Assembly: GCA_033764955.1 (NCBI GenBank)
Contig: JANRIL010000020.1
Coordinates: 64,001-128,000 of the forward strand
Length of the DNA stretch: 64,000 nt
Direction of reading: 5' to 3'
Origin: Cyanobacteriota bacterium
GTDB taxonomy: Bacteria; Cyanobacteriota; Cyanobacteriia; Thermostichales; Thermostichaceae
Under the pieces are notes generated by a model. The model saw only the letters and a program-made list of their open reading frames with translations, was not told the origin of the DNA and ran no database searches. Positions 1-64,000 of this stretch are shown here, piece after piece (positions within the stretch are counted from its first letter, which is position 1; the number at the start of each line of letters is the position of its first letter). The position numbers were made by a program, and so were the translations under genes.

Positions 1-501
1 TACAACGTCACTGGCGGTGAAGGCTTCATTGTTGATGCTCAGACTGGTGAACTTGGACAAAATACTCCTTTCGATGTTGGTTCCATTTCTGGCAACCTCT
101 TCATTGATACAGGAGCCTATGTCGCTGGTGACACCCCTGTTTACCTGAATACCTTTGTCAACCTAGCTCCTGCCTCTGGACCAGGACCTTTTGCTAGTGC
201 TTTAGAAGGTGAAGGAACTATCTTGGTTGCTTTCCGTAACAACGTGATTGAGCCAAATGGTGCTTTCATTACTCCAGCTGAGCAATTCCCTGCCACTGGC
301 TTCTGCGGACGTGATGAAATAATTGATATCAACGTAGCTGGCACTCAGTTGCTTAACTTTGTTGATACTGCTGGATTCTTTACTACTCCTCAGATTGTGT
401 GGGGTAACCCTGAATCTGCTCTTTGTACTGAGTTGAGCCAAGGAACTGCTCCTGCTGTCTTCCTACAGCCTTTCCCAGAAGGTATCATGTTCCAACCTTA
501 A
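1..501 (+). CDS. 3' part of a larger gene (start outside window); probable secreted/surface beta-rich protein
   Basis: Frame 1 is open from base 1 (YNVTGGEGFIVDAQTGELG...) to TAA at 499-501. It is G/T/A/P-rich with a strong T-ending codon bias. Confidence 0.7.
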   Translation, partial: YNVTGGEGFIVDAQTGELGQNTPFDVGSISGNLFIDTGAYVAGDTPVYLNTFVNLAPASGPGPFASALEGEGTILVAFRNNVIEPNGAFITPAEQFPATGFCGRDEIIDINVAGTQLLNFVDTAGFFTTPQIVWGNPESALCTELSQGTAPAVFLQPFPEGIMFQP

Positions 502-553
502 TCGTTCTATCTAGCCTCACTCTTTGATGTGTAGCTAAATAGGTTTTCAGGTG

Positions 554-581
554 AGAGGGAGATTTATTCTCCCTCTTTTTT
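554..581 (+). terminator. Rho-independent terminator
   Basis: AGAGGGAGA-TTTAT-TCTCCCTCT hairpin followed by a T run. Confidence 0.75.
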
Positions 582-814
582 CATGCGTTATTTTAGTTCG
601 CAAAAGATTGTTGGGTAGACCTATAAATAATTCGAGAAAAGCACTTCTAATATATGTCAAGGTATTGAAAAGCAAAAAATATATGATACTCTTCGCTTAA
701 GAGGATATTTGAATTAAGTCACGATATCTCTCGAAATTCTTAATCCAAGTTAAATGCTTAGGTCTTTACTAAGCCAGCTTCCCTTATCCCAATTTTCATG
801 GAGTAACTGGGCTC

Positions 815-1297
815 ATGTATTTTCAAGAAAAAATAGATAACTATAAAACAAAATCCCTGATTTCTCTAACTAGTCTTGCTGCGGCTTTGGTTATAGCAGG
901 CTGTAGCTCAGAAACCCTAACTACTCAGATCCCATCTACAGCTTCCACCACTTCTGCTAACCTAGCTGCTCCTCCAATTCAAGCCCCTGTCATTTCTAGC
1001 GTCAGACGTAAGGGAGGCTCCTCATTAAGACCCAATCTGACCATTGAAGTTATTGGGGCTAACTTTACTGCCTGTGAGGGATCTTTTGTAACCTTTGGAG
1101 TTGTTACTCCGGTGGGAGCTGTTAATCAGATTATTGCTGTGCCCGCTGAGGAATTTACTATAGTTAATGACAGCTTAATTATTGTTGATCAGCTTCCAAG
1201 AGGGGCAACTCGTTTTTCTGTGACTGTTACTAACGAGTGTGGATCTGACTCTACTCCTTTCCTACTTTTAGGCATTGCTTCATCCATACTTTTTTGA
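815..1297 (+). CDS. Lipoprotein with IPT/TIG-like Ig fold (paralog 1)
   Basis: Lipobox VIAG-C; S/T-rich linker; 'IEVIGANF', 'FTIVNDSLIIV' and 'VTVTN' pattern typical of IPT/TIG domains. Confidence 0.65.
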   Translation: MYFQEKIDNYKTKSLISLTSLAAALVIAGCSSETLTTQIPSTASTTSANLAAPPIQAPVISSVRRKGGSSLRPNLTIEVIGANFTACEGSFVTFGVVTPVGAVNQIIAVPAEEFTIVNDSLIIVDQLPRGATRFSVTVTNECGSDSTPFLLLGIASSILF

Positions 1298-1542
1298 TTG
1301 CCTCGTTAACTTTGAGACAGCTTATCCCCGCATTTTATCGGTTTTCAATTCCTTCTTAGTGTGCACATAAGTTTTTCTAAAGGCATTCTTAATCGAGACT
1401 CCTATCTTGAAAATTTGCCAGCTTATGGTAGTCTTTACTTAGAGGAGATTCCATTAATTTGTGCTTCTTTTCGGGTCAGACTTTAACTGGAACTTCCCTC
1501 ATAAACTCATCACACAAGTGGCTTCTGTTTCTACTTTAAGGA

Positions 1543-2088
1543 GTGAACTTCATGCCCTCTCAAGGAAAATTGACTAGATCCGCAAAACTGGTCGCTTCTC
1601 TAACTGGCCTCAGTGCAGCTTTGGCTATAACTGGATGCTCTACTGGGACTCCAACTGCCAATGCTCCTTCTGTCGCTTCAGAGTCTTCTGTCAGTCTTGT
1701 TTCCCCTGATAGTCTTGCTCCTGTGCTTTCTACTGTTAGTCGGAAGGGCGGATTTTCTGTGCGGCCTGTTCCCCTCCCCACTGAATTGCCCGTGGAATTA
1801 CCTGTTGAAGTGAGATCCCCCATTGTTGTGGAGATTACTGGAAGTAACTTTGAGCAGTGTGGAGGCTCAGTTGTCTCGTTTGGTTTAGTCCGACCTGTTG
1901 TTGCTGATGAAGAAGAGTTTGAAGTTGTTAGCGACAGCATTATTTTGACTGAACTTCCTGGTGGAGGTACTCGGTTTACTATCAATGTCACTAACGGATG
2001 TGGTACAGACAGCACAACCTTCCTCTTAGTTGGTTTAGGCACCCGTGACATTCCACTTCCTACTCCTACTCCTACTGCCGGGAACTAG
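1543..2088 (+). CDS. Lipoprotein with IPT/TIG-like Ig fold (paralog 2)
   Basis: Lipobox AITG-C; collinear similarity to 815-1297 (RKGG, GxNFxxC, TNxCGxDST); PT-repeat tail. Confidence 0.65.
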   Translation: MNFMPSQGKLTRSAKLVASLTGLSAALAITGCSTGTPTANAPSVASESSVSLVSPDSLAPVLSTVSRKGGFSVRPVPLPTELPVELPVEVRSPIVVEITGSNFEQCGGSVVSFGLVRPVVADEEEFEVVSDSIILTELPGGGTRFTINVTNGCGTDSTTFLLVGLGTRDIPLPTPTPTAGN

Positions 2089-2810
2089 GCTTCTTCAACT
2101 GGCATTTACCAGTAACCTGATAGGTCAAGTTAAAAGCTAATTATTGATATCTCTAACAAAGTCTTCCTAGCACTGATAAGCTGAGATTGTCCCTCGCTTC
2201 TGAAGCTAGATTGGCTCATGTTAGAGATTTCTTTTTAAGAGACTTAATTTCTAAATCTTCTGGATTTTGCTATTTTCCCTTATTTACGCCCTGGTTTCTT
2301 CATTAAAAAAGCTGCTGTATTTTGTGCAGCAAACACTAATTAGTTAGTAGGTAAACTCGGTCACTCCTGGGCACGTTGTAAACCCAACCTTAATTGCCAT
2401 ATTAGCTCCAGCAACGGGATCCCTAAGGATGGCTGACTGTCAATATTTCTAGAGAGATCCTGCCTACATACCTGTTTCAAGAGTTGAGATGAAGTAGAGC
2501 GGTAGCAACAACCCTCGGTTGCTGATCTAGATACAAGATTCCAGCGTTAAATCTACGGTAGAGCTGTCATAGTTTTTAGAGGAGTATCAACCTCTGGCTC
2601 AGGAGGTAAAACTGTTTGCTGAAGGGGGTTTTAGGATTGAGAGTTTGAGAGGGAGAAAACACAAGAATTAGGTGAAGTGGTCATCTATAGACTGGGCACA
2701 CCTGCCGGAAAATTCTGAATATCTAACCAAGGAATCGCCAAAACTATAGTTATTTCGATTCAGCCTCGAACAGTATTAACTCTGAATACCTCTATGCTTG
2801 GAGAAGCTTT

Positions 2811-4007
2811 ATGAATCCTGTTGATTTTCCAGCAAATTTACCAACCATTGCTTCTGGCACTACCACGAATAGCGGATTACAAAAGGTGGATGTGGCGATT
2901 GTCGGGGCTGGTATTGTCGGGCTAGCCTATGCGCTGGCGGCGGCCAAACGGGGATGGAAAGTGACGGTGTTTGAGCGCAATCCTTACGCAGTGGGAGCCT
3001 CCATCCGCAATTTTGGCATGATCTGGCCGATTGGACAGCCAATAGGGAAACTTTTGGAGCGAGCCATGCGTTCCCGCCAGATTTGGTTGGAGGTAGCTGA
3101 GGCGGCAGGAATGGATCTGGAAACTTGCGGATCTTTACATCTGGCCTATCGAACTGATGAATGGGCGGTGATCGAGGAATTTGCGGCAACTCGTCAACAG
3201 GCGGGCTATCAGATTGAGCTGTTCAACCCTGCTCAAACTCTTGAAAAAAGTCCGGCGGTGGTCAGCCAAGGGTTGTTGGGATCCCTGTGGAGCGCAACCG
3301 AGATGACCGTGGATCCCCGCCAGGTTATCCGGCAGTTGCCCCGTTATCTCTCAGAAAATTGGGCGGTGCAGTTTCATTTTGGTCAGGTGGTCAACCGAAT
3401 TGAGGGAGGGCACTTATGGGTGGGTGGGCGGGTTTGGCAGGCTGACCAGATCTTGGTCTGTAGTGGTGCAGACTTTGAGACCCTCTACCCCGAACGGTTT
3501 GCTGCCAGTGGTATCACTAAAGTGAAATTACAAATGATGCGGAGCATCCCCCAGCCCGACAACTTTCGGATTGGACCTTCCCTTTGCGGTGGGTTAACCC
3601 TCACCCACTACGAAGCCTTCAGCCATTGTGCCAGCTTGGGATCCCTGAAAGAGCGTATTCAGGAGGAGACCCCCTTTTTCCCAGAGTGGGGGATCCATGT
3701 TATGGTTTCCCAAAATGCTCAGGGAGAATTAACGATAGGTGATTCCCACGAATACGGGTTGAACCCAGAGCCATTTGATCAGGTTCTAATCAACGATAAA
3801 ATTTTAGACTATCTACAATCTTTTGCTCGATTTCCCGATCTCAAAATTGCTCAACTATGGAATGGAGTTTATCCCAAAATTATTGGCAAAACAGAGTGGA
3901 TTGAATGCCCTGAGCCAGGGGTGACGATCATCAATGCCTTAAGTGGAGCAGGTATGACCCTCTCTTTTGGCTTGGCAGAAGAAGTGATAACCACACAGGT
4001 TAGATAA
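2811..4007 (+). CDS. FAD-dependent oxidoreductase, TIGR03364-like (DAO family)
   Basis: GAGIVG FAD motif, GASIRNFG signature, GDSHEY, GAGMTLSFGLAE. Confidence 0.8.
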   Translation: MNPVDFPANLPTIASGTTTNSGLQKVDVAIVGAGIVGLAYALAAAKRGWKVTVFERNPYAVGASIRNFGMIWPIGQPIGKLLERAMRSRQIWLEVAEAAGMDLETCGSLHLAYRTDEWAVIEEFAATRQQAGYQIELFNPAQTLEKSPAVVSQGLLGSLWSATEMTVDPRQVIRQLPRYLSENWAVQFHFGQVVNRIEGGHLWVGGRVWQADQILVCSGADFETLYPERFAASGITKVKLQMMRSIPQPDNFRIGPSLCGGLTLTHYEAFSHCASLGSLKERIQEETPFFPEWGIHVMVSQNAQGELTIGDSHEYGLNPEPFDQVLINDKILDYLQSFARFPDLKIAQLWNGVYPKIIGKTEWIECPEPGVTIINALSGAGMTLSFGLAEEVITTQVR

Positions 4008-4103
4008 AACTTAAATAAATGATTGATGGTTGTTCAGCTCAAGCGGGATCGGATCTCGTCGGCTGACCCCAAATAGCCTGACACCACTCCAGGCAAATCA
4101 TGG

Positions 4104-4598
4104 TTACCATCCCCAGGTACCAGCACCGCCCTTAAACGGCCCAACAATTTTAGAGGTGATCCATCCCCCATAAAAATCCCCCGCTTGGGCTTGCACCACT
4201 TCTCCGTTGACCAGGGCGCGATCCACACGGCTGGGATAAAAAGCCAGGTGATCCCGAATCACCGCAAAGGCCGGGGTGGGATCCCGATAGCTCCAGGCGA
4301 TATTCTCGATACGGCGGGATCCCTGCTGCCAATGCCAGTAGCTAGCCACCCCCTTAAATTCGCAAAAGGATGTGCGAGGAGTGGGCTGCAAAAACTCCAT
4401 CAGGATATCGGTGGCAGGAATGTAGTAGACCGGGGGATGGCTAGTCTCCAAAACCCGCCAGGTTTGACAAGAGTTGGCAATCATTTGCTCCCCTATCCAT
4501 ACACAAATCTGATCGGTGCAGGCTTCGACTCTGGGAGGACGAGGATAATCCCAGACAGATTCTTGACCAGGTTGTGGCGAAATACGGTTGGGGAGCAT
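4104..4598 (-). CDS. DUF427 domain protein
   Basis: ESVWDYPRPP, VLETSHPPVYY, CEFKGVASY, FYGGWIT. Confidence 0.85.
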   Translation of the reverse strand: MLPNRISPQPGQESVWDYPRPPRVEACTDQICVWIGEQMIANSCQTWRVLETSHPPVYYIPATDILMEFLQPTPRTSFCEFKGVASYWHWQQGSRRIENIAWSYRDPTPAFAVIRDHLAFYPSRVDRALVNGEVVQAQAGDFYGGWITSKIVGPFKGGAGTWGW

Positions 4599-4687
4599 GG
4601 TGAGTCAAATGGTGTCAAAAACGATCCTTGCCATCTGCACAATTCCATCCTGTGTGGAGATGCCCTACACAAGAAGATTACAGAAGA

Positions 4688-5491
4688 TTACATAGGAGGC
4701 AGTTGGTCAGGATCGATCCCTTGAGATCGCAAGAATGCCTCCAGACGCTCTGCCCGTTGGTGTTCCTGTTCCGCCCGTTGGTGTTCCTGTTCCGCCCGTT
4801 GGTGTTCCTGTTCTGCCCGTTGGTGTTCCTGTTCCGCCCGTTGGTGTTCCTGTTCCGCCCGTTGTCGTTCTGCCTCTTCCGGCAAAGGAATCAATTCTCC
4901 TGCTGCCGTAAACCAGCGCAGTTGCTCCTCATGGATCCCTAACTGTAACCCCAATTCCTCGCTGGCTAGCCTTCCACCCTCTAGTGGAGCAATAGCCTCA
5001 TACTCACCATTCACCAGGCGAAATCCTGCAAACTCCATCGTCTCAGGATGAAACCAGTAATATTCAGGTAATCGCCACACCTCCTGATAAAGTCTTTTTT
5101 TCGCCCCTTTATCTACCCTGGCAGTGGAATCGGAGAGTAATTCAATCACCACATTGGGATATTTACCCCCCTCTTCCCAAACTGTCCAACTGCGGCGCTC
5201 CTGTTTTGTGGTCGCCAACACAACAAACACATCGGGCCCTAAAAAATCTCTCTGTTTAAGCTGCTGGGTATTGTAATAAACAGTCAAGTTGCCAGAAATA
5301 TAAAAATCTTGTCGTTCCCACCACCAATAATTGAGCAGACGAATTAATAGATCAATCTGGCTGCGGTGAAAGTCGGTTTCCAAGTTCGGCTCATCACTAT
5401 AAAGATTACAGGGGGGCCACTCGACAGGGATCCCAGGATCTAGAATGGAGGGACTCTTATCTAAGTAAACCATGACGAAGTTCTCCATCAA
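4688..5491 (-). CDS. Uma2 family (PD-(D/E)XK) endonuclease with C-terminal coiled-coil repeat
   Basis: GPDVFVV, SWTVWEEGGKYPNVVIELLSDST, EYYWFHP; (QRAEQEH)n tail. Confidence 0.85.
   Translation of the reverse strand: MMENFVMVYLDKSPSILDPGIPVEWPPCNLYSDEPNLETDFHRSQIDLLIRLLNYWWWERQDFYISGNLTVYYNTQQLKQRDFLGPDVFVVLATTKQERRSWTVWEEGGKYPNVVIELLSDSTARVDKGAKKRLYQEVWRLPEYYWFHPETMEFAGFRLVNGEYEAIAPLEGGRLASEELGLQLGIHEEQLRWFTAAGELIPLPEEAERQRAEQEHQRAEQEHQRAEQEHQRAEQEHQRAEQEHQRAERLEAFLRSQGIDPDQLPPM
4752..4864. repeat. 21-bp tandem repeat (5 units plus a partial) coding QRAEQEH heptads
   Basis: Unit GCCCGTTGGTGTTCCTGTTCC read directly, nearly identical copies. Confidence 0.95.
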
Positions 5492-5565
5492 GATTAATTA
5501 TTCAGTATAGCTAGCAGAGGCTAGAGAAAGCTGGATTTTTCGACAGGATCCAGACATCTGAACTC

Positions 5566-6258
5566 CTAGGAACATAGCCTGAGTTTCTGAAGCAATTGTT
5601 CATGCTCAGATGACTGGATCCCTTGTTGCAAAACCCTCAGAACTTGAGGCATATCATCGTGAATCAGAGCATTCATATCTAACCACAGTCCAGGAAAAAT
5701 CCGGCTATGAAGGATCCCGTTTTCGTCTGGAACTTGTTGAATATAGTCACCTTCGATCAGCTCAAACCAGCTTAATTTTTGCTCTAAGACTTGCCAGACA
5801 ATATATTCTTGAACCCCATTGCGACGGTAAACGGTTTTCTTTTCATACAAATCATTCGATACACTACTCGCTGCCACTTCTGCCACAAGTTCTGGGGCAC
5901 CTTCAATGTACCCCTCTTGACTGAGGCGAGATTGTCCCCCAGTTGAAATAAGCAAAACAGCATCCGGTTGAAGTTCATTATCCAAATCTAACTGAACCGT
6001 GGGGTTGTCTCCCATTTTGAGTCCCTTGGTATAAGCTTCATAAGTTCCCAACCAAGTCATGATCTGACCATGAGGTCTGGCATGAGGATCCAGTCTGAGC
6101 GGTGAAGCCACGAAAACGACTCCTTCAATTAGTTCGGCTTTCTTGAGGTGAGGCATGGCGTGATACCGTCGCTCAAATTCGCTCCTCGACAGGTGATCCC
6201 CGCTTTCGAGAGGGGGGGGTGAGGGAGATCGGGAAGTAGCTCTAAGTGTCTGCGGCAT
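5566..6258 (-). CDS. Uma2 family endonuclease
   Basis: LESGDHLSRSEFERRY, KAELIEGVV, QPDAVL, GAPELVAEVAASS, YRRNGVQEYIVW. Confidence 0.88.
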   Translation of the reverse strand: MPQTLRATSRSPSPPPLESGDHLSRSEFERRYHAMPHLKKAELIEGVVFVASPLRLDPHARPHGQIMTWLGTYEAYTKGLKMGDNPTVQLDLDNELQPDAVLLISTGGQSRLSQEGYIEGAPELVAEVAASSVSNDLYEKKTVYRRNGVQEYIVWQVLEQKLSWFELIEGDYIQQVPDENGILHSRIFPGLWLDMNALIHDDMPQVLRVLQQGIQSSEHEQLLQKLRLCS

Positions 6259-6365
6259 CGGGATCCCTAAGTAGTGACCTATGCGCTCAGCTTAACAAAC
6301 CCCTGCTCCTCAGCCCTGAGGAGTGGAGAAAACCTGGCCACTCATTATTTGCTATCTCTTGAACC

Positions 6366-6379
6366 GTAACAAATGCTAC
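6366..6379. promoter_or_regulatory. NtcA-binding site (GTA-N8-TAC) upstream of gdhA
   Basis: GTAACAAATGCTAC followed by an A tract; about 95 bp upstream of gdhA. Confidence 0.6.
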
Positions 6380-6473
6380 AAAAATTACTATTCCGCCACC
6401 GCAGACGATAGGGTAGGAACAGCAAGAACAAGAACTGACTCGCTCCCCTGCTTACTCCTCTCCCCCCTTGACT

Positions 6474-7763
6474 ATGACGGCTTTATCCACCTTGCCCTCA
6501 GCTTCTCCTTCTCCCGCCTATATTTGTCCTCTCGATCAAACCTGTAGCTATCTACAGCAGGCCACGCAAGAATTGGGTCTGGATCCAGGTATCCTGGCTA
6601 TTTTAAGTGCCCCGCGCAAGGTGATCACCGTCTCCATTCCGATTCATCGAGAAAGCGGACAGATTCAGGTGTTGGCGGGGCATCGGGTGCAGCACTGCGA
6701 CGTCCTTGGCCCGTATAAAGGGGGCATCCGCTACCATCCAGCGGTCACCCTAGCGGAGGTGTCTGCCTTGGCAATGTTGATGACTTGGAAGTGTTCGCTC
6801 TTGGGCTTACCCTACGGTGGCGCAAAAGGGGGAATTGCCATGGATCCCAGCCATTACACAGTTGGGGAATTGGAGCGCATCACCCGCCGCTATGCCAGCG
6901 AATTGAGCAAAGATATTGGCCCTTCTACAGATATTCCTGCCCCTGATATGGGAACCTCGGCTCGTGAAATGGCCTGGGTGATGGATACCTATTCTGTGAA
7001 CGTGGGTCATGCCGTACCCGGAGTGGTAACAGGCAAGCCGATCTCAATTGGCGGTTCCTATGGGCGGGAACTGGCCACTGGACGGGGGGTGATGATAGCG
7101 GTGCGAGAAGCCCTGCAAGATCGCGGTCACAGCCTAGCGGGATCCCGTATTGTCATTCAAGGATTTGGCAATGTGGGGGCAGCAGCGGCACTGTTGATGC
7201 ATCAAGCCGGCGCCAAAATTCTAGCGGTTTCCAAAGGAGGGGGGGGACTTTACCATCCCGATGGACTCGATATTCCCGCCCTTAAGCAGTATGTCAAGCT
7301 TCACCACGGCCAATGGACAGGGTTCGCAGGATCCCAGCCCATCAGCAATGCGGAGTTGTTGACATTGCCCTGTGAAGTTCTAGTTCCGGCAGCCCTTGAA
7401 AATCAAATCACCGACCAGAATTGCCAGCAAATTCAGGCACAGATTGTGGCAGAAGCCGCCAATGGACCGGTCACCCTCCCGGCAGATATGAGTTTGACGG
7501 CACGGGGTATTACGGTCTTACCGGATATTTTGACCAACGCGGGTGGTGTGGTGGTCAGTTATCTAGAGTGGGTACAGGGCATTTCCTACTTGTTTTGGGA
7601 TGAAGAACGGGTGAATCACCAAATGGAAGAACTGATGGTGCGAGCCTATCGACGAGTGGTCAAAGAGTCTCAGCAACGGCGGATCCCCTTACGGTTAGCG
7701 GCTTACACCTTGGGTGTCGGCAGAGTCGCTCAGGCTCTCACTGACCGTGGCTTATACCCCTAG
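6474..7763 (+). CDS. gdhA: Glutamate dehydrogenase (Glu/Leu/Phe/Val dehydrogenase family)
   Basis: GPYKGGIRY, GGAKGG, PAPDMGT, GFGNVG, PDILTNAGGV. Confidence 0.9.
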   Translation: MTALSTLPSASPSPAYICPLDQTCSYLQQATQELGLDPGILAILSAPRKVITVSIPIHRESGQIQVLAGHRVQHCDVLGPYKGGIRYHPAVTLAEVSALAMLMTWKCSLLGLPYGGAKGGIAMDPSHYTVGELERITRRYASELSKDIGPSTDIPAPDMGTSAREMAWVMDTYSVNVGHAVPGVVTGKPISIGGSYGRELATGRGVMIAVREALQDRGHSLAGSRIVIQGFGNVGAAAALLMHQAGAKILAVSKGGGGLYHPDGLDIPALKQYVKLHHGQWTGFAGSQPISNAELLTLPCEVLVPAALENQITDQNCQQIQAQIVAEAANGPVTLPADMSLTARGITVLPDILTNAGGVVVSYLEWVQGISYLFWDEERVNHQMEELMVRAYRRVVKESQQRRIPLRLAAYTLGVGRVAQALTDRGLYP

Positions 7764-9232
7764 CTAGGCCAATGCAACCACTCCGCTAGAAAGGGTGGCA
7801 TGGGCAGCAAGATCATGATCATCAAAAACAGAGCCACCAATACCCAAATCTCACGACTATCATCAATCTCGGTGATTTCATTCAAAGGAGGGCGTTCCGG
7901 TTCTCGCACCAAAAATAAAATCAACAAAGCCCAATAGAGCGCCACAATATTACTCAGGGAGGCAATGGCTAAAAAGATTAAGCTGACCACAGTTGTCCGT
8001 CCGGCAGTTTTGCGACCATAGACCGCCTGAACCAAGCGCCCTCCATCCAACTGTCCGGCAGGTAACAGGCTCAACGCCGTGATGCCCAATCCAATCCACC
8101 CCACCGCTACCAGAGGATGGATGCCAATAACATCGGACTGAAGAGCGGATCCCATGACCATCTGGGCTAGTGTACCCACTAAAATTGAGCTGCGAAACAA
8201 AACGGTGGGTAGATAAATCTCTCCCATCTGACCAGACCAAAGCAGTCCCACCAATAGCAGACCCAGGGATAAAAGACCTCCCACCGCAGGCCCTGCCAGC
8301 GCGATATCGAATAGAGCGCGTCGATCAGGAAGTGGAGATTCGATACGGTTAAGGGATCCCAATGTGCCGATGCCCGTGGTGGGAATGAGAAAGAGCGGGC
8401 TAAGGCGCACCCCATAGCGCTTCGCCATCAGATGATGCCCTAATTCATGCCCCAGCAAAGTCGCCAAAATCCCGATCGCAATGGGCAGCGCTTCCCACCA
8501 CCGCCCGGCTGCCTCCATCAGGCGAAAGCCCAGCAAATTTGCCCCAACTTCTAAAGTCGTCAAACAACTTGCTAACCCTAACCCCGTCGCCAACGCCCAA
8601 ATTCCGTAGGAGGTGGGTTGATTCACCACCGATGCGGGCAACACCACCACGGCAGGCTTCTCCTGAGTATCCTCCACCAAAAACAGGCAAAACCCTTCCC
8701 CGATTACCTGCCGCAATCGCTCCGTCAGCCGCTCCAAAGCGACTTGGGGATCCAGCCGTAAATTTCCCTTAAAGATTGCCCCCTGTCCATAGGGGATCCG
8801 TTCCGTGACAAAAAAGCTATCCACCCCAAAAATAGCCTCTATCGCCTCTCGATCTTGAGCGGTCAGGCTGGTTTTGGTTTGGCTCTGACCAGAGTCTCCC
8901 TCCTCTCTGGCTAGCTCCAAGTCTAGAGAAAGCGACTCGCCTGAGTGTCCCTGGTTAGCTAGCTCCTCCTTTGCCAAGCGCCGTACCCAGCCACCCAACA
9001 AAATATAAAGTCCGGTAAAGAGCAACAGACTAAATATGAATCCTGCCACATTCCAAGAAATGCCCAAAGCTGGCAAGCCCAAAGACAACACCCAAGGCAG
9101 GATCAGCAGGAGGCTTTGCAGCCATGCTAAGAGAGCCACCCGTCCCCGCTTCCAGGCTCGTCGCAATCCCCAGCCCAAAAAGGCCAGCGCTGCCACCATC
9201 AAGAGTGGGGTGATTTCATTGACAATGTTCAT
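7760..9232 (-). CDS. Site-2 (M50) membrane metalloprotease, EGY-like
   Basis: HELGH zinc motif, AGP, LLPAGQLDGG, multiple TM segments. Confidence 0.88.
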   Translation of the reverse strand: MNIVNEITPLLMVAALAFLGWGLRRAWKRGRVALLAWLQSLLLILPWVLSLGLPALGISWNVAGFIFSLLLFTGLYILLGGWVRRLAKEELANQGHSGESLSLDLELAREEGDSGQSQTKTSLTAQDREAIEAIFGVDSFFVTERIPYGQGAIFKGNLRLDPQVALERLTERLRQVIGEGFCLFLVEDTQEKPAVVVLPASVVNQPTSYGIWALATGLGLASCLTTLEVGANLLGFRLMEAAGRWWEALPIAIGILATLLGHELGHHLMAKRYGVRLSPLFLIPTTGIGTLGSLNRIESPLPDRRALFDIALAGPAVGGLLSLGLLLVGLLWSGQMGEIYLPTVLFRSSILVGTLAQMVMGSALQSDVIGIHPLVAVGWIGLGITALSLLPAGQLDGGRLVQAVYGRKTAGRTTVVSLIFLAIASLSNIVALYWALLILFLVREPERPPLNEITEIDDSREIWVLVALFLMIMILLPMPPFLAEWLHWPS

Positions 9233-9330
9233 GGTTGAGCAGAGTGACAGGGCAAAAGGGGTGCATCCTTCAGCTTATCAAACCCCTTCTCCTCTCTTGT
9301 TGGCAGGTTGGTTGGCTTAACCGGGCTGGC

Positions 9331-10434
9331 CTAGCCGAGGGCGGGTTGTCCGACCGCCGCCGCGGATGGGGTTTGCTGCATCCGGCGCGTGATAGGGCTG
9401 GGGAGAGGTTTGATCAGGAATAAGCGCAGAAACTCCAGGGCATTGGCGGCGTAAAAAGGTAGCTTGCGGAGGGTTTTCAGGGATCCCTCTCCACGGGCAA
9501 TGGCTCTGAGGCGGTGATTGTTGGCGACACAGCGATCCAGCGCCGCCACAAACTCGGGATGCTCGACATGCAAAACCACCGGGAACACCTTGCCAGCATC
9601 CGCATTCGTTTTGCGGATCACTTCCAGATCATAGGTTTTCGGATCTAACCCCAGTAGTTGGTAAAACTCAGGTCGCTCCGCCACATCATTCAGATACATC
9701 GTGGCAAACACCGACAACAAAAAGAAGCGACACCAGAGGTGAGCCGCCAGCCCTCGCAACAGCTTCGGCTGACTCGAGAGCATCAACGAAAAGAAATCCC
9801 CATGCCGACTTTCGTCCTGGCACCAGTTCTTGAAGAAATTAAAGATGGGGTAAACCCGATGTTCGGGATGGGCTTCTAGGTGACGATAGATCAAGATATA
9901 GCGCCAGTAGCCAATCTTCTCAGACAGATAGGTGGCGTAGAAAATAAAGCGGGGGGCAAAGTAGGTATAAGACTTGTTTTTGGTCAAAAAGCCCAAATCC
10001 AGAGCCAAATCAAAGTCACTCATGGCTCGATTGAGGAACCCAGCATGACGAGCTTCATCTCGGCTCATCAGATTAAAACACTCCGCCAAGACCGGACTGC
10101 TCTGCTTCAGCTTACGGGATAGTTCCTTATAGAGCAGAAAGCCAGAGAACTCAGCGGTGCAGGAGCGCTCCAAAAACTCCACAAACAACCGCCTCACCTC
10201 TGGATCTAGGTGATCCCACGATTGCTCAAACTCGGATCCCCGCACAAAGTGGTGTTGGTTATAGTCGGTGCGAAACTCCTTGAGCATCGCCTCAAACTCA
10301 GCCGCTGAGCCACCGATATCCATCCGGGCAATCGCCTCAAAATCAGTGGTGTAAAAACGCGGGGTCAAGATATTCTCGCTGGGAACACGAGCTTGAGTAT
10401 CAGCAGGTTTGGGGGAGAGGGTAGCAGAGGTCAT
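9331..10434 (-). CDS. acsF: Mg-protoporphyrin IX monomethyl ester aerobic oxidative cyclase
   Basis: [32 protein letters not shown] and DESRHGD di-iron motifs. Confidence 0.95.
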
Positions 10435-10954
10435 AAGTTCATCAAGGTAAAAAACGCAGATAGTAGGGAGCGCAAGCCCTAAATTGAGGAAAGGAAACTC
10501 AGTTTAGTTAGGATAGCCCCATACCTAAGCATTGGGCTGAGGAGAAACAAAGGCTGACTGCCCCCTCAGCAGTTTACCAGTTGCCTTGTGACTCGTTAGA
10601 TAAGAAGTGTTACCTACCCACGGGCTGTTGTTGCCCCATTCGGCCAGTTAGCCATTCTCTGCTGAAAACCTCCTACTCTGGGGCTGCTTGCCTCGCAGTC
10701 AAAGAATCTCAAATCTGAAATCTGGTCAGACCCAGATCCCTGGTGTAAAGTTATGATTATTGGGATAGACATCTTCTGCTGCCACGTAGCCATCTGCAAT
10801 TGAGTCTTATGCAGAATATGTGTAAAGTGGTAGACGATATGCGTTATGGCTGTATCATGTCTTTCCAGGATTAACTGCTGACTTTGGCAGAGTAATATCT
10901 GAAAGCCCAAGGTACGGTTCTAATCGGTGTGAGGAAAAGAACAAGGAGAGAAAC

Positions 10955-12556
10955 ATGTCCGCGAATCATGCGAACCATTGGAAAACCCTGCTGGCTGGCA
11001 CCCTGGGTGCGGCGGCAGTTTTGACCCCAGGCATCGCTCAGGCACAACAAGTTGCCCAAGCCTCTGGCCCTGTGACAGCGATTTCTGAACTGTCTGATGT
11101 TCAGCCCACAGACTGGGCGTTTCAAGCTTTACAATCTCTGGTCGAGCGTTACGGTTGTATTGCTGGTTATCCTGACCGCACCTACCGTGGCAACCGAGCC
11201 ATGACTCGTTTTGAGTTTGCGGCAGGGATGAACGCTTGCTTAGACCGCATCAACGAATTGATTGCGGCTGGTTTGGCTGACAAAGTATCGAAAGAAGATT
11301 TGGCTACTCTGCAGCGCTTGCAAGAGGAATTTGCGGCTGAGTTGGCAGCACTAAAGGGTCGGGTTGACCAACTAGAAGCTGATGTTGCCGATCTGCAAAG
11401 CAAAGTCTTTAACCCCGTCACCAAGCTAAGAGCTGCCGTGATCACCGCTTTGGTGGGTAGTGCCTTGTCGGATGATCGCGTCATTGATGGTGAGACTGTG
11501 GTGGCTAGCGATCAAGCCAACATGACCTTGCCCTACCGCGTCCGGATGAACTTTGATGCTTCCTTCACCGGAAGTGATCGTTTAAGAATTCGTTTGCAGG
11601 CTCGTAACGCTAACACCCAGTTCTTCGATGGCGACCCTGGCTTGGGCTTTGGCGGTGGCGGTGGTGGAACTTTCACCCTAGCCAAGTTGTTTTATCAGTT
11701 CAACACCTTTAACGATGCCGTCACTGTCTTAGCAGGGATTGAGGGTACCGGTAACTTTGACCTCTACAACTACGGTACTCCTTTTGATTCTCTCTCTGAC
11801 TTTGCTGATGCCCCTAATAGCACCGGCGACTTTGGAGATGCTTTGCTTGGTTTCAAAATTCAACCGGGTGAGCAATTCTCCCTCTCCTACTTCTATGGAA
11901 CCGGTGGAAATGCTTCCAGCCTCGGAGATGGATTTGGGGATGCCGGTGTCACCGGTGGTGACACAGCTCACGGTGTGGAACTGGGCTTCACCCCTACCGA
12001 CACGATTGAGCTTTATCTGCAATTCCAAACCACCTATGTGCAGGATGCTACTACTGCGGGTGATTACCTAGCCAGTGGAACGACTTTGTTCCGTGGTCCT
12101 CTCTTCGTGGGTGAAGAGCCTGTTTCGGGAACCAGTGCCCGCACCAATGCCTTCTCCTTTGCGGCTAACTGGGAAATCACTCCTCGTGTTATCCTGTCTG
12201 GCTGGTTTACCACGGGTAACATTGACTATTCCCTCCCCAACGTGATCCCTGCCGGTACTGTGGATCCTGGAGATGAAGACTTCAATGGCTTCTTGATTGG
12301 TTTGGCTTTCCCTGACTTGTTTATCGAGGGTGCTCAGGGTGGAGTTGTCTTTGGTCAACCCATTGTGACCACCAGCAATGATGGAGTTTGGGATACTCGC
12401 CCCTTCATCTTTGACATCTACTACAGCTTCCCAGTCAATGACTACATCACCTTGACTCCGGCTGCTTATTTTGTCAGCAACCCCAACGGTGCCCTGCCTG
12501 GTGACAATGACCCCACCATTGGTGTTGGCGCTCTGAGAGCAACCTTCAGCTTCTAA
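10955..12556 (+). CDS. Cyanobacterial outer-membrane porin (SLH domain plus OprB-type barrel)
   Basis: Signal peptide; SDVQPTDWAFQALQSLVERYGCIAGYPD; C-terminal ...LRATFSF. Confidence 0.92.
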   Translation: MSANHANHWKTLLAGTLGAAAVLTPGIAQAQQVAQASGPVTAISELSDVQPTDWAFQALQSLVERYGCIAGYPDRTYRGNRAMTRFEFAAGMNACLDRINELIAAGLADKVSKEDLATLQRLQEEFAAELAALKGRVDQLEADVADLQSKVFNPVTKLRAAVITALVGSALSDDRVIDGETVVASDQANMTLPYRVRMNFDASFTGSDRLRIRLQARNANTQFFDGDPGLGFGGGGGGTFTLAKLFYQFNTFNDAVTVLAGIEGTGNFDLYNYGTPFDSLSDFADAPNSTGDFGDALLGFKIQPGEQFSLSYFYGTGGNASSLGDGFGDAGVTGGDTAHGVELGFTPTDTIELYLQFQTTYVQDATTAGDYLASGTTLFRGPLFVGEEPVSGTSARTNAFSFAANWEITPRVILSGWFTTGNIDYSLPNVIPAGTVDPGDEDFNGFLIGLAFPDLFIEGAQGGVVFGQPIVTTSNDGVWDTRPFIFDIYYSFPVNDYITLTPAAYFVSNPNGALPGDNDPTIGVGALRATFSF

Positions 12557-12585
12557 GATCTCTACTTAGGTTCTTAAATTTAGCT

Positions 12586-12616
12586 AAAGAGCTTTCCTGC
12601 GGGGAAGCTCTTTTTT
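12586..12616 (+). terminator. Rho-independent terminator after the porin gene
   Basis: AAAGAGCTTTCC-TGCG-GGGAAGCTC-TTTTTT. Confidence 0.8.
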
Positions 12617-12751
12617 GATGTATGTGGTTTGGGGATCCCATCCGCTCTTGATCACGGAAGTTCAGCCTGCCAACAGAAAGGCTTAATCAGCCTGGGATTT
12701 TGTCAATGGATCCCGCCTGCAAATGAGGCAGATCTTGGGGGTGTAGCCTGA

Positions 12752-12973
12752 TTGCCGTGGGTGATTGGGAACGTTAGACCTCCCAATCTGACTGCTGCTC
12801 AATTAGCGAGTTTGTATCGTATTAGCTATCAACTGACTTTTACGATGCTTCAACCTATTCATTTAATTTGTGTTGATGCGCGAACTCAAAATGTGTACGT
12901 CCTCGCTGGATATGACGAAGAGCTTGAGTTTCAAATTCTGCTCAATGGGGAGCCATCTGATGAGCCAGACTAA
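12752..12973 (+). CDS. DUF6888-like small protein (start uncertain)
   Basis: TAAQL...PIHLICVDARTQNVYVLAG...EFQILLNGE; overlaps the next gene, as in DUF6888/DUF6887 pairs. Confidence 0.6.
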   Translation: MPWVIGNVRPPNLTAAQLASLYRISYQLTFTMLQPIHLICVDARTQNVYVLAGYDEELEFQILLNGEPSDEPD

Positions 12974-13300
12974 TTATTCTGCAATGACTGATGCTGAATT
13001 AAAGCAATATTTTCTTAAACATCGTGGAGATCAAGCTGCTTTTCAACCATATAGTCATTCCAAATAAGAATGCGACCACCTAAATCTTGATATCCAAGCT
13101 TTGAGAGATTTTGGGTTTCTCAAACTAAATTGGAACAACTATATCTAGACAGAATTAATCAACGTCCACACAGGATTATTGCTAGTCCTGATGATCCTGA
13201 TTTTGATGAAAAAGTGCAAGCAGCAATTCGGCAAAAACTAAAAGCAGCAAGAAGCCGCCGCAATCAGCAGGCTAATAATTCAAATGCAGCGGACGGTTGA
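12960..13300 (+). pseudogene. DUF6887-like protein interrupted by a MITE
   Basis: MSQTNYSAMTDAELKQYFLKHRGDQAAFQP|YLDRINQRPHRIIASPDDPDFDEK... The frame is restored exactly when 13052-13141 and one TA are removed. Confidence 0.8.
13052..13141. mobile_element. 90-bp MITE of IS630/Tc1-mariner (ISY100-like) type
   Basis: TA target duplication (13050-51 and 13142-43). Terminal IRs TAGTCATTCCAAATAAG / CTAAATTGGAACAACTA (13/17 match). No transposase ORF. Confidence 0.8.
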
Positions 13301-13357
13301 GAACTGCTGGTGCTGAGTTCGAGGTCATCTACCGCCGCTGATTTGAGGCGGTTATCA
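13270..13357 (+). other. attC-like site (degenerate)
   Basis: GGCTAAT...CAAATgCAGCGGaCGGT...ACCGCCGCTGATTTG...GTTAT; arms pair with two extrahelical bases. Confidence 0.6.
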
Positions 13358-13366
13358 AAAAATGGG

Positions 13367-14875
13367 TTAGAGATCATCTAGGTGGATCCCGTCTGGCCAC
13401 GGGCGATCCCGATAGGGATACCAATAGTTCTTGCGCTCCATGATGTAGTCGATATGCACATGCTTGGGTTCGCGGAAAGCATCTAACCCTTCTTCCCCCA
13501 GTTCTCGCCCATTGCCACTCCAGCGCATTCCTCCAAACGGGGCGGCATCGTTGTCCGTTAAGGGATCATTCACCCAAAAAGTTCCCGCTTTGATGTTCTC
13601 CATCGCTTTCAGAGCATATTCCAAGCTGCGGGTATAGACGGAAGCCCCCAATCCAAACCGAGAATCGTTAGCCATCATAATCGCCTGATCCGCATCTTCG
13701 GCTTCGATGAGAGCAATCACCGGCCCAAAAATTTCTTCGGTGGTGGGCAGGCTACCGTGGCGGACGTTGGTTAACACCGTTGGCTCAAAAAAATGTCCGC
13801 ACCAATCCGGGATCCGTTGACCGCCCCGCAGCAGGGTGGCTCCCTCCTGGCAGGCTTGCCACACCTGTTTTTCCACTTTCTCCACAGCGTCGGCGGAAAT
13901 GAGTGGGCCAATGTCGGTTTCGGGGAGGAGGGGATCCCCCACCTTGAGGGAATGCACATGCTCCAGGAGTCGCTCACAAAACTCCTGAGCAATCGATTTG
14001 ACCAGATAGATGCGCTTAGAAGAGGTACAGACCTGTCCGGCGTTGAGAAGCCGTGCCCAGGCTACCCCCCGCACCGCTACCTCCAGATCCGCATCTTCAA
14101 AGACGATAAATGGATCGACTCCCCCCAGTTCCAGGTTGACCTTTTTCAGGTGTTGTCCGGCTACGGAGGCGATATGGCGACCCACCGCCGTCGATCCGGT
14201 AAAAGCAATCAGATCCACATCGGGGTGTTGAATCAGCGCCTCTCCGGTGGAGCCATCTCCGGTAATCACATTGACGACTCCCGGCGGCAAGATATCGTAG
14301 GCTTTCGCCATCAGGAGATTGGAAAGGGGATTTTGGTGAGGAGGCTTGCAAACTAGCGTATTGCCAGCGGCGAGTGCGGGGGCAACCTTCCAGGCCATCA
14401 GCAGGAGGGGAAAGTTGAAGGGCACGATCGCCGCCACTACCCCATATGGCTCTTTGATGGTGAAATTCAGTTGATGGGGAGCCACGGGAGGAATCGAGTT
14501 GCCCCGGCTGGCGCGTCCCACTTCGGCATAGTATTCAAAGCAAGCCGCCACCCACTCCACACAGTCCAGCGACTCGATCAAGGGCTTACCGGATTCACGG
14601 GTCAAGAGGAGGGCTAACTCATGCTCCATCCCCCGAATGCGGGATCCCACCTCCCGTAACAAGGCGGCTTTCTCTAGCCCCGGCATTTTCCACCAATCCC
14701 GTTGAGCTTGGCGAGCGGCTCGCACCGCCCCATCCACATCTTCAGCAGAACAGTCTGGTACGGTACTGAGGGTTTCTAGGGTAGCGGGATTGTGGATAGA
14801 ACGGCTTTGCTGGCTCTGTGAGGGGATCCACTGCCCATTGATATAAATCAGCTCCACACTCCCTATCCCCCGCAT
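13367..14875 (-). CDS. NAD(P)-dependent aldehyde dehydrogenase
   Basis: PFNFP, FTGST, LELGG, NAGQVC (catalytic Cys), EEIFGP. Confidence 0.92.
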   Translation of the reverse strand: MRGIGSVELIYINGQWIPSQSQQSRSIHNPATLETLSTVPDCSAEDVDGAVRAARQAQRDWWKMPGLEKAALLREVGSRIRGMEHELALLLTRESGKPLIESLDCVEWVAACFEYYAEVGRASRGNSIPPVAPHQLNFTIKEPYGVVAAIVPFNFPLLLMAWKVAPALAAGNTLVCKPPHQNPLSNLLMAKAYDILPPGVVNVITGDGSTGEALIQHPDVDLIAFTGSTAVGRHIASVAGQHLKKVNLELGGVDPFIVFEDADLEVAVRGVAWARLLNAGQVCTSSKRIYLVKSIAQEFCERLLEHVHSLKVGDPLLPETDIGPLISADAVEKVEKQVWQACQEGATLLRGGQRIPDWCGHFFEPTVLTNVRHGSLPTTEEIFGPVIALIEAEDADQAIMMANDSRFGLGASVYTRSLEYALKAMENIKAGTFWVNDPLTDNDAAPFGGMRWSGNGRELGEEGLDAFREPKHVHIDYIMERKNYWYPYRDRPWPDGIHLDDL

Positions 14876-14914
14876 GTTCTTGGCTCGATTGTAATCTGGA
14901 AAATTCTGAGAGAG

Positions 14915-16111
14915 TTAGCGATTGGCTCGATAGAGGAGGGCTAATCCCACCAGACAGCCAACCGTGTTGGGCAACCAAGCGGCAAGGGCTGGGCCTAAGG
15001 CTCCCGTTTGTCCGAGCGCCTGCATGACAAAGGAAAAAACGTAGTAGCCAAAAATAATCAACACACTGATCCCCAATCCCAGGGAGGAACTGGTACGCTG
15101 AGGCCGCAATCCCAAAGGGGATCCCACCAAAGCAAAGGTCAGGCAGGCAAAGGGGATCGCATATTTCAGATGCAGATGAACCTGCAACCGCCTCACCTGT
15201 TGCAGATCTCCAGAACTGGCCATCACCTGAATATGCCGACTCAGCTCACGGATATTCATCTCTTCAGGACTACGGGCTTCTTGCGCCAGATCGAGGGGGG
15301 CACGGGAGAGGGAGATGTCTTGGCGGGTGAAGGTGGCGATGTTGCTGTAGGTGCCATCCGGGGAGACGATATAGTTGGTGCCATCCAAAAACAGCCACGT
15401 GTTGGTTTCGGGCTGCCATTCTCCGGTGGCGGCTAACAAAATTTGGTTCAGCGATTCATTAGAAAAATCCAGGACAATAATGCCCCGCATAGTGCGTCCG
15501 TCAAAGCTGCGGGCATAAAACTGGCGGGTGAGTCCTTGGCGGCGGGTAACGGCTCCGTTGCTGTCTTGGCCGGTGATGTTGCCAAATTCCTGGTAGAGAA
15601 TGTTTTCCCGCCGAAATTGGGGATCCCGGTCAAGGGCGCGGTTGAGGGTAATCGCCGATTGGCGATTGGCGGAAGGAACCACCCACTCATTCAGGGCAAA
15701 AGTCAGGCTGGTCACCAGCAGGCTGAGGGCAATCGCCGGAACCACCAAACGATAGATGCTCACCCCGCAACTGCGGAGGGCAGTCATTTCACTATCCCCA
15801 GACAGTCGCCCATAGGCTAAGAGAGTGGCCAAAAGCATCGACATGGGAAAGGTCAGCACGATGATCCCCGGTGCTCGCAACGCAAACACCTGCAACGCGG
15901 CGGGGATGGGCAACCCCGATTCCGCTACCAGGCGAACTAACTCAAACAAAGAGCCAATCGCCATGACCAAACCCGTAAAAGCCCCTACCCCAAAGAAAAA
16001 GGGAAGCGCCATTTCCGAGATCAAATAGCGATCCATCATGCCTAGCGAAGTCCAGGCAGAAATCTTGGGGATCTTTGGGGTTGAGGGAAGGGAAGCTTTG
16101 ACAGGGATCAC
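14915..16111 (-). CDS. LptF/LptG family LPS export permease
   Basis: [34 protein letters not shown]. Confidence 0.9.
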
Positions 16112-16842
16112 AGACGAAAATTTTCTCCCAGGTAGTATTTGCGAACCAAGGGATCCGCCGTTAACTCGGTGGAGGATCCTTTAGCAAGAATGGCTCCATC
16201 GTTGAGGATATAGGCTCGATCCGTAATTTCCAGAGTCTCCCGTACATTGTGATCGGTGATCAAGACGCCGATGCCACGGTGTTTGAGTTTAGCCACCACC
16301 TCTTGAATATCGGCGACGGCAATCGGATCCACCCCGGCAAACGGCTCATCTAGCAACAAAAACTGTGGGCCATGAAATCCGGCAGCCAGGGCACGGGCAA
16401 TTTCGGCGCGCCGTCGTTCTCCCCCCGACACCTGTAACCCCAGACTGGCGGCTACATGGGTGATGCGAAATTCTTCCAGTAGCTGGGTGAGGCGCTGTTG
16501 CCAGAGGCGGCGGGGTACGCCGGTTTGCTCCATGATCAGGAGGAGGTTGTCTTGAATGCTGAGACGGCGAAAAATGCTGGGTTCCTGGGCGAGATAGCCG
16601 ATGCCCAGTTGCGCGCGTCGGTGCATCGGCAGGTTGGTGATATCCTGCTGATCGAGCCAAACATGCCCCCGATTGGGTTGCACCAGCCCCGTCATGATGT
16701 AGAAGGTGGTAGTTTTACCGGCTCCGTTGGGACCCAATAAGCCGACGATTTCCCCCTGTTCGATGTGCAGGCTGACATCACTCACCACTTCCCGCCGACC
16801 ATAGCGCTTACAAATATTCTCCAGACGAACTTTCATGGGCAT
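16108..16842 (-). CDS. lptB: LPS export ABC transporter ATP-binding protein
   Basis: [47 protein letters not shown]. Confidence 0.93.
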
Positions 16843-17029
16843 CCTCTAGGCTGGCAAGGATAACTGGCTAGGGGTTGGGAGGGTGGTCGGCGTTGCCGTA
16901 TCCACGTGACAGGAAACTCTGTTGATTATGGCGGTGATGAATCCGGGTTGGCTAGGGCATTTTTAGCATAGAACACCGTCGCCTCCCGTCTTAACTTCTG
17001 TTTTTAGGGATTTTTAGGAATTGACTGTC

Positions 17030-17863
17030 ATGGTGGATATTCACTCGCTGTTGAATCAGATCGCCCAGCAGGAACACCACGTCACGGATCAGCCGTTCTT
17101 AGCACCCTGCTTAGCGGGTGGCTCGGTTTGTACCCGCCTCAAGGGGTTGGTCTATACCTTTCGGGTAGAGCCAGCCGATTTTGCTGGTTGGGGGATCCTG
17201 CAAGCCGTGAATGCTCAGGTTGCCCGTTGGGTAGCCGAGCCGACCCTCATGCAAATCAGCGAGTATCTAAAATTGTGGCGACCTTTGCGCCTCTGGTTGG
17301 TGAAACCGTTATCGGGATCCGCTTGGTTGGGCTATCCCGTTAATGCCGGGGATATGCGGCAACGCTGGGGGTGGGTGAAACCGTTACCCGTGCATCTGGT
17401 TGAGGGAGGGGGACAGTTTGAGGGGATTGTGGCGCGCTGGGATGGCAAAACCTGTTGGTTTGCTGAGGCAGATCGGCGGGCGGATCCCCAGATCAGCCAG
17501 CAGTTGCAGGCACACTACCGCCGCTTCACCCCTCCGCAGCAGTTGGCCTTCCCAGGATTAACACCAGAGATGCGAGCCGCCTATCAACTGGCTAGCCAGG
17601 GATCCCAGGGTTTTGTCAAACACCAGCCGCCAGAGGATCGGCTAGCCGCTGCTCTGCGGATGGGGGGAGGGCAGTTGCAACACTACCGCGATCAGGGGGA
17701 CTATTGGCAGGTGAGCTGGTTGACTGCCGATGGAGAACCGCACATGAGCGCTATCGATCCCCAGGATCTGACGGTGATCAGCGCGGGCATTTGCTTGAGT
17801 GGGCGGGATCAAGATTTTGACCTGACATCGCTGGTAGGAGTTATGGAGGGCAAAAATGAATGA
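17030..17863 (+). CDS. Hypothetical protein
   Basis: Long ORF with host-like composition; motifs FLAPC..GG and SAGICLSGRDQDFDLTSLVGV; function not recognised. Confidence 0.75.
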   Translation: MVDIHSLLNQIAQQEHHVTDQPFLAPCLAGGSVCTRLKGLVYTFRVEPADFAGWGILQAVNAQVARWVAEPTLMQISEYLKLWRPLRLWLVKPLSGSAWLGYPVNAGDMRQRWGWVKPLPVHLVEGGGQFEGIVARWDGKTCWFAEADRRADPQISQQLQAHYRRFTPPQQLAFPGLTPEMRAAYQLASQGSQGFVKHQPPEDRLAAALRMGGGQLQHYRDQGDYWQVSWLTADGEPHMSAIDPQDLTVISAGICLSGRDQDFDLTSLVGVMEGKNE

Positions 17864-17899
17864 AATGGGTCTTAATGACGGTTGAGAACACGGATCAAC

Positions 17900-19036
17900 A
17901 TGCTCTATCGCCGCTTTGGTCAAACCAATATCCATATCTCGGTTTTTTCGCTGGGGCTGATGCGGCTGGTGTATGAAAGTCGAGCAGTGGCTCACCAAAC
18001 CCTGAAAGTGGCTTTAGCCGCAGGCATCAATCACTTAGAAACCGCTCCATCCTACGGAAATAGTGAAGTTCAATTGGCAGAACTGTTGCCGGAAGTATGT
18101 GCCGAATTGGGATTACAGCGCCCACAATTGGTCATCACCAGTAAACTCTTGCCAACCGGATCCGCGGCAGCGGTGCAGGATCGTTTACAGGGATCCCTAA
18201 CCCGCCTCAGGCTCAATTATTTGGATCTGTTGGCGTGGCATGGCATCAATTTGCCCGAGCATTTGGAGTGGGTGTTAGAGGTGGGGTTACCCGCCGTGCA
18301 GCCATTCATTGAGCAGGGAAAAATTCGCTTTGTCGGATTTTCTAGCCATGCTCCCTTAAGCCTACTGTTAGAAACTGTGCAGACGGGGGCTTTTGCTTTT
18401 GTCAATTTGCACTATTACTATTTTCATCAGCGGAATCAGCCCGTTTTAGCAGCAGCCCAACACCAAGATATGGGCGTGTTTATTATTTCTCCAGCGGACA
18501 AAGGAGGGATGCTTTATCGACCGCCCCTGCTCCTCCAGCAACTGTGTCACCCCTTCAGCCCCTTAGAATTTGGCTATCGGTTTCTCCTGGCGGATCCACG
18601 CATTCATACCCTCAGTGTCGGGCTGGCTCACCCCCAAGAAATTACCCCCGCCTTGACCGCTTTAGAATCTAGCCAGGACTGGCAACACTGGGGATCCCTG
18701 ATTGAGCAGCGTTTAGCGGATCAGATGCACCGTCGCCTCGGACCTGATCGTTGTGCCCAGTGCTACGCCTGCCTGCCCTGTCCGCAGGGGATCCCGATTC
18801 CCGAAGTTCTCCGCCTCCGCAACGGCGCAGTGGCTCTGGATATGACCGATTATGCCCAATATCGTTACAACATGTTGGGGCAAGCCGGCCATTGGTTCCC
18901 TGGGGAAAAAGCGGATAGCTGCCAAACCTGTGGAGACTGTCTGCCCCGTTGCCCTGAGCAATTGCGGATCCCGGATCTGCTGGCGGATGCCCATCAACGG
19001 CTGCAACAATCTCCGATTCGCCGCCTCTGGGAATAA
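17900..19036 (+). CDS. Aldo/keto reductase with C-terminal 4Fe-4S dicluster domain
   Basis: GINHLETAPSYG, GFSSH; CAQCYACLPCP and CQTCGDCLPRCP. Confidence 0.9.
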   Translation: MLYRRFGQTNIHISVFSLGLMRLVYESRAVAHQTLKVALAAGINHLETAPSYGNSEVQLAELLPEVCAELGLQRPQLVITSKLLPTGSAAAVQDRLQGSLTRLRLNYLDLLAWHGINLPEHLEWVLEVGLPAVQPFIEQGKIRFVGFSSHAPLSLLLETVQTGAFAFVNLHYYYFHQRNQPVLAAAQHQDMGVFIISPADKGGMLYRPPLLLQQLCHPFSPLEFGYRFLLADPRIHTLSVGLAHPQEITPALTALESSQDWQHWGSLIEQRLADQMHRRLGPDRCAQCYACLPCPQGIPIPEVLRLRNGAVALDMTDYAQYRYNMLGQAGHWFPGEKADSCQTCGDCLPRCPEQLRIPDLLADAHQRLQQSPIRRLWE

Positions 19037-19116
19037 CACCATTCACCCGCTAACCATAGCAAGCCGCAGCGAAAGGTGTAGAGTAAGAGATTAAGAGAGT
19101 GCAAGCAACCGTCGTC

Positions 19117-20376
19117 ATGGCTTGGTCGCGTCGTCATTTTTTGAGCAGTAGTGCGGCTTTGGCGCTTGGTTCTTGTGCGGCTCGCCGTACGGCTCCTGCT
19201 GTGGCTTCCTCCATCCGTTTTTGGACGATGCAGCTCAAGCCTACCTTTGATGCCTATATGCAGGAGCGGCTGACCGCCTTCGCCGGCATGGCGGAAGGTG
19301 TTCCTGTCGAGTGGGTGGATGTTCCTTGGGGGGACATGGAAAACAAGATTCTCACGGCGGTAGCAGCCAACACAGGGCCGGATGTCGTGAATCTCAATCC
19401 CCAATTTGCCTCCCGCCTCGCCGAAAAAAACGCCCTCGTCGATCTGGCTCCCCTACTTAGCCCCTCCCAGCAAGCCGTTTATTTCCCTAACCTCTGGCGA
19501 GCCAACCAATTGGGATCCGTCACCTTTGGCTTGCCTTGGTATGTCGCCACCGATATCACCCTTTACAACCGCGACCTGCTCCGTCAAGCGGACTGGGATC
19601 CCGATCAGCCCCCCCAAACCTACAGCCAGCTAGCCAGTGCCGCCATTCAGATCCGGCAAAAGACCGGCAAGCCTGGTTTTATGTTGACAATGGATGGCAG
19701 CCAGATGTTAGAGGCGATGGTGCTGATGGATATGGCCCTGCTGGATGAGGAGGGTCAAGCCGCCTTTGACGATGCCATCGGGCGAGAAGCTTTTGCCTAT
19801 TGGGTGGATCTGTTGCAGGCGGGCGGGATCCCACGGGAAACCCTGACGGAAAGCCACCGCCGTGCTATCGAGCTTTATCAGGCGGGAGAACTGGCCATGC
19901 TCTTGACGGGACCGCAGTTGCTCACGCAGATCGTGGAGAATGCCCCTCAGATCGCTCAGGTTTCTGATGTTGCCCCCCAAATCGCCGGCAGCCAGGGACG
20001 GAAAAGCGCCAGTGTCATGAATCTAGTGATTCCCCAAAAATCCCAAAATATCCCCGCCGCCCTTCAGTTTGCCCTGTTTCTCACCAACAGTCCCAATCAA
20101 TTGGCCTTTGCTCAGATCGCCAATACCCTCCCTTCCACCATCGCCACCGTCTCGGATCCCTATTTCACCCAGTCCACCTCCGACAGTCTGCTGGAGAAAG
20201 CCCGCCTTCTCAGTGCCGCTCAACTCAGTCAATCGGAAGTGCTGATCCCGCCCATGCAGGGTCTCGATGATCTCCGCAAAATTATCTATGAAGAACTGCA
20301 ACTGGCGATGCTGCAACAAAAAACAGTTGATCAAGCCGTTACCGATGCCGCCACTCGTTGGAACCAACGCCTCTAA
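19117..20376 (+). CDS. Sugar ABC transporter substrate-binding lipoprotein (Tat signal)
   Basis: SRRHFL twin-arginine motif, LGS-C lipobox, WTMQLKP, WVDVPW, PDVVNLNP. Confidence 0.88.
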   Translation: MAWSRRHFLSSSAALALGSCAARRTAPAVASSIRFWTMQLKPTFDAYMQERLTAFAGMAEGVPVEWVDVPWGDMENKILTAVAANTGPDVVNLNPQFASRLAEKNALVDLAPLLSPSQQAVYFPNLWRANQLGSVTFGLPWYVATDITLYNRDLLRQADWDPDQPPQTYSQLASAAIQIRQKTGKPGFMLTMDGSQMLEAMVLMDMALLDEEGQAAFDDAIGREAFAYWVDLLQAGGIPRETLTESHRRAIELYQAGELAMLLTGPQLLTQIVENAPQIAQVSDVAPQIAGSQGRKSASVMNLVIPQKSQNIPAALQFALFLTNSPNQLAFAQIANTLPSTIATVSDPYFTQSTSDSLLEKARLLSAAQLSQSEVLIPPMQGLDDLRKIIYEELQLAMLQQKTVDQAVTDAATRWNQRL

Positions 20377-20521
20377 CCGAGAGTGTTCTCAAAAAATCTT
20401 GGAACCAACCGTTGAAAAAATAGTCTTAAAAAAGTAGTCAAAGAAACCGTTTTCCGAAGTTTTTTCGACTCAACAGATGAGTGTTTAATACTTAACCATC
20501 CCCAAACAGCGGAGAGCCACA

Positions 20522-21529
20522 GTGAGGAAGATGCTCATGACGTTGTCAAAATCAGTCATCGCCTGTCTCCTTTTGGGACTATTGACAACCGCCTGTCAAC
20601 CCCAATCCTCTGATAACTCCCAGAGCACCCCTTCCGAAACCACCCCCCCTGCTTCCTCCCCCACCCCCCAACCCTCTCTTGATCCGGCAGGGGATCCCTC
20701 ACTCCCCCCTTCCCCCCAGGTTGAGGCAAGCCCTGAACTAACCACTGAACCAATAGCAATGGGGGATAGCAGTCAAACCTCCCTCGATTGGGCAGGAGTC
20801 TATCAAGGGGTTGTGCCCTGTGCCAGTTGCTCCGGCATTGAAACTACCCTCACCCTCAATCCCGATCGTTCCTACCGCCTGACCCTCCGCTATCTGGGTG
20901 AGTCGGATGAGGAGATAGAAAGGAGCGGAACGTTTAGCTGGAATGAGCAAGGCAATACCATCACCCTCAGCAATAGTGACAATGCCCCTAGCCAATATCT
21001 CGTGGGAGAAAATCAGTTGATTCAACTGGATCAGCAAGGGGAACGGATTACGGGGGGGCTAGCCGACCAATACATCCTCAGCAAAATGGATAGTTCCAGT
21101 GAGAGTTCCAGTGACAGCTCCAGTCGCTTATCCCAGGCTAGTCCGTTGGGTGAGGAGCCATCCACAACTTCTAAAAATCCTCTGTTTGATACCCGCTGGC
21201 AACTGATTGAGCTAAGAGGGGAACCGATAGAAGTTCGTTCCGATGCCCAAGCGGTACCATTTCTTCTCTTCAACACTAAGGACAATGCCTTACAAGGCTC
21301 TGGCGGCTGTAACCAATTGCGAGGATCCTATCAACGGCAAGCGGGCAACCGTCTGAGTTTCTCGCAGGTGGCTACCACCCAAAAAGCCTGTGCCGATATG
21401 GCTCTGGAATCTGCTTTTTTGGAGGTATTGGGGATGGTGGACAACTACACCCTCAGCAATGACCAGCTCAGTTTGCATAAAGCTAAAATGGCTCCTCTCA
21501 TGCGTCTTCAGGCGGTAGAAGCTCCGTAA
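20522..21529 (+). CDS. Lipoprotein with NlpE N-terminal domain plus META domain
   Basis: LTTA-C lipobox; WAGVYQGVVPCASCSGIETTLTL; WQLIELRG...GSGGCNQ...TTQKAC. Confidence 0.85.
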   Translation: MRKMLMTLSKSVIACLLLGLLTTACQPQSSDNSQSTPSETTPPASSPTPQPSLDPAGDPSLPPSPQVEASPELTTEPIAMGDSSQTSLDWAGVYQGVVPCASCSGIETTLTLNPDRSYRLTLRYLGESDEEIERSGTFSWNEQGNTITLSNSDNAPSQYLVGENQLIQLDQQGERITGGLADQYILSKMDSSSESSSDSSSRLSQASPLGEEPSTTSKNPLFDTRWQLIELRGEPIEVRSDAQAVPFLLFNTKDNALQGSGGCNQLRGSYQRQAGNRLSFSQVATTQKACADMALESAFLEVLGMVDNYTLSNDQLSLHKAKMAPLMRLQAVEAP

Positions 21530-21584
21530 ACCGCCCTTATTCACGACCTATCCACAACATTCTCAGGGATCCAAGAGGCCGAAG

Positions 21585-22413
21585 ATGCCTGATTACGCCA
21601 CCCTGCCGTTTTCCGCCGCATGGGTTTGGCTGTCGGACAATCTCTCTGAGCGAGCGCCAGGTGACTGAGCGAGGACTGACGGTGGAGAGCCTCAAGTTGG
21701 GGTGGGGGATGGTGTTTGTTACCAAGACCCAGGCTCCGGCAAGGAGACGCTGATCCGCTTGGAGGCTGAGCGGGGATTTGAAGGGATCCCTGGGGCTAGT
21801 AGGTCGCAGCAACGCTCGGAGATGATGCGCCAGATTTTGCGGCGATTGGATCTGGTGAATGCCGCTTGGGTGCGGCAGGAGATGGCAGCGATTGATCAGG
21901 GAATTAAGGAGCGGCGTTCACCTCCAAGCTGGGTGCAAAGTGCGATGGGACAGGCAGAGACCCTGGATCAGGTGGAGACCGAAGATCCGCAATAAGGTAG
22001 ATCGAGAGCGGGCTTACGTGGTGGATGCCGATGGCACGGTAGTCCTGACTAAAGACGGTGAGGCCTTGTCGGTGGACTTCACCTACGAGGAGATGCAATT
22101 GATTCGGGGCAAGGTGTTTACCCACAATCATCCCAAAGGGGGATCCTTTTCTCGTGAAGATATCAACTTTTTGCTAACCGTCTACCCATCAGAGATGAGA
22201 GCAGTGAGTCGAGATTACCGATACTCAATGAAACTGCCCGATAATCCTATCGACGCATTCTTCGAGATCAGAAAGATATTTGACCGGGTTAAAGAGTCTG
22301 TGCGACTGGAACTGGTAGAGCGAGTCAGGTCTGGCGAATCAACCCTTATTGCAGCCGAGCAGCAGTTTATGCACTTGTTAGCTGGCTTAGTTACGGGTGG
22401 TGATTGTAGTTGA
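21585..22413 (+). pseudogene. Mu-like phage head morphogenesis protein gpF (MuF) with C-terminal HNHP/JAB-like domain; internally deleted and frameshifted
   Basis: MPDYATLPF joined out of frame to PPHGFGCR-TISLSERQVTERGLTVE (MuF PPxGxxCRC-like motif). Later frames give ERAYVVDADG...FTHNHPKGGSFSREDI...EMRAV. Confidence 0.65.
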
Positions 22414-22497
22414 AAGGTTACTGGTTGGGATTCGATGCTCTAGCCAACCTTCAAGACAGCGGCTATTCAGAAAATAAGGCGCTATACTGACAGATAT

Positions 22498-24168
22498 TTG
22501 ACCATCGAAGATAAAACTATGTTGAGAATTCAAGATTTAAACCTTGGTTTTAATGATGCTGAAAACTATAAAAGAAGTGAGAATAAGAGCCTTTTAAATA
22601 AAGTGTTTTTTAGGACAGACGAGCTTGATAGGCTTTGCGAGAGAAGCACGTTTTTCCTGATTGGTGAGAAAGGAACTGGAAAAACTGCTTGTGCTGTCTA
22701 CTTATCGAATAACGATTACAAAGATACACTATCATCAATTAATTATATTAGAGAGACGGACTATCAAAAGTTTGTTCAGATGAAGAAGAGAGAGCATCTT
22801 GCTCTTTCTGATTATGTAGATATTTGGAAAGTAATTCTATATCTACTGATCAGCAAAAACGTTAGTGAAAATGAGCCAAATAGTTTACTATTACCTAAAG
22901 CTATTAAGTTTCGCAATATTAATTCGGCTGTAGATGAGTATTATGCAAGAGCATTTTCTCCAGAAATCATAAATGCAATTAAGTTTGTAGAGAAATCCAA
23001 AATAGCTGCTGAACTTGTATCAAAATATGCCAAAGCTAGCGGAGAAGAAAGCGAAGAAATAGCGTTTTCTGAAAGCCTTTTTCAAATCAATCTCATGTAT
23101 GTCCAGAAGAAATTTGAAGAAGCATTCTCATCTCTAAAACTACAGAAGAATCATCTGCTGTTCATAGATGGAATTGATATTAGACCATCACGAATTGATT
23201 ATGAAGACTATCTTGAATGCGTTAAAGGCTTAGCAAACGCAGTATGGGCAATCAATAACGATGTATTTCCCAAAATAAAAGATTCAAAAGGACGGCTTAA
23301 AGTTGTGCTTCTAGTAAGACCTGATATTTTTGATTCCATAGGTTTGCAAAATCGGAATAATAAGATTAGAGATAACTCTGTTCTATTAAATTGGAATACA
23401 ACTTATAAAAATTACAGAAACTCCAAGTTGTTTGAAATGGCTGGAAAGTTGGTGGGGACTCAGCAAAATCCGCAAGTTCAGTATGATAAGGCTTGGGATT
23501 ACTATTTTCCCTACACAATCGAAAATAAAGCTAATAACAAGCAAAGCGAAAATGATCCATCATTTATTGGTTTCTTGAGATATTCTCTTTATCGCCCTAG
23601 AGATATTGTCACAATGCTCTCTATTCTTAAAGAAAATTTTATTGAGCAGAGACAAGATCCTAATAGAGTATTTTCTGAAGCGGATTTCTTTAACGCTGAG
23701 TTTGTCAGAAAGTATTCGGAATATCTGTTAGGTGAAATAAAGGATCAGTTGTCTTTTTACTACACGGAAAATGATTATCAACTTTTCCTTAAATTCTTCG
23801 AGTACTTGAAAGGAAAGAGCCAGTTTTCGTATGATGATTATCTCAGTGCTTATCAAGCGTTTGTAGGATATCTAGATTCAAATTCAATTAGAAGACCAAA
23901 ATTTTCTGAAGCGCCTGACGTATTTCTTCAATTTCTCTATGAGTTGAACGTCATTTTTTATATTGAGAAAGTATCGGGCGGAAACTTCATAAGACTATGC
24001 CTTCGAGAGCGAAACCCAACTAACATTTCTCCAAAAGTTAAAACACATCAAACATATCAAATTCACTACGGACTAATCGAAGAGCTTAACGTAGGTAAGA
24101 AATACACTACGCTTGAAGTAGCGTTTCGGCAGGCTTTCAATAGACCTCAGAAAATTGAGAATCAATAA
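22498..24168 (+). CDS. P-loop ATPase (Sll1717/FunZ-like), cassette 1; ATG alternative at 22519
   Basis: LGFNDAENY, Walker A GEKGTGKT, Walker B LLFIDGID, RPDIF, YRPRD; strongly AT-rich and lacks GGGATCCC. Confidence 0.8.
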   Translation: MTIEDKTMLRIQDLNLGFNDAENYKRSENKSLLNKVFFRTDELDRLCERSTFFLIGEKGTGKTACAVYLSNNDYKDTLSSINYIRETDYQKFVQMKKREHLALSDYVDIWKVILYLLISKNVSENEPNSLLLPKAIKFRNINSAVDEYYARAFSPEIINAIKFVEKSKIAAELVSKYAKASGEESEEIAFSESLFQINLMYVQKKFEEAFSSLKLQKNHLLFIDGIDIRPSRIDYEDYLECVKGLANAVWAINNDVFPKIKDSKGRLKVVLLVRPDIFDSIGLQNRNNKIRDNSVLLNWNTTYKNYRNSKLFEMAGKLVGTQQNPQVQYDKAWDYYFPYTIENKANNKQSENDPSFIGFLRYSLYRPRDIVTMLSILKENFIEQRQDPNRVFSEADFFNAEFVRKYSEYLLGEIKDQLSFYYTENDYQLFLKFFEYLKGKSQFSYDDYLSAYQAFVGYLDSNSIRRPKFSEAPDVFLQFLYELNVIFYIEKVSGGNFIRLCLRERNPTNISPKVKTHQTYQIHYGLIEELNVGKKYTTLEVAFRQAFNRPQKIENQ

Positions 24169-24202
24169 TTGGAGTGAAGTTGAAATCTACTGAGTTTTCG
24201 CC

Positions 24203-24289
24203 AGCTAACAACCCGGTTGGAGCGGACGTGCATAGTTCTTTTGTCTATCGTTCTAGTTTTCTGGTTGCCGCTCAACCGGAACGTTGAGC
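24203..24289 (+). other. attC site 1
   Basis: AGCTAAC..CCGGTTgGAGCGG...CCGCTCAACCGG..GTTGAGC. Confidence 0.85.
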
Positions 24290-24342
24290 CTAGGACGGTC
24301 GTGCTGAGACACTGAAGTGGATCATTCAACGGGAGGTATTTT

Positions 24343-24711
24343 ATGTCCGTATTTCGCAAAGATCAGAACGAGGTACACAGCCTTCACGGCAACCACATCG
24401 TCGGTGTTGCCACGCCTACCAGCGGCGCAAAGCAAGTTGAGATGTGGCACGGTCGCATGGATGCAAACTCCGCTACCCCACCGCACAGCCACGACACCGA
24501 AGAAGTTGTCCTGTTCCTGAAAGGCAGTGGTCGAGCCACGGTTGCCGACGCGGAAGTTCGCTACCACGCAGGGGACACACTGATCCTGCCGGCTGGCCAT
24601 GTGCACCAAATCTTCGCCGACACCGACAGTGAGTTCGTTTCAGCCAGTCCAAGCGGTGGCACGGTCAAACTTCCAGATGGTGTGGTTCTGGATCTTCCAT
24701 GGCGCAAGTAG
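24343..24711 (+). CDS. Cupin domain protein, cassette 2
   Basis: PPHSHDTEEV...G and GDTLILPAGHVH cupin motifs; GGAGG RBS; GC-rich codon usage. Confidence 0.88.
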   Translation: MSVFRKDQNEVHSLHGNHIVGVATPTSGAKQVEMWHGRMDANSATPPHSHDTEEVVLFLKGSGRATVADAEVRYHAGDTLILPAGHVHQIFADTDSEFVSASPSGGTVKLPDGVVLDLPWRK

Positions 24712-24716
24712 CTTCG

Positions 24717-24785
24717 GCCCAACAACAGGTTCCAGTGCGACGTCCTCGCCTTCGGCGAGGACGCGCCTGAACCTGGGCGTTATAC
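24717..24785 (+). other. attC site 2 (canonical, 69 bp)
   Basis: GCCCAAC-AA-CAGGTTcCAGtGCGaCGTCCTCGCC-TTC-GGCGAGGACGCGCCTGAACCTG-GGC-GTTATAC; three extrahelical bases. Confidence 0.92.
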
Positions 24786-24845
24786 GGCACAATAAATGAT
24801 GGTTTATGCAGATGAAGAATAGTCTATGTCGGTAAAAGAAGAAGT

Positions 24846-25253
24846 ATGTCGATAGAGGAAGAAGCCAAAGCGGTAGTGCGTCACTACGTCGAAGCATTTA
24901 ACCAAGGTGATTTAGATACACTGAAGGCACTGCTCACTGAGGATGCTGAGATTCAGGGTGTAATGGGCAAAGGTCTTATTGAGAAGATTGAGCCTATTTG
25001 GCGACAACTCATCGAGGGCTACGGTATGCAACTTAAGATCGAGGAGTTAATCGCGGAAGGCAATATCGTGGCAGCAAGGTATGTTGAGACAGGAGTTTTC
25101 AGATCACCAGCGTTTGGGAATCAGCCAACGGGAAAATCTTACGAGCTTGTTGCAATGGAATGGTTTGAAATAGAAGGGGGTAAAGTTAAACGCCGTTGGG
25201 GCGCTAGGGATGCTGCATCGCAGGCACGGCAACTAGGCATTCCTCTGCTTTAG
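24846..25253 (+). CDS. SnoaL-like ester cyclase (NTF2-like), cassette 3
   Basis: KAVVRHYVEAFNQGD, IEELIAEG..VAAR, PTGKS, GGKVKRRW. Confidence 0.85.
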   Translation: MSIEEEAKAVVRHYVEAFNQGDLDTLKALLTEDAEIQGVMGKGLIEKIEPIWRQLIEGYGMQLKIEELIAEGNIVAARYVETGVFRSPAFGNQPTGKSYELVAMEWFEIEGGKVKRRWGARDAASQARQLGIPLL

Positions 25254-25267
25254 CCTGAATACATGCC

Positions 25268-25356
25268 GTATAACATAATTCGCTTGGAGTGGACGGAACA
25301 GAGGTTATCTGTGGGTGTTCAAGGTTATCTACCGCCGCAAGACTTCACCGTTGGGC
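25268..25356 (+). other. attC site 3 (degenerate)
   Basis: GTATAAC...CTTGGAGTGGACGG...AAGGTTATCTACCGCCGCAAG...GTTGGGC. Confidence 0.7.
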
Positions 25357-25463
25357 TGCTCAGTTCATATACTCAGTTCGTATAAGTTCATATAATGGAG
25401 AGGTAGTTCATTGGCTCTCTCCCAATACTTAGGGAATATCTGATATGAACAATATTCAGATGA

Positions 25464-25913
25464 ATGGTCAAGCTCATCACCACTGTCACTGACACTGACC
25501 TCTGGCAACTCTTTGCTCGGATCGATACAACTTTACGTAACCCTCAGCCCCTCTACCAAGCCTGAGCCAATCACCTCAAATCCCGCGTCGTCGCCGCCTT
25601 CAAACAAGAAACCTCACCCGCTGATCAAGCATGGCCGGAACTTAAGAGCGCCACCATCCATCGCAAAAGCCGGAACTCCCGCAGTATCAACAAGAAGCTT
25701 CGAGATACAAGAACTCTCTATGACTCAATAGCTGCTCGTGCGATGCCCGATGGCGCGGCAATCGGCACCAATCAGCGAGTGGGATCCTACAGTCTGGGGG
25801 CAATCCACCAATACGGCGCGCCCCGCCAACGGATCCGGCTGCGTCCGTTTTTGCCTGTGGACGCAAATGGCAACCTTCTGGAGAAAGACATTTTAAAGAG
25901 GCGGTTGGTTTGA
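25464..25913 (+). pseudogene. Mu-like phage virion morphogenesis protein gpG with a premature stop
   Basis: One frame: ...PLYQA*ANHL..AFKQETSPADQAWPELKSATIHRK...LRDTRTLYDSI...IGTN...GAIHQYG...RPFLP; in-frame TGA at 25563-25565. Confidence 0.8.
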
Positions 25914-26077
25914 CTCAAGACTGGCTGAATAAAGCGAAGATAGCTCCTCTCATGTCTTTTGAAGTGGTAGAAGCTCCCTAATTGGCTCTTATCACCTATC
26001 CATCCTCAAAACATCCTCAAACAATTGCAAATCCTTCTAAGCTAGGGGAGGATTGGTCAAGAAAGGGATCCCGGATC

Positions 26078-26713
26078 ATGGTGAGGGTGTTGCTGCCTTT
26101 GGTGGATGGCTTTGAAGAGATTGAAGCGGTGACGGTGATCGATATTCTGCGGCGGGCTGAGATAGAGGTGGTGGTGGCAGCACTAGGGGAGATCTGGGTA
26201 ACGGGCAGTCATGGCATAGTGCTCAAAGCGGATACAGGGTTGGGGGATCTCCTGAATGCATGTGGGGGATCCCTGGCGGCGGACTGTCAACAGCTAGCTA
26301 AGCAGTTTGATGGATTGGTGTTGCCGGGTGGCCCTGGCACAGCCACCTTGCAAGCAGACGGGCAGGTTGGGGAATTGGTGCGGGCTTTTGCTGACCAGAA
26401 TCGCTGGCTAGCCGCCATCTGCGCGGCTCCCATGGTCTTGGCTCAACAGGGGATCCTCCAGCAAAAAGCCGCCACTAGCTACTTCAGCCGCGAGGTTTAT
26501 CAGCAAGCCAGGGCAGGGCAGATCACCTTGAATGTGGTGACAGGACCTATTGCCGACTATCAACTGGATCCCGTCGTGGTGGATGGCAACGTGATCACCA
26601 GCCGAGGGGCAGGTACGGCGGTAGCCTTTGCGCTGGCATTGGTGCAGGCATGGTTAGGCGAATCACGGGCGCTAGCAATTGCTCAATCCATTCACGCCCC
26701 TTGGCCGATCTAG
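26078..26713 (+). CDS. DJ-1/PfpI (YajL/ThiJ-like) family protein
   Basis: GFEEIEAVTVIDILRRA, LPGG, AICAAP, ITSRGAGTA. Confidence 0.9.
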   Translation: MVRVLLPLVDGFEEIEAVTVIDILRRAEIEVVVAALGEIWVTGSHGIVLKADTGLGDLLNACGGSLAADCQQLAKQFDGLVLPGGPGTATLQADGQVGELVRAFADQNRWLAAICAAPMVLAQQGILQQKAATSYFSREVYQQARAGQITLNVVTGPIADYQLDPVVVDGNVITSRGAGTAVAFALALVQAWLGESRALAIAQSIHAPWPI

Positions 26714-27042
26714 GATGGATCGATGGCTTGCGGCGAATCGATAGGGGGTGAAGCAGTGGAGGAGGATCCCTGTTGATCCACCGCTTGCTTAAAGCCAAAC
26801 GCCACTAACAGATTGGAAACGGTTAAAAAGGCTTCCGCCCCCCCGTGCAAGACATCTACGTTAGCGAGAGAGGTGCCCAGGCGGAGTTGAGCATAAATTC
26901 CGGCGGGAATTGTCACAGCCACAAACACCAACAAGACATAAAAGCCGATCAGTGCCAAGCGAGGGGTGTTGGGGGTCTTGCTCAAAAACCACAAGAAAGC
27001 CAAATAGGGGAATAGAGATAGGGCAAACAAATTGCTCATCAC
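26710..27042 (-). CDS. DUF3593 membrane protein
   Basis: LFALSLFPYLAFL, TIPAGI, LANVDVLHGGAE. Confidence 0.85.
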   Translation of the reverse strand: MMSNLFALSLFPYLAFLWFLSKTPNTPRLALIGFYVLLVFVAVTIPAGIYAQLRLGTSLANVDVLHGGAEAFLTVSNLLVAFGFKQAVDQQGSSSTASPPIDSPQAIDPS

Positions 27043-27383
27043 TTCTCCCCCCCTTCAAGTGTGGGATCCCCCTGACCGGATCGATAACTCCGCCAAATGC
27101 GATAGGCGGCGATAGCCAGGGTGATATTACCAATTAGCGTAGCCGTGGCTTGGGTGGTGACGATCCACGCTAGGCTCGGATCATTCTCAAAAAAGTGCCA
27201 GGTGAGGGCACACATGGCTCCAACCAAAGCGGGCAACATCCCCCAACACAGCCAACGCCACTCTCGCTGCTCTGCCGGACGGCTAAATTGCCAAACCCAG
27301 AAGATAGCGGCTATCCACTCCACGACACTTGCCAGATGGATCCACCAGGTCGGCAGAGAGAGGGCATTCATGGGGTTAGCCAA
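27039..27383 (-). CDS. DUF2499 (Ycf49-like) membrane protein
   Basis: ALSLPTWWIHLASVVEW, MLPALVGAMCALTWHFF. Confidence 0.85.
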   Translation of the reverse strand: MANPMNALSLPTWWIHLASVVEWIAAIFWVWQFSRPAEQREWRWLCWGMLPALVGAMCALTWHFFENDPSLAWIVTTQATATLIGNITLAIAAYRIWRSYRSGQGDPTLEGGEK

Positions 27384-27558
27384 TCAAAGAACTGCGTAGC
27401 AGATTACGATAGGTTGCCTCTTGCAGCAACATCTGTTTGTGTAACTTGACCAAAAATTCTTGAGCTTGTTCGGGACTCATCCGTTCCACCATCGTCTCAA
27501 AAGCTCGTTGACGAAATTGCTGCTCCAACGAAAGTCCCTCAAAATCATCCATAGCCAT
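27376..27558 (-). CDS. nblA: Phycobilisome degradation protein NblA
   Basis: LSLEQQF...MSPEQAQEFLVKLHKQMLLQE. Confidence 0.9.
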   Translation of the reverse strand: MAMDDFEGLSLEQQFRQRAFETMVERMSPEQAQEFLVKLHKQMLLQEATYRNLLRSSLIG

Positions 27559-27635
27559 AACTCCTCAAAAGGTCAGAAGATTTTTCGTGCTAGTAGTGCG
27601 ACCAGGTGCGATGCGAGTGTTATGCAAGTTCTATC

Positions 27636-27653
27636 AATGTAACAAATTGTAAG
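27636..27653 (-). promoter_or_regulatory. HLR1 (RpaB-binding) direct repeat upstream of nblA
   Basis: Minus strand CTTACAAT-TT-GTTACATT fits two (G/T)TTACA(T/A)(T/A) half-sites spaced by 2 bp, with one mismatch. Confidence 0.65.
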
Positions 27654-27989
27654 CAAATGACAAGGCGGGGTCAGATGGTGGTAGAGGAGTTGTGGACAAG
27701 CTTACCCAAAAATTGTGAAAACGGATCGTGGTTCCAAGAAAGCGTAGAAGAGTGCTACAAAGCGTAGCGGCTATTGGATACTGCCCTACGCAGGAGGGAG
27801 GTTCTGATCACTATAAACTTTTTTTGCGGAATTGCCGCTATGACGGCTGACCCGATAGAGAAGGGATCCCTGAGTCAAGACCCCAAAAACCCGCCCAGAT
27901 TGACCGGACGGGCAAAGGGATCCCTTTGAGGAGAAGAAAAATCTACGGAAAGGCTTAATCCTGGTTTTTTCTGCCTTTAGTGAGGGGCT

Positions 27990-29837
27990 CTAGCGGGTGA
28001 GGCGGGTCAGCAGGTCATTAGAGCGCTGCACAAAGGTACGGGCGGTGGCGGCATCAAAGCTCTTTTGAGAGATCAGCGCCAGATCATAGATGTGGTTACA
28101 GATTTGCTGCACCAAATCGGGATCCCGACCAGCATCCACCATCGATTGCAGATTTTGCACCAACGGATGAGCGGTGTTGACCACCAGCGTATGCTCTTCC
28201 AGAAATTCCATTGGCTTTTGCTGCATCAGGGCATTGAGTTCTTGCAGGCGACGGAGCGCCTCCGGCAAGAGAATGATCGCGGGAACAGACTCCGATTTGA
28301 GGGCTTCCGCCTTGACTTGCAGCTTGTCTTTGCCAAGGGAGCGCTTGAAGAGATCAACGAGCATCTCAGAGCGGGTTTTCTGGGTGGTGGGATCCACAAT
28401 ATCAGCCGCTCTATCTTTGTTGACTAACGATTCATCCAGCTCCGAATCTACCCGCTTAAACTTGAGGTCGGGGTATTTTTGTTCAAGGAAACTACTAAAG
28501 TGACTATCAATCCAATTATCAAACACTAACACCTCTAAACCCTGGGCTTGGTGCAGATCAATATAGGAACTTTGAGCCGCCTCATCGGTAGCATAGTAAA
28601 CGCGCTGACCTTGTTTTTCCTGATTGCGATCCAAATAGGTTTGGAGGGTCACATACTCCGACTCAGCTAAGCCTTGCTTGGCTACTCGAAAGAGCAAAAT
28701 ATCTTTGACCTGCTCATAAAATTTGTCACTGTTCATCACTCCAAATTTGGTGAAGAGGCTGATATCTGGCCATACCTTCACATATTGGGCATAATCTTCT
28801 TTGAACAACTCATTGAGGCGATCCCCGACTTTTTTGGCCACATGATCCCCAATCCGCCGCACCGTTCGATCATTTTGCAAAAAGCTACGGGAGACATTCA
28901 AGGGGATGTCGGGGCTATCCACGGCTCCCCGTAAAGGCAGAAGAAACTTAGGGATCACTTCCTCACAATTATCTTGAACAAATACCTGATTGCAGAAAAG
29001 TTTAACCTGCCCCTTGGTGGGATCAATATCCGGTCTCAGCTTAGGAAAATAAAGGATCCCTTGCACCATAAACGGGTAATCGGTGTTGATATGTACCCAA
29101 AACAAAGGATCTTCTTGAAAGGGATAAAGATAGCGATAAAACTCCAGATAGTCTTCCTCCTTGAGTTCGGAAGGAGAAGTTCGCCAGAGGGGTTTTTGTT
29201 TGTTAGCGACTTCCCCATTCAACTTGATGGGAACCGCAATAAAATCACAATATTTGCGAATCAGTTCCCGCAGACGCGACACTTCTAAATATTCCTCTTC
29301 CCCATCAGCAATGTGCAGGGTGATGGTGGTTCCTACAGTGCCGCGATCGGAATCGGAGAGGGTAAACGCAGTGGTTCCATCACAAGACCAATGAACCGCT
29401 GCACTGTTGGCCTGATAAGAAAGAGTATCGATTTCTACGGTTTTTGCCACCATAAAGGAAGAATAAAACCCCAGGCCAAAATGCCCAATGATAGCCTGAT
29501 TACTATCCGTGCCCTTATATTTTTGAACAAACTCTTCAGCGCTAGAAAAAGCAACTTGATTAATATATTTTTTGACCTCATCCGCCGTCATACCCAGGCC
29601 ATTATCGCTGACGGTGATCAAGCGTTTGTCTTTATCCACGGTGACCACAATTTCAGGATCCCCGCTGGTGGAGGTTTCTCCAGCCAAGTGAGCCATTTTT
29701 AATTTGGAAATCGCATCCGCCGCGTTAGAAATTAACTCCCGCAAGAAAATCTCACGATCCGAATAGAGGGATTGCTTGATGATCGGAAAAATATTTTCGG
29801 TATGAATCGTAATGTTTCCTTGTTCTTGCATGGCCAC
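27990..29837 (-). CDS. htpG: Molecular chaperone HtpG (Hsp90)
   Basis: EIFLRELISNA, DNGLGMT, IGHFGLGFYS, IPLNVSRS. Confidence 0.95.
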   Translation of the reverse strand: MAMQEQGNITIHTENIFPIIKQSLYSDREIFLRELISNAADAISKLKMAHLAGETSTSGDPEIVVTVDKDKRLITVSDNGLGMTADEVKKYINQVAFSSAEEFVQKYKGTDSNQAIIGHFGLGFYSSFMVAKTVEIDTLSYQANSAAVHWSCDGTTAFTLSDSDRGTVGTTITLHIADGEEEYLEVSRLRELIRKYCDFIAVPIKLNGEVANKQKPLWRTSPSELKEEDYLEFYRYLYPFQEDPLFWVHINTDYPFMVQGILYFPKLRPDIDPTKGQVKLFCNQVFVQDNCEEVIPKFLLPLRGAVDSPDIPLNVSRSFLQNDRTVRRIGDHVAKKVGDRLNELFKEDYAQYVKVWPDISLFTKFGVMNSDKFYEQVKDILLFRVAKQGLAESEYVTLQTYLDRNQEKQGQRVYYATDEAAQSSYIDLHQAQGLEVLVFDNWIDSHFSSFLEQKYPDLKFKRVDSELDESLVNKDRAADIVDPTTQKTRSEMLVDLFKRSLGKDKLQVKAEALKSESVPAIILLPEALRRLQELNALMQQKPMEFLEEHTLVVNTAHPLVQNLQSMVDAGRDPDLVQQICNHIYDLALISQKSFDAATARTFVQRSNDLLTRLTR

Positions 29838-30043
29838 TTACTCCAGCCCGTTGATAGATAACCGCCCGCACGCCCCCAGGATATTCACCCATTCATTCCC
29901 AAGTTTCGTGCCAGCCTAGTGACCAGCATAAGAGCTGGGGGGAGTGTGCCTCTATGCCAGAAATCCGTACTGCTGGGTAGGGATCCCTGACGGGTTATAA
30001 CCAATGAAAAGCGCGAGCAATGGCTTGAGTGGCTGGGATCCAA

Positions 30044-30757
30044 ATGGCGAATGAGATTCTGTTGGTCGAAGATGATGCGGAGATTGCGGAGTTAGTCCGT
30101 CTTTATCTCGCGAAAGATGGGTTTAACTGCCACTGGATTCAGGATGGGGCGATGGCGGTGGCAGCCTTTCAAGACCATCCGGTTCCGTTGATCATTTTGG
30201 ATTTGATGCTGCCCCATCTAGACGGGCTAGAGATCTGCACGCAAATTCGGCAAAGTCCTGGCGGAAAAGCCCCCTACATTTTGATGTTGACGGCGCGGGG
30301 AGAAGAAATGGACCGGATTATCGGACTTTCGACGGGGGCAGATGACTATATTGTCAAACCCTTTAGCCCCCGCGAGTTGGTCGCCAGGGTACGGGCACTG
30401 TTGCGGCGATCCCTGCGGCAAACTGCCCCTGTCAATACCCTCCAAACCTGCCATTTTTGGGTCGATCTCGATCAACGGCTGGCCAAACGGGCGGGGGATC
30501 CCCTGGACTTAACGACGCTGGAGTTTGAACTGTTGGCGGTGTTGATGCGGCATCCCGGACGAGTTTGGACACGCTCCCAACTCATTGATCGGCTGTGGGG
30601 GCATGATTTTTTTGGTGATGAGCGGGTAGTAGATACCCATGTGGCTCGCCTCCGCAAAAAAATTGAATGGGATCCCTCCCAGCCCAGCTTCATCAAGACC
30701 GTGATCGGCGTAGGCTACAAATTTGAAGACGAAGAGGGCGATCGGAGCGGATCCTAG
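30044..30757 (+). CDS. OmpR-family response regulator (no adjacent cognate kinase)
   Basis: ILLVEDD, LDLMLP, GADDYIVKPFSPREL, VDTHVARLRKK, TVIGVGY. Confidence 0.92.
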   Translation: MANEILLVEDDAEIAELVRLYLAKDGFNCHWIQDGAMAVAAFQDHPVPLIILDLMLPHLDGLEICTQIRQSPGGKAPYILMLTARGEEMDRIIGLSTGADDYIVKPFSPRELVARVRALLRRSLRQTAPVNTLQTCHFWVDLDQRLAKRAGDPLDLTTLEFELLAVLMRHPGRVWTRSQLIDRLWGHDFFGDERVVDTHVARLRKKIEWDPSQPSFIKTVIGVGYKFEDEEGDRSGS

Positions 30758-31178
30758 CCATTGTGACCGGCATCAGTCGAAGGACTTCACGGCCAATGGG
30801 GGATCCCTTGCTCTCTCGATCCAAAATTCTCTCCTCCCTGGCAATAAACAAAAACTAATCCAAGTTTAATCAGCGAATAAAGTCCCGGTAATCCACAAAA
30901 AATATTATCTCATCCTCGTTTTTTCTCTTGTCTTTATTGGATTCAGGGTGCAGCGTTATGCTGAGGAGCAGTCAGTTTTGTCTCTCTCCTATGCCGCAAG
31001 ATTTGGATAGGTGAGTTGAGGGATCCCTAACTATTCCTGACGATTTTGGTTGGGATCTGACTCCATTCGATGAGACCCCTTTCGTGACAGCAAAATCAAT
31101 GATCAACCTCTCGGAAGAAGAGTATAGTTTTAGCAAAAGCTGTCGCTTTTCAGGATTGCCCGCTAGTCTCGGAGATAC

Positions 31179-33839
31179 TTGACCATGCTGGATCATCGGA
31201 CTCAGAAGATTACGGCTCCGGCTACTCCGGTCAATGCCACTAGTCCCGAACAATTCATGGAAAAGATCCTGGAGGCAACCCGTCTCGAACAAGCGGGGGA
31301 TTTGGCGGAGGCGCAAACCATCTACGAACAGGTTGTTGCTCAGGATCCCCAAGGCAACTACGGCAAAATGGCTCGCAAAGCCCTGAATGCCCTCACTCCC
31401 AACCTGCCCGCCGCGCTTACCCTGGCAACTCCTACTCAAGCCTCTGCTCCCTCCCCTCCTGTCAAAGTGGGTCGGTTCCAGTGGCAAAATCTCAGCCTGC
31501 GAACCAAACAAACCCTGCTGCTGACGGCGGCGGCGGCGGTGCCGATTGTCAGCCTGACGGCGGTCAACCTGATCATTGCTCAAGAGAGTGCTGGCAGAAG
31601 CTTTGACGGCATTTTGACGCAAGCTGAGGCCGCCCTGCGCGAGGAATATATCGAATGGATCCGCGATGAGAGCTTAACGCAGGCGGATGCCTTAGCCCGC
31701 TTGATCGAAGACTCCGGCATCAACCTGAACAACCCAGAAGTTGTGAACCAAAACCGTGTTCTGCTGCAATCGATCACCTACAACGCATTTGGGGCTTTTG
31801 ACAACGTTAACCCCGAACTCACCAAAAGCTTTCGTCTGATTACCGATGCGAAGGGGACGACGGTTGTTCAATACACCCAGATTTATGATGATGACTATAG
31901 TAACTACCCTCCTCTGCCCACCGAAGAGTTTAATACACGGTTTTCCCTGGCTTCCTCCCGTCCCGGTACCAATATCAGCGATCTGCCCATCTTTCAAGCA
32001 GCTTTAGCCTCAGGAGAGCCGGTGAAAGGGGTTGAGTTGCTCTCCGAGAGCATGTTGCGCCGCCTAGCCCTCAACCGACAGGCAACCATTCCCCTTCGAC
32101 CTGAGGCGGGGGAAGGCAACTATGAAAATGGTCTGGTCAGTATGGCGGTACAGCCCGTCAAGCTCAATGATCAAGAATTAGTCGGATTGGTCGTGGTGGG
32201 CACGCTGTTGAACCGTAACTTAGCGCTCACCGATAACTTCCGCAGCCTTTATGGATCCTCGGTCATCTCAATTTTTAGCGAAGATGTCTTAACCGCCACG
32301 ACCGCCGCCTATAGTGACGGACAAACCCGTGCCATCGGCATCAAAGCCCCCCCTGATGTGGTGGGATCCGTTTTAGAGGGGGGGCAATCCGCTTATTTTG
32401 GCGTGGCCGACTTTGCAGGAGAAAATCATCGCGTTTTGTATGCTCCTCTCTATGACCACACCGCCGATCGGGATCCCACCTCCGCCAAGCCCATTGGCAT
32501 GTTGGCAATTGGCGAACCCCTCTCCCAACTGCGTATCTTGGTGATCAGTCAGGTGGCAATCAGTGGCCTGGTGGGGGCTGGCATCATGGTCTTGGCGGCT
32601 CTCGTAGCCATTGGCGTAGCCGATAGCTTCTCTCGACCCGTGCGAGAATTGGCCGACTTTGCCGCACGGGTGGGATCCGGACAGCGGGGGGTGCGGGTCA
32701 AGGTCAGTCAGCGACAGGATGAAATTGGATCCCTCGCCCGCTCGATGAATGAGATGGCCAGCAGCATTGAAACCAGCATTACTACCGTGGAACAGCAGGA
32801 AGCCCTGCGGCGGCAAGAAGCGGAGCAACAGCGCCGTGAGAAGGAACGCCTTCAGCAGGGGGTGATGAATTTGCTCTTGGAAATTGAAGGGGCGCAAACG
32901 GGCGATCTGACGGTGTATGCCCCCATGACGGAAGGAGCCGTGGGATCCATTGCGGATGCATTTAACGCCACCATTCGCAGTCTGCGCCAGTTGGTCTTGC
33001 AGGTCAAAACCGTGGCCGCCCAGGTGGAGCAACTATCTCGCCAAAGTGAATCCTCCGTTCAGCAGCTTTCCTTGCGCGCCTTGGCTCAGTCAGCCGAGGT
33101 CGCCGAAGCCCTGGCGGCGGTGGACGAGATCACCCGCTCCATCCGACAAGTAGCCCATTTTGCTCAAGAAGCCGCCACCATTGCTCAGCAAGCCGCCGCG
33201 GAAGCCCAAGAGGGAGATAGCCGTATTGAACAAACGGTGACCACGATGGATCTAATCCGCCAGACGGTGGGCAATACCGCCGAAAAAGTCGAGCGCCTCA
33301 CCAAGTCCTCCCAAGAAATTGCCAAAATCATCACCCTCATCTCCAGTATTTCCGAAAAAACCAACCTGCTGGCCTACAATGCCTCGGTGGAAGCGATGCG
33401 GGCGGGGGAACACGGTCAGGGCTTTCGGGTAGTAGCGGATGAAGTGCGGCGACTGGCTCAACAGGTCACCGATGCCACCAAATCCATCGAGCAACTGGTG
33501 GGAACTATCCAAATCGAAACTACAGAAGTGTCTCAGGCGATGGTGGATGGAACCATTGCGGTTACAAACGGGACTGAATTGGTGGGGCAGGTGCAAAAGA
33601 CCTTGCGGGGGCTAGCCACCCTCAACCAGCAAATTGACCATTATCTGCAAACCATCTCCGGCAGCACTACCGCCCAAACCGAAACCTCTCAGCAGGTCAA
33701 CCAGATTATGGATCAGGTGGCAACCACGGCTCAGCAAACCTCCGGTAATGCTCAGGGGGTAGGTGCGACCCTACAATCGTTGGCTGCCGAAGTGAGAGCC
33801 TTACAAGAATCGATGTCGCGCTTCCGGTTAGAATCATGA
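31179..33839 (+). CDS. Methyl-accepting chemotaxis protein (TPR-like N-terminus, 2 TM, Cache-like periplasmic region, HAMP, MA)
   Basis: DEIGSLARSMNEM HAMP; TNLLAYNASVEA..AGEHGQGFRVVADEVR. Confidence 0.93.
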   Translation: MTMLDHRTQKITAPATPVNATSPEQFMEKILEATRLEQAGDLAEAQTIYEQVVAQDPQGNYGKMARKALNALTPNLPAALTLATPTQASAPSPPVKVGRFQWQNLSLRTKQTLLLTAAAAVPIVSLTAVNLIIAQESAGRSFDGILTQAEAALREEYIEWIRDESLTQADALARLIEDSGINLNNPEVVNQNRVLLQSITYNAFGAFDNVNPELTKSFRLITDAKGTTVVQYTQIYDDDYSNYPPLPTEEFNTRFSLASSRPGTNISDLPIFQAALASGEPVKGVELLSESMLRRLALNRQATIPLRPEAGEGNYENGLVSMAVQPVKLNDQELVGLVVVGTLLNRNLALTDNFRSLYGSSVISIFSEDVLTATTAAYSDGQTRAIGIKAPPDVVGSVLEGGQSAYFGVADFAGENHRVLYAPLYDHTADRDPTSAKPIGMLAIGEPLSQLRILVISQVAISGLVGAGIMVLAALVAIGVADSFSRPVRELADFAARVGSGQRGVRVKVSQRQDEIGSLARSMNEMASSIETSITTVEQQEALRRQEAEQQRREKERLQQGVMNLLLEIEGAQTGDLTVYAPMTEGAVGSIADAFNATIRSLRQLVLQVKTVAAQVEQLSRQSESSVQQLSLRALAQSAEVAEALAAVDEITRSIRQVAHFAQEAATIAQQAAAEAQEGDSRIEQTVTTMDLIRQTVGNTAEKVERLTKSSQEIAKIITLISSISEKTNLLAYNASVEAMRAGEHGQGFRVVADEVRRLAQQVTDATKSIEQLVGTIQIETTEVSQAMVDGTIAVTNGTELVGQVQKTLRGLATLNQQIDHYLQTISGSTTAQTETSQQVNQIMDQVATTAQQTSGNAQGVGATLQSLAAEVRALQESMSRFRLES

Positions 33840-36640
33840 GCCTCAATCTGGATCCATTGCTGCTACAAAATATTGCCCAGGAGGCTCGCCAATGCTTCTT
33901 GGAGGAAGATGCCCCCAGCTATTTAGAGGCATTACAAAAGGCGCTGCGAACCCCTCAAAACATTGACTATGCCGCCATCATGCGGGCTGCTCACTCCCTA
34001 AAAGGGGGAGCCGGATTGGCTCAGTTGCCCAGCTTGAGTCATTTGGCTCACCGCCTAGAAGATTTAGTAGAGTTGCTGCAAAAGGGCCAGATTGCCGATC
34101 CAACCACCGCCTGGGAGTTAATCCGCCGTAGTGTGGATGAAACCGCCTATGTCTTGGATCAAGCCCAAACCCAGGTGGAGGTGCAGGTCGATGCCGCTCT
34201 CCTGCAAGCCTTGGCTGAGTTTCATGCCGAGGTAGTTGCCTCCGCCGAGCCAGCCCCACTAGCCGACGAATTGCCCCCCTTGGTAGCCTCTCCCAGCTTG
34301 GTGAAAACGGCGTTGCAAGTAGATTTGGAAGACTGCCTGAAACGAATGGAAGCGGTCATCTCCTCCCAGCCCCCCCCCGACCAACTCTTGCCCCCGCTGG
34401 AGGGGTTTGTTGAAGAATGTACGCTACTGGCGGAAGCCCTCAGCCTGCCCTGGCTGGCGGAATCGGCTCAAGGGATCACGGAGGCACTGGCTCAGCCGGA
34501 GCACGGGATCCCCTTAATGTCGGTGGCTCGCTTGGTCACGGCAGAGGTACGTCGTTTGCGGGATGACTTTTTGCAACAGCTTAAACAGGCAGCGCCGACT
34601 AGCCCGCTTCCACTGGCAAGCGAACCTAGGCTAGCCGAGTCACTACCAGAGGTAACCCCTGCCTCAGCACTTGCCGATGAGGGTATGGCGGCGGTTGCCC
34701 CCAGCCTAATCCGCGAAACCCGACCGTTGAATCCCTCAGTGCGGATCCCCTTAAGTCGGGTGGAACAGATGACCGATCAGGTGGGTGAGTTGATCGTGCG
34801 GTTTGAACGCTTATCCATTCAAGAGCAACAGCTAAAGCAATCTAACCAAGAACTGCAACGCTTGGCGCAGCAATTTCAACCGGTGCGGGATCAGGTTAAG
34901 GCACTCTACGACCAACTCACTACCGTCAACCTGCGCCGCCTCACCACCACCACCACGGGATCCCCTGAGGGGGCAGCAACGGAGGCAAGCGCAGACTTTG
35001 ACCCCCTCGAAATGGATCGCTACACTACCCTGCACACCAGCCTGCAATCCTTTGAAGAGTTGATCGCCCGCATTCAAGAAGCCAGAGCGGATATTGACTT
35101 GGTGTATCGGGAGATCAGCGAAAACCTGGAGCAAGGACGGCAGGATCTCGACCTCCTCTACAACCAGGTGACCCGCTCCCGTCTGGTGCCTTTCCGCACC
35201 TTGGCGGAACGTTTTGTGCCGCAACTGAACCGCTTAGCTCAACGTTTTCAAAAGCAAATGGAACTACGGATAGAGGGGGAAAATGTGCTAGTGGATCAGG
35301 TGATCCTGGAGCAGCTACAAACCCCCCTCACCCACCTCCTAAACAACGCCGTGGATCACGGCATTGAATCCTCCGCGGATCGTTTGGCACTAGAAAAGCC
35401 CGCCGTAGCGCAAATCCTCTTGCAGGCCAAGCTGGAAGGGAACCAGGTGGTGATCACCTTTGGGGATGATGGGCGCGGGATTGATCTGGCTAAGGTGTAT
35501 CAAAAAGCTGTGGAGCGCCATCTTTGTCCCCCCCATGTTTCATTTGGGCAACTGCGCCGCGAACAAGTTTTGGAGTTTATCTTTCAGTCGGGATTTTCAA
35601 CGGCGGCCCAAGTCAGCGAGGTATCGGGGCGGGGCGTGGGGCTAGACGCGGTACGGCGGCAGATCGGGCAACTGCGGGGTACGTTGCAGGTGGAGAGCCG
35701 GATTGGACAAGGCACATCCTTTACGATCCGTCTGCCCCTGGGGCTGAGCCTCTTACCCTTAATGCTTTGCCAAACCTATCGCCGTTTAGTGGCACTGCCC
35801 GCCACCAGTGTTCTAGAGATTTTGCCTTATGCAGAGGCGCAAACCAGCCCGTCAGCGGTGGAAGAAGGTAGGGATCCCTTGCTGCTCTCGGATCCCGCTG
35901 CCTCCGCTCTGCCAACGATGGATTGGCGGGGACAACGTGTGCCCCTCCTGCCCTTGGCGCAGCTCCTCCCCTATGCCAATCCGGTCACCGAAGTCGTGCC
36001 GCCACGGGTGGTCATCTTGGTGCAGGGATCCCTTTCCCCGATTGCGATTGCCATTGATGGCTTGATCGGGGAGCGGCAGTTGATCTTGAAGCCCTTCGAT
36101 GACACGATTCCAGTGCCGCCCTATGTGGCCGGATGCACCATCTTAGGTACGGGGGATGTGGTGCCGGTTGTCTTGCCCTATCACTTCCAGGTGAGCACCC
36201 AGCCGCGGGGGCAGACGGCGGATCCTCAGCCACTGGTCAGCCAACAAAGCCGCACCATTTTGATTGCCGAGGACTCGGTAGCCACACGCCGAGCTGTGGA
36301 AAAGATTCTCAGCCAAGCGGGCTACATCACGATTGCCTGTCGAGACGGACAAGAAGCCCTCGACGAGCTACGACAACGCCAGGGATCCGTGGATATGGTC
36401 TTGACCGACATCGAAATGCCCCGCCTGAGCGGGTTTGATCTGCTCCAGTCGATTCGTGCCCATTCGGAGTGGTATGCCCTACCGGTGGCGCTACTCACCT
36501 CCCGCACAGGAGAACGCTATCAGCAGCGGGCTTTAAGCTTGGGGGCCAATGCCTACCTGAACAAACCCGTGGATGCCAAACTGCTCCTGCAAAAAGTGGA
36601 AACATTGTTCCCTGAGACCGTGGCCGGCTCAAGCCGATAG
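33836..36640 (+). CDS. cheA: CheA-type hybrid histidine kinase (Hpt-dimer-HATPase-CheW-REC)
   Basis: RAAHSLKG, HLLNNAVDHGIE, DDGRGID, SGRGVGLD, C-terminal DIEMP receiver. Confidence 0.93.
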   Translation: MSLNLDPLLLQNIAQEARQCFLEEDAPSYLEALQKALRTPQNIDYAAIMRAAHSLKGGAGLAQLPSLSHLAHRLEDLVELLQKGQIADPTTAWELIRRSVDETAYVLDQAQTQVEVQVDAALLQALAEFHAEVVASAEPAPLADELPPLVASPSLVKTALQVDLEDCLKRMEAVISSQPPPDQLLPPLEGFVEECTLLAEALSLPWLAESAQGITEALAQPEHGIPLMSVARLVTAEVRRLRDDFLQQLKQAAPTSPLPLASEPRLAESLPEVTPASALADEGMAAVAPSLIRETRPLNPSVRIPLSRVEQMTDQVGELIVRFERLSIQEQQLKQSNQELQRLAQQFQPVRDQVKALYDQLTTVNLRRLTTTTTGSPEGAATEASADFDPLEMDRYTTLHTSLQSFEELIARIQEARADIDLVYREISENLEQGRQDLDLLYNQVTRSRLVPFRTLAERFVPQLNRLAQRFQKQMELRIEGENVLVDQVILEQLQTPLTHLLNNAVDHGIESSADRLALEKPAVAQILLQAKLEGNQVVITFGDDGRGIDLAKVYQKAVERHLCPPHVSFGQLRREQVLEFIFQSGFSTAAQVSEVSGRGVGLDAVRRQIGQLRGTLQVESRIGQGTSFTIRLPLGLSLLPLMLCQTYRRLVALPATSVLEILPYAEAQTSPSAVEEGRDPLLLSDPAASALPTMDWRGQRVPLLPLAQLLPYANPVTEVVPPRVVILVQGSLSPIAIAIDGLIGERQLILKPFDDTIPVPPYVAGCTILGTGDVVPVVLPYHFQVSTQPRGQTADPQPLVSQQSRTILIAEDSVATRRAVEKILSQAGYITIACRDGQEALDELRQRQGSVDMVLTDIEMPRLSGFDLLQSIRAHSEWYALPVALLTSRTGERYQQRALSLGANAYLNKPVDAKLLLQKVETLFPETVAGSSR

Positions 36641-36752
36641 TTCCCTGCTGGTGGTTGACTATAATCAAGGCACAGAATTAGGCGTTTGCGCTAATTCTAG
36701 CCTCCATCAGAATGGATCCCACCCACCCACCCCCGAAGGCCAGGAGCATGGC

Positions 36753-37670
36753 ATGAGCGAAGAAAGGGATACCAAGTTTGTCTTCAAAGAGGACTTTCCT
36801 TCGGTTGCCAAACTCGCCAGCGAAATCGTGAGCGCTCCTATTTTGTTGCAATACAGTAGCGGAGTTCCCTGCAAACGGTTTGAAATTACCCGTCCGGTTA
36901 CAACAATTGGTCGCCGACCTGAAAGTGTCGATATCTGGATTGATGACATCAGTATTTCCCGTGAGCATTGTCGCCTAGAGCGAATTGGAGAAGAAATTTT
37001 TGTCACCGATTTGGGCAGCCGTAATTTCACCCTAATTAATGGTCACAAGGTAGATGGACGCCAACGACTCTTTCATGGAGATACCCTACAACTCGGCAAT
37101 GTTCGGTTACGCTACTATGCCCACGGCACCTCTGATCAACTGTTGTTTGACAGTGTTTATTTAATGGCGGTGCAGGATCAAATGTTGGGTATTTTTCGCA
37201 AAGAATATCTCATGCAAAAACTGGAGGAAGAGTTTCTTTTGGCTCGCTATCGCGGACATGATCTATCTCTGATTTTTGTGGATTTGGATCGCTTCAAAAA
37301 CATCAATGATATCTATGGGCATCCAGCCGGAGACCATGTTTTGCGGGAAGTGTGTCAAGTGGTCAAATCGGTCTTACGGCAGGGGGATACCTTTGGTCGA
37401 TATGGAGGGGAAGAATTTTGTCTGATTTTACCGGGCATGGGATCCCAGGAGGCTTGTGAGTTTGCCGAGCGGATCCGCCGCACCCTTGAGGAAACCGTGG
37501 TGATGTGGAGCCAACAACGGATCCCGGTGACAGCCAGTTTAGGGGTGGCTTGGATGATTGAAGAAACCCAGGGTTGGGATAGTCTGTTGCAATTGGCGGA
37601 CATGATGGTCTATCAGTCTAAACAATTGGGGCGCAACCGCGTCAGTGCCCCGGTTTTGCTTTCTCCCTAG
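36753..37670 (+). CDS. FHA-GGDEF diguanylate cyclase
   Basis: AGGAG RBS; FHA IGR...SISREH...SRN; DLDRFKNIND.YGH.AGD; RQGD I-site; GGEEF. Confidence 0.9.
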   Translation: MSEERDTKFVFKEDFPSVAKLASEIVSAPILLQYSSGVPCKRFEITRPVTTIGRRPESVDIWIDDISISREHCRLERIGEEIFVTDLGSRNFTLINGHKVDGRQRLFHGDTLQLGNVRLRYYAHGTSDQLLFDSVYLMAVQDQMLGIFRKEYLMQKLEEEFLLARYRGHDLSLIFVDLDRFKNINDIYGHPAGDHVLREVCQVVKSVLRQGDTFGRYGGEEFCLILPGMGSQEACEFAERIRRTLEETVVMWSQQRIPVTASLGVAWMIEETQGWDSLLQLADMMVYQSKQLGRNRVSAPVLLSP

Positions 37671-37798
37671 TTCAGCCAGAATCGCTCAAATCATGGCCGA
37701 GGGATGGGGATAGCCAAGCAGGGATCCCTAGCCTTTGCTCACTAGGCACTTGAACTAAAATACAGGCAGGATGCTGCTTCCCCTCTCGACGGTTTGCT

Positions 37799-38701
37799 AT
37801 GCCTACCCCCTCTGATTTGTTTGTCTCTGAAATGTGGTCGTGGCGAGGACAGCCGATTCACTATCTGAGCCAGGGAATTAACCAGGGATCCGGCAAGCAA
37901 GCCGTGCTGTTGGTGCATGGGTTTGGCGCTTCTAGCCTACATTGGCGCAAGAATATCTCTGTGGTGGCTCAGCATTATCCCGTTTATGCTATCGACCTGC
38001 TGGGGTTTGGCCGCTCCGCAAAACCCAATTTGCCCTATCGAACCGAAATGTGGCGCGATCAACTGCGGGATTTTTGTCAGCAGGTGATCCGCCGACCCGT
38101 GGTGGTAGTGGGCAACTCACTGGGGGGCTATGTGGGGCTAAGTTTGGCCTCCGATTGGCCGGAATGGGTGAGGGGGGTGGTTTTGCTCAATAGTGCCGGA
38201 TCATTTGGCTCACAACCCCAGGCCAATTTATGGAAACAGATGACAGGCGGGATCCTGCGTTGGGGCTTGCAGCAAAAAGTGGTTTCCCATCTGCTTTTTT
38301 ACTCGATTCGCAAGCCTGAGGCGATTCGCAAAACCCTCCTCAAGGTCTATCGGGATCCCGCCGCCGTCACCGATCAACTGGTGGAGGATATTTATCGGCC
38401 TAGCTGTGAAGCCGGGGCTGCTGATGTGTTTGCAGCGCTCATGCAAGCCAATCAAAAGGGGCGCTCGGTGGATGAGTTGTTACGCAGTTTGGTGCGTCCC
38501 TTGCTGCTGATCTGGGGAGAAGCGGATCCCTGGATGGATTGCCGCCAGCGTTCTCAGCTCTATCATCAGCACTACCAGATGATCGAGGAACACTTTCTCT
38601 CAGCGGGTCACTGCCCCCATGACGAAGTGCCTGAGCTGGTCAATCCTCTCCTCTGCGACTGGATCGAGAAAAAAGTTCTGCATACAGCCCTCCTCTCCTG
38701 A
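37799..38701 (+). CDS. Alpha/beta fold hydrolase
   Basis: VHGFG, DLLGFG, GNSLGG, GHCPHDE. Confidence 0.9.
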   Translation: MPTPSDLFVSEMWSWRGQPIHYLSQGINQGSGKQAVLLVHGFGASSLHWRKNISVVAQHYPVYAIDLLGFGRSAKPNLPYRTEMWRDQLRDFCQQVIRRPVVVVGNSLGGYVGLSLASDWPEWVRGVVLLNSAGSFGSQPQANLWKQMTGGILRWGLQQKVVSHLLFYSIRKPEAIRKTLLKVYRDPAAVTDQLVEDIYRPSCEAGAADVFAALMQANQKGRSVDELLRSLVRPLLLIWGEADPWMDCRQRSQLYHQHYQMIEEHFLSAGHCPHDEVPELVNPLLCDWIEKKVLHTALLS

Positions 38702-38745
38702 CCTTAGATCTTGCAAAAAACCAGAGAGAAACAACCCACTGGCTT

Positions 38746-38910
38746 TCAAGCCTGGATCGGATCCTCTGCACTTTCAGGTGGGGGGGTAGCCTGGGGGGAG
38801 CATGACTGTTGCTTACATTGCCAGAGGGATCCCAGCAGAATGCCGAGGGTCAAGCCAAAGCCAAAAATAGCCGAGAGAAAAATGAACAAGACTATGGGTA
38901 GGCGGCGCAT
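38746..38910 (-). CDS. Small single-TM protein (54 aa), absent from the ORF track
   Basis: MRRLPIVLFIFLSAIFGFGLTLGILLGSLWQCKQQSCSPQATPPPESAEDPIQA*; AGGAG upstream. Confidence 0.55.
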   Translation of the reverse strand: MRRLPIVLFIFLSAIFGFGLTLGILLGSLWQCKQQSCSPQATPPPESAEDPIQA

Positions 38911-39107
38911 CGCTCAATCTCCTAGTGGGACGACGGGTTAGACTCTGGCCTCAGTGGATGGGTTCACTGGGTTAACGACCCTTACATAATGCTCTCAAGG
39001 AAGCAGGCAGGCCGCAGCAAAGAACCACGGCCAGATCTTTAAGGGGCGACTTTGATGGAATGGCACCCGATCAACCCCGTTTTCCCAATCCCCCAAGTCA
39101 AGAGGGA

Positions 39108-41102
39108 CTAGGGCAAAACCGTATCGGAACGAACGGAGAGGTTCTGAATTCGCAGATCGTCGCTAGCCGGAACATCGGGCTGCTCAAATGTGCCAATTGC
39201 CTCTAGGTAGACAGCAAGGGCATTTTGCTCAGCCCCCACCGTATCAAACTCAGTGTCAGCATCTTCTGGCACCAGATCAACACGATTATAGGTAGCTTCA
39301 TAGTTGGGGAAGGGATAGTCATCCCCACCATCCGCCAAAAAGCCCAGGGTGACAACCCGATAGGTCTTGCCGGGATCCACCACCACTCCGTTAGCCACAA
39401 TCGGCTCGATCACCGCTCCGGTGGCATCGATCAACGCCATCGAAATCACCCGATCTCCTGCCGGCAAAGCGGGATCAAAACTGAAGGCGATACCCCCCAC
39501 TTGTGGGAAGCGACCAGGGGTAGCTCCAGGGGCAGCGGTAGCCACACCATGCTCAACCACCTCCAACAACTCACTAGCCGTGAGGGTGAGAATGGACAGG
39601 GCATTATTGAAACGGAGGGCATTTTCGATGTCAAGCTGAGAAATCTCGCCGTCCTCTTTGCCCGTTAGCTCGTTGGCCAGAGGGGGAACTCGTTCTCCAT
39701 CATCCCCAGGCAAAACCGCCCCAATCGAGGCGCGAATGCCCCCGCCATTTTTGATCGAAACCGCCGTACTGGGATCCACCGTTTGTGCGAGAGCCAAGTT
39801 AGCATCTGCCGTCAAGTTACCCAGGTTGGTTTCTTCGGAACGAACGCTCTGCCGCTCTCCATTCAAAAACTCGGTGGTGCTGCCAAAGATATTGCCATCT
39901 TTTTCGATCAAAATAGCTTCTACCTCGTCCACGGCGGCCACAACTTCCGAGTTAGGAGCCGCATTACCGGTTTCCGCGACCCCCTGATCATCGGTAGGAT
40001 ACGGACCGCTCAGATCATCAATAGCGGACAGCACACCGTTGGCATCAAAGCTAGCCACCAAGCGACCGACGTAGCGATATTCCCGATCCGTATTGACAAC
40101 AGCAACAGGAGTGCCGGTAGCGGTGCGATAAAGCAGGGGATAGGGGCCAGAGGGATCCTTGCCAAACTCGGTGCGGATGCGCTCCCCAGGGTTAGCCAGC
40201 AGGGTATCGGAACCTCCGGCAATAATCACATCCACATCCCGGAGGAGGGGAGCTAAGCCAATTTCGTTGGCAAGTTGTTGCAGGTGAGCCAAGACAATAA
40301 TTTTGTCGATGCCCTGGGAAGTCAGTTGGTCGATGGAGGGCTGAACGATAGAAGCCAAGGCACTCAGTTGCGAGCTCGAAGCACTGCTGTCCCAATCATC
40401 GGGAGCAACCCCTACTCCTCCTGGACTGGAGATGGAGCGTAGTTCAGGGGTAGTGATGCCGACAATACCAAACGTTTCGCCGTTTACCGTAATCACCGTG
40501 GACTTGGCAAGGCTATTGGGAATGGTACTGGCTTCTTGTCCATCGCCCACCACTAAGCCTGACAGAGCCGAATCAGTGCTGAAGTCGAGGTTGGCACTCA
40601 GATAGGGAAATCCAACAAAATCTCCAATCAACCCCCCTAGGGTATTGGTGCCTAGGTCAAACTCGTGGTTGCCCAAAGCTCCGGCCTGAAAGCCAATGGC
40701 GGTATTGATCACATAATCCGCTTCACCCCCTGTGGCATTAAAGAAGGGGCCAGGAATGATCACATCTCCTGAGGTGAGCAGGAGGTTGTTGGCAAATTGG
40801 GGAAGTAAGCCATTCACCACCGAGGAAAAACGGGGGGCATCTTCGATGGCGGCAACACCTGCCTCTTGGTCAGCCGCGTGTAAAATCTGCACCGTAAAAG
40901 CGGCAGGAGAAGCCGAAAGAGTGGCATTGGGATCGCTCTCAAAAACGGTACCGCCGCTGCCAGGGCTGACTCCGGTAGCATTATCGCCACAGGCTGCTAG
41001 GGTTAAAGCTGGTGCTAGTCCGGCTAGAAGCAAACCAAGGGTGGTCAGACAGCGTTGCCCCAAGGACTTGCTTGCAGGCTGGGGGGTCAATTTTGCATTC
41101 AT
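39108..41102 (-). CDS. Bifunctional metallophosphatase / 5'-nucleotidase lipoprotein
   Basis: LAA-C lipobox; QILHAADQE, SGD, GNHEFD, ETNLGNLTADA, NGGGIRA, FLADGGDDY. Confidence 0.9.
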   Translation of the reverse strand: MNAKLTPQPASKSLGQRCLTTLGLLLAGLAPALTLAACGDNATGVSPGSGGTVFESDPNATLSASPAAFTVQILHAADQEAGVAAIEDAPRFSSVVNGLLPQFANNLLLTSGDVIIPGPFFNATGGEADYVINTAIGFQAGALGNHEFDLGTNTLGGLIGDFVGFPYLSANLDFSTDSALSGLVVGDGQEASTIPNSLAKSTVITVNGETFGIVGITTPELRSISSPGGVGVAPDDWDSSASSSQLSALASIVQPSIDQLTSQGIDKIIVLAHLQQLANEIGLAPLLRDVDVIIAGGSDTLLANPGERIRTEFGKDPSGPYPLLYRTATGTPVAVVNTDREYRYVGRLVASFDANGVLSAIDDLSGPYPTDDQGVAETGNAAPNSEVVAAVDEVEAILIEKDGNIFGSTTEFLNGERQSVRSEETNLGNLTADANLALAQTVDPSTAVSIKNGGGIRASIGAVLPGDDGERVPPLANELTGKEDGEISQLDIENALRFNNALSILTLTASELLEVVEHGVATAAPGATPGRFPQVGGIAFSFDPALPAGDRVISMALIDATGAVIEPIVANGVVVDPGKTYRVVTLGFLADGGDDYPFPNYEATYNRVDLVPEDADTEFDTVGAEQNALAVYLEAIGTFEQPDVPASDDLRIQNLSVRSDTVLP

Positions 41103-41175
41103 GGCTAAGAGTTCCCGTCACAATACCTCACTGGCAATAGGCTAACAGGGATCCCTGGTTATCTTGTTTATTAAG

Positions 41176-41205
41176 CTCTTAAAGAAAGTTTAAGTAACTA
41201 TTAAC
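41176..41205 (-). promoter_or_regulatory. Putative Pho box (SphR site)
   Basis: Minus strand GTTAATAG-TTA-CTTAAACT-TTC-TTTAAGAG: three TTAA-core 8-mers at 11-bp period upstream of a phosphatase. Confidence 0.55.
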
Positions 41206-41221
41206 AATGTAATCTGACAGT

Positions 41222-41548
41222 TTAGGTGGCTGAAGCCCCCGGCAGTAGCCGTAATCGAATCCTACTCTTCAGAGTGCGAGGTTCAGTTGCAATGCAATCA
41301 CTGTCCTTTGTCATCATCACAGCATTTTCATCTTGTGCTGCTTCAAAAACTTCAACATCTTGAGTATCTCGAAGGGATAACTCTCGCAGCGCAGATACTT
41401 CTAACCCAAAGGTTGATGATAGCCAGTTTGCTAGCGTTGGAGGTAACTGGGTATCAACCCAAATCTTCATCTCTCGAATGCAGGGACAACCACCACACTG
41501 ACCAGGGGTTTGGGTAGTGCGGCTAAGCAAATTGGCTGTTGCGTTCAT
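41222..41548 (-). pseudogene. Collapsed DUF433/DUF5615 (PIN) toxin-antitoxin remnant
   Basis: DUF433 start (SRTTQTPGQCGGCPCIR) fused to a PIN start (MKIWVDTQLPP...TKDSD), then truncated. Confidence 0.7.
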
Positions 41549-41741
41549 GATGAGGTGTTAAGCTATTCTGTCTACTTCCATCTTATTGAGTAATCATGAT
41601 GCACCTGCCAGCCAACAGGTTACAGCAGCGGAGAGTGCTGATCTCGATGTTGGGCTGCTTGATATCCTGTTGGGGACGGTGCTTGGATGTTATCTGTGAG
41701 CCTCTTGTGCTGTGATAGATTAAGCGTCAAACAAGTAGTTT

Positions 41742-42065
41742 ATGCAAGCGATGCCTGTACAAACGAAAGCCCAAGTGCTAGCTCTGCTCCAGGAGTATCA
41801 CCAAGAGTTACACCGCTTGGGAGTGAGACGTTGCGGCGTTTTTGGTTCGTTTGCCCGTAACACTACAATTCACCCTCAAAGTGATGTTGATATTTTGGTT
41901 GCTTTTGATCCAGACCAGAAAACGTTTGATAACTTTATACACTTATCCTTTTTTCTAGAAGATCTTTTTGGTAGAGCGGTTGGCCTCATTACTATAGAAT
42001 CATTGAGTCCTTATATTGGCCCGCGTATTTTAGCTGAGGTCGAGTATGCCTCCCTAGGCTCGTGA
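41742..42065 (+). CDS. Minimal nucleotidyltransferase (MNT) antitoxin
   Basis: GVFGSFAR...SDVDILV...LEDLFGR...LSPYI. Confidence 0.88.
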   Translation: MQAMPVQTKAQVLALLQEYHQELHRLGVRRCGVFGSFARNTTIHPQSDVDILVAFDPDQKTFDNFIHLSFFLEDLFGRAVGLITIESLSPYIGPRILAEVEYASLGS

Positions 42066-42390
42066 ATATTTACAGCATATTCTTGATGAAACGACTTACA
42101 TCATGACGAGTTCTACGAGTTTAGACAAGACGAAATTTATGCAAGATGAAACGCTGAAGCGTGCTTAGGCTCGTAGTATTGAAGTAATCGGTGAAGCGGT
42201 CAAACAGTTGCCAGATGAGTTGCGTCAAAAATATGATGCTATTGAATGGCGGACTATGGCTGGGATGCGTGATCGATGGATTCATCACTACTTTGGTGTT
42301 GACTATGACATTGTTTGGGATGTTGTAGTCAATAAAATCCTTGCACTGGATGCCGAAATTAGATTAATGCTTAAGCAGGAGTATCCGTAG
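42046..42390 (+). pseudogene. HEPN (DUF86/HepT-like) toxin with two in-frame TAG stops
   Basis: MPP*AREYLQHILD...KRA*ARSIEVIGEAVK...GMRDRWIHHYFGVD; stops at 42055 and 42166. Confidence 0.85.
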
Positions 42391-42422
42391 GTCGGGCATT
42401 GAAAACAATGGTATGTGCAGCA

Positions 42423-42509
42423 TCCCAACAATCCCAAGGCATCGGAACAAAGTTATGCGATCGGTGAGTTGCCAAGGTTATCGGTGTCCGGTGATTGGGA
42501 ACGTTATCT
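42423..42509 (+). other. attC-like site closing the MNT-HEPN cassette
   Basis: TCCCAAC..TCCCAA...AAGGTTATC...TTGGGA-AC-GTTATCT. GCATCCCAAC complements the cassette start GTTGGGCTGC at 41649 (9/10). Confidence 0.65.
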
Positions 42510-42573
42510 GCCACGGCTGATTTGAGTGGTTACGAAGCTTTTGCGGATCCAGATAAGACAGGATTTAATAGCC

Positions 42574-42966
42574 CTAGAAAGAATCTGAATTCGGTTGAAG
42601 TGGAGGAAATTGAGCCAAGATCAAGGGATCCCCTAGCCAGCCGTACTCCTGCAAAGAAATCCGCCCTTTCTCATCAAAGCGGATCCCTTCCGCCTCCAAT
42701 AAAACCCGCTGCCATTGGTCACTACCTAACCGAAACGGGGAGTAGGAAATGGATCCCTGAGCATTCACCACCCGTTGCCAGGGCACGGCAGAGTCCTCCC
42801 CCCGGCAGCGAAACAGGGCATAACCCACTTGCCGAGCATAGCCGGGATAGCCGGCCCAAGCAGCTACTTGTCCATAGGTCGCCACTTTACCCGCCGGGAT
42901 CCCCTGCACCACCGCATAAATGTGGGCATAGAGGCGGGAACGGGGTGAGGAGGGGTGGGAATTCAT
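42574..42966 (-). CDS. Alkyltransferase-like (ATL/MGMT family) protein
   Basis: IPAGKVATYGQVA, ARQVG, VPWQRVV (Trp in place of the catalytic Cys). Confidence 0.88.
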   Translation of the reverse strand: MNSHPSSPRSRLYAHIYAVVQGIPAGKVATYGQVAAWAGYPGYARQVGYALFRCRGEDSAVPWQRVVNAQGSISYSPFRLGSDQWQRVLLEAEGIRFDEKGRISLQEYGWLGDPLILAQFPPLQPNSDSF

Positions 42967-43016
42967 AAGTATGATGATCCCATATCCCAAGCTAAGGGGA
43001 AACTCCCCGGATCCCA

Positions 43017-43280
43017 ATGAACGGTATTGCCCCGTTTCCGATACACCTAAAATTGTTTGCCATCTATCAAGAGGTGATTGGCAGCCCCGAACTCACCCTG
43101 CTGGTGTCACCGGGTACCTCCGTTCAGCAACTTTGTGATGAGTTAATCGAGCAATATCCCGTGCTAGCCCGTTGGAAAACTCAAACCCGTTTTGGGGTCA
43201 ACCTTAGTTTTGTCGAGGGAGACACGCTCCTGCAACCTGAGGATGAAGTGGTGCTGATCCCACCAGTGAGTGGCGGCTAA
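43017..43280 (+). CDS. moaD: MoaD/ThiS sulfur carrier
   Basis: KLFA...DEVVLIPPVSGG C-terminus. Confidence 0.85.
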   Translation: MNGIAPFPIHLKLFAIYQEVIGSPELTLLVSPGTSVQQLCDELIEQYPVLARWKTQTRFGVNLSFVEGDTLLQPEDEVVLIPPVSGG

Positions 43281-43415
43281 ATCCCCTCAGAATCTTGAGA
43301 ATTTGTTGACTTTCGGGTTGTTCTATCCTTTGATAACCGAATCTGGCCAGATCCAAGCGGAATGAGAGTGTTACGATGGCACTCAATAAAAGCAAAATGA
43401 AAGGCAGAATCCACA

Positions 43416-45551
43416 ATGGCGGAATATACAAAGTCAATTTCCTTTTATGGACGGGAAATTGATGTCAATATTGGCTTGCTCGCTCCTCAGGCAGGGTGCG
43501 GAGCCTGGTTAACGTCGGGAGAAACGTCTATTTTGGTCACCGCCACTCGTCAGCCGGGACGGCCTGGGATCGATTTTATGCCGCTGCTGGTGGACTACGA
43601 AGAGCGCCTCTATGCGGCAGGGCGGATTCCGGGGGGATATCTGCGGCGGGAAGGTCGCCCACCGGAACGAGCCACGCTGATCTCCCGCCTGATCGACCGT
43701 CCGATTCGTCCACTTTTTCCAGAATGGCTGCGGGATGATGTGCAGATTGTGGCCACAACCCTCTCGGTGGATGACAAAGTTCCCCCCGATACCCTCTGTA
43801 TTTTAGGGGCTTCTCTGGCGATCCGCCTGGCCGGGATCCCTTTTATGGGTCCGGTGGCCGCCGTGCGGGTGGGGCTGGTGGAAGATGAATTTATCATTAA
43901 CCCGACCTACGCCGAAGTAGAGGCAGGGGATTTGGATCTGGTCGTGGCGGGAACGGCGGAAGGGATCATCATGGTGGAGGCAGGGGCGAATGAACTGCCG
44001 GAAAAAGACGTGATCGAGGCAATCGAGTTTGGCTATGAGGCCATTCAGGAGTTATTGGCCGCCCAAAACCAAATTTTTGCCGATCTGGAATCCCCCGCTG
44101 AACAGGGATCCCCCCCTGCACCCAACCTGGAGCTAGCCAGCTTTGTGGCGGAACATAGCCAGGTTCAAATCAAAGCGATTCTCAAACAGTTCCTCGATAA
44201 AACCTCCCGCGATAGCCAACTGGATGCCCTCAAGGATTCCTTAACCAGCCTGGTCGAGGCAAGACCGGAAATGGATCCCCTGCGAGTGCTGCTCACCGAA
44301 AACCCCAAAGACCTGGATGCTGCCTTCAAATCTCTCGTGAAAAAGCAGATGCGGCTGCAAATTATTGAAGAGGGAGTGCGGGTGGATGGACGCAAGCTGG
44401 ATGAGGTACGTCCCATTCAATCGAAGGTGGGGCTGATCCCCCGTGTGCATGGCAGCGGCTTATTTACCCGGGGGCTGACGCAGGTGTTGTCGATTGTTAC
44501 CCTGGGCACACCGGGGGATGCTCAGGAGCTAGATGATCTGCACCCCACCGACGAAAAACGTTACCTGCACCACTACAACTTTCCCGCCTTTTCAGTGGGA
44601 GAAACCAAACCCTCCCGCTCCCCCGGACGGCGGGAAATTGGGCATGGGGCATTGGCAGAGCGGGCTTTGGTTCCGGTTTTACCCAGCCAAGAGGACTTCG
44701 CCTATGTAATTCGTGTCGTTTCTGAGGTGCTCTCCTCCAACGGTTCCACCTCGATGGGATCCGTCTGTGGTTCCACCCTCTCCCTGATGGATGCGGGCGT
44801 TCCCCTAAAAGCTCCCGTCAGCGGGGTGGCGATGGGCTTGATCAAAGAGGGGGATGAGATCCGCATTCTGACGGATATTCAGGGCATTGAAGACTTTTTG
44901 GGGGATATGGACTTTAAGGTGGCGGGCACCACCCAGGGCATCACCGCCCTGCAAATGGACATGAAGATCACGGGCATTCAGGTCGATACCATCGAAAAAG
45001 CCGTCATTCAGGCCGGAGCCGGTCGCCAGTTTATTTTGGAAAAAATGCTGGAAACCATCGGCACTCCGCGGCGTCAGTTGGCCGCCTCTGCCCCCCGTCT
45101 GCTCAGCTTCCGTGTCGATCCCGATGATATCGGAAAGATTATTGGGCCAGGGGGCAAGATGATCCGCAGCATCACCGAAGCCACCGGAGCCAAGATCGAT
45201 ATCGCCGATGATGGCACGGTGACAGTAGCGTCTTCCCAGGGATCCCAGGCCGAGAACGCCCAACGCATGATCGAAGATCTCTTGCGGCGAGTGGAAGAAG
45301 GCCAGGTGTATTTGGGGAAAGTCACCCGTATCATGCCGTTTGGGGCGATTGTGGAGTTCTTGCCAGGAAAAGATGGCATGGTGCATATTTCCCAATTGGC
45401 TGACTATCGCGTGGGTAAGGTAGAGGATGAAGTCGCGGTAGGAGATGAAGTAGTGGTGAAGGTACAGGGCATCGACCGTGGCAAAGTCAAACTCACCCGC
45501 CTGGGGATCAGTCCCGAAGAAGCCGCCCAAGCCCGTGCCCAATCCAGCTAA
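43416..45551 (+). CDS. pnp: Polyribonucleotide nucleotidyltransferase
   Basis: Two RNase PH domains, RREIGHG, SNGSTSM, DFKVAG, KH and S1 domains. Confidence 0.97.
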
Positions 45552-45608
45552 GCGGGATCCCTTCCGCCTGCCGAGTCCGCCATTCAGCCAATCGATCGGT
45601 AGGAAACC

Positions 45609-47681
45609 GTGATGAAGCAGGCATCCCAGCGGCATCCACTCTGGCAGGGCATCAATTTCCTCCAGCATCGTCAACCCTCAGGAAGTTGGCAATGGCGGCG
45701 CATTCCCTGGGGGTTAGCCTGGGGAGTTGGCTGGGGAACCCTGCTCTGCTTGACCTCCTCTGGCCCCCTCCTTTACCGCCTGGAGAGCGATGCCCGCCAA
45801 GCCCTGTTTCGCCTGCGGGGATCCCAAACCGTCGCCCCTGAAGTAGTGGTCGTGGGCATCGACGGCAAGATCGAGGGCAGCAACCAGACGATTGACTTTT
45901 TGTTGGATCGAGCCAATTACGCTGGCTTGACCCTAAAACTGCTGCAAGCAGCGCAGGCCAAAGTGGTGGTCTTAAATTTGCCCAGCAGCTTTGTCGTACC
46001 CCAAACCCTTGGCAATGAAGATCTCGATGCCCCTCTGCGGCAACTGGTTCAGCAATATCCTGACCAATTGGTGCTAGCCACCCGCAGCAGTGAAAGTTTT
46101 CGTCAAGCCGAAATTAGCATCTACAACCAATTCCTGCCGTTTTCTTCGTTGTTGTTGGAGTATTTGGTTCCCCCCGAAGAAGTGCAGGGGGTCGTGCAAT
46201 ATCGGCTGGATGCCGCCGGGGTTTTGCGGCAAGCCTATTTGTGGGGGAACTATATTCGACGGGATAGCCAGACCTTACAGGGGTTTGCCTCCGTGGAGGC
46301 GCTGGCGATTGCCAAACTTGACCGAGAACGCGCTCGTCAACTCTTCCGTCCCGGTCGGCAACGGCTAGAGTTTAACCCCCTTGAGGCGGAGGCCGGTATC
46401 CCGATTCTGCCTATCGAAGCCCTTTGTCCGCCCCCCCCTATCAATAACTGTAGTGATCCCCAAACCGAACAGGTCTTGGATCCCGACCTGAAGCGCCAAC
46501 TGCAAGGCAAGATTGTTTTGGTGGGATTTGTGGATGGCTATACGGAAACCTTTCCGGTGCGAATTGCCAATGGCCGACAGGTGGCGGCTGTGGAACTTCA
46601 AGCTCAAATTATTTCCAGTCTGCTGCAAGGCACACAATACCACTCAATTCCTGTGGGGTTATCCTGGCTGGTGATTGAGCTGTCCGCCATCCTGACGGGG
46701 GTATCCCTAGCCGCCAATGGGCAACGACTACGCCTAAGATGGCGGCACCTGATAGGACAACAGCGGTTGATGTGGCCGCTTGCGGCGCTATTGGTCTATC
46801 TTGCCTGGGCTGTAGCTCAATTTTTCTTTTGGCGACAGATCTGGCCCCTCACCCTGCCCTTTTTGGCCTGCGGCTTTACTATGCTAAGTGTAGTGCTGGC
46901 TTTGGTGCTGCTGCAAAATCGGGATCGCTTGATTGCTCAACAACTGGAATTGGAACAACTGCGGCGGGTGGAGCAGGAAGCGATTACCGATCAAGCCCGC
47001 AAACTCCTCTATCGGGTGGCTACCGACATTCATGATCAGGAGCTACAAGAACTAAAGCTAGTCATGGATGCTCTGGAAAGTTGGCAATGGCAGCAAACCC
47101 AGGGTCAACCCCCCGACCTTTCGCAATATGATCCCCTCCTGGCTCAACTGGAAGGCATTGGCCAAGGGATCCGCGACCAACTCAATGATGTGCGAACCCT
47201 CGCCAGCAAATTGAGTATTTCTCCTACCCTGCGGGAGGGACTGCATCAAGGGATGGATCACTATCTGAATGGGCTGATCGAAGTGGGGATGCTCACCCTA
47301 CCCCTCAAGCGACACCTGCAACCCCTGCAAGAAGCTCCCACGAGCGAGTGGTTGGATGCGCGGGAGGATATCATGCGCTTTTTGCGGGAAGCCATGGCTA
47401 ACGTGATCGGGCATGTGCAACCCCCCAAGGGCACCGCCACTTTTGTCGAAGTCAAGCTGACCCAGCGCCAACACCACTGTCAACTGCTCGTCATTAACGA
47501 TGGGGTTGAGTTAGCCACCACCCGTCGCGGCGGATACGGCAGCAAAGCCATGAATACCATTGCCAGTTATTTACCCAAGGGATCCTGGCAGCGCACCCTC
47601 CTCCCCAACCACCTCACCTGTGTGGAACTCCACTGGGAAATGCCGGAAATACCCAGCGGGGATCCCCCCACCGATTTTTGA
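45609..47681 (+). CDS. CHASE2 sensor with HisKA_3-like/HATPase output (divergent histidine kinase)
   Basis: VVVVGID, GKIVLVG, VELQAQII; TM helices; DIHDQELQ; EAMANV..H, NDG, GGYG. Confidence 0.8.
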   Translation: MMKQASQRHPLWQGINFLQHRQPSGSWQWRRIPWGLAWGVGWGTLLCLTSSGPLLYRLESDARQALFRLRGSQTVAPEVVVVGIDGKIEGSNQTIDFLLDRANYAGLTLKLLQAAQAKVVVLNLPSSFVVPQTLGNEDLDAPLRQLVQQYPDQLVLATRSSESFRQAEISIYNQFLPFSSLLLEYLVPPEEVQGVVQYRLDAAGVLRQAYLWGNYIRRDSQTLQGFASVEALAIAKLDRERARQLFRPGRQRLEFNPLEAEAGIPILPIEALCPPPPINNCSDPQTEQVLDPDLKRQLQGKIVLVGFVDGYTETFPVRIANGRQVAAVELQAQIISSLLQGTQYHSIPVGLSWLVIELSAILTGVSLAANGQRLRLRWRHLIGQQRLMWPLAALLVYLAWAVAQFFFWRQIWPLTLPFLACGFTMLSVVLALVLLQNRDRLIAQQLELEQLRRVEQEAITDQARKLLYRVATDIHDQELQELKLVMDALESWQWQQTQGQPPDLSQYDPLLAQLEGIGQGIRDQLNDVRTLASKLSISPTLREGLHQGMDHYLNGLIEVGMLTLPLKRHLQPLQEAPTSEWLDAREDIMRFLREAMANVIGHVQPPKGTATFVEVKLTQRQHHCQLLVINDGVELATTRRGGYGSKAMNTIASYLPKGSWQRTLLPNHLTCVELHWEMPEIPSGDPPTDF

Positions 47682-47786
47682 AGGGATCCCTTTTGTCCTC
47701 CTCATTCCCAGTTAGCTCCACGTGGAATGGCCAGAGGAGGCACTAGCGGTAGAGCTGCCAGCAAGTTATCCCCCCATATCTCAAGC

Positions 47787-47930
47787 TGTGGAAAACTCCC
47801 GCCAAACTCGGGATCATTCTCTGTGGAAAACTGACCTCCTGTGGAAAACCCCTGAAAAGCTGTGCAAAAGCCAGCTTTGCCTGTGGAAATGTTGGAAGGG
47901 TTTCTGGGCTGGATCCAAACCTGTGGAAAA
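47787..47930 (-). promoter_or_regulatory. Cluster of six co-oriented DnaA boxes (cyanobacterial TTTTCCACA)
   Basis: TGTGGAAAA at 47787, 47822, 47840 and 47922; TGTGCAAAA at 47861; TGTGGAAAT at 47882; all intergenic. Confidence 0.75.
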
Positions 47931-47938
47931 CTCTTAAT

Positions 47939-50233
47939 TCAGGATTGGGGGCTAGACTCCGGCAACAAACAGCCCATGGCATCGCAACCTGCTGGGCCTT
48001 CGGTAGCCAAAAAGCCCTGATCATAGCGCCGTAAAGCCGCCAAAAAGTCCTGGGTGCGACGACGTTGCCGCACCTCCGCCGATAGGCGATCATAGGTAGG
48101 CTGATCAATCTTTTCAAAGGGCAGACGGGGGAAGGGGGCATCAAAACGCGCTAACAGAGCCGCACTCATGTAGCCTTCGTCCTGATCAATAGCCTGGTAG
48201 ATGCGTTCTCCCAGGGCTTCAATCTCATCTTCCCGCAACTCGATAGTGGCACTAGTGTTATGGGTGGTGTAGTGCTGCTGCACCTGCATATAAAAGTCAA
48301 ACTGAGCCAATGCTGAAAACTTTTCGATCTCAATGTCAGAGGCTCCTGGGAGATTCGCCCACGGCACTTCCACTGGAATTTCTACCAGCCACTCACTGCA
48401 TCGTGGGTCAAAGGGATCGTTTAACAAGTTGCCGCCCTCATCCTTATCCGATTGGGAGGGCACAATCGAATAGCCAAAGTCTAGGCAGGCCAGCGCCACT
48501 GGATCGTTTTTGCCAAAGGTAATACGGCGAATATAACGCTGCGCTTTGGGAGGATGCCAGCCTGCCGATGCCCCAGTTAAGAGGGACTTCGTTCCAGCCG
48601 GTTGCACGGTTGTACACCGATTAGGCCGTGGCAGCCCGTGGCGATCGCAGTATTCCCAAACCACCTGATGCACGGTGTCCCGCCAGCGGGTGAGATAGGC
48701 TTGCTCCTCCTGCTTAAATTGCAAACCCGAAACGGTGAGGGGTCGGCCCGCCTCCCACCAGCGCAACCAGTCCACCCCAAACGCCTGCACAAAAAAGTCA
48801 AACAATCCCGTAAAAGAAACCCCAACAATCGGATCCCGTAGACGAGATTTTTGATAGCGCGGCTCCATAAATTGGTGATTCAAGAGAGCCGCAACGGAAA
48901 GCGCCCCCGCCGAAAATGCCTCTATTTGTTGTTGATCGTTATGGGGGTGAATTTGATTGAGATGCACTTCGGCCAGATTGCAATGGAAATTGCTGCCGAT
49001 GATTTCCCCGCAGGGATTTAGCCCATAGCGAGATAGCCGATCAGCGGCTTCCCCATCATCCATAGCGGGATCCAGGTTCTGTAACCACTCCTGTCCCTTT
49101 CCGGCAACATAAGCCTTTAGGAAATCAATCTTTTGAGTCTGGGTTGTGATTAAATCTCGGCTGGAACGGGCAATCGCCTCTCCTGCCCACTGAATCGCCC
49201 CTTCTCCAGAGAAATATTGCTTCCGCACGGCATCAATCGATTCCTGTCGCGTTGGTTTGCGGTGAAAAACACGGGTATGATTGGCCATCCGCAGGGCATC
49301 TCGTTCGGGGTCAATTCGCCAATTACCATCTTCCCCCTGCATCCAAAGCTGATCTTTGGCGGTAGCCGCCAGATGATCGTCGCTATCAAACTGGCGCATC
49401 CCAGCTGATCGACGAATATTACCAGCCACAATGCAGGAAGCCGCCTCATCGATGAGCAAGCAACACTCCACCGAGTTGAGTTGACGCCCTACGGCTCGGT
49501 TCAAAATCGTGGCACACCGCTCGTAGAGGGTCGGTAGTTTGATGGGATTGGCGACCCCACCAAAGCCTTTTAGGGGTTCTCCGGCAGGTCGAACATCGCT
49601 CAAATCCACTGTCAGAAGGATTTCACCCCCCAACTGCGGATCACTGGCTAATTCCATCAATACCTGATAGGAATCCACCCAGCCCCGCCGACTGTCCCCC
49701 ACGCGGATCCCGACGTTGTGCCCTTGTATTTCTACCCGCGTCAGAGGGGAGCGCTGGGTTGGCGGTGTCGAGCCAATGGCTCCCCCTAGCCTGATGACTA
49801 ATCGGTTAGTAATAGGGGGCAATTGCGAGATGTATTTGGGTTCCAGGATGGCTCCGGTGCCACATCCCATCATCGCCAAATCCATCATCAGGCCAAAAGC
49901 CCGCCAATCCACCACATTAGTGCTGGTGCAGTTATAGCCACCGGAAAAGTTCTCAGGTCTATGGATCCAATCGGTTCCCATCACCCAGAGGGCGCGTCCC
50001 GACATCAATGCCTTCAGTTGGCGCTGCATCCGATCCACTAACGCTCGCTCGTTGGGAGTAAACCTCCCCAACTGACTGATGTCTTGGATGGTACGGTCAC
50101 AGACTTGATCCCAGGTTTCTCTGCCTTGATCCGCTTGTCGACGGCTGTAGGTTCTAAAAAAAACAGGATTCGCCGCCGGAGCAGACGGGGGAAACCCACT
50201 AACCAGCTTGACTTTTTCGATATCACGCACCAT
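47939..50233 (-). CDS. nrdJ: Adenosylcobalamin-dependent (class II) ribonucleoside-triphosphate reductase
   Basis: VFFRTYSR, GYNC, GNIRRSA, NPCGE, TTVQPAGT, C-terminal GCDAMGC; no intein seen. Confidence 0.95.
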   Translation of the reverse strand: MVRDIEKVKLVSGFPPSAPAANPVFFRTYSRRQADQGRETWDQVCDRTIQDISQLGRFTPNERALVDRMQRQLKALMSGRALWVMGTDWIHRPENFSGGYNCTSTNVVDWRAFGLMMDLAMMGCGTGAILEPKYISQLPPITNRLVIRLGGAIGSTPPTQRSPLTRVEIQGHNVGIRVGDSRRGWVDSYQVLMELASDPQLGGEILLTVDLSDVRPAGEPLKGFGGVANPIKLPTLYERCATILNRAVGRQLNSVECCLLIDEAASCIVAGNIRRSAGMRQFDSDDHLAATAKDQLWMQGEDGNWRIDPERDALRMANHTRVFHRKPTRQESIDAVRKQYFSGEGAIQWAGEAIARSSRDLITTQTQKIDFLKAYVAGKGQEWLQNLDPAMDDGEAADRLSRYGLNPCGEIIGSNFHCNLAEVHLNQIHPHNDQQQIEAFSAGALSVAALLNHQFMEPRYQKSRLRDPIVGVSFTGLFDFFVQAFGVDWLRWWEAGRPLTVSGLQFKQEEQAYLTRWRDTVHQVVWEYCDRHGLPRPNRCTTVQPAGTKSLLTGASAGWHPPKAQRYIRRITFGKNDPVALACLDFGYSIVPSQSDKDEGGNLLNDPFDPRCSEWLVEIPVEVPWANLPGASDIEIEKFSALAQFDFYMQVQQHYTTHNTSATIELREDEIEALGERIYQAIDQDEGYMSAALLARFDAPFPRLPFEKIDQPTYDRLSAEVRQRRRTQDFLAALRRYDQGFLATEGPAGCDAMGCLLPESSPQS

Positions 50234-50625
50234 GACCGTCTTGCCCCAGAAACTTTACGAAAAGCCAGGCAGGGATCCCACCTTGGCTATCCATACTATA
50301 CGCTTTATATCTGGTGGCAAAGCTTGACAAAATCCTTACTGATCACTAGTGGTGGCGGTGATACCTATTGCCATGATCGCTCCCGTCATTGGGATCCCCC
50401 TAGGGCTGTTGATACAGCCTGGGCACAACCAGAGGCTAGCTGAATTGACAATCAAATACTACAAGATGTAGCATGACCTCGTAGTGTAACGGTCTCATTG
50501 AAAACATCTCAGCCAGTCGGAGAATGGGATCCCAGATTTTTTACGATTTGAGGATTTTATCTTCTAGACCTTTCAACCCAAAAGGGGGGGATCCCGGCCA
50601 ATCCTGATGACGAGGAATAAGCATC

Positions 50626-51807
50626 ATGACTTTCCAAGCTTTAGCGCTCAACACTTCCCATCCGGTTTTATCGTGGGCTGGCCATGATCTGGCCTCCGAT
50701 GAATATCAAATGGTCAAAAATGTTGCTTCTTTGCCGTTTATTTTTAAGCATGTGGCGCTGATGCCCGATGTGCATTTGGGCAAGGGAGCCTTGGTGGGAT
50801 CCGTGATTGCCACCCAGGAGGCGATCATACCGGCGGCGGTCGGGGTGGATATTGGCTGTGGCATGGGCGCGATCAAAACACCTTTTTTGGCGGAGCAATT
50901 GGCGGGAAAACTAAAAAAAATTCGTCTGGATATCGAGGCCACTATTCCCACTGGGTTTAACGACAACAAGACCCTTGAGAAATCGGTGCAAAATTGGCAG
51001 GGATGGCGGGATTTTCGTCACCTACATCCAGGGGTGCAGGATCTGGAATCAAAAGCAAAGCGGCAATTGGGATCCCTAGGGGGAGGCAACCACTTTTTAG
51101 AGGTTTGTCTGGATAGCGAGGATCAGGTGTGGCTGATGCTCCATTCGGGATCCCGTAACATTGGCAAATCCCTGGCAGAGCGGCACATCGACACTGCTCG
51201 ACATCTGGCGAAGCTGGCCCATCAGTCGCTGCCGGATCCCGATCTGGCCTATTTTGTAGCGGGCACTCGCGAATTTCAAGCCTACTGGCACGATTTGCAA
51301 TGGGCACAAAACTATGCCCGGAGCAATCGGCAAGTGATGATGGAACGGTTCAAGCAAATTCTGGAGAAACACCTAGCCGGTGGCAAACCCTTCCAACCGC
51401 TGCTGACGGTTAACTGTCACCACAACTATGCCGAAAAGGAAGTCCATTTTGGGGAATCGGTCTACGTCACCCGCAAGGGAGCTGTGCGCGCCCAAACCGA
51501 TGACTATGGGATCATTCCTGGCTCGATGGGATCCCGTTCCTACATCGTCAAGGGCAAAGGTCATCCCGACAGCTATTGCTCATGCAGTCATGGAGCAGGA
51601 CGGGCGATGTCGCGCAACAAAGCCAAAACTGTCTTCAGTCTGGAGGATTTGATTGAGCAAACCACAGGTGTTGAGTGCCGCAAAGATACCGGAGTATTGG
51701 ATGAGATCCCTGCCGCCTACAAACCGATTGAGCAGGTGATGGCACAGCAGGCGGATCTAGTCGAGGTGGTGGCGACCCTCAAACAGGTGATCTGTGTGAA
51801 AGGCTAA
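50626..51807 (+). CDS. rtcB: RtcB family RNA ligase
   Basis: MPDVHLG, VGVDIGCG, GGGNHF, HSGSR, HHNY, PGSMG, SHGAGR, DEIP.AYK. Confidence 0.93.
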   Translation: MTFQALALNTSHPVLSWAGHDLASDEYQMVKNVASLPFIFKHVALMPDVHLGKGALVGSVIATQEAIIPAAVGVDIGCGMGAIKTPFLAEQLAGKLKKIRLDIEATIPTGFNDNKTLEKSVQNWQGWRDFRHLHPGVQDLESKAKRQLGSLGGGNHFLEVCLDSEDQVWLMLHSGSRNIGKSLAERHIDTARHLAKLAHQSLPDPDLAYFVAGTREFQAYWHDLQWAQNYARSNRQVMMERFKQILEKHLAGGKPFQPLLTVNCHHNYAEKEVHFGESVYVTRKGAVRAQTDDYGIIPGSMGSRSYIVKGKGHPDSYCSCSHGAGRAMSRNKAKTVFSLEDLIEQTTGVECRKDTGVLDEIPAAYKPIEQVMAQQADLVEVVATLKQVICVKG

Positions 51808-51960
51808 AAGCAGCCAAGGGATCCTTTTAGCGTCAAGATAGTGGGGATCCCTATTCGGTATGGATCCCCGAACAAGTTTTGCTGGGGGCGGCTTCAGGAT
51901 GTCCCCACCTCGGTCTATGCTAGTGGGGTAGCCTTACCGAAGAGCCGGAGGACGAGGATC

Positions 51961-53247
51961 ATGCGAGAGGTACTGGCGATCATCTTGGGCGGAGGACGCG
52001 GCACTCGTCTCTATCCCCTCACCAAAAAACGGGCGAAGCCCGCTGTGCCCGTAGCAGGCAAGTATCGGCTGATCGATATTCCCGTCAGCAACTGCATCAA
52101 CTCTGATATTGATAAGATCTACGTTCTCACCCAGTTTAATTCCGCCTCCCTCAATCGCCACATCACCAATACTTATCGCTTTTCTCCCTTTGGCGGGGGG
52201 TTTGTGGATGTGTTGGCTGCGCAACAAACTCCCGAAAATCCAGAATGGTTTCAAGGAACAGCCGATGCGGTGCGGCAATACCTCTGGTTGATGGAGTCTT
52301 GGAAAGCCAAGGAATATTTGATTCTGTCCGGCGATCACCTCTATCGCATGGACTATCGCCCCTTTATTGAGCGTCATCGGCAAAGCCAAGCTGATGTGAC
52401 ATTATCGGTGGTGCCCTGTGGAGAAGCCGATGCCTCCAGCTTTGGTCTGATCAAAATTGATGAAACAGGTCGGGTCGTTGATTTCAAGGAAAAACCCAAA
52501 GGTGCCCTCCTGCAAAGTATGCGAGTAGACACCCAATCTTTGGGGTTGAGTGCCGAAGAAGCCCTGCAAAAACCCTATATTGCCTCGATGGGCATCTACG
52601 TTTTTAACCATGATGCCCTCATCTCGATGCTCAACAATCGTGAGCATACCGATTTTGGCAAAGAGGTGATCCCAGCCTCCATTCAAACCATGAAAATTCA
52701 GGCATACCTGTTTAATGGCTATTGGGAAGATATTGGAACCATTGAAGCCTTTTATCGGGCCAATTTAGCGTTGGTACAACAGCCCAATCCGTCCTTCAGT
52801 TTTTACGACGCTCAAACTCCTATTTATACCCGTCCTCGCTTTTTGCCCCCCAACAAAATTCTTGACTCCCACATTCAAGAATCTATTATTGCTGATGGTT
52901 GTATCATCAAAAATGCTGAGATTCGTCATTCTATCATTGGCATTCGTGGTCGCCTAGAAGCCAATACAGTGGTTGAACACACGATGGTGATGGGGGCTGA
53001 CTATTATGAATCAAGTGAGGAGCGGGAAGCCAAGCTAGCCAACGGGATCCCTCCGTTGGGAATCGGCGCGAACTCCCATATTCGCAATGCCATTGTGGAT
53101 AAAAATGCCCGCATTGGTCGGAATGTTAAAATCCTCAACAAAGATCATGTCCAGGAGGCCGAATGTGAGGAAAAAGGCTACTGGATTAGCAACGGGATTG
53201 TGATTGTGATTAAAGATGCTGTGATTCCCGATAACACGATTATTTAG
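51961..53247 (+). CDS. glgC: Glucose-1-phosphate adenylyltransferase
   Basis: [40 protein letters not shown]. Confidence 0.97.
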
Positions 53248-53340
53248 GAGATCTGGCAAGTGGGTATTGCTGGATATTGAGTCGATATCCAGTCGGGTTG
53301 AAGATAGTAGTTGGGGGTGCTAGCGCTAGGTTGAGTTGGC

Positions 53341-54135
53341 ATGTTTTTACTCTTTTCTAAAATCTTGCCTCCCCTAGTTTATCCCTTGGGGTTAGCGTGT
53401 TTGCTGATCACCGCTGCTTTGGCCTGTTTGTTACGTCCTCAGGGATCCCGACTTTGGGCAATTCGCTTTTTGGTAGCGGCACTGCTGATTCTTTATTTGA
53501 GTAGTAATGGCTGGGTTAGTCGGGCGCTAGTTCGCTCCTTGGAATGGCGCTACCTGCCTCTCCACGACATTCCCACAGCGGATGCGATTGTGGTGTTAGG
53601 GGGAGGCACCCGACCACAAATTCCCCCTCGTCCCTATCTCGATGTCACGGATGCAGGGGATCGCATCCTCTACGGGGCTTATCTGTGGCAGCAGGGCAAA
53701 GCCCCTTGGCTAATTATGAGTGGGGGGCGTCTGGAATGGCTGGGGGAAGGGGGATCCCCAGAATCGGTAGATATGGCACGATTGGCTGAAGCGATGGGGG
53801 TAGCAACCTCGGCAATCCTTCAGGATCCCGCCTCCCTCAATACCTATCAAAATGCCGTCAACGTCAAAACCCTGTTGCAAACCCATGATCTGCATCGGAT
53901 CATCTTGGTGACTTCTGCCCTGCACATGCCCCGCTCCCTCGGCATTTTTAGCAAGCTGGGGATCCCGACCATTCCCGCCCCCACCGACTACCTGACCAGT
54001 CAACGCCAGAATCGCAAAGGGATCCCAGGGGTTCTGGTGGATCTGCTGCCTTCCGCCGAAGCGTTGCAAGCAACCAACCGCGCCCTCAAAGAGTATGTGG
54101 GCTGGTTAGTCTATCGCCTGAAAGGATGGTTGTAG
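53341..54135 (+). CDS. YdcF/DUF218 family protein
   Basis: AIVVLGGG, SGG, SLNTYQNA, LVTSALHMPRS, KEY. Confidence 0.88.
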   Translation: MFLLFSKILPPLVYPLGLACLLITAALACLLRPQGSRLWAIRFLVAALLILYLSSNGWVSRALVRSLEWRYLPLHDIPTADAIVVLGGGTRPQIPPRPYLDVTDAGDRILYGAYLWQQGKAPWLIMSGGRLEWLGEGGSPESVDMARLAEAMGVATSAILQDPASLNTYQNAVNVKTLLQTHDLHRIILVTSALHMPRSLGIFSKLGIPTIPAPTDYLTSQRQNRKGIPGVLVDLLPSAEALQATNRALKEYVGWLVYRLKGWL

Positions 54136-54375
54136 GTAAACCCCGCCCACTTTAAGACAGATGCAACCCATCAATTCAGGCAACGATTGAGATAAGTGAG
54201 ATCAATGCTGTTTTGGGAACATCTCCGCCCATCCCTTTCCTAACATCACCGTAACCAGAGGGGACAGATCCACTGATAATAAGGAAACGGCGAGGGGTTT
54301 GTCGGCGCTAGTTCTGAGGGATCCCAGCCATCGATGGAATCAACCCTTTGACTAGCATTGAACCCTGGTTGCCTA

Positions 54376-55161
54376 ATGGCTATTGTGTTAGCGTTCACCA
54401 ACAATAAGGGCGGAACGGGCAAATCAACCCTCTGCGCCAACTGTGCCCATATCACCGCTCAACAGGGACAACGGGTTTTGTTGGTGGATCTTACCTCTCA
54501 GCGCACCGCCAGCACCCTGCTCCTAGGGGAGATTGAAGATTTAACCGAAGCCGAAACCGTGCTGGCTCTTTTGCAGGATCCCCCACTTCGCCCCATTCTG
54601 GAGTTACTCTATGAAAGCAGCAAAGGACTGGATGTGTTGCCCTCGCACGTAGGCATGGCTCAGGCGGTTTCACGGCTCGCGGTCATGACCCAAGACTCCT
54701 CCACTCTGCTCACGGATCAATTGCGTTCCATTCAAGAAGAATATGACTATATTTTTATCGATAGCCCCGGTGACCTGAACGAATTGACCCGCAATGCCTT
54801 GACCGCTGCTCAGCGGGTGATCATCCCCTCCCGTCTCAATCGCACCGACTTTTCTTGTACCGAGGTGACATTGCGATTTTTAGCCTCGACGGTCATGCCG
54901 CCACCAACAGCACGGGTGGTTCTCAATATGTTGGATGATCGCTATTTGCCAGGGGGAATCTGGGCGACAGCTCACACCGGACAACTTTATCAGCAGGCAC
55001 GCCATCTGTTTGCGGATGTTTTGTCGCCCATCACGATCCCGGATAGCGGAGATCTGCGTACTGCCTTTGATCGGGGGTTGACCGTGCTGGAGTACAAACC
55101 GGATACTGTGGTGGCGCAACGTTTGCAGGAATTTGTTCATCAAGAGGTGCTTTGTGACTGA
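54376..55161 (+). CDS. ParA family ATPase (orphan)
   Basis: Deviant Walker A NKGGTGKST, VLLVD, YIFIDSP. Confidence 0.9.
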   Translation: MAIVLAFTNNKGGTGKSTLCANCAHITAQQGQRVLLVDLTSQRTASTLLLGEIEDLTEAETVLALLQDPPLRPILELLYESSKGLDVLPSHVGMAQAVSRLAVMTQDSSTLLTDQLRSIQEEYDYIFIDSPGDLNELTRNALTAAQRVIIPSRLNRTDFSCTEVTLRFLASTVMPPPTARVVLNMLDDRYLPGGIWATAHTGQLYQQARHLFADVLSPITIPDSGDLRTAFDRGLTVLEYKPDTVVAQRLQEFVHQEVLCD

Positions 55162-55684
55162 TCATCGGAGTCTTTTTTCTGCCTCAGGATCTCCCCCTGC
55201 CCGTTCCTCCCGCAAGCGTAAACCTGTGGCCTCCCAGTCAGATTCAACCGATGCTTCCCCCGCTCCAGCCGACCTCCCACCCCCTCAGCAGTCGGATCCG
55301 CCTGGGTTGGAGGAGTCGGGATCCCTGGAGATCGCCCAACTGCAAGGGGAACTGCAAGCGCTGCAAGTCCGACATCAGCAGGATCAACAGCACATCGAGA
55401 CCCTTCAGCACCAACTCAGCAGCAGTGAACAGGCTCGTGCAGATTTACAAAACCAGCTCCAACAAACGGTGGCTCACCGCGATGAACTGGAAAAAGCTCT
55501 CAAAACAATGCAGGCGCTCGCAGAAACCCGCGCCCAAGAGCTACAACGCCTGCACACTCAACCCACTGAACAACCCCCACCAACCGCTCACCAGCCCAAA
55601 CGACAGCCCAAACCCCTTGGCATTCATCGTCCGATTGGCCCGCAGCCAGGGGGAGGCGATATGCCTGCCTTTCTGCTGGACTAA
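55154..55684 (+). CDS. Hypothetical Q-rich coiled-coil protein, overlapping the end of ParA
   Basis: GTG overlaps the ParA stop; basic disordered N-terminus, coiled coil, Pro-rich linker, C-terminal DMPAFLLD. Confidence 0.75.
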   Translation: MTDHRSLFSASGSPPARSSRKRKPVASQSDSTDASPAPADLPPPQQSDPPGLEESGSLEIAQLQGELQALQVRHQQDQQHIETLQHQLSSSEQARADLQNQLQQTVAHRDELEKALKTMQALAETRAQELQRLHTQPTEQPPPTAHQPKRQPKPLGIHRPIGPQPGGGDMPAFLLD

Positions 55685-55898
55685 ATCCGCTCCCAATCTC
55701 CTGAAAAATGCTGGGGAGAAGGGTCGCCAATTTACACCTCCTCCTCTGTGGAAACCTGCTTTTCCTGATGGAGTGGTGGCACCCCCATAAAAATCCTGTA
55801 GCAAACCCTACCCAGAGGGGAAGGATCAACGCTAAAGTTGCGGTGAGGATCCCTAAAGGTTATCCCTTCGCGGGGATAAATGAGGCCAAACAGCCAGA

Positions 55899-56336
55899 GT
55901 GTCTCTCGTCGTCACGCCCATGTATACTCCGTCTCCCCAACCTGTTCTCAACCATGTTCTGATTGTGAAAGACCGTAGCGGCCCCAGAGCCTATTGGTTG
56001 ACGGCTGAACTTTATTCATTGGGGCGAGACGCCAGCAATAGCATTCGGATTGACTCCCAATATGCCTCACGGCATCACGCTATTTTGGTCAAGATGGAGT
56101 CTCCCCTCACTCCTGACGGCTTTGTTTATCACATTATTGATGGAGATGTGGAAGGCAACCCCAGCACTAACGGTCTCTATGTGAGTGGTCAACAAACCGA
56201 GTTTCGAGATTTAGAAGACGGGGATGAGATCCAGTTTGGTTCGGATGCGGTGGCGACCTACTCCCTACAAGCCAGGGATCTCAACTCGATTTTAGAAACC
56301 TTTGAGCATACCCAGATTGTGGTTCCCGGCTCTTAG
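55899..56336 (+). CDS. FHA domain protein
   Basis: LGR, ASRHHA, STNG. Confidence 0.85.
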   Translation: MSLVVTPMYTPSPQPVLNHVLIVKDRSGPRAYWLTAELYSLGRDASNSIRIDSQYASRHHAILVKMESPLTPDGFVYHIIDGDVEGNPSTNGLYVSGQQTEFRDLEDGDEIQFGSDAVATYSLQARDLNSILETFEHTQIVVPGS

Positions 56337-56418
56337 GCTATCCATCCGCATGATACGATCATGACCTTATGCCACGATGTGTCTTCCCTGATGAGGTCTG
56401 CTGAATCGATAGCTACTC

Positions 56419-57777
56419 ATGCAAGCCATTACCAAAATCTTGATTGCCAACCGTGGGGAGATTGCCCTGCGCGTGATTCGCACCTGCCAGGAACTTGGGA
56501 TCCCGACGGTGGCCGTCTATTCTAAGGCGGATCAAAGTGCCCTACATGTGCAGTTGGCGGATGAGGCGGTTTGTGTGGGGGAAGCTCCCAGCGCCCGCAG
56601 TTACTTAAACATTCCCAATATCATTTCGGCAGCCCTCACCCGTGGAGCCAATGCCATTCATCCAGGCTATGGTTTTTTGGCCGAAAATGCCAAATTTGCG
56701 GAGATGTGTGCGGATCACAACCTGATTTTTATCGGTCCTGCTCCCGATGCCATGCGAAAAATGGCGGATAAGGCAACAGCCAGAGAAACGGTGCAGTCGG
56801 TGGGAGTGCCCACAGTGCCAGGAACCAAAGGCTTAATTGAAACCGACGAGGACGCCACCAAAGCGGCGGAACGGATTGGCTATCCGGTGATTATCAAAGC
56901 CACCGCCGGTGGTGGTGGGCGGGGAATGCGCGTGGTTCACAACAGCAACGACTTGGTGAAGATGATCCGTGCCGCCCGTGGCGAGGCCGATGCCTCCTTT
57001 GGCAACAGTGGCATTTACCTGGAAAAATTTATTGAGAAACCCCGCCATATCGAGTTCCAAATTTTGGGCGATACCTTCGGGAATGTTGTGCATCTCTACG
57101 AGCGGGATTGTTCGATTCAACGTCGTCATCAAAAGCTGTTAGAGGAAGCCCCTAGTCCGGCTCTCAATCCGGCTCTCCGCACCAAGATGGGATCCGCTGC
57201 TGTCAAAGCCGCCAAAGCAATCAACTATACGGGGGCAGGAACCATCGAGTTTCTCCTCGACAAGCACGGGCAGTTTTATTTTATCGAGATGAATACCCGC
57301 ATTCAGGTGGAACATCCGGTGACGGAGATGGTGACCGGACTCGATCTGATCGCCGAACAGATTCGCATCGCCCAAGGGCAGCGACTTTCTTTTAGCCAAA
57401 AGGATGTGCAACTGCAAGGTCATGCCATCGAATGCCGCATCAACGCCGAAGACCCTAAGCATCAATTTCGACCTCATCCAGGACGGATTAGCGCCTATCT
57501 CCCTCCGGGGGGGCCTGGAGTGCGGATTGACTCGCATGTTTACACCGATTATTCCATTCCTCCCTACTACGATTCGCTGATCGGCAAGCTAATCGTCTGG
57601 GGGCCAAATCGAGCCGCCGCCATTCGTCGAATGCAACGGGCTTTAGGAGAATGTGCCATCACCGGCATCCCCACCACGATCCCTTTTCATCAAAAAATTC
57701 TGCGACACGAAGCCTTTTTGAAAGGGGATGTTTATACCGACTTTATTCAACAGCACATGCTCAAAGAGGAGGACTGA
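56419..57777 (+). CDS. accC: Acetyl-CoA carboxylase biotin carboxylase
   Basis: ANRGEIA, HPGYGFLAE, GGGGRGM, RDCSIQRRHQK, EMNTRIQVEH. Confidence 0.96.
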   Translation: MQAITKILIANRGEIALRVIRTCQELGIPTVAVYSKADQSALHVQLADEAVCVGEAPSARSYLNIPNIISAALTRGANAIHPGYGFLAENAKFAEMCADHNLIFIGPAPDAMRKMADKATARETVQSVGVPTVPGTKGLIETDEDATKAAERIGYPVIIKATAGGGGRGMRVVHNSNDLVKMIRAARGEADASFGNSGIYLEKFIEKPRHIEFQILGDTFGNVVHLYERDCSIQRRHQKLLEEAPSPALNPALRTKMGSAAVKAAKAINYTGAGTIEFLLDKHGQFYFIEMNTRIQVEHPVTEMVTGLDLIAEQIRIAQGQRLSFSQKDVQLQGHAIECRINAEDPKHQFRPHPGRISAYLPPGGPGVRIDSHVYTDYSIPPYYDSLIGKLIVWGPNRAAAIRRMQRALGECAITGIPTTIPFHQKILRHEAFLKGDVYTDFIQQHMLKEED

Positions 57778-57837
57778 GGGACTGCGATGCACTACTAGGA
57801 AGGGATCCCGTGCATTGTCCCTATCTTTGACGAGTGT

Positions 57838-59148
57838 TTAGGGAATGGGTGGATGAGCAAGGGCAAGATAAACCCTGACGGTCGTGCCATCCACTTCGGA
57901 GGAGCGAATCGACAGTTCTCCGCCGTGAGCTTCCACAATTTGTTTGACAATCGGCAGCCCCAGTCCGGTTCCGGCAGGCTTGGTGGTGTAAAACAAGTCC
58001 GTCACGCGGGAGAGGAGGTGGGCGGGGATAACCGAGCCACGATTGTGAATTTCGATGCAGGCTTGCTGGCGTTGGGAATCTTTGAGCAGGGAACAGCGAA
58101 TGGGATCCCCTTTGGCTACGGCCTCACAGGCGTTGCGGAGCAGGTTAATCACCACCTGTTTGAGACGATCCGCATCTGCTTTCACCCAGACCTTATCAGC
58201 CCAGGGCATATAGTTGATTGTGTATTGATTCATGTCAAACGACAAACGAAAAATGGTGATCTGTTCCTCAATAAACGTATTTAATTCTAGTAAAGAGGGG
58301 CGCAAGACCTGTAGCCGAGAATAGGTCAAAATATCATTTAATAATCGCTCCAGTCGTTCCTGTTCCGCCTGGGCTAAAGACAGGCGTTCCTGGGCAGGTT
58401 GAGGAATCGGTAGCCGTTGAAAATAGTTGAGGGTCAGGCTAATCGTGGAAAGAGGGTTACGAATTTCATGGACAATCATGGTGGCAAACTGACCAATCGC
58501 AGCTAAGCGTTCCTGTTCCATATTTTTTTCCTGAGCCATTTGTAATTCAGCCGATCGAACCAGAACTTCTGCTTCTAGTGCTTCGTTAAACTCCCTCTGT
58601 TGTTGATAAAGATGATAGTTATCAATAGCAGTAGCCGCTCGTTCGGCAAATAATTCGGCAATGCCTACTTCTTCGGGGCTAAATTCTCGCTCTTGGCGAT
58701 GAAAGGAGCAAATAGTTCCTATAATCTCCGAATAAGATGTGCGTAAAGGGATCCCCAAATAGGCACAGTAGCCCTCTGGAGGTTCTCCATATTCGGGGTG
58801 ATCTAGCGCATTTCTAACAACTAAAGTCTCTCCAGTTTCAAAGACCGTATTGGTTAGCGATCCATGCACATCAAAGGCGCAATCAAGATCTTCCCCCTCT
58901 AAGTTGCTGGCCAAAACCCGCTCTAGACCATCTTTGACAAAGGTGACTACCGACCAATCTACCTCCAACAACTGGCTGACTCCAGAGGCGACTGCGGCCA
59001 AATATTCGCTCAGATTTCCGGCTCGGTAACTGAGGGAACCAAGCGCCTCTAAGGTGCGTCGTTCTCGTTGCCAGCGCCGCAATCGAAAAAAGGGAAACCA
59101 CCGACTAATCCAAGCTGAAAAGGTGATCATTTTTGATTTGGCAGCCAT
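57838..59148 (-). CDS. GAF-domain sensor histidine kinase
   Basis: YLGIPL GAF, HEIRNPL, NLLRNA, GTGLGL. Confidence 0.92.
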   Translation of the reverse strand: MAAKSKMITFSAWISRWFPFFRLRRWQRERRTLEALGSLSYRAGNLSEYLAAVASGVSQLLEVDWSVVTFVKDGLERVLASNLEGEDLDCAFDVHGSLTNTVFETGETLVVRNALDHPEYGEPPEGYCAYLGIPLRTSYSEIIGTICSFHRQEREFSPEEVGIAELFAERAATAIDNYHLYQQQREFNEALEAEVLVRSAELQMAQEKNMEQERLAAIGQFATMIVHEIRNPLSTISLTLNYFQRLPIPQPAQERLSLAQAEQERLERLLNDILTYSRLQVLRPSLLELNTFIEEQITIFRLSFDMNQYTINYMPWADKVWVKADADRLKQVVINLLRNACEAVAKGDPIRCSLLKDSQRQQACIEIHNRGSVIPAHLLSRVTDLFYTTKPAGTGLGLPIVKQIVEAHGGELSIRSSEVDGTTVRVYLALAHPPIP

Positions 59149-59250
59149 TGAGGTTTTGTTTTATTGAAGATAGGAGTCTAAGATAGAAATTAGCTAAAGT
59201 CAGTGTACGCAAAACTTGCTAGCAAATGTTTCCAATTAAAAGCCACGATC

Positions 59251-59928
59251 ATGAGTGTTCATGTTTTATTGGTAGAAGATGATGTCAGCTTGGCGCGATC
59301 CATTGAGTTAGAACTGAGCTGTGAAGGCTATCAAGTTACCGTCAAGCATGATGGCTTAGCTGGTTTAACACTAGCGCGGGAGACCCAACCGGATCTGATT
59401 TTATTGGACTGGTCAATGCCAGGGATCTCCGGTTTAGAAGTCTGCCGGCGATTACGCTCCACTGGCAATCTAACGCCGATTATTTTTTTGACCGCTCGCG
59501 GAGAAGTTACGGAACGGGTGACCGGTCTGGATGCCGGAGCGGATGATTATGTGGTCAAGCCCTTCAGTATTGAAGAATTGTTAGCCCGCATCCGTGCCCG
59601 CATTCGCCATACCCAAGAACAAAACGATCATCTTTTACGGTTTGGTGATCTCACCCTCAATCGCACTACCCGTGAAGTGTTACGAGGATCCCGTGCCATT
59701 GATTTAACTCCCACTGAATTTGATTTGCTGGAATATCTGCTGATGCATCCTCGGCAAGTGTTGACCCGCGAGCGCATTTTAGAAAAAGTTTGGGGATATG
59801 ACTTTATGGGCGACTCCAATATTATCGAGGCTTATATTCGATATCTGCGGATCAAACTGGAACAAGAAGGAGAACCCCGCTTACTACAAACAGTGCGGGG
59901 GGTGGGCTATGTTTTGCGAGAATCTTAG
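59251..59928 (+). CDS. OmpR-family response regulator (divergent from the kinase)
   Basis: VLLVEDD, LDWSMP, GADDYVVKPF, YIRYLRIK, TVRGVGY. Confidence 0.92.
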   Translation: MSVHVLLVEDDVSLARSIELELSCEGYQVTVKHDGLAGLTLARETQPDLILLDWSMPGISGLEVCRRLRSTGNLTPIIFLTARGEVTERVTGLDAGADDYVVKPFSIEELLARIRARIRHTQEQNDHLLRFGDLTLNRTTREVLRGSRAIDLTPTEFDLLEYLLMHPRQVLTRERILEKVWGYDFMGDSNIIEAYIRYLRIKLEQEGEPRLLQTVRGVGYVLRES

Positions 59929-60039
59929 TTGAATAACAAGGGATCCCGTCAAGTCAGGGGATCCCTTGCCTGGGGCGTAAAGGGTTTTAGATCAGCCAAC
60001 CCATCACCAAGTATTCAACGCAGATCCAACCAGATCCAA

Positions 60040-60405
60040 CTAGTTGTTAGCTTTGCCAATACGAGCTTTGATAACAGCATCGCGCAAGGCACTGAGTTTG
60101 GCAATTTCTGCATTAGCCTGGTTGAGCATGGCTTCTCCCATCGCCTTAATTTCGGGGTTAGAAGACTGCATCGCCATCAAACCCACCTGCACCATATACA
60201 TGGCTTGCGACATCATTTCATCAACAATAGCCACATCAAAATTGGGATCGGTGGGATCATCAACCGCCATAAAACGATCCCCGCCACTCTTGGCTAAGAG
60301 AATAGTCTCCTCAGTTTCCCAGGAGAGGGGATTGGCAACAGCTACCGATCCAAAAGCCAAGGTGATGAGGCTAGCTAACATCGTAGCTTTCAGTTTTGTC
60401 ATCAT
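60040..60405 (-). CDS. Secreted Met-rich DUF305-like protein
   Basis: Signal peptide (AVA-N); FD...D.M...A..M...A...S.NPEIK.M...M.....EI pattern. Confidence 0.55.
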   Translation of the reverse strand: MMTKLKATMLASLITLAFGSVAVANPLSWETEETILLAKSGGDRFMAVDDPTDPNFDVAIVDEMMSQAMYMVQVGLMAMQSSNPEIKAMGEAMLNQANAEIAKLSALRDAVIKARIGKANN

Positions 60406-60738
60406 GGGATCCAATTCCTTTGTAATTTGAATAGAGAGATTCCTATCCCAATACCCCAATGATCCATGCCATTCAAGAATCAGTAGGCTAAGTGGAAAAG
60501 TAATTTCAAACGGGAGTGTTGAGAATAGAAATCCTACATTCATGAGTATGGAGACTCATCCTGAAAAAACTCTGACAGATTGAGATTCCTTGTCTGAGAA
60601 TTAGCAGAGAGATCACCCAAAAGTTTTGCTGCGAGGAAATATGGAGATATTCTAAAGATTTAATCTGCTTAGATTCTATAGGCTTGTCCTAACATTACGA
60701 TGCCTTAATGAAACGGATCGAAAGCAAATCGAAAGTTT

Positions 60739-61464
60739 TCACGTTAGCTGTACTAACAGAGAAATCGTACCAAAGCCAACCAAAAGTGCCCCACTGGCAT
60801 AGGTCAACCAGCCGGACCAGCGGCGGAGAGTGAGTAGTTGTTTGATCACTGACGTAAACAGTCCCGCCAGCAACAGGGGAGCCACCAAACCCAAGGCATA
60901 AGCAAACAACAGTCCGGCTCCCAGGGGGGCGTTGGCAGTGGTGGAGATCCAGCCCAATAGGGCAATCAAAACCGGAGTGCTACAGGGGGAGGCCACCAAC
61001 CCAAAGGTCAGACCCAGCATCAAGGATTGCCCAGCTTGCGGCCATTCTTTGGAAACTTGCCACTGCCCCAGCCAATTAGGGAAGCGGATAGGCAAAACCT
61101 CCAGAAGATTTAACCCCATGCCAATCGCTACCCCTGCCATCAAAATCCCCCAGAGGGATCCCACTTGCCCATAGATGCGCCCCAGCAAAGCTGCCCCTAA
61201 GCCCAGCCCTGTCAGAGTAATTGCCAGCCCCAGCGTAAACCAAGCGGTTAACCAAGCGGCCTTGCTGCGTTGGTCGGCATAGCCTCCGATATAGCCCACC
61301 GTGATCGGCAGCATCGACAACATGCAAGGGGAAAGGCTGGTGAATAACCCCGCAGCCCAAACGATGGCAAAACTGATAGGAGATAAATGGTGGAGTTGGT
61401 TGGCTACCAATTCTGTTGCCACTTGATCGAGGCGATAAAGCCAAACATGCCAGAACTCAACCAT
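60739..61464 (-). CDS. ccdA: Cytochrome c biogenesis protein CcdA
   Basis: TSLSPCMLSMLP and GLVASPCSTPVL; multiple TM helices. Confidence 0.92.
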   Translation of the reverse strand: MVEFWHVWLYRLDQVATELVANQLHHLSPISFAIVWAAGLFTSLSPCMLSMLPITVGYIGGYADQRSKAAWLTAWFTLGLAITLTGLGLGAALLGRIYGQVGSLWGILMAGVAIGMGLNLLEVLPIRFPNWLGQWQVSKEWPQAGQSLMLGLTFGLVASPCSTPVLIALLGWISTTANAPLGAGLLFAYALGLVAPLLLAGLFTSVIKQLLTLRRWSGWLTYASGALLVGFGTISLLVQLT

Positions 61465-61688
61465 AGCTAGCCGAAATGGGGGATAGGGATCCCGATCATA
61501 GTTCACTTCCTCGATAGCGTCGAAATCCTCTAGTCTTTCCTTCAATTATTAAGCAGGAATTTCTTCCCCTCCTCTAGCATTGGGACGACGGTTGAGGGAG
61601 GGTGAGGGCTGTATCCCTGTTGGCGGGAGGTTATTTTAGAGGGAAGAAAAGGGATTGTTTGGCTAGATTTTTATCGGGAGCATCGATC

Positions 61689-61982
61689 ATGAACGAGGAT
61701 ATGTCTTCTCCACTATTGCGAGATGATCACCATTACGTGTTGCTGTTGCCCAACCTAGACGAACAATTTCTCACCCGCCATGAATTGCAGGAGTTTTTGC
61801 AACAACTGTTGCAGGAATATCCCCATTTGCAGGATGCCGATCTAGCCCGCTATGGCGATCTGGCTAGCCAAGCTGAGCGGGTTATTCAGACCACCTGTTC
61901 CCTAGCCATCAGTGAGGGAGAAACAGTGCAGTGGTACGCTGTCCGTCTCCATAAGCCTGCTCCTCCCCCCCTGCCTACTTAA
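61689..61982 (+). CDS. Chlororespiratory reduction protein 7 (CRR7) homologue, NDH-1 assembly
   Basis: HYVLL.P...EQFLT..EL...C.L.I..G..VQWYAVRL. Confidence 0.82.
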   Translation: MNEDMSSPLLRDDHHYVLLLPNLDEQFLTRHELQEFLQQLLQEYPHLQDADLARYGDLASQAERVIQTTCSLAISEGETVQWYAVRLHKPAPPPLPT

Positions 61983-61990
61983 GGCGGAAC

Positions 61991-62479
61991 TTAGGCGGAG
62001 GTAGTGGTCGGGATCCCTAAGACTGGGCAGGGACAATAGGGAATCAACCCTTGCACAATTGAGTGTTGGGGAGATTGGCAGCCCAAGAGAAGAAGGTTTG
62101 CTCCCGTCTGCTCCGCCACCTGCCGCAACTGGCTAGCAACATCCCCAAATCGTAGATGGGCGCTCAGGGATCCCCTCCATTCATCCGCCAAAACGCGGGC
62201 TTGGTGCAAGATAGCATCGGCAGCCACTACTGCTTGGGGAGCCGCCACATAGACCACATGCACCGTTACTTGTTTTTGGCTGGCGATGCGGGTTTGATGG
62301 GCAATCCAGAGGGTCAGGTCAAGCGCCGTCTGGCTGGCTGGCGATCCGGTATAGCCCACAACAAAATGATGGGTATGGCCGGAGGGAGCGGGATGGCTAC
62401 CGGGAAAGAGCACAACAGGACTGGGAGCATCAGCCGTCAGGCTCGACTCTAGGCGCATCAATAGGGATTTAATCTGCAT
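61991..62479 (-). CDS. Universal stress protein
   Basis: VVGYTGSPASQTALD, HVVYV, RFGD, LLLLG, CPCPVLG. Confidence 0.85.
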   Translation of the reverse strand: MQIKSLLMRLESSLTADAPSPVVLFPGSHPAPSGHTHHFVVGYTGSPASQTALDLTLWIAHQTRIASQKQVTVHVVYVAAPQAVVAADAILHQARVLADEWRGSLSAHLRFGDVASQLRQVAEQTGANLLLLGCQSPQHSIVQGLIPYCPCPVLGIPTTTSA

Positions 62480-62744
62480 GATAATGAAGCTCCTTAACGA
62501 AGGGTGAAGAAACAACAAAAAGTCCTCAACATTAAGACGCCTGCGCTCCTTGCTAGCAACGAATTGAGTGCCAAACCTGAGCGCTCGAATCCCCCAGCCA
62601 GCTAAACATTTGAGCCAGGGGAACGGGCTTGAAGAGAACTCAACAACTGAAGAACCTGAGAAGCAGTGTGCTGCTGTTTAAGCCTGCTTTCTGAAACCAC
62701 CTTTGGACTTGCCAAAGACAGAGGAAATGCTGCTTTTCAGTCTT

Positions 62745-62900
62745 CTCTCAATGCCGACGGGGTTAGCTGACGGGCTGGAGCTAAGAGATGCTCCTCTGGT
62801 TGAGACCAACGGCGACAACCACGATACGCCCCTTGGATTGGATCCCCCGCTTCAGAAAACTTAGGAATGAATTTCCCTTAATTTTCTGAACTAGGCTGAC
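62745..62900 (-). ncRNA. c-di-AMP riboswitch (ydaO/yuaA leader)
   Basis: Minus strand GCGGGGGATCCAATCCAAGGGGCGTATC ... CCCGTCAGCTAACCCCGTCGGC matches the conserved ydaO cores; lies upstream of the usp gene. Confidence 0.88.
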
Positions 62901-63280
62901 TGACTCCATACACCGCCATTAGGTTAGCATCCGTATCTTGCCGGATCAAGGGGTGAACTCAGGGATCCCTGCTAGATGGAGGCTATTCTGTTCCTAAGGC
63001 ATAGATGGCGGCTCAAGGACTACGGAGAAACAGTTTGATAATTGAAGTTCCTTGTTCAAGGGAAACCCCTACCCACCCATTCCTCTCAGGGCTGATTGAC
63101 CTGGGCAGAGAGGCCACGAAATGAAACCGATCCACTCCAGTCCCAGACTGTTCTCTGACGAAAAAGCTTTGGATAGACGGGAACACTGGTGGGATCCTCC
63201 ACTGCCGCTGGGTATCCTAAGGAACAAGTCGGCTGCTATGTTGGTCTTGAAGTTCGTTCAATCTCCCCACCTGAGTTGAC

Positions 63281-64000
63281 ATGATGCTGCCTTCCTCCCT
63301 CTGGCACTGCTGGATTGCCCTAGCGCTGGTTGGACTATCGGGGATCCCACCCGTTAGCGCCCAGTCCCAAAGCGCCTTGAATGCCCAGTTAACGGAAGCC
63401 GTCAACCAGCAAAACTGGTCGCGGGCGATAGCGATTGTGGATGGCATGATTGAAAAAACAACCGACTCCGAAGCCAAAGCCAAATTGACCCGTTATCGAG
63501 CCAGTTTGCGGCAATGCCAGCAAGGGCAGTGTGCCGGCGCAACCGCCCCCACTCCCACCGCCCCCCCCGGTTCCATCACCCCGCCCCCCGCCGCCCCTGT
63601 GGTCGCCCAAGCCCCGCCACCGGCCTCCGCCAACTCGCTCGTGAGTGCCCAACAAAAACTGAAGGCTGGAGATCTGTTAGGGGCGATTGACGAGTTCAGC
63701 GCCGCCCTGCAAACCAATCCAGAATTAGTGGCAGCCTATACAGGGCGAGGCTTAGCTTACTATCGATTGGCGGATTTTCAGGCGGCCAGTCAGGACTTTT
63801 CGGCAGCCCTCGAGCGGGATCCCAATAACGCCAAGCTCTACCAACAACGGGGGGTCACCTTCTTTAAGCTGAATGATTTAACCCGCGCCCTTGAGGATCT
63901 CAACCAGGCCATCGGACGGGATCCCAAACAGGCGGTGCCCTACTACAACCGCAGCCTGATCTATGCCGAGGTTGGCCGCTACGAAGATGCCCGCCAAGAC
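63281..64000 (+). CDS. Secreted tetratricopeptide-repeat protein (runs off the window end)
   Basis: Signal peptide, Pro-rich linker, repeats AYTGRGLAYY / LYQQRGVTFF / YYNRSLIY; open to 64000. Confidence 0.88.
   Translation, partial: MMLPSSLWHCWIALALVGLSGIPPVSAQSQSALNAQLTEAVNQQNWSRAIAIVDGMIEKTTDSEAKAKLTRYRASLRQCQQGQCAGATAPTPTAPPGSITPPPAAPVVAQAPPPASANSLVSAQQKLKAGDLLGAIDEFSAALQTNPELVAAYTGRGLAYYRLADFQAASQDFSAALERDPNNAKLYQQRGVTFFKLNDLTRALEDLNQAIGRDPKQAVPYYNRSLIYAEVGRYEDARQD

Follow-up and report, generated by a model that had tools for sequence, protein, structure and literature searches.

How a DUF6888/DUF6887 gene pair came to stand between an OprB/SLH porin gene and an aldehyde dehydrogenase (ALDH) gene, where Pfam places it as the original prediction had said, is the question raised by this locus. 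The locus lies in a stretch of 64,000 nucleotides (the window; contig C42, positions 64001-128000) of the draft genome G000, which comprises 3.8 Mb in 48 contigs (completeness 89%, contamination 0.23%) and is the sole member of its genus among the genomes searched. The commonest octamer of this genome, GGGATCCC (4915 copies), is a HIP variant reported in thermophilic Synechococcus OS types, according to the available sections of Elhai 2015 (PMC4390886). We read it as an integron cassette of SALIN type that stands alone and has decayed, and propose, with somewhat better than even confidence, that it is part of a block copied from a cassette array that would once have stood behind fmt, with a right joint made by integrase. 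Everything said below of its history is read from one draft genome; the remains described on contig C39 stand in the sequence itself. The features concerned are collected in Table 1.

Table 1. Features of the cassette locus, of the other attC loci of the window and of the presumed donor-side contig (positions in the window unless a contig is named; a slash marks the crossover).
Feature	Position	Strand	Details
OprB/SLH porin gene, left flank	10955..12556	+	Pfam PF04966, PF00395
Porin terminator-like hairpin, then T run	12586..12613	+	
Copy of fmt tail, 160 bp	12632..12791	+	90% identical to C39:14441-14283; holds the final 38 codons with their stop, a half attC in a 27-bp spacer, 18 bp past crossover
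GGGATCCC palindrome, left breakpoint of fmt copy	12632..12639		Contains GAT, fitting the GWT attG consensus
attC right-arm remnant, without left arm	12753..12779	+	Holds the 17-mer; crossover G/TT 12773/12774
DUF6888 gene, codon 3 onward	12791..12973	+	PF21828; start codon, codon 2 and leader absent
DUF6887 gene, split by MITE	12960..13300	+	PF21826; overlaps DUF6888 end by 14 bases; stop within attC
MITE, 94 bp	13050..13143		Terminal inverted repeats, TA at both ends; 30 full-length genome copies
attC site	13270..13357	+	R'' 13270-13276; crossover G/TT 13351/13352; one additional spacer base before R'
ALDH gene, right flank, convergent	13367..14875	-	Pfam PF00171
Small array of three attC (556-aa gene, cupin, SnoaL-like cassettes)	24203..25356	+	Sites 24203, 24717, 25268
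Full attC (60.3 bits) with extra right arm directly after	42423..42533	+	Extra right arm 42503-42533
Contig C39 (presumed donor side) after half site			Short leader, copy of 152-bp MITE, putative first attC bases by chlI stop

The right border of the insert is a genuine attC of the genome's own family, as originally called. On the bottom strand the site at 13270-13357 folds into a hairpin (-18.2 kcal/mol, z -5.6, reached by 0/200 shuffles) with paired L boxes and extrahelical bases, and it obtains 73.9 bits, the top score in the window, with a covariance model for which 20 sites from elsewhere in the genome were used, none of them in the window, all model pairs being retained except one in an R box. 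The R boxes read GGCTAAT ... GTTATCA, with AAT replacing the AAC triplet as in other sites of its subfamily, and the additional spacer base may lower the recombination activity of the site. The motif that was said to link this site to the attC at 25268-25356 is present in both, as AGGTYATCTACCGCCGC at 13322-13338 and 25322-25338, and has 3 copies genome-wide. The ALDH stop lies 9 bases from the end of the attC (13357) and 15 bases from its G/TT crossover. An Rfam search gave no match at the cassette locus; elsewhere in the window there are a c-di-AMP riboswitch on the minus strand (62738-62877, RF00379, 54.9 bits) and a tandem 21-bp repeat of about five copies (4749-4853). Just outside both insert ends stands a 9-bp inverted pair consisting of a T run plus GAT (12611-12619 and 13354-13362), which is of low complexity and may be due to chance.

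The original prediction had an attC on the left side as well, pointing to a 17-mer at 12760-12776 that recurs at 42490-42506. The identity itself is confirmed (17/17, not extendable, only two copies in the 3.8-Mb genome). Alone it is weak (an order-3 Markov model predicts 0.23 direct repeats of this length in a window), and it takes its meaning from ending exactly at an attC crossover GTT. With a 30-nt right-arm matrix the left site scores 15.3 bits, and scores above 14 occur at 87 genomic vs 13 control positions. What stands there is half a site: it has no left arm, its folding is unremarkable (z +0.39), and the covariance model, run with filters off, does not match it at E<=5. A complete R''-L''-L'-R' hairpin is absent from 12753-12779, and the DNA upstream is coding sequence of fmt. 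This fmt copy, whose counterpart on contig C39 is identified as methionyl-tRNA formyltransferase by Pfam PF00551/PF02911, begins exactly at GGGATCCC, 18 bases past the porin terminator, and its homology stops at 12791, exactly where that to DUF6888 sets in. Over the 38 codons 6 of the differences from C39 are silent and 4 are coding, a premature stop among them, a sample too small for any dating; since the two copies differ by 10%, a collapsed or repeated assembly is unlikely. The R'' of the right attC agrees with the left R' at just 5/7 positions, and therefore the left crossover probably does not come from the DUF6888/DUF6887 cassette itself. A left junction of the cassette's own, G/TTRRRY complementary to R'', is absent, the left R' belonging to the fmt copy. 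An intact mobile cassette between two attC sites, one of many single insertions, would account for a 17-mer that closes with a crossover GTT shortly before the pair, and single sites are common in this genome; it is nevertheless a most improbable reading, as both the paralogy with fmt (160 bp, 90%, E 3e-56), in which the half site lies, and the damage to both genes contradict it.

This damage begins at the 5' end of the pair. The DUF6888 domain is well matched (PF21828, E 2e-17), and homologues begin M-P-T after a conserved leader, Met1 being invariant in 50/50 aligned proteins; 22/29 homologous loci open with ATG-CC and 2 more with GTG, and the window copy has neither. No promoter-like match was found in 12500-13450 either; the cassette has lost its promoter and its start codon. 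The element that splits DUF6887 has the marks of a MITE: it is short and non-coding, with inverted termini, a target duplication and many copies; no autonomous parent was identified, and it may be kin to TA-targeting elements of the IS630 type. The pair at this locus is most likely dead. A second, distant DUF6888 copy (C21:9840-9986) has an internal stop and no attC nearby.

Elsewhere the family is better preserved. Matches to DUF6888/DUF6887 occur in 53/401 genomes of the class, the best protein match (92% identical) coming from another order, and an attC match lies directly downstream of the pair in 6/29 homologous loci, in one of them (L212) within an array, with stubs in others. By this arrangement, DUF6888/DUF6887 classes as a cyanobacterial integron cassette. 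Its intact homologues form what looks like a two-gene cassette with its own leader and possibly, going by the layout (overlapping genes, conserved leader), a toxin-antitoxin-like pair. For one intact pair of homologues, the predicted complex reached 0.56 vs 0.00 for the best control, the runs sharing at least 98% of their contacts and the partner pLDDT being at least 74; this score is rated weak, as the range up to 0.60 holds 18/157 solved complexes and both of the 2/215 mismatches that passed. The DUF6888 model (pLDDT 94) resembled no known toxin fold (best Z 5.5; Foldseek best E 0.34), the DUF6887 model (pLDDT 72) gave no fold match, an Atlas search returned DUF6888 clusters only, and a literature search found no paper naming DUF6888 or DUF6887.

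The genome as a whole shows that the right attC belongs to a large family. A covariance model was built, and the genome scanned with it, from an alignment of 20 of 44 full-length candidate sites, all outside the window. The attC structure expected of the repeat holds in 89% of the alignment cells, 11/19 pairs have changed on both sides, and the covariation was reached in 0/500 shuffles, with slid controls far lower. The scan yielded 76 attC matches (the 20 training sites match by construction) on 27 contigs and in 47 loci, 33 of them single, 27 of which lie >4 kb from a contig end, and 14 clusters. Two clusters are linked to an integrase and hold 7 and 4 model matches. A profile HMM gave 94 hits in 65 loci scoring above the best reversed-genome score. 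Besides fragments, the genome encodes two full-length IntI above the TIGR02249 cut-off, both without stops and with the R, K, H-x-x-R, H and Y motifs; contig C42 has no TIGR02249 match. The attC family is common to 25/30 genomes of the order and is scattered also in a closed genome (G019, 37 matches).

The dispersal of single cassettes that had been predicted is thus borne out by the 33 single loci; the agent, however, is the integron integrase and not the repeat, which does not disperse itself. The further claim that cassettes went to scattered places rather than into one array does not hold, as two integrase-linked arrays exist and the other sites of the window belong to small decayed arrays. 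A perfect left junction was seen at 4/30 single sites vs 0.9% in controls, counting only sites with an upstream ORF and GTT (30 single and 32 clustered, of 75 examined), and C1:44990 is a clean example of a single site that has one. GAT stands at the crossover of 5/43 terminal vs 0/26 internal attC, a difference that is not significant (p 0.086). This pattern is in line with the insertion at attG sites of consensus GWT that has been described for SALINs (10.1101/2022.09.11.507474), and the dispersal is of the already known SALIN/CALIN kind. Many cassettes open with GTTATC, and many loci of the genome are decayed arrays. A 20-bp motif recurs at C4:15558, C7:103492, C11:33787, C11:52279, C23:45267, C27:18906, C27:112545 and C38:64781; in most of these eight loci it directly follows an attC crossover and is itself followed by unrelated chromosome, on C7 it forms two inverted copies about 1.05 kb apart, and it is absent from the DUF6888/DUF6887 locus.

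The other attC loci of the window illustrate both decay and unusual joints. In window covariance scores, the site at 42423 (60.3 bits) is followed by 24203 (56.2), 25268 (30.9) and 24717 (22.4). The three-site array has a perfect left GTT junction with no attC arm ahead of it, and lies in a phage-like module (22378-25356) with paralogues on C11 and C34; the use of this module (22378-25350) as an internal empty-site test failed, as the paralogous modules differ. The region 41222-42533 is a decayed array that holds a minus-strand DUF433/DUF5615 remnant, a weak attC remnant near 41610, a nucleotidyltransferase gene with a broken partner, and an attC. The extra right arm behind the site at 42423 runs from the internal GTTATC motif to a GTT of its own, and a second case occurs at C9:2615-2643, which suggests that the integrase may also cross over at GTT inside the attC loop region. 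On C36, a cassette block (at 55303; 55119-56435), whose genes resemble XisH/XisI, is enclosed in a 103-bp direct repeat of 98% identity, the right copy of which begins at an attC G/AT. The block looks like another instance in which duplicated chromosomal DNA meets an attC at G/AT.

Coming back to the locus itself, the fmt tail, the half site and the cassette follow one another in one order on one strand, as at the head of an array. With the attC closing the series on the same strand, the simplest reading is therefore that the block was copied from an array behind fmt, and both of its outer junctions read GWT, the attG consensus. We propose the following series of events. A cassette array would formerly have stood directly downstream of fmt on C39, where the half site, leader, MITE and attC stub would be what is left of it. 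A block running from the end of fmt over the half attC and one or more cassettes to the attC at 13270 would have been copied into the space that separates the terminator of the porin gene from the stop of ALDH. At the right joint, one of the genome's integron integrases most likely recombined the folded attC with a chromosomal GTT. The left joint at GGGATCCC would be due either to the integrase acting at G/AT, by an attC x attG excision that carried chromosome with it, or to microhomology between two palindromes. A deletion would have brought codon 3 of DUF6888 up against base 18 past the half site, and the MITE would have inserted in DUF6887. Excision at nearby off-site genomic positions has been seen in E. 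coli, in the available part of that study (10.1101/2022.09.11.507474), and the replicative resolution described in the accessible sections of PMC12614218 would spare the donor fmt. Against the copied block stand the facts that neither an empty site nor a donor state was seen, that C39 is without the DUF pair, of which no trace was found on that contig, and that no attC follows fmt in relatives.

A history of two events explains some of these facts in its own way. The integrase would have placed the whole cassette as an ordinary SALIN, and a 160-bp patch of fmt, from the strain's own or a related strain's gene, would later have replaced the 5' end illegitimately, with the palindrome as the left joint and a few shared bases as the right one. 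The exact meeting of fmt and DUF6888 homology at 12791 and the lack of the pair on C39 would both be expected, the 6:4 ratio of silent to coding changes would agree with an allele donated by another strain (though the sample is too small to date anything), and HIP sites have been tied to site-specific and illegitimate recombination in the available text of PMC4390886. It does require the coincidence that a patch carrying half an attC and a crossover landed, correctly oriented, at the head of a cassette, and we regard it as a possible but rather doubtful course of events.

The search for relatives bears on the copied block and on a third history. A DNA search of 30 relatives gave matches only to attC sites, to the DUF pair and to the ends of the porin gene. 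The 8 porin loci examined have other neighbours, and no relative keeps the porin beside ALDH. With the window's ALDH as query, no match came from 22 family genomes at E<=1e-120; its metagenome relatives (80 loci, 63-76% identity), none of them close, include one rich in GGGATCCC with other neighbours, and the gene is possibly an old horizontal gain. Behind fmt, no attC was found in the 22 family genomes (in one of which the fmt region stops at the contig end), so that fmt as a conserved cassette platform was rejected (0/22 relatives), and a pattern from the fmt end had 0 metagenome matches. For the leader that follows the half site, a pattern search hit 2 unrelated taxa, and 300 genomes of the class gave 3 weak matches, all judged chance. 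An apparent DUF433 start after the C39 site was rejected, being part of a second MITE family of about 152 bp that lies at C39:14109-14260 and on at least 12 other contigs. Gene order around the porin, fmt and ALDH is not conserved in relatives, as would be expected if no integrase event had happened here and the locus were the last remnant of a bigger array or island, the bases past the attC crossover belonging to a lost next cassette. The many decayed arrays of the genome and the many cassettes that start with GTTATC would agree with such an origin, and rearrangement is a listed route to CALINs in the available part of PMC8618304. Yet there are just 9 bases from the attC to the ALDH stop, with no leader-like sequence, and the attC is well preserved (73.9 bits), which makes this origin improbable.

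If the copied block is accepted, the question turns to its left joint. A whole palindrome at the breakpoint is unlikely under a joint made purely by integrase (we estimate well under 1%), and microhomology would account for it more easily; yet neither cassette borders nor the ends of duplications show an excess of palindromes. GGGATCCC lies within 60 bp after 11% of terminal attC vs 16% of ORF stops, so that a scattering of cassettes by these palindromes genome-wide is not supported, and palindromes stand at 2/50 ends of two-copy segments, with 0.6 expected (p 0.13). We nonetheless put forward, as a speculation with limited chances, that the integrase captures chromosomal DNA in nature: a terminal attC would recombine with an upstream G/AT, here in the GGGATCCC of fmt, and the resulting circle would carry the tail of the gene and be reinserted, while the donor survives. 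If so, the fmt copy and the 103-bp repeat on C36 would be two footprints of chromosomal capture, dispersed attC sites would be a source of gene-fragment duplication and new cassette content, and the palindrome would be a favoured target. Excision that takes the neighbouring chromosome along was found reported only from E. coli experiments, and a natural footprint in the fmt tail would bear on how new DNA joins the cassette pool. The locus itself changes little, as single cassettes scattered in this way are known already and the present copy is most likely dead. The unusually large set of dispersed attC beside two intact integrases makes the genome well suited, as a natural example, to the study of how cyanobacterial cassettes insert outside the integron.

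The locus can be set beside several known systems. With the HIP1-type palindromes, in the available account of PMC4390886, it shares an octamer that is the most frequent of its genome and stands at the left breakpoint, and differs in that no genome-wide link of the palindrome to cassette borders was found here. Cassettes of the delta-attI type, with truncated or replaced attC (PMC12901181, accessible sections), likewise have partial recombination sites beside them; there it is the downstream attC that is replaced by part of attI, and here an attC right arm lies upstream, joined to chromosome. CALINs (Cury et al. 2016, PMC4889954; PMC8618304; both as far as the available text goes) resemble the window loci at 24203-25356 and about 41610-42533, which are small arrays without integrase. 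The DUF6888/DUF6887 locus may be a piece of a CALIN, and it differs from one in having only one full attC. The closest likeness is to the SALINs. The usual number of these is one (1847/2469 genomes) against 33 single loci here, figures that are not directly comparable, as ours come from a lineage-trained model and a draft genome. The left border also differs, being a duplicated housekeeping-gene tail with a half attC instead of a clean GTT junction, and the cassette is broken. In all else the locus has the make-up of a SALIN: a coding region that carries a single attC, with neither a further full attC nor an integrase within 4 kb (the next full attC is 10.8 kb away, and upstream there is the half site), a GWT junction, and integrases elsewhere in the genome.

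Follow-up and report, generated by a model that had tools for sequence, protein, structure and literature searches.

Three integron cassettes in a phage-derived gene module of a cyanobacterium, probably placed there by a host integrase acting in trans

Results

Three complete gene cassettes, each ending in an attC site

How do integron gene cassettes come to lie between the remnants of two neighbouring phage genes, on a contig that carries no integron integrase? This question is raised by a 64,000-nucleotide stretch of a cyanobacterial genome (the window), in which a preliminary description had recognised an integron-type cassette array lodged in a decayed Mu-like prophage, and had offered as its origin either the cargo of a transposable cyanophage or the activity of a host integrase in trans. 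We find that three co-oriented integron gene cassettes occupy positions 22378-25350 of the window (Table 1). Each cassette holds one promoterless-looking ORF, all in the same orientation, and the contrasting composition of these ORFs that had been described is borne out by their GC contents, which are 0.32-0.37 for the ATPase ORF, 0.57-0.60 for the cupin ORF and about 0.46 for the SnoaL-like ORF against 0.515 for the genome. The first is a Sll1717-family ATPase (NCBIfam NF047389, 208.6 bits, cut-off 75), and the other two match the Pfam families Cupin_2 (E 3.5e-12) and SnoaL (E 1.8e-16). PADLOC run on four ORFs returned no defence system and only a chance-level match to Cas8a (13.7 bits).

Table 1. 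Features of the array, the phage-derived module around it and the flanking host genes (window positions).
Feature	Positions	Strand	Details
NlpE/META-domain host lipoprotein gene, left flank	20522-21529	+	Pfam NlpE E 1.9e-31, META E 2.2e-25
Direct repeat, copy 1	21474-21557		last 18 META codons, stop and downstream bases
Left arm, 3' remnant of MuF-family gene	21590-21935	+	last MuF-domain residues and conserved linker, frameshifted
184-aa ORF, variable C-terminal domain of MuF-type gene	21859-22413	+	HNHP..S..D motif; last 12 codons are cassette DNA
Left recombination junction, G/TT	22377-22379	+	codon 173 of the 184-aa ORF
Cassette 1	22378-24283	+	1906 bp; Sll1717-family P-loop ATPase ORF 22498-24168 and attC1
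attC1	24200-24289	+	R1 50.6 bits (match 24203-24289); fold z -2.0
Cassette 2	24284-24779	+	496 bp; cupin ORF 24343-24711 and short attC2
attC2	24716-24785	+	R1 17.4 bits (match 24717-24785), E 0.0027 (4.7 kb local search); fold z -5.3
Cassette 3	24780-25350	+	571 bp; SnoaL-like ORF 24846-25253 and attC3
attC3	25264-25356	+	R1 45.3 bits (match 25268-25356); no MFE hairpin, z +1.15
Spacer between array and gpG	25351-25463	+	113 nt; begins TTGGGC; 13-nt repeat, three copies, at 25359-25394
gpG-type (phage virion morphogenesis) pseudogene	25464-25913	+	in-frame TGA 25563-25565; disturbed 3' end
Direct repeat, copy 2	25926-26009		encodes a second, divergent META C-terminus; abuts gpG end
DJ-1/PfpI host gene, right flank	25982-26713	+	Pfam E 3.4e-38

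The cassette boundaries lie at G/TT (the slash marks the crossover), and each cassette begins with TT in a stretch complementary to its own R'' box. All six end motifs quoted in the preliminary description were found where it had placed them, and the complementarity that it had reported is real: the start of cassette 1, GTTAGCTGGC (22377-22386), is the exact reverse complement of its R'', GCCAGCTAAC (24200-24209; 10/10), that of cassette 2, GTTGAGCC (24283), pairs with GGCCCAAC (24716) at 7/8 positions, and that of cassette 3, GTTATACGGCA (24779), pairs with TGCCGTATAAC (25264) at 11/11.

The attC sites were scored with a covariance model, R1, built from nine attC sites beside the intact intI on contig C9 with the window sites excluded; being made from the genome's own intI-adjacent sites, it serves as a surrogate for the IntegronFinder attC model. 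R1 recognises a site after each ORF, attC2 weakly by comparison with attC1 and attC3. It is specific, giving no match at E ≤ 1 in three of four same-family control genomes and a single match, at E 0.0106, in the fourth. All three window sites have the imperfect palindrome of an attC (R''-L''...L'-R') with a GTT end. In an alignment of 20 sites, 82.9% of cells are paired, with slid controls reaching 26-47%; both partners have changed in 13 of the 22 pairs, and none of 500 shuffles attained the covariation score, an outcome toward which the alignment is biased by having been fitted to the model; the R1 alignments also contain two conserved single-base bulges in the 5' arm. Over 55 nt, the attC3 core and the final attC of the C9 array agree at 91% of positions, and the window attCs are of the same family and type as those of the genome's intI-linked arrays. 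An earlier, crude scanner, which combined an R''/R' match with fold energy, returned 2054 candidates and missed the window sites, so it was used only for spotting the first sites on C9.

Could the hairpins instead be nothing more than terminators, or palindromes arisen by chance, downstream of three unrelated genes? Folded as free single strands, attC3 yields no hairpin at MFE and the z-score of attC1 is only modest, while attC2, though shorter, forms the strongest hairpin of the three (0 of 200 shuffles fold as well), and Rfam has no family that matches these sites at E ≤ 1. Set against this are the 45-51 bits that an independent model assigns to attC1 and attC3 with near-zero hits in control genomes, the fully complementary ends of cassettes 1 and 3, and a terminator scan in which sites were no commoner than in shuffles (5 versus 4.1). 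A promoter scan likewise showed no excess over shuffles. Such an origin is barely credible, and we regard it as effectively refuted. The integron-type array thus withstands scrutiny on its R1 scores, its complementary ends and the intact IntI encoded in the genome, as does the attC hairpin claimed after each ORF, with the folding of attC1 and attC3 qualified as above.

Cassette 3, the one cassette for which we examined this, is present as a mobile unit in another genome: its SnoaL protein recurs at 89% identity in a genome of another family (G218), where an attC lies 19 nt downstream, and it was found in none of 20 same-family genomes.

The array sits in one of four paralogous phage-derived modules

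On the left of the array, the remnant of a MuF-family gene (the left arm) gives no Pfam match by itself; it shares 78-82% identity with two paralogs found in this genome and aligns just after PF04233 in the full-length MuF proteins P0006, P0043, P0009 and P0021. The 184-aa ORF that encodes the C-terminal domain is 50% identical over residues 33-173 to a paralog at C34:70071-70493, and its domain is 44% identical to the C-terminus of a 477-aa MuF protein (P0153). A near-length homologue search returned only the protein itself, and a protein atlas places the ORF's domain in unnamed clusters whose nearest named neighbours are Phage_min_cap2 (0.87), Prok-JAB (0.82) and RadC (0.80); we take a JAB/RadC-like identity as a lead only. 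PF04233, the MuF domain, has no match in the frames of the window or in the genome. On the right, frame 25566-25910 matches Phage_tail_S (39.4 bits, cut-off 24.3), and the window gpG has intact counterparts, sharing 78-82% identity with it, at C11:41083-41559 and C34:49802-50260. The gpG pseudogene of the preliminary description is therefore sound, interrupted by one in-frame TGA, and its MuF pseudogene holds for the linker and C-terminal domain, which are homologous to MuF proteins, but not for the MuF domain. Measured against MuF and phage virion morphogenesis HMMs, the G side of the array matches and the F side does not; by linker and C-terminal homology on one side and Phage_tail_S on the other, remnants of F- and G-type phage genes do flank the array.

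These remnants belong to a discrete unit of about 1.3-1.5 kb (the F'-G module), consisting of MuF linker, variable C-terminal domain and gpG, which is present in the genome in four copies with the same ends. The four paralogs have conserved arms and a variable middle, and the F-G interval differs among them. The other three copies have no cassettes and no attC between F and G. The C-terminal domains of the paralogs are PBECR1-like (score 23.4, below the cut-off of 27.6), GNAT-like and JAB-like, G067 carries CdiA_C, and the window copy has no identifiable immunity gene. In our reading the modules are orphaned parts of a MuF polymorphic-toxin locus from a phage, with a putative toxin role. They share with the MuF polymorphic toxin loci of temperate phages (Jamet et al. 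2017, PMC5576092) a layout in which the MuF-side region is conserved, the C-terminal domain after it varies, and small ORFs precede the next head gene. Unlike those loci, all four copies here are missing the MuF domain and stand alone between host genes rather than in prophages, whereas 96% of muf genes are in prophages or remnants (Jamet et al. 2017, PMC5576092); a term search of that paper found neither 'orphan' nor 'truncated'.

In the window, the module is flanked by a host lipoprotein gene that has no paralog in the genome and by a DJ-1/PfpI gene, with an imperfect direct repeat of 84 nt (74% identical, spacing 4452) that is unique to this locus. None of the other three modules has flanking direct repeats, so the repeat is specific to the window copy. 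Transposition of phage Mu leaves a 5-bp target duplication. The island resembles the F-G neighbourhood of phage Mu in that a gpG (Phage_tail_S) gene comes directly after a MuF-family gene, an order also seen in the Mu-type head clusters of two other cyanobacteria (G151 and G283), and differs from it in lacking portal, terminase, transposase and other head genes and in being bordered by the 84-nt repeat instead of a 5-bp duplication. A decayed Mu-like prophage is thus too simple a description for a discrete module present four times and flanked here by host genes and a long repeat. We also considered four independently decayed prophages, which is unlikely because left and right ends are common to all modules.

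The left junction is a bare G/TT within coding sequence

The left junction reads CACTTG/TTAGC at 22377. Upstream of it, an unfiltered R1 search gives no attC (its top score is 6.3 bits, E 5.3) and there is no hairpin (z +1.9), and the junction has the form of a secondary site, that is, a GWT/GTT crossover without attC or attI structure. The protein match to paralog C34b spans ORF residues 33-173, the last of which is the junction codon; DNA homology to the closest paralog stops at about 22263, roughly 115 nt short of the junction, and it is at the protein level only that the match extends to residue 173.

The 113 nt that follow attC3 match none of the paralogs. Their start, TTGGGC, would be the other half of the original target, which would then have read GTTGGGC. 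Rejoined at 22377, the ORF would continue for 14 codons to a TAA at 25393-25395, a weak argument, as roughly every second random sequence would give the same result. We infer the right junction and the cleanness of the insertion, since no empty-site allele was found: there was no same-genus genome, L021 and L022 have a different synteny to the left of DJ-1, metagenome contigs gave no match to the flanking repeat written as a degenerate pattern, and a gpG-based search of genome contigs for related loci confirmed no relative.

The same boundary bears on the idea that the array is a fragment of one of the genome's true integrons, which rearrangement or homologous recombination, and not IntI at a secondary site, would have brought to this place. 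Rearrangements and IS elements are proposed as one source of CALINs in PMC4889954, and intI fragments lie on several contigs of this genome, which indicates that arrays have been broken up. A relocated fragment sits poorly, nonetheless, with a left boundary exactly at G/TT, a first cassette that is complete and whose start pairs in full with its own R'', the lack of any partial cassette or attC left of the junction, and a 4.45 kb island without an IS or transposase ORF, and we think it unlikely.

The genome encodes two intact integrases and a dispersed attC load

No intI had been visible in the window, and a TIGR02249 search extends this to the whole of its contig, C42. Across the genome, as had been proposed for follow-up, the same family matches on contigs C9, C38, C36, C4, C30 and C27, with two intact integron integrases at C9:19-960 and C38:63588-64529 (463 and 451 bits, cut-off 265). 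At E ≤ 1e-3, R1 finds 72 attC hits at 44 loci on 25 contigs in 3.8 Mb, and every multi-site cluster is strand-uniform. With three sites in 24200-25356 the window array has at least two attC in 4 kb and an integrase that is not nearby, making it one of 12 integrase-less clusters (CALINs) in the genome; lacking intI on its contig, it is not a complete integron.

We consider it probable that the host's own IntI, acting in trans, placed three complete cassettes at a secondary GTT (attG-type) site close to the 3' end of a gene of phage origin. Of the two origins first offered, a host integrase in trans is the one that fits the two intact IntI genes and the same-type attCs beside intI. The target would have been one of the four F'-G modules and the crossover the bare G/TT, with a host IntI as candidate integrase, and insertion in situ may have involved one multi-cassette circle or successive single insertions.

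A Mu-like phage need not have brought the cassettes

If a Mu-like temperate phage had instead acquired the cassettes between F and G before lysogeny and decay, the naturally variable MuF-type F-G interval would be a plausible place for them, as it differs among the four paralogs and holds 0, 1 or 3 extra ORFs in other cyanobacteria. Yet attC is absent between F and G not only from the three other modules but also from the F-G regions of G151, G283 and G067, two of which have Mu-type portal genes. The attCs are moreover of the host's own type, down to the near-identity of the attC3 core with the last C9 site, and the genome (89% complete) has neither a MuF domain nor a match to Portal_Mu, the latter a weak negative because the same search found none in control genomes either. 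Phage cargo is very unlikely on this evidence, and the comparison with intact Mu-like regions that had been suggested yields no F-G interval with an attC. The wider link once drawn between cassette traffic and Mu-like phages also falls away: the array is only one of 44 scattered attC loci, so that its presence in a phage relic calls for no particular explanation. We found no support for phage-borne cassettes in the regions compared; the phage connection appears coincidental and the module's role as a landing site incidental.

A long shot, to which we give very little credence, is that the conserved F-side arm (about 300 bp) and gpG arm (about 470 bp) let modules swap with the corresponding region of an infecting Mu-like phage, in which case a cassette-bearing module could hand its cassettes to the phage by homologous recombination. 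If true, integron cassettes would gain a viral vehicle, and phages would gain a means of sampling the host cassette pool. In G067, such modules are stacked by arm-to-arm recombination.

A natural instance of cassette insertion at a genomic site

The cassettes are genuine, and the locus shows clearly, in a natural setting, a process that was already known; it does not establish a new link between phages and integrons. The preprint 10.1101/2022.09.11.507474 gives a GWT consensus for genomic cassette insertion and proposes that SALINs and small CALINs arise in this way. The attC x attG reaction described there is matched here by a G/TT crossover that fits GWT, a target without attC or attI structure and a product of the stray-cassette or small-CALIN kind; it concerned IntI1, E. 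coli and mostly single cassettes, whereas the present case involves three cassettes and a different integrase and is read from sequence alone. A secondary-site origin of CALINs had been considered in PMC4889954 (2016), in which about half of CALINs are in genomes encoding IntI elsewhere. Like the CALINs treated there, the window array has three attC well within 4 kb, a contig without intI, co-oriented ORFs and IntI elsewhere in the genome. It departs from them in that both array ends are readable, the left being a bare GTT in coding sequence, and in its cyanobacterial host with an unusually dispersed attC load.

The locus offers a clean natural case, from outside Proteobacteria, of cassette insertion remote from any attI, with a crossover legible to the base in a two-integrase host. 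A dispersed cassette pool bears on the origin of CALINs and of single stray cassettes. Four other cyanobacteria gave 14-38 attC hits each, which, with the load in this genome, suggests that a large share of the cassettes in this group is located beyond the integron proper.

The three cassettes are genuine

The cassette array between the two phage-derived arms encodes three products, namely a P-loop ATPase of the Sll1717 family (208.6 bits with NF047389, cut-off 75), a cupin (E 3.5e-12 with Cupin_2) and a SnoaL-like protein (E 1.8e-16), the ORFs of which have GC contents of about 0.33, 0.58 and 0.46, respectively, compared to 0.515 genome-wide. The preliminary description proposed that each ORF is followed by an attC hairpin, and R1, a covariance model trained on the nine attCs of the contig C9 integron alone, detects all three sites (50.6, 17.4 and 45.3 bits for attC1, attC2 and attC3, respectively; E 0.0027 for attC2 on the + strand, with filters off over 21400-26100). 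Every cassette-end motif quoted there was found in place and the ends are complementary, with pairing of 10/10, 7/8 and 11/11. Rfam contains no family that matches at the hairpins. By folding, attC2, which is of a shorter type (70 nt), is the best of the three hairpins (z -5.3, matched by none of 200 shuffles), followed by attC1 at z -2.0, and minimum free energy folding of attC3 yields no hairpin.

The specificity of R1 is supported by its near-absence of hits in four control genomes of the same family, three of which have none at E<=1 and the fourth a single hit at E 0.0106. When 20 sites were aligned to R1, an alignment that is model-fitted and leans towards the model, 82.9% of cells were paired versus 26-47% with slid partners; in this same fitted alignment 13 of 22 pairs show changes on both sides and the covariation score was reached by none of 500 shuffles. 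Its poorest pairs are the outer three R''/R' pairs, as expected if the bases past G|TT are part of the following cassette. Together, these data indicate that the cassettes are genuine. Two further attCs in the window (70.7 and 44.1 bits with R1), each just 3' of a small + strand ORF, are stray single cassettes.

The SnoaL-like cassette protein was found in none of 20 same-family genomes and in 3 of 300 other genomes of the class at E<=1e-20. Its counterpart in G218, a genome of a different family, is 89% identical, and there an attC begins 19 nt past the end of the gene.

Coordinates of the array, its flanks and related loci (window positions unless a contig or locus is named)
Feature	Location	Remarks
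Island	between NlpE/META and DJ-1 genes	4.45 kb; both ends marked by 84-nt direct repeat
NlpE/META gene	20522-21529	left flank of island
DJ-1 gene	25982-26713	right flank of island
84-nt direct repeat	21474-21557 and 25926-26009	copies 74% identical; adjoins module at both ends
attC1	24203-24289	follows ATPase ORF
attC2	24717-24785	+ strand; follows cupin ORF
attC3	25268-25356	follows SnoaL-like ORF
Single attC	13270-13357
Single attC	42423-42509
Window module	left arm 21590-21935, gpG arm 25461-25931	1 of 4 paralogs
Paralogous module	C34:48801-50293	between host genes
Paralogous module	C11:40116-41559	between host genes
Paralogous module	C34:~69950-70990	between host genes
Complete C9 integron (L009)	C9:1-8470	at contig start; intI 16-1116 (- strand), nine + strand attCs, array ends 8470
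G151 (other cyanobacterium)		Mu-type head cluster: Gp27, terminase, Portal_Mu, MuF, gpG; F-G gap 4 bp
G283 (other cyanobacterium)	L036, on C35	Portal_Mu, intein-bearing MuF protein, 78-aa ORF, gpG
G067 (other cyanobacterium)	L037 (C1:791000-810900), 7588-10907	MuF-CdiA_C, then second stacked module

The genome encodes two intact integrases and many dispersed attCs

As noted before any database search, the window lacks an integron integrase, and the TIGR02249 model finds none on the entire contig. Extending this search to the whole genome (48 contigs totalling 3.8 Mb, 89% complete) uncovered two intact copies, at C9:19-960 (463 bits) and C38:63588-64529 (451 bits; cut-off 265), as well as several intI fragments. 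R1 gives 81 matches in this genome at E<=1, of which 72, spread over 25 contigs, reach E<=1e-3. Under a 4-kb rule, these 72 fall into 44 loci, comprising 30 singletons and 14 clusters of at least two sites, with uniform strand within every cluster. Only two of the 14 clusters adjoin intact intI genes, making the window array one of 12 integrase-less clusters. R1 hits number 14-38 in each of four further cyanobacterial genomes, which represent four families, and copies of the attC3 core that are approximately 80-86% identical occur in many related genomes. The closest relative of attC3 is the last attC of the C9 array, the end of which adjoins a - strand host gene.

The array lies between a MuF-family relic and a gpG pseudogene

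The right-hand flank is a gpG pseudogene, as originally read: its frame at 25566-25910 matches Phage_tail_S with 39.4 bits, and between this frame and the gene start at 25464 lies a single in-frame TGA (25563-25565) where an intact paralog reads TGG. The left-hand flank had been called a MuF pseudogene, of which one part stands. The MuF domain itself (PF04233) is missing, with no hit on this side, in the window or anywhere in the genome. However, a search of the intact C11 paralog frame against 1.84 billion representatives returned 170 hits at E<=1e-3, and among ten hit proteins scanned with Pfam, five (P0006, P0009, P0043, P0021 and P0012) carry a MuF domain above cut-off, which directly precedes, on the N-terminal side, the region aligned to the left arm; in P0018 the domain falls just under the cut-off and the other four are without it. 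Furthermore, the domain of the 184-aa ORF at 21859-22413 shares 44% identity with the C-terminus of P0153, a 477-aa MuF protein. Based on this homology, the left flank represents the 3' portion of a gene of the MuF family that has a variable C-terminal domain.

All four modules in this genome share one plan, in which a variable middle lies between a left arm (about 300 bp) and a gpG arm (about 470 bp); their ends are near-identical, and each is isolated among host genes. The middles encode a PBECR1-like ORF (below cut-off) in one case, a GNAT-like domain in one and a JAB-like domain in two. From these sequences we infer that the modules may be dispersed orphan units of a phage MuF polymorphic-toxin locus (cf. 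excerpts of Jamet et al. 2017, PMC5576092).

Homologs of gpG occur in 10 of 300 other genomes of the class. In three other cyanobacteria, G151, G283 and G067, the F-G interval contains no attC. The MuF-family protein of G283 (L036 7018-9711) is 897 aa long, with an intein right after the MuF domain (Intein_splicing E 2.3e-15, Hint_2 E 6.2e-08). In G067, internal repeats match the two arms, one of 102 nt at 91% identity and one of 99 nt at 95%, and the two modules have been stacked by arm-to-arm recombination. Here MuF-CdiA_C precedes a chimeric ORF in which the opening 99 nt of gpG are joined to the MuF linker and a DUF4258 domain, with gpG next; just upstream of this stretch lie fragments of an ISL3 transposase and a - strand attC (5566-5656).

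Junctions point to insertion at a non-att site

The left junction, G|TT at 22377, falls within codon 173 (third base) of the 184-aa ORF. The closest paralog protein match spans residues 33-173 of this ORF, and DNA similarity to that paralog is lost approximately 115 nt before the junction. R1 finds no attC upstream of 22377 (best 6.3 bits, E 5.3) and the stretch at the junction has no fold (z +1.9). The right junction lies at 25350, the G of GTTGGGC. If the bases past it are old target, the original site might tentatively be read as GTTGGGC, with the ORF running on for 14 codons to a TAA at 25393-25395. Directly past the last attC, a 13-nt unit occurs three times in tandem (25359-25394, 85-100% identical).

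This junction pattern is the one expected from insertion at a non-att genomic site. Passages of the attG preprint describe a GWT consensus at genomic insertion sites and propose such insertion as the source of single stray cassettes and of small CALINs, or integrase-less attC clusters (10.1101/2022.09.11.507474). In the portions of Cury et al. that bear on this, secondary sites are already considered as a source of CALINs and Cyanobacteria are listed among integron-bearing phyla (PMC4889954). Known IntI biology, acting in trans, best accounts for the mechanism: IntI supplied from elsewhere would have inserted the cassettes at a non-att site, with the phage relic a mere bystander as target.

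The 84-nt repeat that brackets the island duplicates the final 18 codons of the NlpE/META gene. Genome searches found it confined to this locus and found no second META gene, and no comparable flanking repeat surrounds the other three modules. It could be a long, old target duplication, or an att duplication from an element integrated in the 3' end of the META gene. The heptamer GGGATCC (or GGATCC) seems very frequent in this genome's coding and non-coding DNA (e.g. at 21573, 21785, 22141 and 25783) and may be a lineage-specific interspersed palindrome.
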